Origin: Mobula birostris
Lineage: Eukaryota
DNA: 64,000 nucleotides
Assembly: GCF_030028105.1 (NCBI RefSeq)
Contig: NC_092378.1
Span: forward strand, 8,574,762 to 8,638,761
Direction of reading: 5' to 3'
Shown: positions 1 through 64,000 of the stretch, piece after piece
How positions within the stretch are numbered: the stretch's first letter is position 1
Layout: each line of letters begins with the position of its first letter
Made by a program: the position numbers and the translations under genes
The notes under the pieces: model-generated
The model's database searches: none
What the model saw: only the letters and a program-made list of their open reading frames with translations
Told to the model about the DNA's origin: nothing

Positions 1-1256
1 AAATGTGCATAATTAAGATCTTAGAAAGTCTCTGATTTGTAGATATCTAAAAAAGTGAGTTTTGGGTAGGCTATATTTAGCTGACAATTGCTCAAATGAA
101 AAAGATTTCCTCCAACAAACAGACCCCAAAAATATTTAATAACCAACCTGTCCCATTCTTTAAAGACTAAATCAGTCATGGAGGGTTTTAAAAAAATTAG
201 AATACATGGGACTAGAAAGGGAAAACCTCAATAAACCAAAATGTTTTCTAAATTGTATCCAGATCCTCACAGTATGTTTAACTATCAGTTAGTTTACTTA
301 CAAATAAAGGAAGTGAGGGTCCAAGAAGAGAAATAATAGAAAATTAACAGAATTAGCTTCTGAAGAAACCCATACCAGACAGTCTACACGATTAATATAG
401 CCAAAACGCAAGATATCGTACAGTAATTGCCCAGTAATAAAACCTAAAATTAGGTAGTGCTGAACCTCCAGACTTTTTAGGTTTTTGAAAGTAAACTTTA
501 TTTAAACGAGGACGTTTATTTTTCCACATATAGGAGGATAAAATAGATTCAAGAGAGTCAAAAAAGTATTTGGGAATAAAAACGGGTAAGGCCTGAAAAA
601 GATATATAAATAAAGGTAGAATATTCATTTTAATAGAATTAATTCATCCAATCAACAATATTGAAAGAGGTGACCAATTTAATAATATCTTTTTTACATG
701 GTTCAATAAGGTAAGAAAGTCTTCTTTAAACAGGTATTTGTAATTCTTAATGATTGTTACACCCAAATAAGTAAATTGATTCCTTACAATTTTAAAAGGG
801 AGATTAGTATTAATTGATACCAAATTATTTAAAGGAAATAATTCACTCTTATGTAGGTTAAATTTATATCCTGAAAACTGGCTAAAACGGGAGAGTCGAG
901 GAAGAACACAGGGTAATGAGGTCTGAACATTAGAGATAAAAAGCAATACATCATCAGCGTAAAGCAAGATTTTGTGGGTTATACCTCTCCTTAAAATACC
1001 ACAAATATCATTAGATTCTCGAAAAGCAATGGCAAGGGGTTCTAAAGCAAAGGACTCAACGGACAGCCTTGTCCAGTTCCGCAGTGAAGTTTAAATGGTT
1101 TGGAATTTTGAAAATTAGTAAGAACCTGAGCAGGAGATAAAGTAATTTAATCAATTGAATAAAATCTTGTCCAAAATTAATTTTTTTTAAGGTTTTAAAT
1201 AAATAATTCCATTCAACCCAATCGAAGGCCTTCTCAGCATCTAGGGATAGCAAAAC
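1..1256 (-). mobile_element. Degenerate L1/Tx1-clade LINE ORF2 (reverse transcriptase) fragment in ZFC3H1 intron 2
   Basis: Frameshifted minus-strand ORFs 1056-1253 ([17 protein letters not shown]), 644-967 (LYADDVLLFI...FSGYKFNLHKSE) and 392-628 (NILPLFIYLFQALP) are collinear L1 RT motifs. Confidence 0.9.
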
Positions 1257-1285
1257 TCACTTAAGAATAACGCTGTTCTTTATAC

Positions 1286-1690
1286 CTTGTATTACTGTCA
1301 CATGCTCTAAAGGGTCCACTTTCTGGTCTTTGTTCAAGTTGATTTGATCCAGTTCAGCTGGAGTGGGTAGTTTATTTCTCACCGGTTTTATTTCAAAGGA
1401 TTGAAAAGATTTAACCTGAGGTTTCTCAGTGGAAGGCTGAAAATGCTCATTGTTCTTGTCAATACTGTTTATGTCAATACTAGCATTCCCAGATACAACT
1501 CCTGCTTCTTCTTCCAACAAGTTTTCCCCCTTAGTTGTCTGAGACATCTTCTCTTCCCTATTAAGGCATTCCAGTTCCAGCTGAATCTCCTTGTACTTCC
1601 TAAGGAGATCTTCAAACGTTTCTACCATATCATCTTCATTTCTGTGATGATAAGCTGGTCTTCTTGATAATGAACGTCCAAAAAATTTTG
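1286..1690 (-). CDS. ZFC3H1: ZFC3H1 coding exon 2 (PAXT/nuclear exosome adaptor)
   Basis: Translates (P)KFFGRSLSRRPAYHHRNEDDMVETFEDLLRKYKEIQLELECLNREEK...QVKSFQSFEIKPVRNKL..., matching the ZFC3H1 N-terminal region. Acceptor AG at 1692-1691, phase 1, in frame with exon 1. Donor CAAG|GTATAA at 1286/1285; an alternative AA|GTGAGT lies at 1261/1260. Confidence 0.9.
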
Positions 1691-1849
1691 CTGAGTTAGA
1701 TGTAAAGGAAACTTAACTCATTCAATTCACAGCAAGTTAACTTCCATACTCCGAGGTAATGCTTAAACAGAATCCCATGTTATAAATATTTCTAAAATAC
1801 ACACGCTGCAAAAGTGAATCACATTTTCATTGCTATCCAAACTTTCTAC

Positions 1850-2080
1850 AGATCATCTGCAGCTGACAGCGAGCTAGGTTCAGGAATGACTGTGAGCAAG
1901 GCCTCTCAGTGACCTTTTTGCTGGCTGTAACACTTTTGCTTTCCTCACTCATATGGTTGCACACCCAACTGCAATATTTTATATAAAAGGTGCCAGTTTC
2001 TAGATCATCTTGTCATCGGCATACAATTAAAATTTATTTTTCATTAACTATTGCAAAATAAAAAAAACAATGGGATGCTC
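1850..2080. repeat. Locally duplicated ~230 bp segment, copy 1 (copy 2 at ~3845-4290)
   Basis: Shared blocks in the same order: ggttcaggaat, aaggcctc, ttgctgg, ttggttgcacacccaactgcaat, aaaggtg, caatgggatgct. Confidence 0.75.
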
Positions 2081-3937
2081 TAAGAGACAGCAAGCTATTC
2101 AAGCCCTGAAACATGCTCTGCCATTGAAGATCACTAGTGAGCTTCTTTGACGACTATACCATTTTCCCATCTTGACACCACATTCATTTTCTTCAAATTT
2201 CAAAAGTACATTATTTAAGTATATATGCATTACACAATCTTGAAATTCATCTCCTTACTGGCAGCCACAAAACAAAAAAGAACCTATAAAAAGACCGTCA
2301 AACACCTTATGTGCAGAGTCCATGGACATGAAGCCTGGAGCAGGCCACAGCCTCAACCCAGCAGAACCGAGTAAACATCACGAAGCAGCGAGCAGAACCA
2401 GCCCAACCCTCACCTTTGGTCCTGACACCATGCCTTTTCAAACCATCTGGCCTGGCGTTTAAATCATCCACACATCAGATCACTCCTATGCACCAGGACC
2501 CAGGCCCTGTCATACCAATACATTCTGGGCCAGGACCCTGCGCCACATTTCGGCCCAGAACCAACCTATCCAAATCAGCCTGGCACTTAGATTGATCAAT
2601 TTTACAAGAAAATGTGTCCTTAGTAAAATCTTTAGTTGTATTCCTTGTCTTGTTTGCCAACAGTAAGTAGTTGCTGGGCTTCACCAGCACTACTCTGTAA
2701 TGTTCTGAAAACTATCACTCTCACCTGAGCTTCAAAAGCTCTCCAGGGTAGAGAATTCCAAAGATACAACATGTTTAGAGTGGGGGGGGGGGGGGGGAAT
2801 CTCATTCCAGTCCCAATTCAACTAATGCTCATTTTGCAGACTTTTCAACCAGAATCATTCTTGACTTATCTGCTCTGCAGATCATTGCTGGGACCCACTT
2901 ACACAAAAAGAACACTCACAAGAAGAAAAATAATTAACATTTCAAGTCAGAAAACCTTCATAAGAACTGAAAAACGACAGAACAAGATTTCTCTCATTTT
3001 TTTCTTCCTCCCAAGATGTGCTGAAAGATGCTGCCTGACATGAGTGCTTCCAGCATTCATTTTTCTTTCAGATTCCTGGATTTTATTTCCCAACCTGAGA
3101 CTAAATACATAATATCCAAACCTCATCAACGTAAAGATAGGTCAGCTGTAAAGAGGGAATCAACTTTGAGGCAGCTCACGTAGAGCTGATATCTCACAGC
3201 TCCATCAATCAGAGTTTAATCCCAACCTCCAAAACTTGGTTTGCACATCTGAAAGACATGGGTTAGTAAGGAAGTGGCAGAATCTGGGGGAGTTGATGGA
3301 AATGAAAGCGAATAAAGTAGGATTAATACAAATTGGTGTCTGATTGTCAGTAGGGACTTGCTTTCATATTGAATTAAAATTTTTTAAATGTAATCAGAAT
3401 AATAAATGTTTCTGTACTAAAATATTGGAAATGTTGGTACATCAAACAAAATCTTAGCATGGTGAGACAGCAAATGATTAGGAAGATTATTGAAATGTCA
3501 GATTTTATTGCAAGAACTAAGGAAAATAATTATGGATTTTCTGATGGGCTGGTAAGACTGCAACTGGGTACTGCATATACTTCTGATCTCTGTATTTAAC
3601 TAAGGATGTGCTTGCATTGAAATCTGTGCATAGTTCATTAGATTGATTTCTGGTATTGAAAGCCCTAATGAATAAAGAACGTTTTGGTCCTTTCGTCAAT
3701 GCAATAGGGAGCAATAAGAGGTGGTCATATTGACACACAACATTCTCCAGGGGAGTGACAAGACAAATGCCAAGAGGGTATTTCCCACACTGATGGAGAA
3801 CTGTGGGTATAATTTCAAAACAAGGGGTAATTTTCATCACTATCTAATCTGACAGTGATCTGGGTTCAGGAATCACTGTGATCAAGGCCTCAGTGATTTT
3901 TATTTTGCTGGATGGAACACATTTGTTTTCCTCATTA

Positions 3938-4113
3938 ACAAAATGCTGGAGGAACTCAGAGGGCCAGGCAGCATTATGGGGGAAAAAAAAGCAGTGTCAA
4001 CATTTCAGGCCAAAACTTTTTTCCCCCCATAGATGCTGCCTGGCCTGCTGAGTTCCTCCAGCATTTTGTGCGCATTGCTCGGATTCCCAGCATCTGCAGA
4101 TTTTCTCGTTTGT
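3938..4113. mobile_element. Penelope-derived inverted pair inserted in copy 2 of the duplicated segment
   Basis: acaaaatgctggaggaactcag...ggcagcat is followed by its reverse complement (atgctgcctggcctgctgagttcctccagcattttgt). It is flanked by a tttcctcatt direct repeat (TSD-like). Confidence 0.75.
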
Positions 4114-4939
4114 GCTTTCCTCATTTATTTGGTTGCACACCCAACTGCAATCTCTACATTATAAACCTCATGTGATACTGCCTTTTCTTTAAAATAAAGG
4201 TGTCAGCTTCTGATCTTGTGATCAGCAAACTAACAAAATTTGTTTTTCTAAAATAAATATTGTAAACTCTTAAAAAGCAATGGGATGCTTACCCTAAGTA
4301 GGAAGGACCTGCTGAAAATAGCAGATAACAAGAACATATTGTCATGGCTCTTCACTTTATGGTCCAAGTCTAGCTCAGGGCCAGAATACCTCAAGAATAG
4401 CAGGACCATATTGATCCCAAAAAAAACGATAAATAAGATCAACTGAAGGCCAATTTACAAAGTGCCCAAAGATAAACAGTACAATACAATGGAGCCCTTC
4501 GGCTCAAGATGCTGTGCTGACCTTTTAACCTACTCCAAAATGTAGCCAAGCCTTCCCTCCCACTAGCCCTCCATTTATCTTTCATTTTTTAAATGTTTCT
4601 AATGTATCTGTCTCTACCACCAGCCCTGGCAGTCTGTTCCATGCACTTACCATTGCCTGCATAGAATTATTAACCCAAGGTACAAATATGGGGTCACAAT
4701 TGACTCTTCTTGTTGTTAAACAAAGGCATAGCCTACTCAATCTTGCTTAACATGACACACCTGCCATACCAGTTATGTTCTCAATTCTTGCGCAATGGAC
4801 TGAATAAAATCCCGCAGCAATAGCATGCACACAGCACCATCACTTGTAACATCCAATACAGAATCAATGTTTCTGGTCAACAGGGTCAGTTTCTTACCTT
4901 TGAGATAATGTATGAAAACTCTACGTTTATCAACTTTGA

Positions 4940-5665
4940 ATTACTATTCTCCCTCTTGCAAGCGGCCTAAGTGCTACTCCTGCCCAGACACCACCTCCTT
5001 CACCTTCGTTCAGGGCCCCAAACTGTCCTTCCAGATCAGACATCACTTCACCAGAGAATCTGCTGGCGTTGTCTATTGTATGCACTGCTCCCAATGCGGC
5101 TTCCTCAACATTGGTGAAACCCGCCGTAAATTGGGGGATCGCTTCATCGAGCACCTCTGCTCCATCCACCAAAACTGAATATCCCAAGACACAAACATTT
5201 TACTTCCAATTCCCATTCAGACATGTCAGTCCATGGCCTTCTCTTGTGCCAAGATGAGGACATCTCAGGGTGGAAGAACAACACCTGGTATTCTGTCTGG
5301 GTAGCCTCCAACCTGAGGGCATGAATATCGATTTCTCCTTCCAATAAAAATAATTCCCTCCCCCACCTTTCTTCTATTCCCTACTGGTCTCCTACCTCTT
5401 TTCACCCACCTATCACCTCCCCCTGGGTCCCCTCTTCCTTATCTCTCATGATTCACTCTTAGATTCCTTCTCTCCAGCCCACTGGCTTCACCTATCACCT
5501 TCCAGATATCCTCCTTCCCCACCTTTCTAGACTGCCATCTTCCCCCTTCCGTCTCATTCCTGAAGGGATGTGGCCCGAAAAGTTGAATGTTTGTTAATAT
5601 CAGCTGCCTGACCTGCCAAGTTCCTCCAGCATTTTCTGTGTGTTGCTCAGGATTTCCAGCATCTG
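4940..5665 (+). mobile_element. Penelope-like element 3' part (GIY-YIG endonuclease relic plus pseudo-LTR)
   Basis: ORF 4912-5178 GVVYCMHCSQCGFLNIGETRRKLGDRFIEHL is a PLE GIY-YIG motif. It is followed by EEQHLVFCLGSLQPEGMNIDF and the cctga...cccgaaa / gttcctccagcatttt tail. Confidence 0.85.
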
Positions 5666-6159
5666 TTTTTAATTATAATTGACTGTATTTTATTATTTAG
5701 GCCTAAACATGCATGGGGTCATCTGAACTTGCCAAAAAAACAATTTAACTGGAACTTCATTTTAAAAATAAGTAATCAGCACACTCAATTATGCCTTCCT
5801 ATTCCACTTTAAATGGTCACAACCTGAAATGCCATCTACCAATACAAATAAATATCCAATACTACATACAAGACTTTACTCCGTTATAAAATACAGTAGA
5901 AATTGCCCAATATTTGTGAAGATTGAAGTCAAACAACATGAAATTTCATGAGAATTTGGAAACCAAATAAACTGATTAACAAAAAAATGCAAATTAACCC
6001 TTTATTTACAACCCATGGTGTCTCAAAACATTATAATGAAACATCTATTAGGCATGAATGAGAAAGCTACAAAGCTGTGCTGTATATTCAGTCAACGAGA
6101 TTCTAACTTAGTCACACAACAATCCTTGTTATTAAAGTTATTTTAAAACCGGAAATTGG

Positions 6160-7670
6160 GGAGATTGTGGAGGATTGGTAATGATCTTTCAAAAATCACT
6201 AGATTCTGGCATGATTCTGGAGAAGTGGAAAATTGCAAATGTCACTCTACTCTCCAAGAAGGGAGGGAGGGATAAGAAAGGACATTGTAGACCAGCTAGA
6301 CTGACCTCAGTGGCTGGGAAGATGTTGGGAGTCAATTATTAAGGATACAGTTTCTGGATACTAGTGGGCACATGATTAAACAGGTCATAGTCAGCCTGGT
6401 TTCCTTAAGGAAACATCTTGCCTGACAAATCTGTTGGAATTCCTTGACAACTAACAAACAGGATAAGCAAAGGAGAATTGGTGGATATTGTATAAGATTT
6501 TTAGAAGGCCTTTGACAACAGGCTGCACACAAGGCTGCTTAACAAGGTAAGAGCCCATGGTAATTACAGGAAAGATACTAGCATGGATAGAGGATTGGCT
6601 AAATGACAGGAGGCAAAGAGTGGGAATAAGGGAGCATTTTCTGGTTGGCTGCTGGTGGTGAGTGGAGTTCCGCAGGGGTAGGTGTTGGGACTGCTTCTTT
6701 TGACGTATATGTGTCAATATTTTGGATGACAGAATTGAAGGCTCTGTGGCCTAGTTTGCGGACAATGCGAAGATAGATGGGGAGGCAAATAGTATGGAGG
6801 AAGCAGGTAGGCTGATCAGGAGAACTGGCAAAGTGGCAGATGAAATTCAGAACCAGGATATGTATGGTATGCACTTTAGTAGAAGGAATAAAAGCGCAGA
6901 CCAGGAGAATTGGCAAAGTGGCACATGGAATTCAGAACCAGAATATGTACGGTCATGCACTTTAGTAGAAGGAATAAAAGCACAGACTCTTAATAAAAAA
7001 ACATAGATGGAGAGAAAAGGGACTAGGGAGTGCCAAGTAGGATTCCAAAAAGGTTAAGGAAAGCAAATGTGATGTTAGCATTCATTTCAAGAAAACTAGA
7101 ATATAAAAGGACGTAATGCTGACGCTTTATAAAGCACTGGTGAGGCTTCACTTGTGGAGTATTGTGAACAGTTTTGGACCCCTTATCTAAGAAAGGATGT
7201 GCTGACAATGAAGAGGGCTCAGAGGAGGTTCACAAGAATGATTCCAGAAATGAAACGGTTATCATATGAGAAGCATTTGATGGCTCTGGGCCTATACATG
7301 CTGAAATGAGGGGGAATATCACTGCAAACTACTGAATGTTGAAAGGCCTAGATAAGGTGAGGATGTTTCCTCTAATGGGGGAGTCTAGGACCACAGGGCA
7401 GACTCAGAATAGAGGGACATCCATTTAGTTCAGAAATGAGAAATTTCTTTAGCCAGAGGGTGGCAAATCTGTAATTTGTTGCCACAGGTGTCTGTGGAGA
7501 CCAAGTTATTGGGTATATTTAAAGTGGATGTTGATAAGTTCTTGATTAGTCAGGGCGTGAAAGGTTACAGGGAGATGGAGTTGAGAGGGAAAATGGATTA
7601 GCCATGATGAAATAGCAGAGCAAACTTGATGGAACAAATGGCCTAAATTCTGCTCCCATCTCTTATGGTC
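6160..7670 (+). mobile_element. CR1-like LINE, degenerate RT and 3' end, with an internal ~85 bp tandem duplication (6816-6985)
   Basis: CR1 RT-region sequence (ggaaaattgcaaatgtcact...aagaagggagggagg; gtgaggcttcac...gagtattgtgaacagttttgg) and a CR1-type 3' end. Confidence 0.85.
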
Positions 7671-8179
7671 TTTTAAAACATCAATATGCACATTAAAATT
7701 GTTATTGTAAATTTATCCAATTCTCTATGCAGTTAAGATTCCACCATGAAATGCGTCACTCCACATTACATGTTAGGAAACCACCCAACATCAGCATGTT
7801 ACATCACAAATTACAGAGTACTTAGTACGTCTATTCAAATGCCATATATAAATAATTCAAAAAGGTCACATTTAAAATGAATCAAGGGACTCAAATAACA
7901 AAACACAACAATTTCTGTTTTCCTCATCTGGGACCTCATTTGAGAGCTCCGGTCAACTGCCTCAAATTATGCTAGTAATGACTATTCCCGCATCAGGGGA
8001 GATTGCTAAACTGCAGTCACTAGCAAAGGGGACAGTTCAGAAAATGAGATGGTTGTCCTATCGCAAGCATCTAACGAAATTGGATCAGTATTCCTTGCAT
8101 CTTAGAAGAATAATGTGTAGTAAATGTGAGAAAACATATGATCCTTAAATATTTCTACTTATACAGATATGTACAACAC

Positions 8180-8590
8180 AGAATGGGCCCTCTTAGTCTA
8201 GGTCGACCCATTTAAACTGCCTAGTCCCATCAACCTGCACCCAGACCATCGCCCTCCATACTCCTACCATCAATGTACCCATCCAAGCTGCTCTTAAACA
8301 TTGAAATTGAGCTCAAATACACCATTTGCACTGGCAGCTCATTCCACACTCTCATTGCTCTGAGTGAAAAAGTTTTCCCCTCATGTCCCCCTTAAACTTT
8401 TCATCTTTCATCCTTAACCCACAACCTCTGGTTGTAGTCCCACCCAACCTCAGTGGAAAAAGCCTGCTTGCATTTACCCTAACTATACCCCTCAAAATTT
8501 TGTATACCTCTATCAAATCCCCTTTCAATCTTCTAAATTCCAAGGAATAAAGTCCTAACCTATTTAATCTCTCCTTATAATTGTATATCC
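8180..8590 (-). mobile_element. CR1-like LINE 3' fragment
   Basis: ORF 8352-8606 YKERLNRLGLYSLEFRRLKGDLIEVYKILRG is the CR1 ORF2 C-terminus. Confidence 0.85.
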
Positions 8591-8859
8591 TTTTTCCTTC
8601 CCACAAGTTATAAGATAAAGGGTGATCATTTAGAATAACTTCTCTTCACACAGGATGGTGAACCTCTGCCCCAAAGGGTTGCAGGGGGCAGATTATTAGA
8701 AGAAGCATTGCAAAAGACAGTAGGTTATTTTTTGTAAGATTGAACAATTGAACTTTGAAAGCTCCAGAAAAGGTGACATAGCTTGGAGATCAGTCAACGT
8801 TATATTGAATGTTGGTGACAGGTGGCTTGCTCCTGCTCATGTTCTACACTAACAATGTA

Positions 8860-9290
8860 TTTTAATTCCAATTCCCATTCCTGTTCTGATGTGGCCTCCT
8901 CTTTGTAAGGGCACCCTCAGGGTGGAGGAGCCACGCCTTACATTCCAACTGGTTACCTTCCAACTTGATTGCATGACTATCAATTTCTCCTTCTGGTAGA
9001 CAAATACCTCTCCCTCCCCCACTCTGATCTTTGACTTCTTCTCACATGCAGATCACTTCCTCCTGGATCCCATCCTCCTTCACCTTCTCCTATGGTCCAC
9101 CCTCCTCTCCTGTCAGACTGCTTAATCTCCAACCCTTGACCCTTTCCACCCCCCCCCCACTACCTTTTTATTCTGGCGTAATTCCCCCTTCCTTCTCAGT
9201 CCTGAAAAAGGGTCTCGATCCAAAATATGGACTGTTTAATCATTTCCATAGATGCTGCCTAACCTGCTGAGTTCCTCCAGCATTGTGCTG
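8860..9290 (+). mobile_element. Penelope-like element 3' fragment
   Basis: Same sequence family as 5200-5665, ending cagtcctgaaaaagggtctcg...gatgctgcctaacctgctgagttcctccagc. Confidence 0.75.
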
Positions 9291-9582
9291 TGCTATGCAT
9301 TACACGACCTATCCTCCCGAAAGGAAAATACCCACCGGTTCTCTATAATACTTAAATTCGACAATGGCACTCCACTGGGCAAACTACCTGCACCTCTTCG
9401 TTTCTAATAAACGTCCTTAAGTTTCCATTCCGATCTCACGCGGGTGCTTGACTATGACAAACGAGGTGATTCCGAAGGGAGGAGCCAGGATTGCTGTGAT
9501 TATGCTTGGTCAGCCAGCCCGGGGCCTGCTGGGCCTAACACCCGGCTCAGGGCGGGGTAAAGGCCAGGTTATGGAAGGATAC

Positions 9583-10057
9583 GTTTCCTGGGCGGAGAGT
9601 CTCTGCGGACATTGCTGCCGCTGTTGAAGTTGGGCCCGGGACCCGGCCCAAGTCTCCCTCCTCTCTTCCAGCCCCAAGGCCCCGGGCACTCCCTGCCCCA
9701 GCGGCCGCGGTTGGAGCCCTCCCGAAAGCGGAAGCGGCCGAAAGTTCCGTGACTCCTCTCCCAGAAGTTGGAGCGGGGCGAATCGCCGAGCAGAGCGGGC
9801 GGCGGCAGCAACGGCTGCCGTGCGAAGCCACGGTACGGTTCCTTGAGCCGGTAGGACAGGCCGTTGCCGGAGGACGGCGACTGAGTCGTGAGGCGAGAGC
9901 CGAGCCGGTGCTGTTTAGGCCCTGAGCCGCCAGGTCTCGGCCTCTGAGACACGAACCGCGAGTCCCGGTAGAAATTCTCGTCGTTGTCATCGTCTATCTC
10001 GCCGTCTTCCAGCTCCCCTTCTTCTTTGGGCGACAACTGCTCTCCGCCGAGTTCCAT
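9583..10057 (-). CDS. ZFC3H1: ZFC3H1 coding exon 1
   Basis: ATG in strong Kozak context (gacgccATGG, 10057-10055). MELGGEQLSPKEEGELEDGEIDDD...SYRLKEPYR...SPRSNFWERSH...RFRFR...DSPPRK matches the ZFC3H1 N-terminus (SPKEEGELEDGEI motif). Lies in a CpG island and ends at the GTATCCTT donor. Confidence 0.93.
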
Positions 10058-10059
10058 GG

Positions 10060-10190
10060 CGTCGCCTATCACCAGCACCGAGGGCCGGAGGCCGTCTCCG
10101 TCACCGAGGGTGGAAGCGGAACTGACGTCAGCCACGGCGGAGGCACAATGCGCGTTCTCGGCAAAACCGGAGAGCGCGCTCCAACTCTAT
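10060..10190 (-). promoter_or_regulatory. ZFC3H1 CpG-island promoter/5'UTR with palindromic CRE
   Basis: TGACGTCA at 10123-10130, adjacent GGAAGCGGAA ETS-like sequence, high CpG density. Confidence 0.6.
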
Positions 10191-10345
10191 GAAATTCTTC
10201 CTCTTATGGAGTTGGCAGTCCAACTTAAAGGTGCATTACTGCCACCAACTGGCCTGGAGTATGATGTGTCTTTCAAATGAAAGCTAAATTGCCCCCAAAA
10301 GCCCGAGAGATAATTCAAAAGATGTGACCCAACTGAGGTGGTTAC

Positions 10346-10619
10346 ATAGAACATAGAATAGTACAGCACGGTACAGGCCCTTCGGCCCACAATGTTGTGC
10401 CAACCCTCAAACCCTGCCTCCCATATAACCCCCCACCTTAGATTCCTCCATATACCTGTCTAGTAGTCTCCTAAACTTCACAAGTGTATCTGCCTCCACC
10501 ACTGACTCAGGCAGTGCATTCCACGCATCAACCACTCTCTGAGTAAAAAACCTTCCTCTAATATCCCCCTTGAACTTCCCACCCCTTACCTTAAAGCCAT
10601 GTCCTCTTGTATTGAGCAC
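10346..10619 (-). mobile_element. CR1-like LINE 3' end
   Basis: ORF NTRGHGFKVRGGKFKGDIRGRFFTQRVVDAWNALP with an (ttctatg)n tail; near-identical to 27520-27785. Confidence 0.9.
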
Positions 10620-11139
10620 CTATTCCTCCTAATAGATAGAGGGTTGGGTTGAGTTGTTCTCCTGATGAAAGGTCTCGGCCTGAAACATTGACTGTTATTC
10701 TTTTCCATTGATGCTGCTTGACTTGCTGAGTTCCTCCAGCATTTTGTGTGTGTTGCTCTGGATTTCCAGCATCTGCGGAATCCCCTGTGCTTGTTCTCCG
10801 ATCTTGGCAATTTACTTGCAAACATTTCATCACGAGGCACTGACATGGTGACAAGATATTTGTAAGTAAATTGCCACTATCCGTGAACAACTCAACCCAG
10901 ATCTGTAGATTGTCAGTAATAAAAAGAAGATGCTGTGAATTAAAGTCACACCCATAACTTAACAAAGTTTTTAAATGAAAATTGTCAATCCGCAGAGATT
11001 GTACTGAATCCTGCATTTGATTTCTTTCAACCATATATACTTCACACTATAATAGAATGTTTCATAATGATGATAAAACCTACACACCCCAGAGTTATGT
11101 TTTCCAACAAGATATAAGGAATAATTAAGCATAAAATGC

Positions 11140-11716
11140 CCAATTCTAAGTCAAGTCAATATAATTCCTTCCCTTCTTGTTTTGTCCCCTTCTCCCACAA
11201 ACCGAACGGTTTTATGTATTCTGTAAAGGTGTCTCCCCTTATCACCAATATCACACTAGTCCTGCCATCATCCACTATTTCTAAACCCTACCAACCGCTT
11301 AGCTTCTGATTTGCTAAGTAGACGTCTATATCACCTGCAGAACTTCTAACAACTTTCTTTGCTAAATAGTTAACCCACTTATTTCCCTGAACACCTCTAG
11401 GTGCAGGGGCCCATAAAAAAGAAAACATGTCAACCAATAATTTGTAAATGAAATAAAGTTTGAAGAGTTTCCAGCAGTGAATCTGACCTACTGCTAGAAT
11501 TACCTGTTTCAAGACTCATCAAAACCAAAAAGGAATCTGAACAAATTACAACCTGAGATGGATAAATTTCTCCACCCACCATAATCCTAAAATGATGGCA
11601 ACCAATTTTGCTGTATATACTGATAAATGGCTAATAAGTCATTCTTTATCCTTACCTGTAATTCAGGCACAAAAAGAGTCACACCAATATTCCCAGTTAA
11701 ATTATCTTTTGAACCA
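11140..11716 (-). mobile_element. RNase H-containing LINE relic (I/Nimb-like clade)
   Basis: Minus-strand translation gives ISHLSVYTAKLVAIIL, ICSDS and FLWAPAPRGVQGNKWVNYLAK, which resemble the LINE RNase H motifs (SVFxAELxAI, IxSDS, WVPxHxGIxGNExAD). Confidence 0.6.
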
Positions 11717-11719
11717 TCT

Positions 11720-12352
11720 ATAAAACAGAATCAAAATCAGGTTTAATATCACCAACATATGTCTTGAAATTTGTTGTTATGTGGCAGCAGTACGTTGCAA
11801 CACATAATAGGAAACAATTAATTACTGTAAGTACATATGTTAAACAGTTGAATTCAATAAGTAATGCAAAAGGAGAAGAAGAAGTAATGAGGTTCAATGT
11901 CCATTCAGAAATCTGATGGCAGAGGGGAAGAAGCTGTTCCTGAATCACTGAGTGTGTACCTTCAGGCTCCAGTACCTCCTACCTGATGGTAACAGTGAGA
12001 AAAGGGCACATTCTAGGTGATGGGGGTCTCGATGATGGATGCCGCCTTTTTGAAGCATTGCTCCACGAAGATGGCCTGGATGCTGGGGGAAGCTAATGCC
12101 CATGATAAAGCCGAGTTTATTCCAATCCTGCGCTGTAGCCCCGACCCCTGGTCCATACCAAACAGTGATGCAGCCAGTTAGAATGCTCTCCACAATACAC
12201 CTGTAGAAATTTGTGAGTGCTGTTGGTGACATACCAAATCTCCTCAAACTTCTGATGAAATATAGCCGCTGGTGTGCCCTCTTTGTAGCTGCATTGACAT
12301 GTTGGGCCCAGATTAGATCCTCAGAGATATTGACACACAGGAACTTGAAATT
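11720..12352 (-). mobile_element. Rex1/Babar-type LINE 3' end
   Basis: ORF 11945-12247 RRFGMSPTALTNFYRCIVESILTGCITVWYG plus the ttcaggaacagcttcttcccctctgccatc 3' block and (gattct)n tail. Confidence 0.8.
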
Positions 12353-12849
12353 GCCAGGATTCCTTCCACAGTTTGGACTGCATTGGTGGAAAGAATCTGG
12401 AGATTCACAAAACCAAAAATTCCTTGTACAATTTCCGCATGTACATACCTGGTTTCCAAATGTTCAAAGTTAATTTTATTATTTACATATATAAATCACC
12501 ATATACAACCCTGAGCTTCATTTTCCTGTGGGCATACTCAGCAAATCTATAGAATAGTAACTATAACAGGATCAATGAAAGATCAACCAGACTGCAGAAG
12601 ACAACAAACTGTGCAAGTGTAATTAAATAGTAATAAATGATGAGAACATGAGATAGTGAGATAAAGAGTCCTGAAAGTGACATCATTGGTTGTAGGAACA
12701 TTTCAATAATGGGGCAAGTGTGTAGTTCATGAGCCTGATGGTTGAGAGGTAGTAACTTTGCTGAACATGGTGGTGCAAGTCCTGTGACTCTTCTGCCTTC
12801 TATCTCATGGTAGCAGCGAGAAGGGAGCATGGCCTGGGTGGTGAGGATG

Positions 12850-13136
12850 TCCATCCTCTGGGCTTCCCCCCCACTTTTCCTTCTTCCTGGGCCTCCCATC
12901 CCATGATCCTCTCATATCCCCTTTGCCAATCACCTGTCCAGCTCTTGGCTCCATCCCTCCCCCTCCTGTCTTCTCCTTTCATTTTAGATCTCCCCTCCCC
13001 CTCCCACTTTCAAATCTCTTACTAGCTCTTCCTTCAGTTAGTCCTGACGAAGGGTCTCGGCCCGAAACATCGACTGTACCTCCTCCTAGAGATGCTGCCT
13101 GGCCTGCTGCGTTCACCAGCAACTTTGATGTGTGTT
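12850..13136 (+). mobile_element. Young Penelope pseudo-LTR with hammerhead motif
   Basis: agtcCTGACGAagggtctcggcccGAAAcatcgact at 13040-13075; near-identical to the inverted copy at 28701-29095. Confidence 0.8.
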
Positions 13137-13139
13137 GCT

Positions 13140-14040
13140 GATGGTGGATGCTGCTTTTCTACGACAGTGTTTCATGTGGATGTGCTCAATAATTTGGAGG
13201 GCTTTACCTGTGATGTACTGGGCCTTTTGACAGTACCTTTTGTAGGAATTTCTGTTCAAGGGCATTGGTGTGTCCATACCAGGCCGTGACGCAGCCAGTT
13301 GACGCACTCTCCAGCACACATCTGTCGAAGTTTGTCAGAGATTTAGATGCCATGCTGAACCTTTGCAAACTCCTAATGAAGTCGTGATTTCCCAATTTCA
13401 CTTACATGCTGGGTCAGTACCAAAATCAGAATCAGGTTTAATATCACTGGCATATGTTGTGAAACTTGTCTTTGTGAAAGCAGTACATTGCAATACATAA
13501 TAGAAAAAAAATTCATGTATCACATACATACATATTATATATATGTATAAAATAGTTTAAGTCATGTAAAAAATAAAAAATCAAAAAGTAATGAGGTAGC
13601 GTTCATGCGTTCAATGTCCATTCAGAAATTGGATGGCAGAGGGGAAGAAGCTGTTCCTGAATCGTTGAGTGCGTGCCTTCAGGCTCCTGTACCAGCTCCA
13701 TGGTGGTAGCAGATAGGGCAGGTACTGGGTCATGAGAACAAGATCCAGGACAGATCCTCTGAAATAGTAGCACCCAGGAATTGAAAGATGCCAACCCTCT
13801 CCGGTCTCCATTTATGATCAATGGAGATTGATTATAAAGGCAATAATATTGAAGACGTTGAAGTCTGGGGCAGCAACGTGCTGGGGGGAGGAGAGTGGCT
13901 GAGCACCTCCACTGGGGAGGAAAGGAATTGCTGATGTTTTTGGTCCTGGTGTGGGGTTTGTTGACAGTTTCTCCAGCCGATTGTTTGTTACACATTGAAA
14001 ATGTTGCCTCACCAGATAAGTACTTGAAGTTGTGGAGTAG
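13140..14040 (-). mobile_element. Rex1/Babar-type LINE fragments (nested)
   Basis: ORFs 13204-13401 (LTNFDRCVLES..TGCVTAWYG) and 13611-13811 (RSLKARTQRFRNSFFPSAI). Confidence 0.7.
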
Positions 14041-14744
14041 TGTCATTCTCCAACTTGGTCCGCTCTCTCAAAGATTTAAAGTACATTTATTATCAAAGTA
14101 CGTTTGCAGTATACAGTCCTGAGATTTGTCTTCACCACAGACAGCCACGAAACAAAGAAAACCATTCAAGGGAAAACATCAACACCCCACCACCACCACG
14201 TGCAAAAAAAATTGCACAAAAAGCAACAAAAAAAACACAAGAATATAAAACACAATTTGAAAGAGTCCAGGCATATTCGGTTCAGCTCAGTTTTCATTGC
14301 CTGCAGGCCGGCCTGATTCAAAATCGCCCAAAATAGCAACAAAAAACCCAGTGACCAGAAAGCAGAAACAAATCATTATGTGAACTACAGAGTCCAATCC
14401 ACAAATCAAGTCAATGTACACCAACAACACTCATCATCACGGATTTTCCCCTGCAGTCACATGAAAGGCAAAATTTTCTTTACACCACTTCCCTTCTCAC
14501 TATCCAAAGTCCCCAACACTTCTTCCAGCTGAAGTTACAGTTGGGTTTTTCCAATCTAGTGAACTGCATTCAGTGCTCACAATGAGCTTTAGTGAAGTCA
14601 ATGCAGTTTGGGCGATTGTTTGCAATGCTCAGGTATTTAGTGGACATAAGTGACCCTGAGCTTCTTGCCTGCTATTTTAATTCTCCATCCCACTTTGACA
14701 GTTTAGATTTCAATTTTTTAAATTACATGTTCACTGTAACATCC

Positions 14745-15170
14745 TCCAAGAGGACCACAAACTTGTCGTAGGGTTTGGAGGCTTGCGTGCCTCAGTGACA
14801 TGGAGAACTATGTTGGCTGGAGTCAGGGCTTTATGCTTTGGCCCTTGGTAGGGTCACCCATGCCAAACAAGTCAAAGGGTAGAGGCCAAACTAGAAGTGG
14901 TCCACTGGGCCACTGGTCCTCCAGCTTCAGGGGTTCAGCTCAGGTCTAACAACCCTGAATAGTAAATCGAAATTGTTACGGAAACAGGAATGAAGAATCC
15001 TTCTACACCTGATTGTGGCAGTATTCCTGAGTCTCCACCCAGGAGTTGCATGACTGACAGTGGTGAAAACCGAGAGGAAGCTACCAACATGATGAAGAAA
15101 GCTTTGAACATCGCCAGAGATGGAGGACCTTCATTGCTGCCCTGAATAGCAGTGGAGTAATGGGCAGTGA
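14745..15170 (+). mobile_element. RTE-like non-LTR element 5' part or RTE-derived SINE
   Basis: cttgtcgtagggtttggaggcttgcgtgcctcagtgac...ggtagggtcacccatgccaaac resembles the RTE/Expander 5' UTR; a related inverted copy is at 60590-60730. Confidence 0.5.
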
Positions 15171-15299
15171 CTATTTTTTTAACATAACTATTTAATAGAC
15201 ATATTGTACAGTATAAATACTTAATGTAACTCAGTTACTTTTTCTCTATATTTATTTCATTGTACCGCTGCTATAAAGTTAACAAATTTCATGACATTA

Positions 15300-15960
15300 A
15301 TATTTAGATTAGATTTAGATTATGAGGACACTCAGTCCTCGTTTATTGTCATGTAGTAATGCATGCATTAAGAAATGATACAATGTTCCTCCGGTATGAT
15401 ATCACAGAAACACAACACAGACCAAGACTAAAACTGACAAAAACCACATAATTATAACATATAGTTACAACAGTGCAAAGCAATACCATAATTTGATAAA
15501 GAGCAGATCATGGGCAGGGTAAAAAAAAAAGTCTCAAAGTCCCGATAGCCTCATCATCTCACGCAGACGGTAGAAGGAAAAAAAACTCTCCCTGCCATGA
15601 ACCTCCAGGCACCGTCAACTTGCTGATGCCTTGGAAGCAGCCGACTCTGAGTCCGTCCGAAAACTTCGAGCCTCCGAAACCGAGCACTGAGCACCATCTC
15701 TGCCGAGCGCTTCGATCCCGCCCCGGCCGCCAAGCAACAGGCAAAGCCGAGGATTTGGGGCCTTCCCCTCCGGAGATTCTGGATCACACAGTAGCAGCGG
15801 CAGCGAAACAGGCATTTCAGAAGTTTCACCAGATGTTCCTCCATGCTTCTCACGTCTGTCTCCATCAAATCAGGGTTGTGCACGGCACCCTACTTAGCAA
15901 ATAACAGGTATTCATTCCGGACTGGCCGCTGCGAGCTGCGTCGCATCGCCATCTTCTCTT
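15300..15960 (-). mobile_element. Non-autonomous LINE-derived element (AAGATGGCG 5' end, taaac/aatct tail)
   Basis: Minus strand begins aagatggcgatgcgacgcagc (CpG-rich) and ends gacaataaacgaggactgag...(aatcta)n; a partial copy is at 44665-44725. Confidence 0.5.
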
Positions 15961-16569
15961 CTAAATGATATTAATATTGACATTAATTCTGATTCTGATT
16001 CCGATTCGGAAACACACAGTGAAATATGTCATTTGTGTTCACAACTAACACAACCTCGGATGTGCTGGGGGCAGCACACAAGTGTCAGCATACACTACAG
16101 TGCCAATATACAACAATATGCTCACAGTGGAGCCCCAGTTCAACAACTGGACCCCTGCACTGTAACAAAGCCAACACAAGCTTGAGAAAGAACTTCCTCC
16201 AGGGAGAAGTACGGTCTTCTGGACTCAATATCAAATTCTCCATCTTTAGGTAACTCACTCATTCTTTGTATCAAGGTTTGCCACTTCTTCCTGACCTCAT
16301 TGTGGTTCAATGTTTGTTTTGCTGTTATTTGATTTGGCCTGAATTGTAGGTCCCACAGATTTAATTTAGCAGTACATTATGCAAAGATGCATAATCTGAT
16401 TCCAACTGCTGCATTAACTAAGCTGTTAGTTTGAATAACCTGTATTAATGCTGTGTAAATCTGTAAAAATATTGGTTCAAAACATGCTGTAACTGAGCAA
16501 CAAAGAACTTTGTTAATTAATCCATGATTATTAGATTTACCTTTTCCTGTTTAATGTCAGTACACATTT

Positions 16570-17935
16570 ATAAGCGCATCTCTAATGCCTTCACCATCGT
16601 TTTGGGAGATTTTGACCAGGCCATTCTGAAAAAATCACTAAACAATTACCATCAACAGATAACTTGCAATACCAGAGGAAACAACACACTGGACCATTGC
16701 TACACCACCATCAAGAATGCCTACCGTGCTATTCCACGCCCTCACTTCGGGAAGTCTGATCACCTGGCTGTACTTCTACTCCCTGAGTACAGGCAGAGAC
16801 TGAAGACTGCAGCACCAGCAGTGAGGACCAAGAAGGTATGGACAAGGGAAGCACAGGAGCGCCTACAGGACTGCTTTGAATAGGTGGACTGGACTGTATT
16901 CAGGGATTCATCTTCGAATCTGGATGAGCATGCTGCAGTTGTTACCGACTTCCTTAAAACCTGTGTGGATGAGTGTGTGCCTACAAAGACTTACTGTACA
17001 TTCCCAAACCAAAAGCCATGGATGAACCAGGAGGTACGTCATCTGCTGAAGGCTAGATCTGTGGCATTCAATGCTGATGACACAGGTCTGTACCAGAAAA
17101 CCAGGTATGATTTGCGGCGGGCTATTTCAAGGGCTAAGCGACGATTTCGAACGAGGTTGGAGGTGACATCGGATGCTTGGCAATTCTGGCAGGGTTTGCA
17201 AGACATTACTTCCTACAAAGCAAAACCCAATAGGATAAATGGCAGTGATGCTTCACTACCAGATGAACTCAACGTCTTCTATGCCCGCTTTGAAAGGGAG
17301 AACACAACTACAGCTGTGAAGATCCCTGCTGCACCTGATGACCTTGTGATCTCTGTCTCAGAGGCCAATGTTAGGCTGTCTTTAAAGAAGTTGAACCCTC
17401 ACAAGGTGGAAGGTCCCGATGGAATACCTGGTAAGGCTCTGAAAACTTGTGCCAACCAACTGGCGGGAGTATTCAAGGACATTTTCAACCACTCACTGCT
17501 ATGGGAGGAAGTTCCCACTTGCTTCAAAAAGGCAACAATTTGCCTAAGAAGAATAACGTGAGCTGCCTTAATGACTATCGCCCAGTAGCACTCACATCTA
17601 CAGTGATGCAATGCTTTGAGAGGTTGGTCATGACCAGACTGAACTCTTGCCTCAGCAAGGACCTGGACCCATTGCAATTTACCTATCGCCACAATAGGTC
17701 AACGGCAGATGCAATCTCAATGGCTCTTCACACAGTCTTAGACCACTTGGACAATACAAACACTTATGTCAGGATGCTGTTTGTCGACTATAGCTCAGCA
17801 TTTAATACCATCATTCCCACAATCTTGATTGAGAAGTTGCAAAACCTGGGCCTCTGTACCTCCCTCTGCAATTGGATCCTCGACTTCAAACCAGAAGACC
17901 ACAATCAGTGCGGATTGGTGATAATATCTCCTCTT
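16570..17935 (+). mobile_element. Rex1/Babar LINE, APE endonuclease C-terminus and RT N-half, disrupted
   Basis: ORFs 16524-16883 (LGDFDQA...TRGNNTLDHCY...GKSDH), 16884-17561 and 17447-17995 ([11 protein letters not shown]...DPLQF.YR.NRST.DAI...[13 protein letters not shown]), with one stop and frameshifts. Truncated at ~17935. Confidence 0.9.
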
Positions 17936-18896
17936 CAGCCAGGAGTAGATGTCATCAGGTGGTTCCCAACCTTCATAGAGTGTTTCGACCCTTAACCACG
18001 ACACTCTCCAGTTGGTGGGCCGGCAGTGCTGGCCAAATCACTGCCCTTCTGCTCCTGGCTTCCAGCTTCCCTCCTCTCGCCTACTCCAAATCCAACAAGA
18101 GCCTCGTTCTGCCTCTTCCCCCATCCTATGAGCTGTTTGCTTTTTGCTCCTTTCGTCCAGGCCCAGATCTGACAACATCCGCCATGCTAGTTTGGCTGGG
18201 AAACCTCTGCAGCCGATCTCCACAGGGAACAACCATGCCTGCCATCCCTTGTCTTTACACTCCTGCACTAAGGGCTGGTACTTCAAGGCCTTTCTCTCGT
18301 GGGCCTCTTCCCATCCCTCCTCCCATGGCACAGTCAGCTCAACCAGAATTATTTTCTTGTCTTCGGTTGACCGCAGTACAATGTCTGGGCGTAGTGTTGT
18401 GTGCACCACATCCCGGAACTGCAACTTCCTTCCCACATCGACCCTCATCTCCCAGGCCGTTAGCAGCAGCTTGGGCTTTGGTTGTTTGGTTATGAAAGGC
18501 CTGGCTCCCTCTTTGATGAAGGTGATGGCCTTCCTCAAATCTGTGCCAGCCGTCATCTTCTTGCATCTTTCCTGCTCTCGTGTGTCAGCAAGAGCCAGAA
18601 GCACCTTATCATGGCGCCACCTATACCGTCCTTGAGTTAGAGCTGTTTTACACCTGGACAGTATATGAGCCAGTGATCCCTTTTGACCACAGAGCTTACA
18701 GTACGGGTCCTCTCTCATCCTCCATGTGTACAGATGTAATGGTGAAGGAAGGGTGTCATACACAGATCGCAAGAGGAAGGAAATATGGAAGGGCTCCAGT
18801 CTCCATAACTCTGCCCATGAGATCTTGCGCTTGGGCAGATCCCATTTTGTCCAGGCACCCTGGAACCCTTGTTCCACTGCCTTCGACATTGCGTTT
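17936..18896 (-). mobile_element. 3' fragment of an RLE-type non-LTR retrotransposon (R2 group, Hero-like)
   Basis: The C-terminal part of ORF 18038-19192 has a CCHC knuckle (CKLCGQKGSLAHILSRC), WRHDKVL, and a restriction-like endonuclease RPDIVL...VELTVPWEE...ERKALKY...PVEIGCRGF, followed by a short 3' UTR. Confidence 0.85.
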
Positions 18897-19520
18897 TCCC
18901 ACCTCTCCTGGAAGTTCCAAGAGTCTCCCGCATATTGATAGTGGCTCCCTGACGCCCGGAAATTATGTACAATATCCTGGAAATCAATGTTTTTTGAGAG
19001 CGAGAGCGAGCATCCTGATTGGTCTCTCTTCATGCTAAGTAGACCTATCAATTTTCTCTGGAGGCGGGCTTTACGGTCAACCTCAAAAATAATGTGTGTT
19101 GCTCGCTGCACTGTTTGCAACAGTGACTTTTCTATTGCCCATGGTGGGTTAAAATGTAAAAGACATGTTGAGGTGAGTTTAACAGGTGTCATTCATTCCT
19201 TAGCATAGCTAACGTTATTTAAACTAGCTGGCTAGCTGCTAAGGAGCTACTCTATTGATGTCCTACGTGATGAGGCCAAACTCCCTGTAGACTTGCTTAA
19301 AGTTGTGATAGAATAAACATGATAATATATAAGTACATATTTTAATGTCACATTTTCTGCATATACCCAACTTGGTTTACAGATTAGGCAAAATCACTAA
19401 ACAAAGTATTACATACACCCTTGGAGGTCGACCGGGCGGGGGTGGCGGGCAGGATATGGGGATGCGGGGGGGCGGGGGGGCTACCTTCCCGAAATGAGTT
19501 TTTGCAGGGTGGAATGTCTG
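18897..19520 (+). mobile_element. Non-autonomous hAT-like DNA transposon
   Basis: Contains a BED/TTF-like zinc-finger relic ARCTVCNSDFSIAHGG..CKRH (ORF 18987-19208). Right end gggtggaatgtctg; the left end cccacc looks like a truncated copy of that terminal inverted repeat. Confidence 0.6.
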
Positions 19521-22179
19521 CAGTAACAAACTTTCATCTTTCCCAATCAGATTCATAACTGAAATTAACAGCAAGCAACGAGAAGGTTGTGTAAATCAGT
19601 TGCCAAACCAGCAATGCGAAGAGAACTAACTGATGTTTTGGTTGCAACCCTGCATTAGGACTGAGTCTTCACGCTCCCAAGGTTAATAATCAGAACCGGA
19701 GAGTTTAATTGTGAAAAATATCTTAACAACATTTGTGGGAAGTTTACACCAATTCCATTCAAATTTAGAGGCTTTGAAGCATTTCTTGCAGCCCAAACCC
19801 TGCAACAGGTATAATGCATCTGAGTGGGGAGCACTAATCTTGCATTGGGTTCAATCAGACCTAAACTGATCTGGGATCCAAAAGTTAATTTCCCCATGTT
19901 GTCCAAGACTGAATTCCACCAACTTGATTCCATGTGGGATGCCAGTAGATTCGATATCTGATGATTTGACTCAGCATTTGTGAAAGTGCAGACCTGAAGA
20001 AGGGTCTCGGCCTGAAACGTCGACTATTCATTCCTTTCCATAGATGCTGCCTTGGATTTCCAGCATTTGCATACTTCCTAGTGTCTGTGCTAGACTTTCA
20101 TGCTCGGTTGGGTGCCCGGCCTCTCCAGTGTGTGCTGCCCTCGAATGGTCAATTGGTGGAATGGCAAGCTAGATCGCATTCATTTGTGGACTGCCAGAAA
20201 CCACACTTGTACTATTTACTGGTTTTTTTCTTTGTGTGACTGTACGTGTGCTCGCTATCTTGAATGTGCGGTGTACATTTTGCACCTTGGCCCCAGAGGA
20301 ACACTGTTTCATTCGACTGTATTCATATATGGTTGAATGATAATTAAACTTGAATTTGACTTGCTTTTATTTTGAAGGATAATAGCTGATTATTCAGTTT
20401 GGAACAACAGGCATTAAAGAACAAATCCAGGTCGTAGGTTAACAGAAAGTACATGGGCAGTAATGTTAAAGAGTAACTTCTAAAGGAAACTTAAAGTCGC
20501 AGTATAAAAATTCAGCATTAATCAGCTTGATTTCTGATTGACAGTCTCAAGCAAAATTAATTGTGTACTATTCTGCCATTTTTGTACTAATTCCTTCTTT
20601 GTCTAATAGTTTAATTAACTTCAAACTTCAAATTATCAGTTAAATTACTGGGTGGCTCCTGTTGTTAGAACCGCATTCTCCAGGCATTGCAGTGTTTCGA
20701 CGTTCTCATCAATCATCATGTGCCATGTCGTATGACACGAGTGATCATGGATGACTGTGCACAAGTAAGAGAAAATCTGCTGATGCTGGAAATTCAAAGC
20801 AACACACACAAAATGCTGGAGGAACTCAATGGGCCAGGCACACCATCTACGGAGAAAAGTACAGCCGACGTTTCAGGCTGAAATGCTTGTTCTTGGCAGA
20901 ATTTCTACAGAAGCGGTTTGCCATTGCCTTCTTCTGGGCTGAGTCTTTACATGGCAGGTGACCAAACCCCCCCCCCCCCCCCAGCCATTATCAATACTCT
21001 TCAGAGATTGTCTGCCTGGCATCCTGGCATCGGTGGTCGCATAACCAAGACTTGTGATATGCACCAGCTGCTCATACAACTGTCCACCACCTGCTCTCAT
21101 GGCTTCACGTGACGCTGATCAGGGGTGGGGGCTAAGCAGGTGATACACCTTGCCCAGGTGCTGGCCAGAAAAATGCAAGTAGTGGATTTGATGAATCAAG
21201 AACAGGGGAGGCAGACAAACCAGTTGACTTTGCTTCCCCTCATTTTGTGGACTCTGAACGGATTCTTGACCTGGGACAATCTAATCAGAGCAATTGAATG
21301 TGGACACAAGGAACTTCAGGCTGAACCTGAGACCATTCTCAGAGGAGTAGCTACTTATTAAGTAAAATGCCAGAAGCAATCTGTAATCTCGTTAGACTCT
21401 GGCTGGGTTGCCTCATTTAACTGGTCCGGACGAGTCGGAGTGTAAAGGCACAAATGGGATGGAGATCCACCAGTTGAATTGATGAGGAACACTGTCAGGG
21501 TCAGGAGCTCCAAATACGCAGGAGCGATAACCCTCCAGCAACCAGAGAGAGCAACCATCGCGGATAAGGAGGACCCCACAGACACATGGAGATCGGGACC
21601 ATGAGGGACGCCTGGCCAGCATTCCCAGGTAGTACCTTTTCCCTTCACTGACTGTTCATGGAGGGTCAGGGATTCTAGCAGGGTGCATACAGGTAGATGG
21701 TTTGTGAACCCATTTGCTTTTTAATTGAAACAATAGAAGTTACTTGTCAGTAAATACAGGTTCTCCATGCCTCACTGATCATTATTACAAGGGGTGATTC
21801 TTGTAACACAAGGGTGACCTGCAGGCTAGCAGAGGGAAGGAGCATCTTACACCTACATTGGTAGAGGCATACCTCCACCCCACCATCCATCATCCTAGAT
21901 TAAGTGCCTCAAAAATCTGCGGAAGTGTTTAAAATATTTAAATATAATCTCGTACAATCTCAACCAAGGCTAACAGCCAAATCAAATCCATAGCAATCAT
22001 GGATTTTAATGGAGGGGAATAATTCACAGAAGATCCTGATCAAATTAAATCCTTCAACTGATAACTCACTGATCCTGATTTGTGATGTCTATAAACAGAC
22101 TGCTGGATCTCAGAAATAATTCATTAGCTGTGAATTACTTGGAATCAGGGAGGATTTTGTACAATGTTTCAATGGGTCT

Positions 22180-22580
22180 TTATTCTTTGGAATGTAGAAG
22201 GTTGGGGGGGGGACTTGATAGAGGCATTTAAAATTATGAGAGGGATAGATAGAGTTGACGTGGCTAGGCTTTTTCCATTGAGAGTGGGGGAGATTCAAAC
22301 AGGAGGACATGAGTTGAGAGTTAAAGGGCAAAAGTTTAGGGGTAACATGAGGGGGAACTTCTTTACTCAGAGAGTGGTAGCTGTGTGGAACGAGCTTCCA
22401 GCAGAAGTGGTTGAGGCAGGTTCGATGTTGTCATTTAAAGTTAAACTGGACAGCTATATGGACAGGAAAGGAATGGAGGGTTACGGGCTGAGTGCAGGTC
22501 GGTGGGACTAGGTGAGAGTAAGAGTTCGGCACGGACTAGAAGGGCCGAGATGGCCTGTTTCCATGCTGTAGTTGTTATAT
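22180..22580 (+). mobile_element. CR1-like LINE 3' end
   Basis: ORF GDLIEAFKIMRGIDRVD...RGNFFTQRVVAVWNELP. Confidence 0.9.
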
Positions 22581-24225
22581 GGTTATATGTGACTTATCCA
22601 TTCCTGCAATAAAAATATAATCCTTCAACCTGATGGTATGGGTATCGATTTCTCCTGCCATTGAACAAAATTTCTTCAGCTGTCCTCCTTCATCTATTCC
22701 CTACTCTGACTTTTCACTTCTTCTCACCTGCTGACCACCCCCACCTGGGTCCCCTCTTCCTTCCCTTTCTCCCATGGTCCACTCTTCTCTCCTATCAGAT
22801 TCCTTCCTCTCCAGCTTTTGATCTTTCCCACCCACCTGGCTTCACCTATCACCTCCCAGCTCGCCTTCTTCCCCTCCCCCCACCTTTTTATTCTGGGGGG
22901 CTTCCCTTTCCTTTCCAGTCCTGAAGAAGGGTCTTTGTTGACTCTTTTCCATAGATGCTGCCTGACTTGCTGATTTCCTCTACCATTTTGTGTGTGTTAC
23001 AAAAATATGATTTCCTTTAAAGGGCACAGCAAGTGCAGAATAAGCCGACGATGATTCCCAGCTTTACACTGTGGCCTGCTTTTCGGGTGATTTATTCTGC
23101 ACCAAATTTCTCTATAAAACCACTCCTGATGTCGTGGGTGGCATGAGTCCTGAAGTTGATAGCATCTCTTGTGAGTGCCTTTTAAATTCACTGTACAACA
23201 TCCTGTCTGATCCCGTGTCAGCCTCAATTAACAAGTTATAAATATCCAAAGTGAAAAACAGCAAGACTCCTGGAACATATGTTATCCTGATGAATATCAA
23301 ACACAGGGTGTTAGAATTCAGTCAAATTATTAACCTTATTCCGGTCTATTCCCTTTCCAGTGAACATCGGAAATTGCAAAGTCAATGGTTCAATTTAATA
23401 TCAAAGAGTATATACGGTATGCAGCCTGAAACTCTTACTCTTTGCAGACATCCACAAAACAGAATAAAACCCCAAAGAATGAAAGATAGAAATATCAAAG
23501 TACATTTATTATCGAAGTATGTATAAATTATACAACCTTGAGATTCGTCTCCTTACAGGCAGCCACAAGTCAAGAAACCTGAAAGAACCCAATTAGAATA
23601 AAGACCAGCACCTAATGTGCAGAGAAAGAGAGAAAAAAACACAAATCATGCAAACAGTAAAAGTCAACAACGGCATTCTGAACCAAACTGACTCTGTAGA
23701 CCGGAATCCCGAAGCAGCAGCAGCAGGCCTATAGCCTTGGTCTCAGTTCATTATATAGTGGGGCAAGTCTTCACAGCTCACAGACACAAACTGCATAGCA
23801 GCAGGAGCTTGGTGCCAAGGAGACAGGAGTGAACATCATGGAAAAGCAAGTGGAATCGGCCCAGCCTTTGCTTCCATACAAGCCAGAACGATCTCCACTA
23901 TACCTCTATAGACATTTGCAAGAGTCTTGTGGACGTACCAAATCTCACTATCACCAGAGGGAAATGGTTTAAGGATCTTCATGGCCTCCTTGTGAAAGGG
24001 CAACATGCCACACGCGGTGGGAATTCCTGACCCGAGACATCTCAGAATGGAGAGAGGGCAACCAGTTTGCACTAATGGAGGCATAAGGGACCACACATTA
24101 AAATTCACAGCTTTTCGCTGGGAGTGAACCACTCTCATATTGACTCTACCTCATGCCTCACTTGTGCATCCTGCGTGAGCCGCAGTAGGTGCCTCAGAAT
24201 CTACCCTGAGCCCACAATGCCAATG

Positions 24226-25040
24226 TGGTTACAAAGAAGGCATGACAATGGCTATATTTCATTAGGAGTTTGAGGAGATTTGGTATGTCACCAAAGACAC
24301 TCAAAAATTTCTACAGCTGTGCCGTCGAGAGCATTCTAACTGGCTTGGGGTTGGGGTGCTACTGCAGAGAATCGGAAAAATCTGCAGAGAGTTGTAAATT
24401 TAGTCAGCTCCTTTGCTATGAGCCTCCGTCGTATCCAGGACATCTTCAAGGAGCAATGCCTCAGAAGGTGAATATCAGACAATAAAATAAAAATGAAATT
24501 GAAATGAAATGAAAAGGCGTCATCCATTATTAAGGACCCATACCACCCAGGTCAATAGACAATAGGTGCAGGAGTAGGCCATTCGGCCCTTCGAGCCAGC
24601 ACCGCCTTTCACTGTGATCATGGCTGATCATCCACAATCAGTTCCTGCCTTATCCCCATAACCTTTGATTCCGCTATCTTTAAGAGCTCTATCCATCTCT
24701 TTCTTGAAAGCATCCAGAGACTTGGCTTCCACTGCCTTCTGTTCATGACCTTTTTGCATTGTTACCATCAGGAAGGAGCCTGAAGACACACACTCAATGA
24801 TTCAGGAACGGCAACTTACCCTCTGCCTTCTGATTACTGAATGGACATTGAACCCATTCTATTTTCGCACTGCTTATTTCATTTACTATTAGATATATTT
24901 ATTGGTGCAAAGATATATATTTATTATGATGTATTGCATAGATAAAGATATATATTTATTATGATGTATTGCATTGCACTGCTGCCGCAAAGACGCCAAA
25001 TTTCACAACATATGCCGGTGATATTAAACCTCGCTTCTGA
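24226..25040 (+). mobile_element. Rex1/Babar LINE 3' end (interrupted by a CR1 tail at ~24555-24740), ending just upstream of the TMEM19 promoter
   Basis: RRFGMSPKTLKNFYSCAVESILTG and the typical 3' block ending ggtgatattaaacct. Confidence 0.7.
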
Positions 25041-25044
25041 TTTG

Positions 25045-25300
25045 GATCCGGCGGGCAAACGCACTGCCTGCGTTGCACTGCCCAGCCTGAGGAGGGCGCC
25101 CTGTCGGTCCTCCCAGGAGCTCTGGCTGCCGGAAGTTGCCGGTGCTTGTTCCGGGGTTCAACGCGATTGGAGCAGGAGGGGGATGAAATCAATGCTGATG
25201 AGCGGAGGCTGGACCTAATCTTCCGCATCAAAAGCCGTTTGGCCTCTGACGGTGAGAAAAAAAATGGTAATGTTCCCGCAGAGTGGCACACGCAGAGGTA
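25045..25300 (+). promoter_or_regulatory. TMEM19 CpG-rich promoter/5' region
   Basis: ETS/GABP site CCGGAAGT at 25129-25136, inverted CCAAT (ATTGG) at 25166-25170, CpG enrichment just upstream of the first coding exon. Confidence 0.6.
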
Positions 25301-25473
25301 TCGTGAGTAGGGGGCCACCCTGATCTCAGTCCCTTGCCCTCTGCTCCCTGGCTGATGGCATCCTCGCTCTTGGCAGCTGTATTTCATGTAATGTGTTGTG
25401 TCCCTTTCTGGTTTCAGGCACTGCGCGCAGGCAAAACAATCGTCCAGTGGTTTCATGCGAAGAATTAGTCAAC

Positions 25474-25561
25474 ATGATGGCAAACATTGTGATTCTGATT
25501 GCGATACTGGCCCTATCGCTGTTATTTTGGGTTGTGTCCATGACAGCAAGTACTTATTATG
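25474..25561 (+). CDS. TMEM19: TMEM19 coding exon 1
   Basis: MMANIVILIAILALSLLFWVVSMTASTYY(D), donor G|GTAAGT; matches the TMEM19 N-terminal TM segment. The true start could lie further upstream. Confidence 0.88.
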
Positions 25562-25726
25562 GTAAGTGCATTGTTCACCTGTGTGTTTAGTCACAAACCT
25601 GGAGTTTGATAACGCTGCTGTACCTGGTTTAAAAGTGCTTTCTTATTACCAACACAATATGGACAACAATAAAGTGCCCCCTTTCAATCTGAAATGCCTT
25701 TAGTACATGCAATCGAATGTGATTAA

Positions 25727-25927
<201 letters not shown>

Positions 25928-27213
25928 TAAAATAATAATCTAAAATCCGGTACATTGTCGCTGTTTCTTGACAGTATGATATTGATTTTGAATCGAAAAT
26001 GCGGTCTATGGCATTAGGATATTACATTTAGTTCCGAGCTATAATTTTATTTTGAACTACAACTCTAGCAGATCCTTCCTGTCCACGGAGCTCCTGGGGA
26101 GGCCGATTTCACCCATGTGACCCTTACGTCTTTGGAAAGTGGAAGAAGTCAGCACGGTCACGGTCACGGGGAGACGGTGCGAACTCTTTATAAACAGCAA
26201 CACACACAAAGAGCTGCAACAATAAGCAGGCCAGGCTGCTTTTATGGAAAAGAGTACAGTCGACGTGTCGGGCCTGAGACCCTTCAGCAGGGCTGCTGAC
26301 GACTGTACTCTTTTCCATAGATGCTGCCTGTGTGTGTGTGTGTGTGTGGATTTCCAGTATCTGCAGACTTCTTCGTTTTTTTTGTGTGTAGACAGCCGCG
26401 GAATTGAACCCGTGTCGACGCCGCTTTAATAGCGTTATGCTCACCGCTACGCCACCGTGTTAACAGCAACGATCCTATCAACAAAACTAGACAGGTTCAC
26501 AGAATAAGAGGAGGCAGAGGGAAAAATAAGAGGAAACATTTCAATATATTTCCTGGTTCAAATACTTTACCTAGTTTTCTCACACGATATATAGAAACAA
26601 TTCGTGGGTTATCGGGGGAATTCAAGGGATCTGTTGTTGTTCGTCCTTCGTAGTCGAAGATGACCATGGCTTCAAAGTCAAATGGGAGATTGGTGTCTGT
26701 GGGTCTGGAGGTGACTGATGAGGCCAATCCGGGCCCTGAAGGTTCGCCCACATGTGGGACACATGTAGAACCAACAAAATAGCAGTTTTAAAAACTCACG
26801 GTGGAATGTTTGGTAAAACATGGCATGCTAGTCAATTGTTCAAAGTAAATTGTATTATCAGGGTACATATGTCACCATATACATCCCAGAGATTCATTTT
26901 CCTGCGGGCATACCAGCAAATCTGTAGAATAGTAACTATAACAGGATCAATAAAAGATCAAACAGTGCAAAAGACAACAAACTGCAAGTGCAAATATAAA
27001 CAAGAACATTTAAGGACTCATTGTCTTATTATTAAATGAGATCATTGGTTGTGAGAACATCTCAATGGATGTGCAAGTGGGTGTAGTTATCCATTAACCT
27101 CTATGCAAGCAATAGTTCTGCTATTTGCTAAGTCTACTAACATGCATCGAGGAAATTTTGGTTACTGTTTTCTCTTTGACAATAAACCATACATTTATTG
27201 TGTTGAGTGTTGA

Positions 27214-27785
27214 GTGCATCGTGATGTAATGATGCAGCTCTATAAAACTCTGGTTAGGCCACACTTGGAGTACTGTGTCCAGTTCTGGTCACCTCACTAT
27301 AGGAAGGATGTGGAAGCATTGGAAAGGGTACAGAGGAGATGTACCAGGATGCTGCCTGGTTTAGAAAGTATGCATTATGATCAAAGATTAAGGGAGCTAG
27401 GGCTTTACTCTTTGGAGAGAAGGAGGATGAGAGGAGACATGATAGAGGTGTACAAGATATTAAGAGGAATAGATAGAGTGGATAGCCAGTGCTTCTTCCC
27501 CAGAGCGCCACTGCTCAGTGCAAGGGGATATGACTTTAAGGTAAGGGGTGGAAAGTTCAAGGGGGATATTAGAGGAAGGTTTTTTACTCAGAGAGTGGTT
27601 GGTTCGTGGAATGCACTGCGTGAGTCAGTGGTGGAGGCAGATACACTAGTGAAGTTTAAGAGACTACTGGACAGATATATGGAGGAATTTAAGGTGGGGG
27701 AGTTATATGGAAGGCAGGGTTTGAGGATCGGCAGAACAATGTGGGCCAAAGGGCCTGTACTGTGCTGTACTATTCTATGTTCTAT
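27214..27785 (+). mobile_element. Young CR1-like LINE 3' end in TMEM19 intron 2
   Basis: Open ORF LYKTLVRPHLEYCVQFWSPHYRKD...LGLYSLERRRMRGDMIEVYKI...; (ttctatg)n tail. Confidence 0.92.
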
Positions 27786-28700
27786 GAAAAAGATCCAACA
27801 TTGAACACAGGTATTTTTCAATCTAATACAAGTAAGGGTAGAAGTAGACCATATGAACTCTCCTGGCCTGCTCTGCCTTTCAATAATATTTGATTTTAGC
27901 CACAGCTGCTCTTTCTTGTGTGCTCCCAGAAATGTTGACTTCTTTATAGAACAGAAGTGAATTTTATTCTTGAATGTACTCAGTGATTCAGGCTCCAAAA
28001 TGTCCTCGGGCAGACGCGGACTAAGAATCATTATGGTCCTGAGGGAAGAAATTGCTCCTCATTTGTATCTTAAGAGGGCGACATATTTGGAAACTATGTC
28101 CCAGGTGTTAGCTTTCTAGAAACATCCTTTCGGCATCTATTTTGCCAACCCTCCCCCCGGCCTTAAAATCTTTTAATTCAATATTACCTTTCACATTTCA
28201 AACTCTAATCAGTGTAAAGCAACACACACCTACCTACCTACATACCCACCCACCCAGCCAAGCTTAACAGGTCAGGCCGCATCCATGGAAATGAATAAAC
28301 AGTCCTGAGGAAGGGTCTCGGCCTGAAACAGCAACAGCTTGTTCATTTCGTGGAAGCTGTCTGACCTGCTGAGTTCATCCAGCACTTTGTGTGTATTGCT
28401 TTGGATTTCCGGCATCTGCAGATTTTCTCATTTCTAATTAATATAAGCTGTCCTTTGCCAGTGTTCAGCCTGCTGATTCTTCTCTGGTGCTTTTAATGCA
28501 AAGGTGTGTTTCTTTAAATAAAGAGACCAACACTGTATGTAGAAATATTTTCTAGCTTAACCAATGTTCTGTACAGTTGTAGCAATACTTGCTTTCTTTA
28601 ATACTCCATTCCCCTTGCAATAGGCCAATGTTCCTTTTGTCTTCCTAATTACTCAATGTTCGTATATACAGTGCCTATGAAAAGTAATTGCCTCCCTTGG

Positions 28701-29095
28701 AACACACATCAAAGTTGCTGGTGAACACAGCAGGCCAGGCAGCATCTCTAGGAAGAGGTACAGTCGACGTTTCAGGCCGAGACCCTTCGTCAGGACTAAC
28801 TGAAGGAAGAGTTAGTAAGAGATTTGAGTGGGAGGGGGAGGGGGAGATCCGAAATGATAGGAGAAGACAGGAGGGGGAGGGATGGAGCCAAGAGCTGGAC
28901 AGGTGATTGGCAAAAGGGATATGAGGATCATGGGACAGGAAGCCCAGGGAGAAGGAAAAAGGGGAGGGGGGAAAATCCCAGAGGATGGGCAAGAGGTATA
29001 GTCAGAGGGACAGAGGAAGAAAAAGGAGAGAGAGAGAAAGAATTTGTGTATATAAATAAATAATGGATGGGGTATGAGGGGGAGGTGGGGCATTA
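28701..29095 (-). mobile_element. Young Penelope pseudo-LTR with intact minimal hammerhead core
   Basis: Minus strand 28797-28762 reads agtc CTGACGA agggtctcggcct GAAA c GTC gact. Confidence 0.8.
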
Positions 29096-30213
29096 GTCTT
29101 GGGAGGGTGCCCAGGGTTCAACCTTCCGTGCTTGGGCTCCCAATAAACACAAGCAAATAATGTTTGGAACCGAAGTCCACAAAGAGAGTCTGCCCACAGA
29201 CCCTTAGCTCAGCTCAGCGCAGATTGGAGCAGGGAGCTGAACCGGCCTGTCCTTCTCCTCGGACTATGACACCCCGACTTTTTCAGTCTGGCCCGGTGCC
29301 TAAATCGTCTTCTAAATAACAGGTTCAATCACCTTGATATGCCCTGCGGTCTGGATCCTGTCAGCACGATTCGGCCTGTATCCAGCCTTTCTGATTCATC
29401 CCGGCACTTAAATCATCCAAACCATATTTCTGCCCATTCACTGAACAATGTATACATCAGATTATTTTAGCCATTCACAACTCAATTTCCCTCCTATCTA
29501 TGCATCATCAGCAAATTGGGCTGCAATATTAACTCAGTTTTATTTTGATCTGTCCACATGTACTCTGACAGATTGGATATTTCTAATATTCTTTCGGTTT
29601 CAGATCGCAGTGACATCTCTGGCCATAATTTTACAGTTTGTACACAATCCCTTGTTGCTCTCACTCTCTTCCTCGGAAGTACTTTAGTTAATTATAGAGA
29701 TTAAGGAGTGAGAATAAATCAGGGAAAGTGGATCTATAGGAATGGGAATTCTTTGATATGAATAAATGCACACCTGTTGAAAAGTTCCTATTTCTGTAGT
29801 TTTGATTGCATAGTTTTAATCATATGTCAAAGAATAACTTTGTATGGTTTTGTAAACAGCAGTTTCTCAGAGTTAAAGTCTTCAAGTACGATTTATTAAC
29901 CATATTTGTACACGAGTCTTGGCCTTTATTTGGCACCAGCATCTTTCGCCTGTTGTTTAGGGTACATCTGAATATAAATATGTCTGTAAATTAGGATGAC
30001 AAACTGAAGCTTGAAGATGTTGTACTATACTAGTTAAGGTGTCAAAAAATAAAACATAAGTACATCTTTAATATGAGGATAAAGTTGCAATCTAAACCAT
30101 TTGTTATGAAGTTGCTTTACACTGCACTTCAAATTAAGCTCACTTTAATTTGTTTAAGTTTATGTCCACACTATTTTGCAGCACACTTAATTTAGTTACT
30201 TACAAAAAAAAAT

Positions 30214-30452
30214 ACAGCGTGGAATTGGCTCTTTGAGCCTCGCAGCCCAGCAATCCCCCGAATTTAACCCTAGCCTAATCACAAGACAATTTACAATGAC
30301 CAATTAACCTGTTTGGACTGTGGGAGGAAACTGGAGCACCCGGAGGAAACCCATGGACATGGGGAGAACATACAGACTCCTTAAATGCAGCGGTGGGAAT
30401 TGAAGCCAAATTGCCTGTACGTGTCATGCTAACCATGACACTACTGTGCTGC
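30214..30452 (-). mobile_element. V-SINE (HE1-like)
   Basis: Minus strand has a tRNA-like head followed by the V-domain gtatgttctcccc...gggtttcctccgggtgctccagtttcctcccacagtccaaa. Confidence 0.75.
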
Positions 30453-33400
30453 CTTATCATGTGTAAAAGCAAAATTCTGCAGATGCGTAATTAATAGAAG
30501 AAAATACTAGGACTTTTTAACAGATCAGGCAGAACATATTGTGTGTGTTTGTCTGAGAGCAAGAGACAAATCAGCATTTAAATTTTGGATTGATAAATTT
30601 CATTATTGAGAATGCTTATCAGCCCAATTTGTCTTTCCCTCCACTAATGCTGCATGACCTTGTATGCTTTACACCATTTTCTGTTATTGTGTACTTCACC
30701 TTTTCAATGGTTTAATTTAATATCAGAGAATGTATACAACCTGAAATTCTTATTCTCCACAGAAATTCTTGAAACAGAAAAAAATCTCCAACGAATAAAT
30801 GACGGAAAATGTTAGAACCGCAAAGTCACCTCCCATGCACAAAGAGCGGCAAAAGCATCAAACCCACCTCCCCACCAGCACCACGCACGCAATAGCAAAG
30901 CCTCCATGATCTAGGGTCTATCAGCAACAATGTCCAAGGTTCAGGGTGGTGCAGCTGGTAAAGCTGCTGCCTGCCAGGTTCAGTGACACCAGGTTTAACC
31001 TTGACTTCTGATGCTGTCTGTGTGGGGTCTTTGTTTTCCCTGGAAACAGGTGAGTCGTCCTTGGATACTACCCATAGAGTCATAGCCAAAACAAAAAAAA
31101 ACATGTGAAACTCACTGAATCTGGAGCATAAACAACCTGCTGAAGAAACACAGCTGGACAGGCAGCATCTGTGGAGGGAAATGGATGGCTGATGTTTTGG
31201 GCTGAGACCCTTCATCTTGACTGAAGGATAGAGGGGAGATGGTCAGTCTAAAGAGGTGAAGGGGAGCAAGAACTGGCAGGCGACAGATGGATCTAGGTGA
31301 GTAATGGGAATGGTAGAAATAGCGACAGATGCTGGGAGGTCATAAGTGGAGATGATAAAGGGCTGTAGAAGGTGTAATGTATTTGGAAAGAAAAGGCATG
31401 GAATCAAATAAGGGAGGTTATTTGGGCATATGGGAACAGTGCCACAGCCATGGAGGCCATCCTGCCCATCTATACTAAACCCACTTGCCTGTATTAATTC
31501 TATATTCCTCTGTGGCTTGTTCATTCAAATATCTGCCCATTTGCTGCTTAAATGTTGCTACTATTCCTGCCTCCACTACCTCCTCTTCCAGCTCATTCGA
31601 AATACCAACTGTTCTTAGTGTGAAAAGTTTACCCCCGAGACCTCCATTAAACCTCCTTCCTCTCATCATACCCTCTGGTTTGAAACACACCTATGGTGGA
31701 AAGCAAACACTGGACATACACTCAGTGGCTGCCTTGGTAGGTACCTCCTGGATCTAAGAAAGTGGCCACTGAGTGTATGTTCATGGTCTTCTGCGGCTGT
31801 AGCCCATCCAAAGCAAGGTTCAACATTTTGTGCATTTAGAGATGCTCTTCTGCACACAGCTGTTGTAACATGGTTATCTGTGTTATTGTCGCCTTCCTGT
31901 CAGCTTAAAACAGTCTGGCCATTCTCTTCTGACCTCTCTCATTAACAAAGTAGTTTCACCCGCAGAAATGCCACTCGCTGGATGTTTTTTGCTCTTCACA
32001 CTATTCTCTGTAGAGACTGTTATGCATCAAAATCCCAGGAAATCTACAATTTCTGAGAGACTGAAACCACTCCGTCTGGCTCCACACAACTGAAAATAAT
32101 GTCCCGAATGGAATTTAGTGCCCTAGCTGTTGAAGGTAAACATGCCACGTGCTCTCTTCACCACCATTTACCACTATTGCTGCTTTCAGTGTTCCTTTTT
32201 CAGATTTCCTTGCACATCCCAAAGCTGGGCAGGTTGGGAGGTTAATTGGCCCTTGTAAATTGTCCAAGTGTGTAGTGACTGCGAGAAATGGGGGAATTGA
32301 TTGGAATGTTTAGAAAATAAAAAAGGCCTTGTGTAGGATTAATATTAAATAGGTGGTTCTTGCTGACAGCGTGGGCTGTATGACTATCGTTATTATGGCT
32401 TTAGTGTATCATTCTGTGATCTTTCCAGCTGATTAGTAAATTTGTTATGTGCCATGTCGTATGATGTGGACGATCATAATCTTTCCATGACCATGATTGT
32501 TCTTGGCAAATTTTTCTACAGCAGTGGTTTGCCATTGCCTTCTGGGCAGAGTCTTTACAAGATGGGTGATCCCAGCCATAAACAATACTCTCCAGAGACT
32601 GTCTGGCTGGCATAACCAGGACTCGTGATATGCGCCAGATGCTCATACAACCATCCACCACCTGCTTCCATGGCTTCATGTGACCCTGATCAGGGGGGCT
32701 AAGCAGATGCTACACCTGACCCAAGGGTGACCAGCAGGCTAGTGGAGAGAAGGAGTGCCTGACGCCTCCTTTGGTAAGGGTGCATCTCCGCCTCACCATC
32801 CCATTAGCAAATTGACTTCTGCAGTTTGACATGATGCTCACTTTAAAAGTTAATGGCTTTGAAGCAGTTTAAGCTATCCTGAAATTGTAAGAGTTACAAC
32901 ATTAATAGGTCCATCTGTATATCAATGTCCTATTTTTCTTACAGTGTCTCCTATGATCTGACTAATGCCTGAGGAAATGAATGATAAGTTTCTGCTGCCT
33001 CATCTGAGAAATTGAAGACTGAGGCAGTTGCATAAAGTGGAACAAAATGTCCTTTTATTTTGTATGTCGAATTGTTTTTGCTCCGTTATTTTATAGACTT
33101 GCCCTACTTCATTAATGCTGCTTCTTTTCAATAACTTAAGTGTGTTGGAAAAGTAGTTCCTAATAGTTCATTCTTTCAAGTTCAAGTTCATTGTCTTTTA
33201 ACTATTTACATGCATGCCCCCAAACGAGACAATGTTTCTCCAGACCAGGGTGTGCAGCACAGTAGTACACATCACACACATATAACACACAATTACTTAG
33301 GAAAGTAAGAATTAAATTTACAAATGTATTATGCATAGATAATATAAAGTGCATAAATTAAATACTGTAGGGTACAGTACAAATTATCTGGTGACACTTT

Positions 33401-33943
33401 TGATATTAATCTTAAATATGACTTCAAAAAATTCAGTAACCTATGACAATTTTTCTTTGCTATTTCCCCAGAGCAATGATTACAGCACATTTTCTTTAAA
33501 CTTTCAAAATAAATGTATCTGGTGAGGCGGGGGGTCTCACACTGCAAATTCTGTCCAAGTCCTTTCAATACTAGGTAACTGACAATGCAGGTCTATTCTT
33601 GCAATGTACATCTGTGAAAATCAAATTTTCTGGAGGCAGAGGCAGTGAGGTAAAAGGATACAGGGAGATGTCACATATCTGTTTAGATGTTTCATATGAC
33701 TGTATTTGACAGTGGTGTATTGTATGTCATTTAGGGAGAAAGAAAATTGAAATTGACATTTTCAGAAGAGCAGTTCGTTTGCAGTGATGGTGCATCAATG
33801 GATCCTAACAGGATTTCTGTTTTCCAGTGTTACCTTGTTTTTAGCTCTAACCTTTCTTGGTAATTATGGACCTGTCAAGCTTCGTCACGGAGATTTACTG
33901 CAGCACTCCCTTGAAGAACATAAACTTCTCAGCATGGGAATAA

Positions 33944-34126
<183 letters not shown>

Positions 34127-34999
34127 TAATGTTACTTTCAAAATGTGGCGATGAAAAGACATAAAGCAAAAACCTTTCAAACCTGAGATACTGTCTGTAA
34201 CACTTTGAGTTAAGAAAATGAAGAGTTCATGGCCAGTAATATTAACAACCACCCACAGAATGCCAGCATGACTGACTGCATACTTCCAAAGTCTTCCATA
34301 TCAAATTGCCAGCATCTGCAGAACTTCTCTGTCCATGTTGGGAATAAATTATCTTAAACTCTTCTTAAACATACACATTTCACTTTCTTCCATAATTACA
34401 GCTATTTGTAGAAATTGCTAGACCAGTGTTGTTAAATCAGTGAAATGATAAAAATACAGGTCTGGCAAATAATAGAAAATGAAATGTGTGATCATTTTTA
34501 CCTGGTCTCCCTTTCATCAGTGGAAAAAGTCAGCAGTCTCCTCATTAGCCATTTCGGAACAGACCAAACTGTAGTGGAACTAGGACATTTACCTCAATGA
34601 CTGTCAAAGAAGATGATTGCACCCAACTACATTCTTGGGTTAAATCTTCATCATTCACAACTTGCTTAATTTTTTTATAAAGATGAGAAAATCTGAAGAT
34701 TTTGGAAATCTAAAGCAACACACACAAAATGCTAGAGGAACTCAGCAGGTCAGGCAGCTTCTATGGAAAGGAGTAAACAGTGGACGTTTTGGGCTGAGAC
34801 CCTTCATCAGGACTGAGAGAGAAGTGGGGGAGATGCCTGAATAAAAAGGTGGGTGGGGTGAGGAGAAAGAGGCTAGTTGGAAGGCGATAGGTGAAGCCAG
34901 GTGGGTGGGAAAAAGGCTGGAGAGAATGTGTGAGTGAGAGAGAGAGATAAACTATATCAATGATGATTCAGGAGAGATCTCAGTGCTCTTAGCACATAG

Positions 35000-35930
35000 A
35001 GTAGTATTGCACAGGAACAGGCCCTCTGGCCCACAATGTTATGCAAACTAATTAAATTGGTAATCAAATGCTGAACTAAACTTAACCCTTCTGCCCACAA
35101 AATGTCCATACCCTTCCATCTCTTGCACATTTATGTGCCTGCCTACAAGACTTTTGAATGCCCTTATGGTGGGGCATTCAAATGCCCCTACCACCACACC
35201 ACACATCTCCTTTGAACTTGCACCATCTCACCTTAAAGCGTTAAGACCATACAACATCGGAGCAGAATTAGGCCATTCAAGTCCACTCTGCCATTTCATC
35301 ACGGCCGATCCAGGTCCCATTCAACCCCATACACCTGCCCTCTCACCATATCCCTTGATGCCCTGACCAATCAGGATTCTATCAACTTCCGCTCTCTGGT
35401 ATTAGACATTTGAAACCTGGGGAAAAGATACTGGCTGTCTTCTCAGTCTATGCTTCACTCTTATAAACTTTTATCAGGTCTCCCCTCGGCCTTAGCCGCT
35501 GCAGAGAAAACAGCACGAGTTTGTGTAGCCTCTCCACAGAGGACATGCCCTCTAATCCAGGCAACATCCTGATCAATCACTTCTGCACCCTTTTCAAAAT
35601 CTCAACATCCTTCCCATAACGGGGCAACCAGAACCGAACACAATACTCCAGATGAGCTTTATGAAGCTGCAACATAACTTCTCAGCTCTCGAACTCAGTA
35701 CCTCGACTATTAAAGCCAAGTGTGCCATGATCCTTCTTTAGCACCCTATCTACCTTGGTAGCCATTATCCGAGAGCTACAAACTTGGACCCCAAGATCCT
35801 TTTGCTCATCGATACTTTTAGGGTCTTGCCATTATCAGTGAACCGCCCCTTTACATTTGATCTCTTAAAGGAAACACTTTGTATTTGGCCAGGTGAAACT
35901 CTCCCTGCCATTTCCCTGCCCACATATGCA
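35000..35930 (-). mobile_element. CR1-like LINE fragments
   Basis: Reverse complement of CR1 ORF2 C-terminal sequence (gagtattgtgttcggttctggttgcccc...; gggagacctgataaaagtttataag). Confidence 0.7.
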
Positions 35931-36022
35931 ATTAATCTTACCTTGCTGTATCCTTTTCCAGTCTGCTATTGCTGTCCACAACACTTGTATAACTAAATTG
36001 CTTGTGTATCTTGCATAACTGT

Positions 36023-36330
36023 GTGCACATGGCCAAGCGGTTAAGGCATTGGACTAGCAACCTGGAGATCGTGAGTTCGAGCCCCAGCAGAGGGAACGTG
36101 TTGTGTCCTTGAGCAAGGCACTTAATCACACATTGCTCTGCAACGACACTGGTGCCAAGCTGTATGGGTCCTAATGCCCTTCCCTTGGACAACATCAGTC
36201 TCGTGGAGAGGGGAGACTTGCAGCATGGGCAACTGCCTGTCTTCCATACCACCTTGCCCTGGCCTGCGCCCTGGAGAGTGAAGACTTTCCAGGCGCAGAT
36301 CCATGGTCTCGCAAGACTAACAGATGCCTT
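36023..36330 (+). mobile_element. tRNA-derived CORE-type SINE
   Basis: A box TGGCCAAGCGG, B box GTTCGAGCC, then the CORE-like gtgtccttgagcaaggcacttaatc. Confidence 0.7.
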
Positions 36331-36349
36331 TTTTTTTTATCTTGCGTAA

Positions 36350-36685
<336 letters not shown>

Positions 36686-39257
36686 TAAACCAAATATTTG
36701 AAAGAATATAAATTTGTGAAAGCCGAAAGAAAGAAAAAAATGATCCGTAGTGCCCTACCTGAACTGTAATTTTTGCAGAAATACAGACTCTGCAATATTA
36801 GGCCTTTTATCACAATATTTTGACATGAGCAATCAGTGCCTCATATAGGCAATTCCTTCTAACTAACCCAGTCACTTTTGACCTCTGTCTCATGTACATG
36901 GGCCCCTCCTCAGTTTTCCTCCTGCATACAGCAGCACCTCGTCCTCCTGTACATGCAGGTGTACTTTCTCACTCTTCAAGTATGCAGTCACACCCATCGT
37001 GCCCTTTTTTGAGCATAACCTTATCATGTAATCTCCTGTTGTCAACTCACCCCTTCCTAGCTAACCACTGGTAATCGCAACCTTCACCTCACCCACAGAG
37101 AACATGCAAGCACCCCTTTCCAAACAACACCCGCCAGTTAGGTCCCCCAACCCTGTGAGTGAGCCACTTCTGGAACCCACCTCCGAGTGCCCACCCTTTC
37201 CCAGGGCCGGGGAGGTTCTGCTGCTTCTGAGAACATACGTTTGCGTGGCTCCCTTCCCCTTGCCAGGCCCACTACCTTCCCACATACTAGTTCCCTGTCG
37301 TGACCCATGTCTGCATGTGTGAGCCCTAGCACCTCCAAACCTGCAATATGCACCCTTTCCCTTATTCTGCCAAATGCCACCCGACGCATCCTTTCCCCTC
37401 TGGCTATACCTGCCTGCCCACCCATGTAGTCCTTCTGAGACAGCGCGCCTGCCCCTGTCACTTGCCAGTCTTCTGTCCCCATATACCTGCCTCTCCTTAT
37501 AACACACACAAAATGCTGGAGGAAGTCTGCAGGCCAGGCACCATTTATGGAAAAAAGTGAACAGTTGATATTTCAAGCTGAGGCCCTTCATCAGACTCGC
37601 TCTACACCTGTGGTATTCCTTCCTGGAACTAACGTGAGCGGCAGACTCCTACCCATCTGTCTCCAGATCACATGCCGTCCTGGGACAGCCACCAACATGT
37701 TCTCAGCCTTTCCTGCCTCTACTTACACACCCTAAACAAGTGGCAGCCCATCCCTTCCCAGCAACCTGCCCACACACCACCAGTACAAGAACCTACTTGC
37801 CCGTCCCCTTTCAAGACCGCGCTTCTGATGTCCTTGCCCGCCCCCTTCTCCGATCCCGTGTCTGCGTGCCACTCATCCAGTACCCCCATCTACATTTACA
37901 CCAGTTACAAGGCCCCATTTCTTACTCCCCTACTTTCATATTGCACCCTCACTCTGACTTGCTCAATTTTACCGGTGTTTTCAGTTTTATTTCATATAGT
38001 TGTGTAAGATTTCATTCAAAATTAACAGTCTCAAAATGCTGGAGGAATTCAACACTCTATGCATGCAACAACCGGTTTCCTGTCAGCCCTCCATTAAAAG
38101 CCACCAGTTAACAGGAAGGAAATGGAGCAGCAGTATAAAAGGCAAACAGATTAAAAATTAAAGTATTAACAATGTGGGATTTCAATTATCCCATCTATGA
38201 GAATCAATGGGGCAGCGAAATTTTAATGTAAATTTTTTTAAAAAATCATACACTGTGCTCAGTTTCATTCAAAATTAACACACACAAAATATCGGAGGAA
38301 CTCAGCAGACCAGGCAGCATCTGTGGAAATTAATAATAAATAAATATTTCAGGCCAAGAATCCTGAAAAAGGGTCTCGGCCAGAAATGGCGACTTTTTTT
38401 TCTATCGATGCTGCTGAGTTCCTCCTCCAGCATTTTGTGTGTGGTGCTCTGGATTTCCAGCATCTGCAGACTTCCTCGTGGTTCTGTTGAATATTATATT
38501 GGATATGAGTTCATTTTTGGATGTTAGTGATACAAAAAATTTAAAAAGCACATCCCGATTTTAATATATTTACACTATTTTCTCTAAATATAAGCCTCTT
38601 TTGATATCCAATTATTTTGCTTAATGTGCATTACAAAATAGGTTTGTAAGACGAATCAATTATACAGCCTTATTTCACAAGCACAAGAAGTCCTTCATGA
38701 ATTTGAAACAGTCAAGAATTGTGGATTTGTAAAAATTTCAGTAAAGGATATTCAGTGTGTTGTGTCATGGACAGATATGATAGTTTATCAACTGTAGTGA
38801 TTTTTCCCCCCTCAACTTGAATTTTACTGTTTACTTACTTTAATAATTGTCCAACTTTTATTTGTTTTATAAAATATACCTCCTTCATTGCTTTGAAAAT
38901 AAACTATAAGTTTTACCACACTTTACATCATTTTTTTCTAGTTGTAATTTGGTAGGCTTCTAGTTGGAATTATCTGTAAGAATATGACCTAAAGAATGGA
39001 GACAAAGCTGAAATCTGGAATGATAATGCCTTGAGCCTGTTCATCCACTCAGCAAGTTGATAATTGCTGCTTGTCATGTGATCAGGTGTATCAATTTCAA
39101 TCTGGAACAGAATGACTCAACATTTCTTACTCAGCGACTGTCTGGAATAGAGAAAATCCAGTTGCCACAGCACACCCTACCAAGTTAATTTCAGTTATTT
39201 CACAATATTTATATGTAAGTAAAATTGCTAATGTTAATGTCCAAGGAAAGGAAATGA

Positions 39258-39653
<396 letters not shown>

Positions 39654-40576
39654 TGATGAAGGTCCTCCATCTCTGGCGATGTTTCTTCGTCTTGGCAGTA
39701 GCTTCCTCTCGGTTTTCAGTACTGTCAGTCACGCAAGTCCCAGATGGAGACTCAGAAATGCAGTTACATAGAACATAGAATAGTATAGCACAGTACTCAG
39801 TACACTCAGATGCAGAAACATTCTTCATGGCTGTTTCCATAACAGTTTTGTTTACCAGTCAGGGTTGTTCACCTTGAGCTGAACCCCCGAACCTGGGGGT
39901 CCAGTGAACCTCTCGTGTGCAAAGGCAGATTAACAAGAGTTTAGAGTTGATTGATAAATGATGCTATTGATAAAGTGGAAGCTCAATTCCTTAGTGACGG
40001 CACTATTCACTATTTGGGAGAAATTTACACCAATTAACTTGTCTTTTACCATTGCATGCACATTAATAAACTGTAGCTGTGGGACAAGGAATCATTCTAT
40101 TGAGACTGATGAAACCTTCCAACCAGTGCTGTGAATTCATAGCACACCTACATCAATACATTAATCTTCTTCTTGGGCCCCGTCCCTAGCTCCCAGTGGA
40201 GCATAGGCCATCGATAGCCTTCTGTCTCCATCATCCAAAGTAGATGGTATAGTTGGAGTTTATCAATGTTTCTGTAATTCATTGCATCCACTCACTGTAC
40301 AAGGGATTGGCCTCTACAGCTTCACCAGAGCCCTGTTGGCTGGCCTTATCCATTTCCACCTCTCACAACAGGGATGTGGCATTGGACTTTGAGAGGCTTA
40401 AATGCAGTCAGATCTGCCACAAATTCATAGTTAAATTTTCAAATTGTTGAAATTTAATGTATATATTTTGATACTTTGATAGAAGTAAAGGTTAAATACT
40501 AAATAGAAACACAGCTTATTTATCATCATCATAGCTTGGCGCACCAGGCAGCTTATTTGTAATAGTCACTGGTTAG

Positions 40577-40828
<252 letters not shown>

Positions 40829-43299
40829 AAAAGTAGACTTTGAGCATCTATTCATATGTAACAGTACAGGCAAACCAAAATAGAAGCGAAGATTCAAATG
40901 AACTTTCACTGATAGATTTCCAAGTGTTCAACTTTGTTGAATTAAATTCTTGGGACTTTAACTTGAAGGTTTAGTTATTGCAGGTTTGGACAAATTACTT
41001 GTGATTTCTCCATTCAAGAATTTTATATGCATCACTTCCCAGTGAATTATGATCATTAGCTCCCTATCTATGACCTTATAGAGGTTTAAAATAGGGTTGG
41101 ATGGTTAGTCTATTTGCAGGGTATGAAGGTCTGAAAACTGGAGGGCGGAGGTTGAGGATGAGAGGGGAGAAATTTAATGGAGGTCTGTGCGGCAAGTTCT
41201 TCGCACAGAAGGCATGAAGATATAAAACAAGCTGCCAATCGAGATGGCAGAACAGATACATTTACAATGTTCAGAAGGTATTTGGAATGGTACTGGGATA
41301 TGAAAAGAGTAGAGGGATATGGGTAAATGAGATTTATTGAGATGGATGTCATGGTTGGCATGGATAAGTAAGACCAAAGGGTCCATTTCTTTGCTGTACA
41401 GTCTATAACTTATTGGACTCTTTTTATTATTTGCAATGGATCATTCTAGAAGATGTGCAGATGGGTCAGCAGGTTCTTTGATCACATGGGTGTAATTGGA
41501 CAGCATCAGCTTGTTGGCTGGAAGGGCCTGTTACCATGCTGAATCTCTAAATAAATAAGATCACTGAATTTCCACGAATTACAAAAGCATGGACACCACT
41601 AAGGTCCTTTGGTAGAAGAATTGACACGTATTAACGTGGGTGGCCTCCTGTTTCTAACTCAATTAAGGAAGCTTTAAGTATGCTTTGGTAAAGGCAGTGG
41701 GAGAGAGGTGCCTTATTGAGATTATCTTTCCAGTTTAATAATCTTTGTCACTTGAAGGAGCTCCGAAATCCCACATGCCCAACTTGTACGTATCATAAAT
41801 TGCCACTGCTCCTTTGCTTTTGGAACCAAGCTGGTGTCTGAAGCCAGGGAGACATGGACATTTTTTTTTTGTGTTTTACACCTGTCATCAACAGAGTAAT
41901 TAAGTCCCATCCTAATTAGGAAATTGGTATATGGACCTGTTTCCTGGGAAGCTGCAGGCAGAAGTTCCCTTCACACACAGAGGGCCTAGAGGAATGCACA
42001 ATGGTCATCAACACTGCTGGTGACAGGCCTCATGGGTACATGGATCTTCAGTCTGCTTGTCAATGGAGAATGAGGAATGAGTATGCATTTTGTAACATGT
42101 ATATTAATCCTTCAGAAAATGCATTTGTTAAAGCAAAAATATTTGCATTTTGTAACCATTTAATTTTATCATATTATTTTGTTTTGACAGAATATTTTGG
42201 TCAATGTAGCCCATTCTGTTAACTTCCTTACATTGATTCGGAAAGTAATTAAATTGCATATCCCAATGCAAATATATCTAATCTTTTTACAAAGAGTCTG
42301 TTCAACTAGCCTTGCCATTACTTATTTCAGATTCTAATACTCTGTCACTAAAACAAATGCCATCTGAACTTCATTAATTTGTGCTGTGTCATCTGGTGCA
42401 TGAATATAGTGCTTAATCAAGGATTTTCATAGATAGAAAGTCCTCACTACTGAGTCAATTTACATAAATTGTATGTTTTAGTGACAATATTTAAATATTA
42501 ATTTATTTTAAGCATAACTTTATAGGTTCCACCCATATCCCAAATGTGTGATTTGAGGTCATTTGTTCCTTGAGTAGCTGGCTTCCAAAAGAACCAGCAG
42601 AAGTTGGTGAACACGGGCGAAATGAACAAAGTAATGAGATGGACAGCAATACTCTGAAAATTGGCATAGATTTGAATGGGTGATTGACTTCAGGTCATGA
42701 GAAAATATGACTATGATGGATACAAAAATTGTGTAACAGATATAAATTAAATATTTTATTTGTAGTCAAGTCCACAATTCTGTGAAAATATCAGGGGCCA
42801 CAAAGTATTATTTAATATTTTTGTACAAGTTGACTTCATATGAATCACAAATGATGCTTGTGAAATTTGCAGTGTGTTAACATTTAAATGCTAACATCAC
42901 CACTGGTGGATTAATCCTAAATGTTAATTAAAATAGAAATCAGTATCAGATTTATTGTTACTGACAGCAGTACAGTATGATACATAAAAAATTACTGTTA
43001 AAAATAAATAAGTCATCATCATCATTATGTGCTGTGTGGTATGACGTAGACAATCAGGGCCTTTTGACCATGATTATGCTTGGCAAATTTTTCTACAGAA
43101 GTGGTTTGCTATTGCCTACTTCTGGGCAGTGTCTTTGCAAGATGGGTGACCCCAACTATTATCAATATAATCAAAGATTGTCAGCTTGGCATCAGTGGTC
43201 ACATAACCAGGACTGGTGATGTGCCCCAGCTGCTGATACAAGCATTCACCCACCTTTGGTGACATAATAAAATCTCAAATCCTGAATAAAGTAGAGCCA

Positions 43300-45470
43300 C
43301 AGTCATGCCTTCTTTGTGCTTGCATCGCTGCTTTGGGTCTGAGATATAGCCTCTGAAATGTTGACACTCAAGAATTTGAAGCTGCTCACTCCTTCCACTG
43401 CTGACCCCTCAATGAGGACTGGTGTGTGTTCCCACAATATCCCCTTTTTGACCTCCACAATATCCCCTTTTTGACCTCCACAATTAACTCCTTACTCTTG
43501 CTAATGTTGAGTACAAGGTTGTCATTATGATACCAATCACACTCCTGTATGCCTCCTTGTTGCCATCTGAGATTCTGCCAATGACAGCGGTGTCACCTGT
43601 AAATTCACAGATGGTGTTTGAGCTGTTTCTAGCCACACAGTCATGAGAGTTGAGAGAGTAGAGCAGTGGGCTAAGCATATATCTTTGAGGTGTGCCTGTG
43701 TTAACTGTCAGTAACGGTGAATGTTTTTACCAATCTGCATCTACTGTGATCTCCAATAAAGAAGTCGAGGATCCAGTTGCAGAGACCCAGGATTTGAAGC
43801 TTGTTGATTTGTACCGAGGGGATATGGCAGCATATACTACACTGAGATTTTTTTTGCAGGCATTCACAGTAAAACAAAGAAATACAATAAAACCCACACA
43901 CAAAGACTGATAAACAACCAATGTGCAAATAGAAAATAGAAACATATATTTAACAATAAATAAATAATACTGAGAACGTGAATTGTAGAATCCTTGAAAA
44001 TGAATCAATAGATTGTGGGATCAATTCATTGTTGAGGTGAGTGAAGTTATCCACACTGGTTCAGGAGCCTGATGGACGAAGAGTGAAAACTGTTCCAGAA
44101 TTGCTGTCTTACTGTTGTCTGGGTGCTCCAAAGCCAAATGGAGAGCCAGTAAGATTTTGGATCCACCTGTTGTGATGAACAAATTGCAGTGGGTTCAGGC
44201 AGCAGTGAGTTCTCGCCATGACTAACCTCTCCAAGCACTCATCGCACCAGATGTGACTGTGATCAGGCGATAGCGATTGAGGCCGCTCACCTGGCTCTGT
44301 GGCACCGGTATGATTACTGCCCTTCAGAAGCAGGTAGGATCCTCCAAGTGCAAGCTTAAAGATGTCTTTGAACACTCCAACCAGTTTGGAGATTTTCAGT
44401 ACCCTGTCAGCCCCTTGTGAGGGTTCACCTTCTTCAAGGATATTTTGACATCTATCTCTGAGACAGAGATCACACGTTGCCAGATGCATTATTCAGGCAT
44501 AATGTTATTCTCCCACTCAAAATGTGCATAACAGGCATTGAAAAGCCTCCTTGCCAATTAGACTGTCAGTTTTTGCTGTTTAGGAGGCGATGGCATAAAA
44601 ACCCTGCCACTGCTGTCGTGCATCTGTTGAGTTTCTAATTCCACATAGAATTGCCGTTTTTTTTTTTAGATTAGATTATGAGAACACTCAGTCCTCATTT
44701 ATTGTCATTTAGAAATGCATGCATTTCTCAAACGGTGGCCTTCATAGGTGGTACTTGAACTTGTAGGGATCTGAATTGCCAGTCTTGGATGTCCCACATC
44801 TATCCCTCAGCACACTACAAATTTCCTGATTCGCCCAGGGCTTCTGGTTTGGGGAAACTCAGTATGTTCTCAAGGCACACACTCATTCATGCAGGTCTTG
44901 AAGTCGGTAATGGCCGTGGTGTGTTCAAAGTAAACCTATTATCAAAGTACCTATATACAACCCTGAGATTCATTTTCTTGTGAGCATACTCAATAAATCC
45001 ATAACAGAAGAAGAACCATAATAAGATCAATGAAAGACCACACTAATATGGGCTTTCAACAAGTGTGCAATTGACAACAAACTGGGCACATACAAAATGA
45101 AAGAAATAGTAATAATAATTAATCCAGAACATGAGATGAAGAGTCCTTGAAAATTAGTCCATAGGTTGTGGGAACAGTTCAATGGTGGGGCAAGTGAAGT
45201 TGAATGAAGTTACACACACAAAATGCTGGAGGAACTCAGCAGGCCAGGCAGCATCGATGGAAATAAGTGCAGTTGACGTTTCTGGGCAAAACCCTTTAGC
45301 AGTTCTCTGTTTGAGTGAAGTTACCCTCTTTTGTTCAAGGTCATTGAGATCTGAAGATGTATCCCTGAATATGGCCCAGTCCACCGTTTTGTAAGCACTC
45401 CTCTGCCTCCGCTGACCATACCTATGAGGTCCTCATCGCTGGTGCTGCAGTCCTCTGTTTCTGCCAAATG
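43300..45470 (-). mobile_element. Old Rex1/Babar LINE broken by nested insertions
   Basis: Fragments LSPLLYSL..HDCVA (43484-43678), [13 protein letters not shown] (43701-43928), LVGVFKDIF/CLERLVMA (44109-44489) and DWAIFRDTSSDLND (45154-45384) are collinear on the minus strand. Confidence 0.75.
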
Positions 45471-46537
45471 CCAGAAGTACACTCTGCATCATCAAGATCC
45501 TAAAACTTAACTAATCAGCCTAGCAAATAAATACAAAAAAAAAACTAAAATGGCTAGACCACATGTGGAACATGGCCTGTAGTTTAAGTAACATTCACAT
45601 CTGACCTAGCAGAAACTGCACTTGTGATTGCCAACCACCTTATTTCCATATCCCACTCTGATCGCTGGCCTCCTGCATTATTACAATGAAACCCAATACA
45701 AGCTCAAATTTTGTCTGGATGTGTTACAACCTGCAGGGCTCCATATCAAATTCTCCTACCTTAGTGAATTCTGTCGTTGTTTCAGAAATTACTGTTTCTG
45801 CCTGCCACCTCTCCCTTTCTCTTTCATTAGTTTTGTTTGGCCTTCTGGGCATGTTGCAGTTAAGAGGCTATACAATATTGCCCAGATTTTAAGACCATTT
45901 CACAATATACAACATTTTACAATATTAACAACAGATTACATAGACAAAGGAGCTTAACTGTCCTTTAACAGATTACTTTACCCTATCAGAAAAAAAAATC
46001 ACTTTGTTCCGCCCCCTGCCCCCTCTCCCTCCCCATCCACTCTACTACCTGGATTGATTTATTTCCTCAAGAAACACACACACACACACAATGCTGGGTC
46101 TTAGCCCAAAATGCTGACTGTTTATTCCCCTCCATAGATGCTGCCTGACTTGTTGAGTTCATCCAGCATTTTGTGTATGTTAACTGAAGATTTCAAGCAT
46201 CGGCAGAATATTCTGTATTTAAACAGTAATTTGTTTTCTCTTTGTGTCGATATATGGTCTCAGCTGAAATATAAACACTTCTTCCCCCCCACCCCCTTCT
46301 TTATTTCCATTCCCCATTATGGCTCCCCTCTTCTCATCATCCCACCATCAACTCCTTCTGGTGCCCCCCCATTCTTCTTCAGTGGTTTATCTCTTCGACC
46401 TATTATCTTCCAGCTTCCTACTTCATCCTCCCCTTTCCCACCTACCTTCTCCCTCACCAGCTATCATCTCCCACCTTCTTATTCTGGTTTCTTCCCCCTT
46501 CCTTTCCAGACCTGATAAAGGGTCTCAGCCTGAAACT

Positions 46538-46682
46538 GAGTGGGAGGAAACCAGAGCACCCGGAGGAAACCCACGTGGTCTCGGGAAGAACGTGCAAAGT
46601 CCATACAGGCTGCAGCAGGAATTGAACCCGGGTCAGTGGTACTGTAAAGCAATGTGCTAACCACTACGCTACCATGCCACTC
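46538..46682 (-). mobile_element. V-SINE (HE1-like) 5' part
   Basis: tggcatggtagcgtagtggttagcac...cccgggttcaattcc (A/B boxes) plus the V-domain gggtttcctccgggtgctctggtttcctcccac. Confidence 0.8.
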
Positions 46683-47294
46683 CATATATTATATTCCCCT
46701 CAGTAGATGTTGTCCTGCTTGCTGAATTCCTCCAGCATTTTGTGTGTATTACTCAAGACTCCAGTATTTGCAGAATCTCTTACGTTTATAGTTGAGATAT
46801 TTGCATCATTGTTAGCAGTGGGTGATGTGCCAGAAGACTGGAGGACCGCGAACCGTGTACCTAATCTGCAAGGTCCCCCATTCTATTACACTCCCCAGTT
46901 TATTGTGAAAATGCTACCTTGATTTGACTTTCCAAAATGCAAAACCTCGCGTTTATCTGAATTAAATTCAATTAACAATTCCTCAGTTAATTTACATAGC
47001 TGATCAAAATCCCACTCTAATTTTCCAAAACCTGGCTTGGACACCATCTATTTTAATGCCATCTACAAATTTACTAATCATGCCTTGTTGTCCCATCCAT
47101 GAAAAGATTCAATGGGCCCAGTAACAACCCTTGGGATACACCACTAGTCTCAAGCTTCCAGTCCAAGAAACAACCATCTTCCCACAATCAAGCCAATTGT
47201 GTACCCAGCACTTCGTCAAATTATACTGTTAATTCTGCTGTAGGGTTCTCGACAGGAAACGTTATTACCCTCTGCATAGATGCTGCTCAACCTG

Positions 47295-47762
47295 ATATGG
47301 GGGGGGGGGGCACTGCACAGGAGCAGAAAAAGCTGCATAAAATTGTAAAAGTCATCAAGTTGTGTATGTGACTGAAGTTGTAATCTCGGCCAGCTCCACC
47401 TTGGGCACTAGCCTCCTCAGTATCCAGATAACCTCAGAAGGTGGCATCCATCATTAAGGACCCCCATCACCCAGGACTTGCCCTCTTCTCATTGCTACCA
47501 ACAGGAAAGAGGTCGACGGCACACACTCTGTGATTCAGGAACAGCTTCTTCCCCTCTGCCTGAATGGACATTGAGCCCACCAACACTTCCCTCAGTATTT
47601 CCCCTCTCTTTCTGCGCTACTTATTTAATTTTTATATATGCCTTTTGTATTATATTATTATGTATTGCATTGTACTGCTGCCGCAAAAACAACATATTTC
47701 ACGACAAACAACAGGAATTTCACGACATGTGCCGGTGATATTAAGCCTAATTCTGATTCTGT
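47295..47762 (+). mobile_element. Rex1/Babar LINE 3' end
   Basis: catccatcattaaggacccccatcacccagg...ttcaggaacagcttcttcccctctgcc...ggtgatattaagcctaattctgattctg. Confidence 0.75.
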
Positions 47763-47864
47763 GTTTCCAGCATTTTCTAGTTTTATTTCCACCATCAGTC
47801 ATGCTGCCTTACATTTGTATGCTGTGAGTTAACAAAGTCCGGAATATGAGGGTGGGAGAAATGA

Positions 47865-48170
47865 AGACGCGGAATTCAGCCGAACCGGCGACAGAGGCGG
47901 TCACCATGGAAACGGGAGGAGGGGGGCGGGACAGGGGTCGGCGCCCCATCCCCGCCCATTGGCGGTTAGCTTTTTGCCGCGCACCGTTCGGACTGTTTGT
48001 TGTCTTTTGAAGTGAGCACGGCAGTGGCCAATGGGACGCGGCGGAGCCGGTGACGACGGGAGGGCGAAACGAACGGCCGCAGAATTGGCAGCTGCAGTGG
48101 CCAATGGGACGCGGCGGAGCCGGTGACGAAGGGAGCGCGAAACGAACGGGCACAGAATTGGCAGTGGTAC
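47865..48170 (+). promoter_or_regulatory. CpG-island, cell-cycle-type promoter of the Spo12-like gene
   Basis: RFX X-box GTCACCATGGAAAC 47900-47913; GC boxes 47923-47930 and 47950-47957; CCAAT/ATTGG at 47958, 48028, 48084, 48101, 48157; E2F TTTGCCGC 47973-47980 and GCGCGAAA 48135-48142; CHR TTTGAA 48006-48011. Confidence 0.8.
48021..48166 (+). repeat. Tandem duplication, 2 x 73 bp, inside the promoter
   Basis: gcagtggccaatgggacgcggcggagccggtgacga...cagaattggcag starts at 48021 and again at 48094. Confidence 0.95.
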
Positions 48171-48210
48171 CGGTGAGAGAGGGAGAGCGCGGAGTGAAGG
48201 GGTTGCTTAG
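48167..48210 (+). other. Putative non-coding first exon of the Spo12-like gene (5' end uncertain)
   Basis: Consensus donor TAG|GTAAGT at 48210/48211, at the 3' edge of the CpG island. Confidence 0.7.
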
Positions 48211-50826
48211 GTAAGTGAAAATACCTTGCATGTGAAGCAGGTGAAATACTGCGGGTAATTACTGCCTGCAATTTCACAAAAAAAGGCTCTAAGTTGGTCC
48301 TGATGTTTGGAAGGTGATAAGTTGTTCTGCGACTTGCTGCTCCCGCTGTAAAAGTTCTTGGTGCAGATACTATTGTATTTTATTTAAAAATCCTGCAAGA
48401 GAATAAATCTCGAGGTACCATAAGGTGACATATACGTAATGCATTTACTTTTGACTTCCGCTGCTAAAACAGGTGCAATGTAAAAGCCTACAGTCCTCTC
48501 GTAGACCTGCAGCCAATTCCAGAGTTTATGCATTCTACCTTCATTTACATAACAACTAAAATAGTTTTTCCACTTAGGGGGTGTGTGACTTCAAGCGTTA
48601 ATGATTCATGTATGTGAGATGCTTGTATAATCATTTACAATGCTCTTGATAATTTATTTTGAAATTAACTGCTGTACTTTAAAACCCGAAGATGGATTCA
48701 GTGCACAAAAAAAACTAAGGGATGACTCGAAAGAGTAGAGCCAATTTGGTGATTTTTTTTTTGTTGACTGGAACTAAAACGGAATACTGGAAACACTCAA
48801 GGTCAGGCAGTCTTACTTTGATAGAATTAACATTTCAGGTCAAAGGTCCTTTATCAGATCTGAACTATCAACTTTTTTTTGCTTTCGAAAGATATTGCTT
48901 GACGCACTGTGTGTTTCCTGCAGTTGGCTGTTAATTCTGTTTTTATTTCAGCTTTCTGTTATCTGCAGTTTTCTTGGATGTTCTTTGTTAACCGTTTTCC
49001 ATCGAGGGTATGAATGAGACTGCTGCCTCGACAGTCAAATTCAATCCTAACCACTGGTGCTGTGTGGCGATGCGTGATCTCATGAATGTGTGGGCTTTCT
49101 CTGGGTGTGGTTTCTGCTAACATTCTGAAGATGTGGGTTGTTAGATAAATTAGGGCCACCGTAAATTACCCTTGGTTTGTAAGAGTGTAGTTGAATCTGG
49201 GGAGAGTTGGTTAAAGTAGGGGGAGAAATTTTTAAATGAAGTGAAATTAAAGTAGGATGTTCAGCTGTGATGGTATCAGGTTCCCTGTCTGCAAAACCTT
49301 AAACTCAAAAGATTTTAAGCCCTATCTGGTATAGATATCTATGGGCACCCTCACTCTAGAGGTTATACTGTATCCACCTACTCTTCCGGTACTAGCTTTC
49401 TTCCCTGTCTAGTCACTGCAGGGAAGGCTAGCTCTAAGTACCCACTGCTTGAGTGGAGGGTCACCCCTCCCGACGAAGGCAATATAGCCACCTAACAAGT
49501 ATTTTCAACAATGTTTATATTATTTTTATTGATACATGTGTAAATTTAGACATAGTTCTTAACACATTTAACACTCAGGATTTCTGTTTTGTGAAAGATT
49601 TGAGTCCCATAGGATTTACAAACTGCAAAGAATTTACAAACGGATACAATTATTACCAATTAAAAGAACATACCAATGAGTTGCAGTTGCGTGAGTCATC
49701 TGTTGCAGAAACTGAAGGTTGAGGAATGAATTCTGGTCTTTCTGTAATTCCCCTTATCATTCTGAACAGTCCCCAATGTTTTCTAATGTTTAGCCTGTTT
49801 TGCTACTAGATTACGTCATCTGCATGTGATGTTTTCCAGATACTTTTGCTGGGGCAAAGTAATGCTTATAGATAGTCTAAAAGCTTCTAGGGTCAATGGT
49901 GCAAATAATGTAGTTGTTCCCTGGTTTAATGTAAGCCATTTAACATTGGCCCATTGTCTTGTGTTTGGCTAAGGCACACAAGAATCCCACTTTGGAAACT
50001 TACTGGAATTAATTAAAATATTTATTTAGAAAGGCAATGATGAATTGGGGATAGTTGTGTCGACTTGCTAAGGAACTGCTGTGATTAACTAACTTTGTTG
50101 TTCCCAGCTGATGGCAAATTCACTGGGGACAGATATGCTAGCTATAGTCTATATTAAATTTGTCAAGGTTCCATATAGCAGCCTACTTTTTTTTTGTACA
50201 ATTGAACACATCATTAACAGTTAAACACTCAGCAATCTCTCTGGGAGGGGACAGAGATGGGCTGACTCCTCAACCTCGGGAGGGAGGACAATCTCATCTG
50301 GGCCGAAGTACTTCACACTCGATGACTGTGAGCCCCTTGGCCTCTCTGTTTAAGGTGCCATTTGGCCTCCCTAGTTGTCTACTGCCGCATTCCTCGATCT
50401 GGCAGGTGGTGAATGAATGAAAAGCCCACAATGATGGCAAGGGAGACACCACAGAAGAGAGCACCAGCCTTATGTTCCACATCCACCACAGGGTCTGCAG
50501 TTGTCGAACAGGTTGACCTTGCTCACGTGCCAGACACGTAGGCCGGGCTCTTGGGCTAATGAAGTGGCCTTCCTTGTGGAGGGAGTGTCCCAGGGACGGG
50601 AATTGTGTGGGATAATGGAGGGGCAGTGTGTTGGGGGAAGGAAACTAAAGAAGCTAAAATGTGGTTCTTTTTCCTTAGCTGATGTAGAGAGATTGTTTTG
50701 TATCATTTGTTTTCTATATTTATTGATATCTTCAAAGTTGTATTTATCTATAGATGCTTGTATCTAATAGTCAACCTTAAACAGATTTTTCTTTGTTTTT
50801 TTTTCCCTTTTCCTCAGATTTTTGAG

Positions 50827-50918
50827 ATGAACACAAACAAGGCCTTGACTAAACATAGTGACCCAAACCAGCAGCCACCAACTCCAAGTCTAATGAAGAG
50901 AAAACGAGCACAAGAAAA
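50827..50918 (+). CDS. Spo12-family small protein, coding exon 1 (exon starts at 50818)
   Basis: Long polypyrimidine acceptor ttttttttcccttttcctcAG|ATTTTTGAGATG; MNTNKALTKHSDPNQQPPTPSLMKRKRAQE(K); donor AA|GTAAGT, phase 2. Confidence 0.8.
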
Positions 50919-51000
50919 GTAAGTACTTTGGAAAAGAAGATAACTTGAATAGCCACACTTGGTGTTGTTTTGGTGTACTTAAATTGTTTTTCATGTCTAG

Positions 51001-51084
51001 GAAACTTTTCAGAAGCCCTACGGACAGCATGTTGTCACCATGCTCACAGAGGCTGATGAAACCAAAGCACGTCAATCCTACAGA
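51001..51084 (+). CDS. Spo12-family small protein, coding exon 2 carrying the Spo12 motif
   Basis: ttgtttttcatgtctAG|GAAACTTTTC...CCTACAGA|GTAAGT; 84 nt, phase 2-2; (K)KLFRSPTDSMLSPCSQRLMKPKHVNPT(E). Confidence 0.85.
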
Positions 51085-51354
51085 GTAAGTTTTATTATCT
51101 GCGGTTTTAATGCATCACCATTGTAAATCACAGTCACTTAATTACCTGTCCACATGTTAATTCAATACAATAAAGATGTTTTTCTAATAAACCTGCTTTC
51201 ATCACACCCCCTAAAATGGGGCTAGAGCATAATATCTGAAGAAACTGATGGGGGTAGCTTTTTTTTTTAAATTAAATAATTACGGGAATTTTTTTTAATA
51301 CAGCAATGTCACTTCGGTACAGATTGAGATACTATTAGTGGATAGTGGATACTA

Positions 51355-51830
51355 TTGAGAGAGAGGAGATTTACAAGGATATTGCCTGGATTGGAGAGTG
51401 TGCCTTATGAGAATAGGTTGAGTGAACATAGCCTTTTCTCCTTAGAGTGGCGGAGGATGAGAGGTGACCCGATAGAGGTGTATAAGATGATGAGAGGCAT
51501 CGCTCATGTGGATAGCCAGAGGCTTTTTCCCAGGGTTGAAATGGTTAACACAAGGGGACATAATTTAAAGTGCTTGGAAGTAGGTACAAGGGGGATGTCA
51601 GAGGTAAGTTTTTCACACAGAGTGGTGGGTGCATGGAATGCATTGCCAGCAAAGGTGATAGAGTGGATACAATAGGGTCTTTTAAGAGACTCTTGGATGA
51701 GTATATGGAGCTTAGAAAAATAGAGGGCTATGTGGTAGGGAAATTCTAGGCAGTTTCTAGAGTAGGTTACATGGTCGGCACAACATTGTGGGCTGAAGGG
51801 CCTGTAATGTGCTGTAGATTTCCATGTTCT
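51355..51830 (+). mobile_element. CR1-like LINE 3' end in an intron of the Spo12-like gene
   Basis: ORF RRFTRILPGLES..YENRL...EWRRMRGD.IEVYKMMRG. Confidence 0.88.
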
Positions 51831-52374
51831 CCAGAATTTTGAGTCTGACTTTCTTGTTTGTCATTTCTTTGTGATTTTGGCCTTGCAATAATTCCCATTT
51901 TCCTCATGTCACTTAAACATTAGCTGTTATTTGCAACTATCTGTTCCTGTTCCTCCCGTATTTGTATTTCATTCATCAACATGTACCAGTCTGACATTCG
52001 TACTTTGTTTTGCTCTCTCCAACATCTTTTGTTACTGTATTGTAATTAGAAATAACATGTTTAAGATAAAGTTCTTCATTCTTGGCTGCTTGATTAACAA
52101 AGTTTGCATATAGTTTAAAAAAGATACAGTTGCATATAGTTTTTAAAAAAAAGCTATATTCTCATGGACTTGATTTCCTAAAGACCCACTTGCTTTTGTT
52201 TTAAGGAAGTATCTTGGTAAAACTTATTTTGCCTCATTTTTCAGCAAGGTGCGGGAAGCAAAGTTTGCTGGCAAGCAGCAATGTACAATTCAGTCTAGTG
52301 TGCTATTAACCCAAAAATGAGCATAAACAATGTACCTGAAGAATTCTTCACTCTGATTAAGGACTTTCTCAGTA

Positions 52375-53132
52375 TAATGGACTCCGGTTAATTGGGACCA
52401 GTACATTTTGACCCAATTAATCTGCTGGCCCAATTAACTGAAGTTTCATGGAAATAGTTAAAAAGGAATAAACAAAAGATGAGCTACTATTTAACTGAGT
52501 AATAAATTATGTATTTAAATGAAATACAAATTAGAACACTACCAATACTATTAAGGTACGATAAAACTTAAATAGTTGCTAATAGTTATCGACGGAGGAA
52601 TTCATCCAGTGTTCACTGCTATTTTCTTTTGATTGCCTGTAAATGAACAAAATTAGTGCAGACACCTAGTTCAGATAATGGACGGTCTTCATACAAACTA
52701 TTGACAATTGTATCCTCCAAATCTTTAATTTCATTGTAACATCAAAGAAGATTATCGGTAACTTCAATTAATCGTAGGTCCTAACTTGTTACATTAGTGA
52801 AAGCATTTTCACTCCTGGCTGTCTCTGGCATCTTGAAATTATAGTGAGCAAAGCATTACTGAATTGTCTGAATTGCTTATCTCTTGCCAACTATCGGTGA
52901 CAAAAATCACTTTTTTGAACACAAATACATGCAATTGATGTTATTTATAAACTGTTTGTTTTAAGCGCGGTGTAGTGTCTAACAAGTGCATGCGATTGAT
53001 ACTAGATCGAAATTATTTGGCAACCGTCTCCTGTCCCAAATAAGTGGCATAGTGTCCCAAGTAAACAAAGGAAATCCCACCTATTTTCTCCATTAGTTTT
53101 TAAGGGTTGTTCCAAATAACCAAAATCTACTG
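52375..53132. mobile_element. Non-autonomous pogo/Tigger-like DNA transposon (MITE)
   Basis: Imperfect ~26 bp terminal inverted repeats (taatggactccggttaattgggacca / ttgttccaaataaccaaaatctactg), flanked by TA at 52373-52374 and 53133-53134. Confidence 0.7.
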
Positions 53133-53427
53133 TACATGTTTTAAATGCGGTTGATTTCTTGGGAAGTTCTAGTTCTATCAGAGAATTCTTGTGGTTTGTT
53201 GAGGAATTTTAGATCTTATTCCTATCTTCAGTAGTTTGGTAGGAAATGTGTCATTTCTGACTCACAATAGAAGCCAACTGAAAAATTTATTCATAAATAT
53301 GCAATTGGAATGGACACTTTGCCAATGTTAATCTTTTTCTGTTAAAACTGTCTAATTAGAATATCAAGTTGCTTGACAATGTAAATCTGGGTACACAAGT
53401 TACAACCTAATGTTTAATTGTCTACAG

Positions 53428-53536
53428 GTTTCAAAATGGCAAGATTACTGCACAACACGAATCAATTCTTGACGACAAAGAGAATAACTTCAGTACTCGG
53501 GAGCAGAGACTTTCTTTTGGAAGAAATGACAACTGA
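53428..53536 (+). CDS. Spo12-family small protein, last coding exon (KEN box, stop); total 94 aa
   Basis: ctaatgtttaattgtctacAG|GTTTCAA; (E)FQNGKITAQHESILDDKENNFSTREQRLSFGRNDN*; in frame with the preceding phase-2 exon. Confidence 0.72.
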
Positions 53537-53775
53537 TTTTTTTTTTGCGTGGTGGTGGGGAAGTGGAATATAATGTACAGTGACTTTAAGTGCTCTGTAC
53601 AGAGGAAGAATATATAAGCTCTATTCCCTTAATTTAAATTTCATGTGCACTTCTTTGGGACTATATACACTACTGATGTTTTAATTAGGTAAAAATTATT
53701 GTAAGATTATGGGATATAAATCTTACACTTTCACTTTGTCATACAATGTACAGGTTTTTTTTTGGATCATTCAAA

Positions 53776-53826
53776 AATAAAGGTCACTCTCTATCTGGTT
53801 TCCTCCTGTTTAAGAGCCTGAATAAA
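53776..53826 (+). terminator. Polyadenylation signals of the Spo12-like gene
   Basis: AATAAA at 53776-53781 and 53821-53826, with upstream UGUA motifs at 53574, 53596 and 53747. Confidence 0.6.
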
Positions 53827-54058
53827 AGAAATTAATACTTTAATCCTGCAATGGCAAGTGGAAAATATTTCAATATGAAGCTTGTATTTAATTCTTAAAA
53901 GATGTGAAGGGGCTTTACAGGAGTATGGGTGCTAAGTCAATTGATATGGGGGGAGGGGCCACTTCATGTACCATAAGAACTTCGGAGTCTTATTGACAGA
54001 TTAGGACATTAGGATTTGGTATAATGGGTGAGGTTTCTTTAGTTAAACCGTTAGACTT

Positions 54059-54920
54059 TGTCACACAAGCCTGACCATTTGGTGTTTAGTGTGGAGTATA
54101 AGTAGCTGAGTTTTGGGTAACCGAGTGTATAGAAGGTGACATGGAATCTTAAGAACATACAATCTTAATAAGGTGCAGATCTTGCGGTCCATGATGTTGT
54201 GCCAACATTTTAACATACTCCAAGATGAATCTAATGCTTCCTTCCCAAATAGCCACCCGTTTTTCTTTCTTTCTGGAAGAAATGAAGATCCTGAGGATTT
54301 TAACAACTGTAATGCCTTGGTTCACATCTTTACTGTTATGCTGTGGGTGTTTCACTGGCCAGCTCTGTGGGAGCGGTCTGTTTTGCTTTCAGCATGTTTG
54401 GGTTATTGTCGAAGATAAGGGATGATGTGGAATGTGTGCCATCCAATTAGCAGGAGGTTTTCTTGGTGAGAGACAATAAGATTGATCTCGTTTCTTTTTG
54501 TTCGGGGGGAGAAGATGCTGGGGAGAATGGGTCATAGCATACAATCCGGTGGGAGACCAGTTTGTTCGAGATGGATTGATGGATGTTCGGAAGGTGGTGT
54601 GGATATTCACGCTGTCCGAGGGGCCAGTGCGTGAGTGACGGAAGTTCAAGATGAGCTCCAACTTGTGCACATTTGACTGTTTAATTAGAAAGGGCCCTTT
54701 TCTTTTTGTTATTCTTTACTAACCCTTAAGTTTCTTAAATATTCCTTTTAATTATGTGCAGTGTACTGTCTGGTTATTTTGTGGCACCAGTGTGAAACAG
54801 TGTAGCAAATCCACACAAACAAGGGTTTGGGTTGGGAGTGCGCCTCAATCTCGTGAATTTAGTGGGGTCGGAGGTTGTCTTCCCTAGACTTACACAGCCA
54901 AGGAAACTGGGGGTTTCACA
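54059..54920. mobile_element. Probable older solo LTR
   Basis: TGTCACA...TTTCACA termini (TG...CA); imperfect 4-bp flanks ACTT/ACTG; no coding capacity. Confidence 0.5.
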
Positions 54921-55182
54921 ACTGACGATCTAAAGTAGGACATTGATGAAGAGTTACCTGCCAAGAGAACCTCAGATCAAGAACAAGGTGGTTTGTGGCA
55001 ATGGATGTTGATGGCAATAGACAAGTAGGAGGAAATATCTCCCACTCTGGATATTGAAGAAGCGACAGATCCGAGTGGGTACGGAGATCATGGAAAATGA
55101 ACCAGGATGATAGTAGCATCTACAGATGTGTGTATTTGATTAAGCTATCAAGAATGCAATGGATTTAATAAAATTGTAATTC

Positions 55183-55840
55183 AGAGTAATACACAAAATG
55201 CCAGAGAATGTTGGCAGGGCAGGCACCATTTATGGAGGGGATTAAACAGTCGATGCTTCGGGCCAAGACCCTTTGTCAGGATTGGAAAGGAAGGGGTAAG
55301 AAGGTGGAAGGAGTACAAGCTGGCAGGTGAGAGGGGAGGAAGGGTGATGAAATGATAGGTGGAAAAGGTAAAGGGTTGAAGAAAAAGGAATCTAGTAGGA
55401 AAGTGGACCATGGGAGAAAGGGAAAGAGGAGGGGCACCCCAGGTGGGTCTTGGGCAGCAGTGAGGAGAAGGGAGCTAGAATGGGAAATTTAAGGAGAGGA
55501 GGGAAAAGTTACCAGTTGGAGAAATCAATGTTAATGTCGTTGGGTTGGAGTCTAGCCAGAAGGAATACAAGTTGTTGCTCCTTCAACTTGAAAGTAGTCT
55601 CACCGTGGCAGTAGAGGAGGCCATGGACCAACGTATGGGAATTGGAATTTAAAGGGGTGGCCACTGGGAATTCCTGCCTGTTGTAGACAGTAAAGATGCT
55701 TGATGAAGCTGCCCCCATCTACATCAGGTGTCACAAGATGTAGAGGAAGCCGCAACGGGAGCACCAAATACAATGGTGGGTGAATATTGCCTCATCTGGA
55801 AGTACTGTTTGGGGCCTTGAAACGTGGTGAGGAAAGAGGT
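55183..55840 (-). mobile_element. Penelope-like element 3' part
   Basis: ORF 55509-55718 PVATPLNSNSH..VHGLLYC...KLKEQQLVFLLARLQPNDINIDFS (GIY-YIG C-terminus) plus pseudo-LTR. Confidence 0.8.
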
Positions 55841-57741
55841 GTAAATTCTCCAACATGGTAAACAAAAATTGAAAACTGGAGGTTTTGAGTTGATGTATGG
55901 TGCAATTTTATGCTCTTTTAGGATTACTCTGAGAAAAATGCAGATGAGGATTTTTTCCCCAAAATATAGAAAATGGGGAGGAAACCAGAACTGAAATGTT
56001 CCAGCTCAAATGTCGTCTTATTCATGTTGCCTAATCTGGGACTTTTGCTATCGTAGTTTCTCAGTGCCTGCAATATTTTGCTTGTCTAAAAAGAGGGACT
56101 TGGATGAATCAGAAAAATATTTTTCTATTAACTGTGGACTGCACTGGCAGTTCCATAGCAATGCAAGAACAAAAGTCATTTTACCCACTTGCTTGTTCCA
56201 CTACTTTCACAGATCATACCAATGTGTAGCTGTTCCAGTTCCTTGTCTTGATGTTTAAATCCCTTAATGGGGTTGTTTACCATGCATTATTTCTGGATGT
56301 GATTGTAATTAACTCTCGCTGTATTTGGGGGAAATTTTCAGATGGTCCTTGTTTGTTCAAGACTTTAGCTCCAATGCTGTCAGTTTTGCTCCCATCTTTT
56401 GTTTTGAAAAAGTATTATGTCTTGTTTCAGAAGTCAAGCATGAGTTTGTGATGTCACAGAAGGTCATCAGCTTTTGGTAAAATGGCTTTTAATTTTGATA
56501 TCCGAAATTGATAATAGGACAGGACAGCACAGCACAGGAGCTACCAGCTTATTTTGACCTACTGTGTTTGTGTTGACTGTGATGCTAATTTAAACTACAC
56601 AGACTATAGCCTATAGATTCTCATGAGTCAATAATGTGAAACAAATTTGATCTTTGCCTTTTCTAAATGAAGGGCTATAAACTTTTAAGCTCTCATTCTT
56701 AAAAATGGGTTTAAAAGTTCTTTTGATTTTTTTTATATCTCATTTTTGGAGTTGGAGGGCTTTTTTTAATATATAAAAACAATAATGGCAATATTTGTTT
56801 GGTGTTTACCACAACTCTCCTACAGCACTGCAAATGTTTTCCCTCAAATATTTTCCCATTTGTTTTTGAAAGATCTTGAATCACAATGTGTTTTTTTTTA
56901 ATGTCCATAGTTATGCATGGTTCTTGTTAACTCATTTAAATCTATACTCTTTAACTTCGGATTTTCTATGTAGTTTAACTCTACCAACCTTTATGCAGAG
57001 TAAATCAAGTCTCAATCTCCAAGGCCTCGACACATCTTTCATTAGAATGGAAAACAATACTCCAGCTGGCCTCTTGTAATTTTAGCCCCACCTTTGTGGT
57101 GCAATTGCTATTTTCCTAACTAAATCTGTAGTTATGTTCTATTAACAGTAAAGAGAGGAAGCTGCTAATTTTCCACTTGAAGAAGTAAATTGCAAGAGCC
57201 TTTTTGATGTGGATCTGTTTTCTCAGGGAACCAAGTAGATAGTTAGATTCTCATATGGTACAAATCTGAGTGGCAATGTAATTTGCAAAGGGTGTATTTG
57301 TGATGTAGAGACTGTTAACAGAAATTCACAAGTTGACTCCTGGGAAGGGGAAGTTGCCCTTTAAGGAGGAGTGAAGTAGATTAGGCCACAGTTTGGTAAA
57401 AGGAGAACCATACAGATTCATCTGAGGTGACAAGAGTTGATGCATGATTGATATTTGTGGCATTCCTCCATCCATTGTGGGTCACAAAATAAAGGGTTGG
57501 TTGCTCAGAACAGATTGTAAGAAATTTCTACAGCTGGAGATTACAGAATTTTAGTAATTAACTCCCAAAGAGTGCTGTGAAAAATGTTGCTGAATATTGG
57601 CAAACCAGGTCAGATTACACTGGACAACATTTTTTTTTCAAAAGTGTTGTTTCCTCAGAATTTTTTTTGTTTATCACTTGACAGTGAATACAAATATAAT
57701 CTCAGATTAGTTGTATTCGTGTAGGAATTTGGAGAAACAAG

Positions 57742-58571
57742 TGTTACGTACCCCGTAACTGGGTTGCCAAACCAGCAGAAATGGATCACTCAGTTGGAGT
57801 CTGGATTACTAGAACTAAGAAAGTTTTATTAAAGAAACAAGCAACACAGTAATCGAAAGGATAATAAATGCAACAGTTCAGCAATGATAAACACACATGT
57901 GCACAGAATTAAGATAACAGCATCAATCAAGCTCTATCGTTGTCTAGGGGTAAATGACCAATTTCAAAGTGACACAAAAGTCCAGTTCGATTTAATAGTT
58001 CAGTTCGCAGTAATCGTTGCCATGGCGGTGGACAACGTGGGGGGGGGGGGGGGGAGAGAACGAGAACGACTGATCATTCAGAACGGCTTCCACTCACAGA
58101 CCGGCGATATTGCTCACAAGCAGCAGCTCCCAGGCAGGTCCTTTGTGATGTCACCTGAGGTCACCGACTGTGACCCCTCCTCCAGATGCGGTCGATCCTC
58201 TGCAGTGAACCCGGCACCCAGGCGAGGGTGGACACACACCGGGTTCCCGCTGATCGTATGTCCACCCTGTGCGTTGTCCGGTACTTCCCACCGACTCGTG
58301 AGAGGCGCACCGCTTCCAGGGTCTCGTTACCTCGGGTGTATCCCCCTGCTGGGGTATCGCCTGTCCATCACTTCAAACAGTTCAGGGTTCAAAGGGGGAG
58401 CCGCTCCAGACAGCTCTCTCTCTCCCGTCCCTTCATTACACATCTCCAGACGCTGCTTCATTGTTCCTTATCTCTCCTTCCCACTGAGGACAGGTGGCAG
58501 ACCAACTGCTGATGCCACTGATGCTAACCCAGGCCAGCAAACATCTTAATTTTATGTGTATTCTCGTCACA
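57742..58571 (-). mobile_element. Solo LTR (Gypsy-like), 830 bp
   Basis: Termini TGTTACG...CGTCACA; perfect 4-bp TSD CAAG (57738-57741 and 58572-58575); AATAAA on the minus strand near 57825. Confidence 0.85.
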
Positions 58572-59989
58572 CAAGAAACTAACTTTTATCGAATATAATG
58601 TGTTTAATTGCTTAATGGTGCTGCTGCTTTGCAGTGGTTCAACTAAGCTAAGTTTGTGTCTGAGGCTTCTTGCTTAAATGTCCAGCATTGCTGGATTCCA
58701 GGCGCTCTGATACCATTTCTCCATGAATGCAATGTGCTGGTGATGTCCGAGATTCATCATGCTCGTCACTGACAGCACCAGGATTTGCAGGGATGGAGAT
58801 TAAACAGGAATGCAGAATGAATCTTTGGTGACATATTACACCACGATTTTGTATACATGAAGCATGTTGTCAACTAGCTGCCTATAGTTTGATGCTCTGT
58901 AGTTGCCAAGAAATTTTTCAACAACATCCTTGAATGGCTTCCATGTGATTTTTCTCCAGTCCTGCTAGAATTGCCCGTCACTGTTGACCTGTTTGAATTG
59001 TGGACCAACAAAAATGCCTTCGTTAATCTTGGTGTCAGTTATTCTGGGAAACATCTGTCTGAAATATTGAAATACTTTACAGAAGTTTATAGCTTTTCTG
59101 AAACCTGCCCTGCAAGCCTGGACGAGAAGGAAAAATGTTCAGCTTACATTGTGGATAACATTATGAATTCAAATAACAAAACAAGGTGATTTCCCAAAAA
59201 AAAAGTGCTTGATAGAGAAATTTCATTGTGATTTTTCGCAATCAATAGTCCAAAGTCCTTAAGATACACTCAAAAATATTCAGGAAGCAAAATCTTTGTT
59301 TAGTGTTATCAGTGTATGCGTCCCAGAATCCCTGAATGTGGCAGCACAGGTAGATAAGGTAGTGAAGAAGGCATATTGGATACTTGCTTTCCTTAGCCTG
59401 TACAACTGAGTACAGTACTATGTATATTTCTGGTTGTTAAGGGATGGGTATGATCATACTGGAGAGATTGCAGCAGAGATTTACTGGGCTGTGGTTTCCT
59501 TTATAGTGAGTGTTTCATTTATAAATAAACCAGATAAGCTAGGTTTGTTTATTGTTCAATAGAGGTGACCGAGAGAGACCAGAAACGTTTTTAAAAAACA
59601 TATGAATGACAGTAGAAAGCAGCGGCGGTGTCTACAAGTTGAGGGCGTAGATATATATTTTGTGGGGGTCTGAGGAGGAGCTGGAACGTGCTGCCTGACT
59701 GGGTGATGGAGGCAGGTACTCTCAAAATCTAGTCAAGCGCTTGAATTGCCAAGGCAGTGACGACTGGGGGTAGATGGGATTTGTTTAAACGAGTAAATGG
59801 TCAAGTGCCTGTTTTTGTGCTCTATAGTCTGATGACTCAACTATTGCCGATCAAGGGTGACAGTACAGGAAAATGATGGACATGATCTTATTAAATTGTG
59901 GAGTGAGTTCAAGGTACCAAAGAGCTGTCTCTATTATTTTGATAATAGTGGTGCTGATGATAAACAAGTTTAAAAACACTGTAATGCAA

Positions 59990-60215
59990 TGCACAGTTAG
60001 CTCAACGTCTTACAGTACCAGTGACCTGTCTGTAAGTTTGTATGTTCTTGCCGTGACCGCATGGGTTTCGTCCGGGTGCTCCAGTTTCCCCTCTCAATCC
60101 ACAGTTGGTAGGTTATTTGGTCATTGTAAATTGTCCCCCGATTAGGCGAGGGTTAAAGCGAGATTTGCTGGGCGGCGCGGCTGGAAGGGCTGTCCGCGCT
60201 GTATCTTAATAAATT
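59990..60215 (+). mobile_element. V-SINE (HE1-like)
   Basis: V-domain gtatgttcttgccgtgaccgcatgggtttcgtccgggtgctccagtttccc and a CR1-like tail ctgtatcttaataaa. Confidence 0.7.
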
Positions 60216-60879
60216 AAAAAAATGACTCAATGATTATCCTCCATTAATAATTTATACTTGTATGAATGGACAGGAGTAAGGCTTCAAAGGTAATTGAAAA
60301 ATCAGAATGTGCTTCCTAGCAGGAACCATTGCGGGTTAATCAAACCGAGTTGGAATAAAAGTTTTCTTTGGGGTCAACCTATTGCCCGTTACGCTGCTGG
60401 CGTTTACGGCAGCAATGAGGGTTTTCCCCGTCTCTGGCGGTGTTCTGCGCTTCCTTCACCCAGCAGCTCAGTTTTCACTATTGTCAATCACACAAGTCCC
60501 GGGTGGCGACTCAAGAATACGGTCGCACATAGATGTAGAACGTTTTTGTCTTTGCCGTTCCTGTAACAGTAAGGTATGTTAGTCCCGAGTTTGAGCCTCT
60601 GAACCTCCCAGTCCGGCCTCTGCCCTTTAACCCGTTTGGAATGGGTGATCCTACCAAGAGCCAGGTATCTCTCCAGGTCACTGAGGTACGCAACCTCCAA
60701 ACCACGACAAGGTTGTGGTCCTCTTGGAGGTTTCTTTGGGGTTGGGGGGGGGAGGAAATTAATTACTGCTAATTAGAAGATCGTGAAAATCATTTGCTTA
60801 CAGTCAAAATCAACCTAGTTTTTTTTACTGGCGTAAGTTCTAAGTCTGCAAACTGCAAACTGGGCTCAAGCCGCTTGTT

Positions 60880-61159
60880 TGTAATGTATCAGGTGCAGGA
60901 TTAAAATGCTGCACATTCCGCGGCCCCGGAGAGACCCGCCTCTCGCCTGTCAATCAAATGACGTACACCAAAGGACTGACGCAGGAGGAAGGAGACGCCA
61001 TTAGACGAGGAGGGCGGCTTGTTTACTGTTCGTGCTCGACTGGGTGAGCCGGTGGCTTTCCCCCCAGTTGGTCTGCGCTTTCATTCCCTCCCCCCACATC
61101 CCACCCTGGTCCCATGTGATTGTGTCCGAGGCTCGCTTGGATTCATTTTCCTCCCGATA
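60880..61159 (+). promoter_or_regulatory. RAB21 promoter/5'UTR
   Basis: CpG-rich, with CRE-like TGACGTA and TGACGCA and a YY1-like CGCCATT just upstream of the ATG. Confidence 0.55.
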
Positions 61160-61288
61160 ATGGCGAGTGGCGGCAAAACCTACTCGTTTAAAGTTGTCCT
61201 GCTCGGGGAAGGCTGCGTGGGGAAGACATCACTGGTTCTGAGATACTGTGAGAACAAATTCAACGACAAGCACATCACTACGCTTCAG
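61160..61288 (+). CDS. RAB21: RAB21 GTPase exon 1 (remaining exons beyond the window)
   Basis: MASGGKTYSFKVVLLGEGCVGKTSLVLRYCENKFNDKHITTLQ (Rab21-type P-loop GEGCVGKT); donor CAG|GTTCGT; syntenic with TMEM19. Confidence 0.95.
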
Positions 61289-63912
61289 GTTCGTCCTTTG
61301 CTGTATGGTTCCTTCCCATCCCAACCCCCTTGCCAGCTTTGGATCACTGCCTGACGAAAGGGGAACTGACGATTAAGGCGCCTGCCAATCGAAGGCCTTT
61401 TGCTAAATGTCGCCCAGGAAAATGATCTTCAGTTTCTTCTTCTATCCTATAGCCTGAGATAGATTTAAATGTGATAAGCATGTTAGTTGTGTGTTCGCCG
61501 CAGTTCCATTAAAATCTACCAATACTGAGAAATACCAGAGCCGGGAAACGATAACCGCTGATTTGGATTACGGTTGATGTTTTGTGAGGAAGAATCCTCC
61601 CAAGAAGCATGTTTATCCCAAATGATATGTTGTCAAACTGGACTTTGGGATAGACGTCGTAATATAGTTTGGCCCTATATATTTGCCCCCAAAATTGTTC
61701 TTCCTGTATCAATTACGAATAATTGAGCGTTTATTGTAGCTGAATTTATAATTCGTTGTTTCATTGTACCTTTCAGAGAGGTTTAAAATTCAGTAAGTCA
61801 CTCAAACGGAGGGACTTGCATATTTAATCCTTAGTAAATGAGGGTGAGGCGACAAGTTCCGCAGGGAAGGTTTACATTTCATTCCCCTTCGCAGAATACT
61901 GTCTCTTTTGTCATTGGTGTTAATCGCTGCTTGAAAATAGTTAAGATATTCTTGCATCATTTTAGGTGACGAAGTGTATTTCACATGACTTTGAGTTATG
62001 TGATTTTGTAATCGTGTACTCGTTTCTGTGAATTGTTTGACACTAACTTAAAATATATGAATAATATTAAAATATTGAGGTGGAAACTTTGCTAGGTTTT
62101 ACAAATGAATCCATTGTTGTACTGGTTATTGTTCTACACTTAATATTGCAAATCATTGTTTTGAAACAATCATCTGCAAATATTGATTGTTTCAAAACAG
62201 ATGCAGTCTAGAATAACTGCCAGTGCATCACAATCAGGTTTAATATCACTAGCATGTGTCATGAAATTTGTCAACTTTTGTGGTAGCACTGCAAAAGAGA
62301 GAAAAAGAAAATTGTGGATTACAATAAAATATATAGTATAATAAATTAAGTAGTGCAAAAATATAGGAAATGAAAGAAGTAGTGAGGTAGTGTTCATGTG
62401 ATGAATATCCATTCAGAAATTGGATGAAAGTTAGAAAGTTCTGATAAAGGGTCTTAGCCCAAAATGTTACTGTTCACTTCCCTCCAAGGATACTGCTGGA
62501 CCTGCTAAATTGCTCCAAAATTTTGTGTGTTGCAAAAGTTAGTGGTTGAGATATACAGCACAGAAACAGGCCCTTTGGCCCATCTAGTCCATGCTGAAAT
62601 CATTTAAATTGCCTCCTCCCATCAACCTGCACTGGGACCGTAGCCTTCCGTCCATGTACCTATCCAAACTTAACTGATAAAATCGAGCTTGCATGCACCA
62701 CTTTTGTTGGCAGTTCATTTCACACTCTTACAATCCTCTTAGTGAAACTGAGTTGCAAATTGAGTTTTTTAACACTCTTTTGGCATCAGTCAAGTTCACT
62801 TCAGACACTGCTGACATTGAATAAAATCAAAATATTAATGAGTCTTAAATGTCACTTCTAGGTTAGTATTTGTTCTTCATCCCAAATAGTCAAATGAATG
62901 ACTATTGTAAAGGATAGCGAACAATCAACTATAACAGCATTGTAGAAAGAGAAACAGATGTTTTGTTTTGCAGCATAGATCTGACACAAGGTCTTTGACC
63001 TGAAGCATTCTCTTTCCTTGGATGCTGCTTAACCTTCTGAGTGTTTCCAGCATTTTCTGCTTCTATTTTGGATTTCCAGCATCTGTAGTTTGGTATGATT
63101 TTGATTAAGAAGCAACCATATTGAAGGAATAGGAATGTATAATAGGCCATGCTGCACAAGGATGGTGGAATTTCTTAATGAAGCAGATTAGTTTTTATAA
63201 TAATCCATTCATTTTGTAGTCATTGTTAACACAAGGTGATGAATTTTAATTACTCATATTTGAATCCCCAGTTGCTACAGTGGGATTCTAACTTTGTCTT
63301 GAGGTGAATGCTAATCCAATAGATTAACTGCAGTGTTATGACGTTTCCTTGTAAATTTGAAATGCATAGCCTGTTTCAGCAGCCAATATTTGGTTGATCA
63401 TTCAATTGTGATACTTACTTTAGCCCATCACCCCTACTGGGGCACAGGCCGTCAACAGCAGCTTGCCAGAGTCCTCTGTCCTGGGCCAGTCTTTCATGTC
63501 GTCCCCAGGTGTGGCCCATTCAATATCCTTCCTCTCCCAGGGATGAGGTGTTTGGAGCTTCTGTTGGCATTTCTGTAGCACTTGGTTTTTATGGGATGTA
63601 GTTGCTAGCCCCATGCCCGACTCCATTACAGCTGGGCTTGGGACTATCCATAGCAGTTATTCAATTGTGATGCTAAAGCTAAAAGTTTCTGTTCTCTTTT
63701 GCTGATAACTTGTACAATGATTCGTTGGCAAATTAATTTGGGTTCTGCAGGTGTAGATTATAACCTTTTAAAATACTGCATCGTAATAGTTTTGTATAGT
63801 ACAAGTAAATGTACAGAAATTAAGTTGACTAAATGCCACACTTGTTTGCAACCAATTAATATTTGCTAATCGTTTTTCAAAGTTTCAAAGTCAATTTATT
63901 ATCAAAGTACAA

Positions 63913-64000
63913 ACAGTTGCAAGAAGTTTGTGAACCCTTTGCAATTACCTGGTTTTCTGCATTACATATAAAATGTGGTCTGATCTTCATCTAAGTTACA
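63913..64000 (+). mobile_element. Start of a Tc1-like DNA transposon terminal repeat
   Basis: cagttgcaagaagtttgtgaaccc...tgtggtctgatcttcatctaagt resembles a Tc1 terminal repeat; runs off the window. Confidence 0.55.

What the first reader, a model, noticed from the sequence alone, without database searches (positions are those of the whole stretch)
47865..48170. Orphan CpG-island promoter with a cell-cycle (E2F/CHR/NF-Y) architecture plus an RFX X-box
Seen within ~270 bp: five CCAAT/ATTGG boxes, two E2F sites (TTTGCCGC and the reverse of TTTCGCGC), a CHR (TTTGAA), GC boxes and a near-palindromic X-box GTCACCATGGAAAC. It lies 13 kb from RAB21 and downstream of TMEM19, so it belongs to neither. 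Established: CHR plus multiple NF-Y boxes typifies DREAM/MMB-FOXM1-regulated G2/M genes, E2F sites mark proliferation genes, and RFX factors act in spermatogenic and ciliated cells. Inference: this independently supports a cell-cycle or germline role for the Spo12-like ORF, echoing the mitotic expression peak of yeast SPO12.
Basis: partly seen in the sequence, partly recalled or inferred. Interest (0 to 1): 0.7.

Follow-up and report, generated by a model that had tools for sequence, protein, structure and literature searches.

The report
Promoter of a vertebrate Spo12 gene
This CpG island is not an orphan: it is the start and first exon of a small spliced gene of the yeast-known Spo12 family, and its motifs suggest it is likely switched on with other cell-division genes, which would fit a mitotic role for a gene unstudied in vertebrates.

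Summary
The listed motifs are present, but four of the five CCAAT boxes and one E2F site lie in a 73-bp tandem duplication. The island is not orphan. Contigs from two studies splice 48210 to 50818 at GT..AG, giving a 4-exon transcript for a 94-aa Pfam Spo12 protein. Homologues occur in sharks, sturgeon, eel, tarpon and frogs, with Cdk-type SP sites and a KEN box invariant in 8 of 8 aligned. Same-genome controls favour the G2/M reading: two or more CCAAT plus a canonical CHR within 200 bp occur in 5 of 8 G2/M islands and 2 of 44 others. A CHR alone is common (13 of 44), strict E2F sites did not discriminate (0 of 52), and most CCAAT boxes lie downstream of the CHR. The X-box is rare (1 of 52 controls, in CCNO), and fission-yeast spo12 is an RFX (Sak1) target (PMC4538799). 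Verdict: likely an ordinary CHR/NF-Y late-cell-cycle promoter on an interesting gene; regulation untested. The scan found this gene before in another shark genome (e1-8585416).

The parts
47865..48210 (+). CpG island: promoter and non-coding exon 1 of the Spo12-family gene
   Evidence: 65% GC, CpG o/e 1.16; single copy; spliced contigs
47900..47913 (.). X-box-like near-palindrome (predicted RFX site), 2 mismatches to a recalled consensus
   Evidence: 1 of 1000 shuffles and 1 of 52 control islands; 6 such sites in 998,837 fetched bases
47924..47957 (.). two GC boxes (47924-47929 +, 47952-47957 -)
   Evidence: ordinary in CpG islands
47958..47962 (-). CCAAT box outside the repeat, 43 bp upstream of the CHR
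   Evidence: CCAAT-then-CHR pair in 21 of 3000 shuffles
47973..47980 (+). E2F-consensus match TTTGCCGC, not in CDE position
   Evidence: strict E2F sites in 0 of 52 control islands
48006..48011 (+). canonical CHR hexamer (predicted LIN54/MuvB site); no GC-rich CDE 4 nt upstream
   Evidence: definition from PMC4176359
48021..48166 (+). 73-bp tandem duplication (48021-48093, 48094-48166); each copy has a CCAAT (48028, 48101), an ATTGG (48084, 48157) and an upstream ATG (48031, 48104)
   Evidence: TRF period 73, 2.0 copies, 94%; 6 differences in 73; uATGs
48135..48142 (-). second E2F match, in copy 2 only, inside sequence covered by transcript contigs
48100..48210 (+). exon 1 as far as the main contig covers it (a minor contig reaches 48027); donor GTAAGT at 48211; true start not shown
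   Evidence: X1 contigs 48027-48129 and 48100-48210; X8 48144-48210; loose ends match exon 2
50818..50918 (+). exon 2, start codon at 50827, basic KRKR stretch
51001..51084 (+). exon 3, Spo12 motif with two SP sites 7 residues apart
   Evidence: Pfam PF05032 28 bits, cut-off 20.5; joints
53428..53818 (+). exon 4: KEN box, stop ending 53536, 3' UTR
   Evidence: four exons sum to 687 nt, the length of the X1 contig

Best explanation
The island is the promoter and non-coding first exon of a spliced, single-copy Spo12-family gene, and it likely works as a late-cell-cycle (CHR/NF-Y) promoter. Shown: exon 1 splices to three further exons encoding a 94-aa Spo12 protein. Inferred: NF-Y on the CCAAT boxes and Sp factors on the GC boxes give basal activity; MuvB bound at the CHR represses in G0/G1 as DREAM and activates in G2/M as MMB-FOXM1; an RFX dimer at the X-box adds activation, either in mitosis or in germ and ciliated cells. 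The protein would then act, like S. pombe Spo12, as a Cdk1-activated PP2A-B55 inhibitor and be removed through its KEN box at mitotic exit. A recent 73-bp duplication doubled two CCAAT boxes and is probably incidental.
For: Splicing: joint 48210-50818 (GT..AG) in X1 and X5, exon-2 loose ends at 48210 in X1 and X8: 3 of 7 runs laid, 2 studies. The X1 contig matches all pieces listed with 0 other letters, and its 687 nt equal the four exons. Controls in G000 (gene names recalled from translated fragments): CCNA2 carries a CDE/CHR like the mammalian one (recalled) and CCNB2 three CCAAT then TTTGAA, so the CHR code is recognisable in this genome. Three or more CCAAT plus canonical CHR in 200 bp: 3 of 8 G2/M islands, 0 of 44 others (p=0.0025); two or more: 5 of 8 against 2 of 44 (p=0.0004). 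CCAAT then canonical CHR within 60 bp: 5 of 8 against 4 of 44. The island meets all three, even with one repeat copy removed. The CHR lies within 200 bp of every contig 5' end seen (48027, 48100, 48144, about 48188), the window used in PMC4176359. Independent of the promoter: SP-x5-SP and KEN invariant in 8 of 8 aligned vertebrate homologues. S. pombe Spo12 is a Cdk-regulated PP2A inhibitor with sites 7 residues apart (bioRxiv 10.1101/2025.10.28.685054). Budding-yeast Spo12 is listed as a known APC substrate (PMC3128521, one passage).
Against: No binding, timing or tissue data. A canonical CHR hexamer occurs somewhere in 13 of 44 control islands and in 15-19% of shuffles. PMC4176359 required conservation, which cut 47,444 CHR-like hits to 7,570; conservation could not be tested here. 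In 7 of 8 G2/M controls a CCAAT lies 12-52 bp upstream of a CHR or variant; here only one of five CCAAT is upstream, and if most transcripts start after 48104 the CHR sits at about -100 to -180, upstream of four boxes, which is atypical (PMC4176359). No CDE. One RHO-family control island also has three CCAAT plus a variant CHR. Controls are few, were picked and thresholded by me after viewing, and 14 of 66 islands were set aside as ambiguous.
Confidence: 0.62

Rival explanations
1. It is the Spo12 promoter but a constitutive NF-Y/Sp1 CpG-island promoter; the CHR and E2F matches are chance, and cell-cycle control of Spo12 is at protein level only (Cdk1 sites, KEN box).
For: CHR alone is frequent (13 of 44 islands; 926 of 5000 shuffles). 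CCAAT boxes give basal activity in many promoters (PMC4176359); control islands with 4 or 5 CCAAT in 200 bp and no CHR exist (UBC_L062, CKS_C3). The CCAAT count is inflated by the duplication.
Against: The CCAAT-plus-CHR combination separated G2/M from other islands and survives removal of one repeat copy (5 of 5000 shuffles).
Confidence: 0.2
2. RFX is the main driver, and the gene is expressed chiefly in spermatogenic or multiciliated cells, with E2F and forkhead-like sites as in ciliogenesis genes.
For: The X-box is the statistically rarest motif (1 of 1000 shuffles); the only control island with an equal match is CCNO, named as a motile-ciliogenesis regulator in the abstract start of PMC13720309. 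It lies within the -500/+500 window for human RFX targets (PMC5838959). RFX2 acts in spermatocytes and spermatids (PMC4498915, passages).
Against: The protein's conserved features are those of a mitotic regulator. The forkhead-like 7-mer at 47994 is common (37 of 66 islands). The X-box consensus is recalled and was scored by mismatches, not by a matrix.
Confidence: 0.13
3. The four repeat CCAAT boxes and the CHR read on the minus strand (CCAAT, 16 bp, TTCAAA) control a divergent leftward transcript rather than the Spo12 gene.
For: That geometry resembles the CKS and CCNB2 control islands (gaps 18 and 19 bp; 16 bp here). PMC4176359 suggests element order sets direction.
Against: The transcript actually shown runs rightwards from this island, and a CCAAT-then-CHR pair also exists in the rightward direction.
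Confidence: 0.05

Closest known systems
[quoted passage not shown] 2014, PMC4176359)
   Same: Canonical TTTGAA near the transcript 5' end, several CCAAT boxes, CpG island; CHR plus E2F promoters are a described class with late timing.
   Different: Most CCAAT boxes lie downstream of the CHR and come from a duplication; no CDE; conservation and binding untested; carries a strong X-box, which the passages read do not list among CHR-promoter elements.
S. pombe spo12 regulation by Sak1 (RFX) and Fkh2 (Garg et al. 2015, PMC4538799)
   Same: Same gene family; spo12 is a Fkh2 ChIP target and a Sak1 target that falls in sak1-ts; the Sak1 motif GTTGnCntggcAAC resembles this X-box.
   Different: Yeast uses forkhead sites, not CHR/MuvB or NF-Y; there is no evidence here that the sites are homologous rather than convergent or tissue-related.
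Spo12 family (Pfam PF05032), Cdk1-regulated PP2A-B55 inhibitors (bioRxiv 10.1101/2025.10.28.685054)
   Same: Pfam hit over cut-off; two SP sites 7 residues apart; small protein.
   Different: The preprint's main text has 0 occurrences of 'vertebrate', 'metazoa', 'human' or 'animal' and proposes FAM122A as a functional analogue; PP2A binding of the vertebrate protein is untested.
RFX X-box promoters of ciliary and spermatogenic genes (PMC5838959, PMC4498915)
   Same: 14-bp near-palindrome close to the transcript start.
   Different: The gene is not a known ciliary gene; combined with CHR and CCAAT boxes.

Membership tests
CHR-regulated late cell cycle promoter | Validated CHR hexamer | tested here: met
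   TTTGAA at 48006
CHR-regulated late cell cycle promoter | CHR within 200 bp of the TSS | tested here: inconclusive
   Contig 5' ends 48027-48188 are all within 200 bp, but contigs cannot show a start and two ends are repeat-caused breaks
CHR-regulated late cell cycle promoter | CHR conserved across related species | not testable with these tools
   No other vertebrate genome is held; the second organism's contigs begin downstream of the CHR
CHR-regulated late cell cycle promoter | CCAAT boxes upstream of the CHR | tested here: inconclusive
   1 upstream (43 bp), 4 downstream; controls 7 of 8 have one 12-52 bp upstream
CHR-regulated late cell cycle promoter | CDE 4 nt upstream (optional; 23% of CHR promoters in PMC4176359) | tested here: not met
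   The upstream sequence is T-rich; the E2F match ends 25 bp before the CHR
CHR-regulated late cell cycle promoter | DREAM/MMB/FOXM1 binding and G2/M peak lost on CHR mutation | not testable with these tools
   Needs ChIP and reporter assays
RFX target promoter | X-box match beyond chance, near the TSS | tested here: met
   2 mismatches to a recalled palindrome; 1 of 1000 shuffles; 1 of 52 controls; about 130-290 bp upstream of contig ends
RFX target promoter | Conservation and RFX binding | not testable with these tools
   No orthologous promoter or ChIP data
E2F (G1/S) promoter | E2F sites that mark early cell-cycle genes | tested here: inconclusive
   Two strict matches (57 of 5000 shuffles), one in a single repeat copy; strict pattern found in 0 of 52 controls and in none of the cyclin E islands
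Spo12 family (PF05032) | Domain score over Pfam cut-off | tested here: met
   28 bits against 20.5
Spo12 family (PF05032) | Two Cdk-type SP sites 7 residues apart | tested here: met
   S36 and S43; invariant in alignments A1 and A2
Spo12 family (PF05032) | Phospho-dependent inhibition of PP2A-B55 | not tested

The most novel reading that the evidence does not exclude
Spo12 has kept RFX-driven mitotic transcription from fission yeast (Sak1) to jawed vertebrates: here an RFX X-box works with the animal CHR/NF-Y module, and weaker X-box-like sites in this genome's cyclin B1, cyclin B2 and one CKS promoter mark a wider RFX input to vertebrate G2/M genes, the question left open by Garg et al. 2015.
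Probability: 0.12. Interest if true: 0.7.

Novelty: new member of a known kind. Interest (0 to 1): 0.38.

Why it matters
The promoter type is textbook. Its value is that it completes the gene model and gives a second line of evidence, apart from the protein, that a Spo12 gene kept in sharks, basal ray-finned fishes and frogs is a working mitotic regulator. That makes the yeast Cdk1-Spo12-PP2A switch testable in frog cells or egg extracts. The X-box offers a precise site at which to ask whether RFX factors drive mitotic genes outside fission yeast.

Tried and rejected
Family search PF05032 in G000 found nothing (0 of 1); the model is short and exon-split, and a protein search then found the gene once (2 exon hits plus 1 hit at E=1.2). 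No RNA holder was listed as RNA on record; tissues are unknown, so expression level and tissue were not used. No contig covered 47790-48026 in the 4 runs and X3 laid nothing; blanks are not used as evidence on the start site or on antisense transcription. Contig ends at 48027 and 48100 were rejected as start sites: each is exactly the first 31-letter word unique to one repeat copy (first difference at unit position 37). A transposon origin of the island was not supported (1 match, though that search skips very common words). An alternative exon 4 near 52245 was dropped: contigs skip 51085-53427. X-box enrichment in G2/M controls was not significant (3 mismatches or fewer: 3 of 8 against 5 of 44, p=0.09; 2 or fewer: 0 of 8). 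An X-box/CHR/CCAAT cluster 1.1 kb upstream of the Spo12 homologue in L105 lies inside the neighbouring ORF and was rejected as chance. PMC5473564's 'SPO12' is a sample label. My first exon coordinates were off by one (translation discarded) and were corrected. The Atlas search with P0001 gave Spo12 clusters at 0.91, 0.90 and 0.88, adding little. No fold or complex job was run.

Full report
Observation. The stretch is a small CpG island (65% GC, CpG o/e 1.17; window 42%, 0.36) and is single-copy in G000. It holds four of the five CCAAT boxes, so three are independent, and the reverse TTTCGCGC exists only in copy 2. In dinucleotide shuffles the CHR hexamer alone is unremarkable (926 of 5000). 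Three CCAAT boxes after removing one copy are moderately unusual (41 of 5000). The X-box (1 of 1000) and the CCAAT-plus-CHR cluster (12 of 5000; 5 of 5000 with one copy) are unusual. The motifs were chosen after seeing the sequence.

What it belongs to. TMEM19 (DUF92) exon hits lie at 33962-39545 and the RAB21-like ATG at 61160 (name recalled). A GTAAGT donor follows the island at 48211. Eight runs from two studies held part of 47500-54000, none on record as RNA; I laid seven. Their contigs join 48210 to 50818 at GT..AG in X1 and X5, 50918 to 51001 in 4 of 4, and 51084 to 53428 in 3 of 4. X1 and X8 contigs leave the island at 48210 with exon-2 letters. The four exons sum to 687 nt, the length of the X1 contig, and encode 94 aa from ATG 50827. 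So the island is the promoter and non-coding first exon of this gene. Contigs cannot show a start. Their 5' ends are 48027 (depth 3.5) and 48100 (depth 399) in X1, 48144 in X8 and about 48188 in X5; the two X1 ends coincide with the first unique 31-letter words of the repeat copies, so they are assembly breaks. An upstream ATG at 48104 opens a frame overlapping the main ATG out of frame, which suggests (inference) that productive mRNAs start downstream of it.

The gene. Exon 3 scores 28 bits on Pfam Spo12 (cut-off 20.5). The protein is 78-81% identical to two shark proteins and 49-52% to sturgeon, tarpon and frog proteins. A vertebrate profile found 17 proteins among 1036 candidates: sharks, sturgeon, eel, tarpon, frogs and one mite, no amniote row; that word-seeded search does not prove loss in amniotes. 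Mite and sponge homologues also appeared. SP-x5-SP, a basic stretch and a C-terminal KEN are invariant in 8 of 8 vertebrate sequences aligned (the KEN-less frog isoform P0003 was not included; KEN as an APC/C-Cdh1 degron is established knowledge, recalled). The preprint 10.1101/2025.10.28.685054 (abstract, section 8 part 1, discussion and passages read; supplements not seen) shows S. pombe Spo12 is a Cdk-activated PP2A-B55 inhibitor and does not mention vertebrates. An earlier scan note (e1-8585416) reported this gene in another shark genome and gave me that paper; I confirmed the gene here, not its function.

Is the architecture diagnostic? I built controls from G000: regions upstream of cyclin, CKS, BUB, E2-enzyme and Ras-family exons, 74 regions in all, yielding 66 CpG islands. 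Gene names are recalled from translated fragments. Eight islands were taken as G2/M promoters (CCNA2, B1, B2, B3, two BUB, two CKS), 44 from 35 genes as others (not all verified as promoters), and 14 were set aside as ambiguous (cyclin E and F, extra islands near positives). CCNA2 shows a CDE/CHR like the mammalian one (recalled) and CCNB2 three CCAAT followed by TTTGAA. Three or more CCAAT plus a canonical CHR in 200 bp: 3 of 8 against 0 of 44; two or more: 5 of 8 against 2 of 44; with CHR variants, three or more: 4 of 8 against 1 of 44. CCAAT then canonical CHR within 60 bp: 5 of 8 against 4 of 44; with variants 7 of 8 against 9 of 44. The island passes these. Against: a CHR somewhere occurs in 13 of 44 others; strict E2F sites occur in 0 of 52, so they do not discriminate; only one of five CCAAT boxes is upstream of the CHR, whereas Muller et al. 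(PMC4176359; abstract, sections 19, 23, 31 and passages) generally find them upstream and rely on conservation, which I could not test. Thresholds were mine and post hoc.

The X-box. It has 2 mismatches to a recalled RFX palindrome. Only the CCNO island matches as well among 52 controls, and 6 such sites occur in 998,837 fetched bases. It could mean cilia or sperm (PMC5838959 section 9 and passages, PMC4498915 passages). It could also be mitotic: in S. pombe the RFX factor Sak1 activates mitotic genes, and spo12 is named as a Sak1 target down-regulated in sak1-ts (PMC4538799; abstract, passages, discussion; supplements not read). Weaker X-like sites occur in CCNB1, CCNB2 and one CKS island, but not significantly (3 of 8 against 5 of 44, p=0.09). 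Two of three metagenome Spo12 loci have a CCAAT-then-CHR or variant pair within 250 bp of a presumed ATG (L105, variant only: 51 of 3000 shuffles; L106: 227 of 3000; the third was not tested so) and no X-box there; this is a lead only.

Print. A search for RFX, mitotic genes, cyclin B2 and X-box gave 0 papers. One for X-box, RFX, CHR and DREAM gave 41, of which I saw 20 listings, none on vertebrate G2/M promoters by title. Searches for vertebrate Spo12 showed none in the listings seen (30 of 58; 20 of 4,643, all with 0 'spo12'). The library lacks most subscription papers.

Verdict. Shown: promoter and first exon of an expressed, spliced Spo12 gene. Likely (about 0.6): CHR/NF-Y control with a G2/M peak. 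Open: the role of the X-box. The promoter is a new member of a known kind; the interest lies mostly in the gene, already noted by this scan elsewhere, and in the low-odds RFX parallel with fission yeast.

Noticed in passing
L025 (G000:C5, about 13.6 kb upstream of the cyclin-box hit): Cyclin A2-like promoter with three CCAAT boxes and a CDE/CHR nearly identical to the mammalian one (recalled), showing deep conservation of this element.
   Followed up: partly
L009 and L010 (G000:C6, C18): Cyclin B1- and B2-like promoters each carry an X-box-like 14-mer with a perfect GGCAAC half-site next to CCAAT boxes (3 mismatches).
   Followed up: partly
L015 (G000:C4): Island upstream of the cyclin O-like hit has a strong X-box (2 mismatches) and an internal tandem repeat.
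   Followed up: no
G000:C6:32594894-32618140: Two tandem B-type cyclin loci about 21 kb apart; only the first had a clear upstream CpG island.
   Followed up: no
L047 (G000:C3, CKS-like): CpG island with many CCAAT boxes (5 in 200 bp) and no nearby CHR.
   Followed up: no
window 48031 and 48104: Each repeat copy supplies an upstream ATG; the first gives a 31-aa uORF, the second a 39-aa frame overlapping the main start, so start-site choice could tune translation.
   Followed up: partly
window 48180 and 53537: The second organism's contigs have an 8-letter insertion in exon 1 and a 1-letter deletion just after the stop codon; the reading frame is unaffected.
   Followed up: no
L105:3-1178: A Spo12 homologue in a compact eukaryotic contig sits head-to-head with an ORF resembling a CAF1-type deadenylase (name recalled).
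   Followed up: no

What the first reader, a model, noticed from the sequence alone, without database searches (positions are those of the whole stretch)
48167..53826. Hidden 4-exon gene encoding a 94-aa Spo12-family protein between TMEM19 and RAB21
Seen: canonical, phase-compatible splice sites join 50827-50918, 51001-51084 and 53428-53536 into MNTNKALTKHSDPNQQPPTPSLMKRKRAQEKKLFRSPTDSMLSPCSQRLMKPKHVNPTEFQNGKITAQHESILDDKENNFSTREQRLSFGRNDN*. The gene has its own CpG promoter, a non-coding first exon and AATAAA signals. The ORF track misses it because the exons are tiny. Established: F-x-SPTD-x3-SPCS-x-[KR]-L is the signature of the Spo12 family. From memory, budding-yeast Spo12 reads RFASPTDRLVSPCSLKLNEHK...KKVNP, and its two SP serines 7 residues apart are the CDK sites needed for FEAR-network release of Cdc14. 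Here S36 and S43 have the same spacing and KHVNP follows. Inference: this is a jawed-vertebrate Spo12 homologue. Spo12 is known mainly from fungi, and I know of no such gene in the human TMEM19-RAB21 interval. It may mark an unrecognised vertebrate Spo12/Cdc14-type mitotic-exit or meiotic module kept in cartilaginous fish.
Basis: partly seen in the sequence, partly recalled or inferred. Interest (0 to 1): 0.95.

Follow-up and report, generated by a model that had tools for sequence, protein, structure and literature searches.

The report
Expressed Spo12-family gene in a shark

Summary
Transcript contigs from 4 of 4 public runs laid on the locus (3 coded organisms, 3 studies) join the exons at the predicted GT..AG sites. 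Unique intron sequence has no cover. The 27-residue peptide of exon 3 alone passes Pfam's Spo12 model (PF05032): 30 bits, cutoff 20.5.

The gene is not confined to cartilaginous fish, and it is not wholly unrecognised. Orthologues are filed as "hypothetical" proteins in two other sharks, two sturgeons and three frogs. Homologues occur in mites and on many unnamed contigs. All 7 vertebrate proteins keep a TP site, a KRK motif, the F-x-SPTD-x3-SPC box and a C-terminal KEN box.

None of my 7 paper searches found a description of an animal Spo12. A 2025 preprint shows that fission-yeast Spo12 is a Cdk1-activated stoichiometric inhibitor of PP2A-B55 and names no animal homologue. I therefore read the shark gene as a proliferation-linked, CDK-switched PP2A-B55 inhibitor destroyed through its KEN box. 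That function is inferred, not shown.

It is a new member of a known family. Interest is moderately high, because the frog orthologues offer a tractable animal in which to test the mechanism. Two earlier notes of this scan cover this same stretch; none covers other DNA.

The parts
47800..48300 (.). CpG-island promoter
   Evidence: GC is 0.54-0.65 and CpG observed/expected is 1.0-1.3 in the 200-nt windows from 47800 to 48299, against 0.16-0.66 on most of the flanks. It holds 5 CCAAT boxes (47958-, 48028+, 48084-, 48101+, 48157-), one TTTGAA at 48006, one TTTCGCGC on the minus strand at 48135, and no TATA box.
48021..48164 (+). Tandem duplication of a 71-nt promoter unit; each copy carries one forward and one reverse CCAAT box
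   Evidence: There are 2 copies, 94% identical, with 73 nt start-to-start spacing.
48100..48210 (+). Exon 1, non-coding (minimum extent)
   Evidence: The X1 contig covers 48100-48208 and joins to 50816. The joint is GT..AG with cut +2, i.e. 48210>50818, and is seen in 3 of 4 runs. A separate 103-nt contig covers 48027-48129.
50818..50918 (+). Exon 2: start codon at 50827; N-terminal 30 residues plus 2 nt; holds the conserved TP site and the KRK motif
   Evidence: The exon peptide is 90% identical to the bamboo-shark protein P0001.
51001..51084 (+). Exon 3: the Spo12 box, F-x-SPTD-x3-SPC-S-x-R-L, with the two SP serines (S36, S43) 7 residues apart
   Evidence: Pfam PF05032: 30 bits, E 4.8e-7, cutoff 20.5. 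Translation. Both flanking joints are seen in 4 of 4 runs.
53428..53842 (+). Exon 4: the last 35 codons with the DKEN and RLSF motifs, stop at 53534-53536, and the 3'UTR with AATAAA at 53776 and 53821
   Evidence: Contigs end at 53765, 53818, 53832 and 53842. Contig ends do not prove a poly(A) site.

Best explanation
What is shown. This is a real protein-coding gene of the Spo12 family. Its mRNA has four exons and is about 0.7-0.8 kb long, transcribed from its own CpG/CCAAT promoter. It encodes a 94-residue, mostly disordered protein. The conserved core is a TP site, a basic KRK(Q/R) motif and the Spo12 box, which carries two minimal CDK sites (S36-P and S43-P) seven residues apart. A KEN box follows near the C-terminus. 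I put gene reality and family membership at about 0.9.

What is inferred (about 0.45). By homology with fission-yeast Spo12:
- Mitotic CDK1 phosphorylates the two serines.
- The phosphorylated box docks between the B55 regulatory and the catalytic subunit of PP2A and inhibits it stoichiometrically. This reinforces CDK-substrate phosphorylation in M phase, a direct positive feedback.
- APC/C-Cdh1 then removes the protein through the KEN box at mitotic exit and in G1.
- The CCAAT/E2F/CHR-type promoter restricts expression to dividing cells, germline or embryo.
For: Gene and splicing.

Family:
- PF05032 is hit above its cutoff by exon 3 alone, by the bamboo-shark orthologue and by 9 of 9 aligned homologues.
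- A profile built only from animal sequences retrieves a yeast (Lachancea) Spo12-domain protein at E 2.9e-3 in a database of 5.8 billion proteins.
- BLASTP of shark against yeast gives 13 of 16 identical residues over the box.
- The nearest ESM-Atlas clusters are Spo12-like.

Conservation:
- Orthologues occur in 2 other sharks, 2 sturgeons and 3 frogs.
- SPTD and the second SP are invariant in 38 of 38 aligned sequences. P20, K24, R25, C45 and L49 are at least 90% conserved.
- KEN and TP are present in 7 of 7 vertebrate proteins and in the window.

Shape: the AlphaFold2 model of the orthologue has mean pLDDT 63.9 and two short helices (20-30 and 44-57) around the box. The preprint describes the same picture for S. 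pombe Spo12.

Mechanism in yeasts:
- S. pombe Spo12 is 90 aa, and its S47 and S54 are 7 residues apart. B55/Pab1 was the sole specific TurboID partner. Genetics with pab1 and igo1 fit, and AlphaFold3 complexes were built for both yeasts (preprint 10.1101/2025.10.28.685054; passages, Discussion).
- S118 and S125 of budding-yeast Spo12 are CDK sites needed for Cdc14 release (PMC6620034, passages).
- cdc55 mutations suppress spo11 spo12 spore inviability (bioRxiv 10.64898/2026.04.17.719180, passage).
- Spo12 is listed among known APC substrates (PMC3128521, one passage).
Against: - There is no evidence of translation, phosphorylation or any partner in any animal.
- The PP2A-B55 mechanism rests on one preprint in yeast, partly on predicted complexes.
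- Only positions 2-19 of the 35-position Pfam profile are matched.
- The yeast LxF cyclin-docking motif is not clearly kept. The window has R-L-S-F 44 residues after S43, outside the 20-40 residue optimum. It meets one of the three flanking preferences; the paper's own search rule needs two. Sturgeons and frogs lack it.
- No teleost, amniote or lamprey protein appeared in any search. This could mean loss and dispensability, or only missed annotation.
- Loss of S. pombe spo12 has no visible phenotype in wild-type batch culture.
- The tissue and cell-cycle pattern of expression is unknown, because runs are coded and held as contigs.
Confidence: 0.55

Rival explanations
1. This is a FEAR-type Spo12. 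The protein would act on Cdc14A/B, for example by displacing a nucleolar anchor as budding-yeast Spo12 does with Fob1 and Net1, to drive mitotic exit or the meiosis I-II transition.
For: The box is the same and the serine spacing matches the budding-yeast sites needed for Cdc14 release. A review describes Spo12 binding Fob1 (PMC11641746, passages).
Against: S. pombe Spo12 does not regulate localisation of the Cdc14 homologue Clp1 (preprint passage). The preprint explains the FEAR role itself through inhibition of PP2A-Cdc55. From recall, not tested here, animals have no evident Net1 or Fob1 homologues. Nothing in the window bears on Cdc14.
Confidence: 0.1
2. This is a conserved CDK substrate with another, unknown partner. 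The box would be a phospho-dependent short linear motif that binds something other than PP2A-B55 in animals, such as a Cks, Pin1, a Polo-box or a chromatin protein. The yeast mechanism would not transfer.
For: Animal members carry conserved blocks that the one yeast sequence in my alignment lacks: the TP site, and N-terminal LLTKGR-like and PRD-x-N motifs in invertebrates. Only about half of the Pfam profile is matched.
Against: The residues said to contact PP2A in the yeast models, the two SP serines and the helix after them, are the invariant ones in animals. From recall, basic residues flanking CDK sites fit the known PP2A-B55 substrate signal.
Confidence: 0.25
3. The transcript is non-coding, or the ORF is not translated. 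The Spo12 match would then be a chance or convergent motif.
For: The ORF is short. Two upstream ATGs (48031 and 48104) lie in the longest 5' extent seen. RefSeq-style named orthologues are almost absent.
Against: The frame, length and motifs are kept in sharks, sturgeons and frogs, at 44-89% identity to the bamboo-shark protein. The Pfam E-value is 4.8e-7. The reciprocal database-wide hit to yeast has E 2.9e-3. The main contig starts at 48100, which would place the second upstream ATG 4 nt from its end.
Confidence: 0.04

Closest known systems
Schizosaccharomyces pombe Spo12 (preprint 10.1101/2025.10.28.685054)
   Same: The size is nearly the same (90 aa against 94 aa). Both have a Spo12 domain with two consensus CDK serines exactly 7 residues apart. 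Both are predicted disordered with two short helices by the box.
   Different: Nothing has been tested in the shark. Animal proteins add a conserved TP site and, in vertebrates, a C-terminal KEN box. I did not retrieve the S. pombe sequence itself, so this comparison goes through Pfam and one Lachancea protein.
Saccharomyces cerevisiae Spo12 / FEAR network (PMC6620034; Tomson 2009, as cited there)
   Same: The double-SP box is shared. Both are CDK substrates by sequence logic. The yeast protein is an APC substrate (PMC3128521), and the vertebrate proteins carry a KEN box.
   Different: The yeast LxF docking motif lies 20-40 residues from the sites. The window has only a weak R-L-S-F, 44 residues after S43 and shark-specific. 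A Cdc14/Net1/Fob1 context is not known for animals (recall).
Hypothetical proteins chiPu_0000836 (Chiloscyllium punctatum) and scyTo_0000167 (Scyliorhinus torazame)
   Same: These are orthologues with the same exon joins. The window's exon peptides are 90%, 85% and 55% identical to the first. PF05032 is precomputed for both.
   Different: They come from other species. The S. torazame model starts 24 residues upstream of the ATG used in the other six vertebrate models. Neither has a name, a function or a paper that I could find.
ENSA/ARPP19 (Igo1) and FAM122A/PABIR1, the known stoichiometric PP2A-B55 inhibitors of animals
   Same: They share the proposed mode of action: small, disordered proteins that occupy the B55-catalytic subunit groove. 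The preprint draws this analogy.
   Different: There is no detectable sequence relation. At E up to 10, hmmscan of the orthologue lists only Spo12 and a sub-threshold C5orf34-like_N match. ENSA and ARPP19 are switched on by Greatwall, whereas Spo12 is switched on directly by Cdk1.

Membership tests
Spo12 family (Pfam PF05032) | Match to the family HMM above the curated gathering score | tested here: met
   Exon 3 peptide alone: 30 bits against a 20.5 cutoff, E 4.8e-7, profile positions 2-19 of 35. Orthologue P0001: 29.7 bits. All 9 of 9 aligned homologues match.
Spo12 family (Pfam PF05032) | Two minimal CDK sites (S-P) exactly 7 residues apart inside the box | tested here: met
   S36-P and S43-P in the window. 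They are invariant in 38 of 38 aligned sequences. The spacing is stated for S47/S54 and S118/S125.
Spo12 family (Pfam PF05032) | Small, largely disordered protein with short helices next to the box | tested here: met
   The protein has 94 codons. The AlphaFold2 model of orthologue P0001 has mean pLDDT 63.9 and helices 20-30 and 44-57 only. The window's own joined protein was not folded.
Spo12 family (Pfam PF05032) | Phosphorylation of the two serines by mitotic CDK | not testable with these tools
   This needs a kinase assay or phosphoproteomics.
Spo12 family (Pfam PF05032) | Cyclin-docking LxF motif 20-40 residues from the sites (budding yeast) | tested here: inconclusive
   The Lachancea protein has P-T-K-L-N-F at that position. 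The window has R-L-S-F 44 residues after S43, with one of the three flanking preferences. The column aligned to the yeast motif reads H-E-S-I-L in the window. Sturgeons and frogs lack RLSF.
Spo12 family (Pfam PF05032) | Function: binds and inhibits PP2A-B55 (S. pombe) or promotes early-anaphase Cdc14 release (S. cerevisiae) | not testable with these tools
   No complex prediction or assay is available here. There is no solved structure of any relative: the PDB profile search gave a best E of 1.3.
APC/C-Cdh1 substrates | KEN degron in a disordered region | tested here: met
   D-K-E-N in exon 4. KEN is present in 7 of 7 vertebrate orthologues. The C-terminal region has low pLDDT. Actual degradation was not tested.
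Endosulfine (ENSA/ARPP19) and FAM122A/PABIR inhibitors | Sequence membership in those families | tested here: not met
   hmmscan of P0001 at E up to 10 lists neither. HMMER's filters drop most matches above E of about 0.1.

The most novel reading that the evidence does not exclude
Animals ancestrally own a Spo12-type PP2A-B55 inhibitor that Cdk1 switches on directly. It would be a third class beside ENSA/ARPP19 and FAM122A. It survives in sharks, sturgeons, frogs and mites, and may have been lost, or diverged beyond recognition, in amniotes and teleosts. The preprint's authors suspected a wider family, which they thought hard to find by sequence. It would in fact be findable by plain sequence search, and testable in frog or shark material.
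Probability: 0.4. Interest if true: 0.8.

Novelty: new member of a known kind. Interest (0 to 1): 0.6.

Why it matters
The papers I read treat Spo12 as a yeast matter. Its biochemical role was called elusive until a 2025 preprint made it a Cdk1-activated PP2A-B55 inhibitor. That preprint's authors thought homologues in complex eukaryotes would be hard to find by sequence, and they pointed to FAM122A as a possible functional analogue.

This locus shows a transcribed vertebrate gene with the same box, the same serine spacing and the same size. Orthologues occur in frogs and sturgeons. If the mechanism transfers, the Cdk1/PP2A-B55 switch of at least some vertebrates has one more direct feedback arm than current models hold. 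Its absence or presence in amniotes then becomes a sharp evolutionary question.

It is also a practical warning. In my searches the only named vertebrate proteins were 'hypothetical', 'hypothetical predicted' or 'uncharacterized' entries from eight species. Standard annotation therefore seems to miss this 94-codon gene often.

Tried and rejected
- Exon 2 and exon 4 peptides alone hit no Pfam family at E up to 10.
- The top paper for 'Spo12 + vertebrate' (PMC5473564) was a false lead. 'SPO12H' there is a sample label for schistosomula kept 12 h in portal serum.
- Two of the 12 hits of the exhaustive phmmer search (P0006 of 622 aa and P0007 of 635 aa) are repeat proteins without the box. I dropped them before all alignments.
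- The sturgeon proteins P0002 and P0014 were found but not by the word-indexed profile search. That search is therefore not exhaustive.
- The profile search of solved structures found nothing (best E 1.3).
- K-K-L-F as an RxL-type cyclin dock is not kept: bamboo shark has KKFF, sturgeon NVF or KVF, frogs NTF or NVF. R-L-S-F as a conserved dock occurs in sharks only.
- I did not test for an RFX X-box in the promoter. A simple scan saw only one half-site-like GTTGCT at 48202.
- dN/dS was not computed, because I held no orthologous DNA. Organism H differs in the CDS at 51052 (synonymous), at 53466 and 53492 (both non-synonymous by my reading of the frame), and at one unlisted place in exon 2. It shows 6 substitutions and 5 gaps in the 3'UTR part. 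That is too few to judge.
- Seven paper searches found no description of an animal Spo12.
- What I saw of each paper:
  - Preprint 10.1101/2025.10.28.685054: passages, term counts (0 for metazoa, animal, human, vertebrate and fungi) and the whole Discussion. I could not see its Extended Data figures and supplementary tables, which include an alignment and conservation maps. They might list wider homologues.
  - PMC6620034, PMC11641746, PMC12982290 and 10.64898/2026.04.17.719180: passages only.
  - PMC3128521: one passage.

Full report
THE OBSERVATION

The ATG at 50827 opens 30 codons plus two bases, up to 50918. Exon 3 (51001-51084) continues in phase and gives K-L-F-R-SPTD-S-M-L-SPC-S-Q-R-L.... 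Exon 4 starts at 53428 and ends at a TGA at 53534-53536. The coding sequence is 285 nt, or 94 codons plus stop. All three donors are GTAAGT, and the introns are 2607, 82 and 2343 nt long.

I searched the model exon by exon. The joined protein was not searched or folded.

TRANSCRIPTION AND SPLICING

It listed 22 runs from 8 studies. None is on record as RNA, and 18 are marked 'RNA?' as a guess. I laid 4 of these 22 on 48000-53900: X1 and X3 (organism A), X5 (organism B) and X19 (organism H).

- Joints 50918>51001 and 51084>53428 appear in 4 of 4 runs.
- Joint 48208>50816 appears in 3 of 4 runs (not X5). The tool says it fits as well 2 places to the right, which gives 48210>50818.
- All joints are GT..AG.
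- The X1 contig of 687 nt covers 48100-48208, 50816-50918, 51001-51084 and 53428-53818 with no differing letter. The X3 contig of 563 nt also has none.
- X5 and X19 carry a few differences, so they come from close relatives or other populations.
- Seven of the 30 depth bins, all in unique intron sequence, are empty in all four runs while the exons are covered. This is therefore processed RNA and not genomic DNA.
- Very high depths at 51349-51939 and 52334-53121 are interspersed repeats inside intron 3.
- Because the runs are held as contigs, nothing can be said about expression level, tissue, strand or exact ends.

SURROUNDINGS

Upstream on the same strand lie three ORF pieces that match Pfam DUF92, the TMEM19-type family. 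Positions 72-251 of its 251-position profile are covered across 36356-40825. Downstream, at 61019-61351, lies a Ras-family first exon. Calling it RAB21 rests on my recall of that protein's N-terminus, not on a call.

The promoter is a CpG island (47800-48300, CpG observed/expected 1.0-1.3). It has five CCAAT boxes within about 200 nt, against 2.06 per kb in the whole window. It also has one TTTGAA, one TTTCGCGC on the minus strand, and no TATA box. Four of the CCAAT boxes come from a 73-nt tandem duplication (two 71-nt copies, 94% identical), so they are not independent. This layout resembles promoters of cell-cycle genes. I did not test it further.

WHAT THE PROTEIN IS

The 27-residue peptide of exon 3 alone matches Pfam PF05032 (Spo12) at 30 bits and E 4.8e-7, against a curated cutoff of 20.5.

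A search with the unbroken open stretch around exon 3 found one protein: hypothetical protein chiPu_0000836 of the bamboo shark Chiloscyllium punctatum. It has 92 aa and PF05032 precomputed. Its sequence runs through the same three coding exons. The window's exon peptides are 90%, 85% and 55% identical to it. It is therefore an independent gene model with the same joins.

With this database protein as a handle I found the following.

- An exhaustive phmmer scan of 1.84 billion representatives gave 12 hits at E up to 0.001. Ten carry the box and 2 are repeat proteins, which I discarded.
- Cluster look-ups named Acipenser oxyrinchus and Huso huso (sturgeons), Pelobates cultripes (a frog) and the mite Medioppia subpectinata. 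All are 'hypothetical', 'hypothetical predicted' or 'unnamed'.
- A profile of 11 animal sequences gave 35 hits among 4130 candidates, and 28 of the 35 have PF05032 precomputed. They include Scyliorhinus torazame scyTo_0000167, the mites Oppia nitens and Halotydeus destructor, and a Lachancea yeast protein at E 2.9e-3.
- A frog query added Ascaphus truei and Anomaloglossus baeobatrachus (taxonomy).
- All 9 of 9 members of the vertebrate-plus-outgroup alignment hit PF05032.
- The ESM-Atlas look-alikes are two Ascomycota Spo12 clusters (0.91 and 0.90) and, as a lead only (0.88), a Streptophyta cluster in which 59% of members carry PF05032.
- No teleost, amniote or lamprey protein appeared. Because such short genes are often not annotated, and because one search missed sturgeon proteins known to be in the database, this is not evidence of absence.

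CONSERVED ANATOMY

In 38 aligned sequences SPTD and the second SP are invariant. P20, K24, R25, C45 and L49 are at least 90% conserved.

All 7 vertebrate proteins share four features:
- an N-terminal block ending in Q-Q-(L)-P-x-T-P;
- K-R-K;
- F-[RK]-SPTD-x3-SPC;
- a KEN box near the C-terminus.

The window has all of these.

Downstream of the box, invertebrate members keep a K-[LF]-[ND]-L motif. It aligns with P-T-K-L-N-F of the Lachancea protein, which fits the LxF mitotic-cyclin docking motif described for budding-yeast Spo12. At that position sturgeons have P-K-F-T-V, the two other sharks H-E-F-S-[IF], and the window H-E-S-I-L.

It lies 44 residues after S43. It meets one of the three flanking preferences, where the paper's own search rule asks for two. 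Sturgeons and frogs lack it. I therefore leave it open.

An AlphaFold2 model of the bamboo-shark protein, built with the 38-row alignment, is mostly low-confidence coil. It has two helices, 20-30 and 44-57, and its best confidence over residues 21-50.

HOW IT MOST LIKELY WORKS

Shown here: a transcribed, spliced, conserved small ORF with a Spo12 box.

Taken from papers:
- In budding yeast, S118 and S125 in the box are CDK sites needed for timely Cdc14 release, and an LxF motif brings in Clb2-Cdk1 (PMC6620034, passages).
- In fission yeast, Spo12 has 90 aa and S47 and S54 are seven residues apart. B55/Pab1 was the only partner specific to the wild-type protein over S54A. The overexpression phenotype needs pab1, and igo1 interactions fit. 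AlphaFold3 places the second phosphoserine on a basic patch and the first serine in the PP2A active site, in both yeasts. The authors call Spo12 a new class of Cdk1-regulated stoichiometric PP2A inhibitors (preprint 10.1101/2025.10.28.685054).
- cdc55 mutations suppress spo11 spo12 inviability.
- Spo12 is treated as a known APC substrate.

Inferred: the shark protein is phosphorylated by CDK1 on S36 and S43, then blocks PP2A-B55, and is destroyed through its KEN box after mitosis. The conserved TP site 17 residues upstream could serve as a priming site. That is my inference only.

I give the gene and its family membership about 0.9, and this mechanism about 0.45. The rivals are:
- a Cdc14-centred role as in the classical FEAR picture (0.1);
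- another phospho-dependent partner (0.25);
- a non-coding transcript (0.04).

COMPARISON WITH WHAT IS KNOWN, AND NOVELTY

The family is known and curated. The shark orthologues already exist as hypothetical proteins carrying the Pfam domain. This is therefore a new member of a known kind, not a new kind.

What seems new is the recognition. None of 7 full-text searches turned up a paper that describes or names an animal Spo12. The 2025 preprint contains none of the words metazoa, animal, human, vertebrate or fungi. It says homologues may be hard to identify by sequence, and it offers FAM122A as a possible analogue. I could not see its Extended Data or supplements, which may hold wider alignments.

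The bamboo-shark orthologue shows no sequence relation to the ENSA/ARPP19 or FAM122A families.

VERDICT

The gene is not limited to cartilaginous fish, and PP2A-B55 is a more likely target than Cdc14.

Interest is 0.6. It is still a direct lead on a live question in cell-cycle control, with frog orthologues in which it could be tested.

Limits of this report:
- no orthologous DNA, hence no synteny or dN/dS;
- no tissue information;
- no evidence at the protein level;

Noticed in passing
window 48031-48126 and 48104-48210 + 50818-50830: There are two upstream ATGs in the longest 5' extent seen. One opens a 31-codon uORF that ends at 48124-48126. The other opens a 39-codon uORF that crosses intron 1 and stops at 50828-50830, overlapping the main ATG in an ATGA arrangement. 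The main X1 contig starts at 48100, only 4 nt before the second one.
   Followed up: partly
window 49576-49772: This bin inside intron 1 has contig depth 39 in X1, 11 in X3 and 1 in X5, while neighbouring bins are near zero. By eye, an AG at 49577-49578 and a GT at 49718-49719 would frame a 139-nt piece (49579-49717). It could be an alternative 5'UTR exon or a repeat. No joint for it was among the rows shown.
   Followed up: no
window 51349-51939 and 52334-53121: Interspersed repeats inside intron 3 attract summed contig depths up to about 100,000, from many diverged contigs in all four runs. The ORF at 51355-51675 carries the same ...SLE.RR.RGD.IEVYK... tail as many other ORFs in the window.
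   Followed up: no
P0003 versus P0004 (Pelobates cultripes): The two frog models share their first 58 residues and then differ. One ends with the KEN box. The other has a 99-aa form without it, and PF05032 is not precomputed for that form. This may be an alternative last exon that would escape KEN-dependent turnover.
   Followed up: no
P0017 (Scyliorhinus torazame); window ORF 50698-50922: The S. torazame model starts 24 residues upstream of the ATG used in the other six vertebrate models. The window has the same kind of open frame running from the intron into exon 2. The extension is probably an annotation artefact.
   Followed up: partly
alignment A4, invertebrate rows: Invertebrate homologues carry two further conserved N-terminal blocks, roughly L-P-K-Y-L-L-T-K-G-R and P-R-D-x-x-N. 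The K-A-L-T-K near the vertebrate N-terminus may be a remnant of the first. Neither block is part of the Pfam Spo12 model, as far as the matched positions show.
   Followed up: no
ESM Atlas: A cluster of 138 proteins, commonest phylum Streptophyta, has PF05032 in 59% of its members (score 0.88, below the tool's 0.9 line). Spo12-box proteins may therefore exist in plants too.
   Followed up: no
window 9569-10135, minus strand: This 188-aa ORF is rich in acidic and serine residues, lies beside a CpG-rich stretch, and hits no Pfam family at E up to 0.01. From recall it looks like the first exon of ZFC3H1, the usual neighbour of TMEM19. This was not tested.
   Followed up: no
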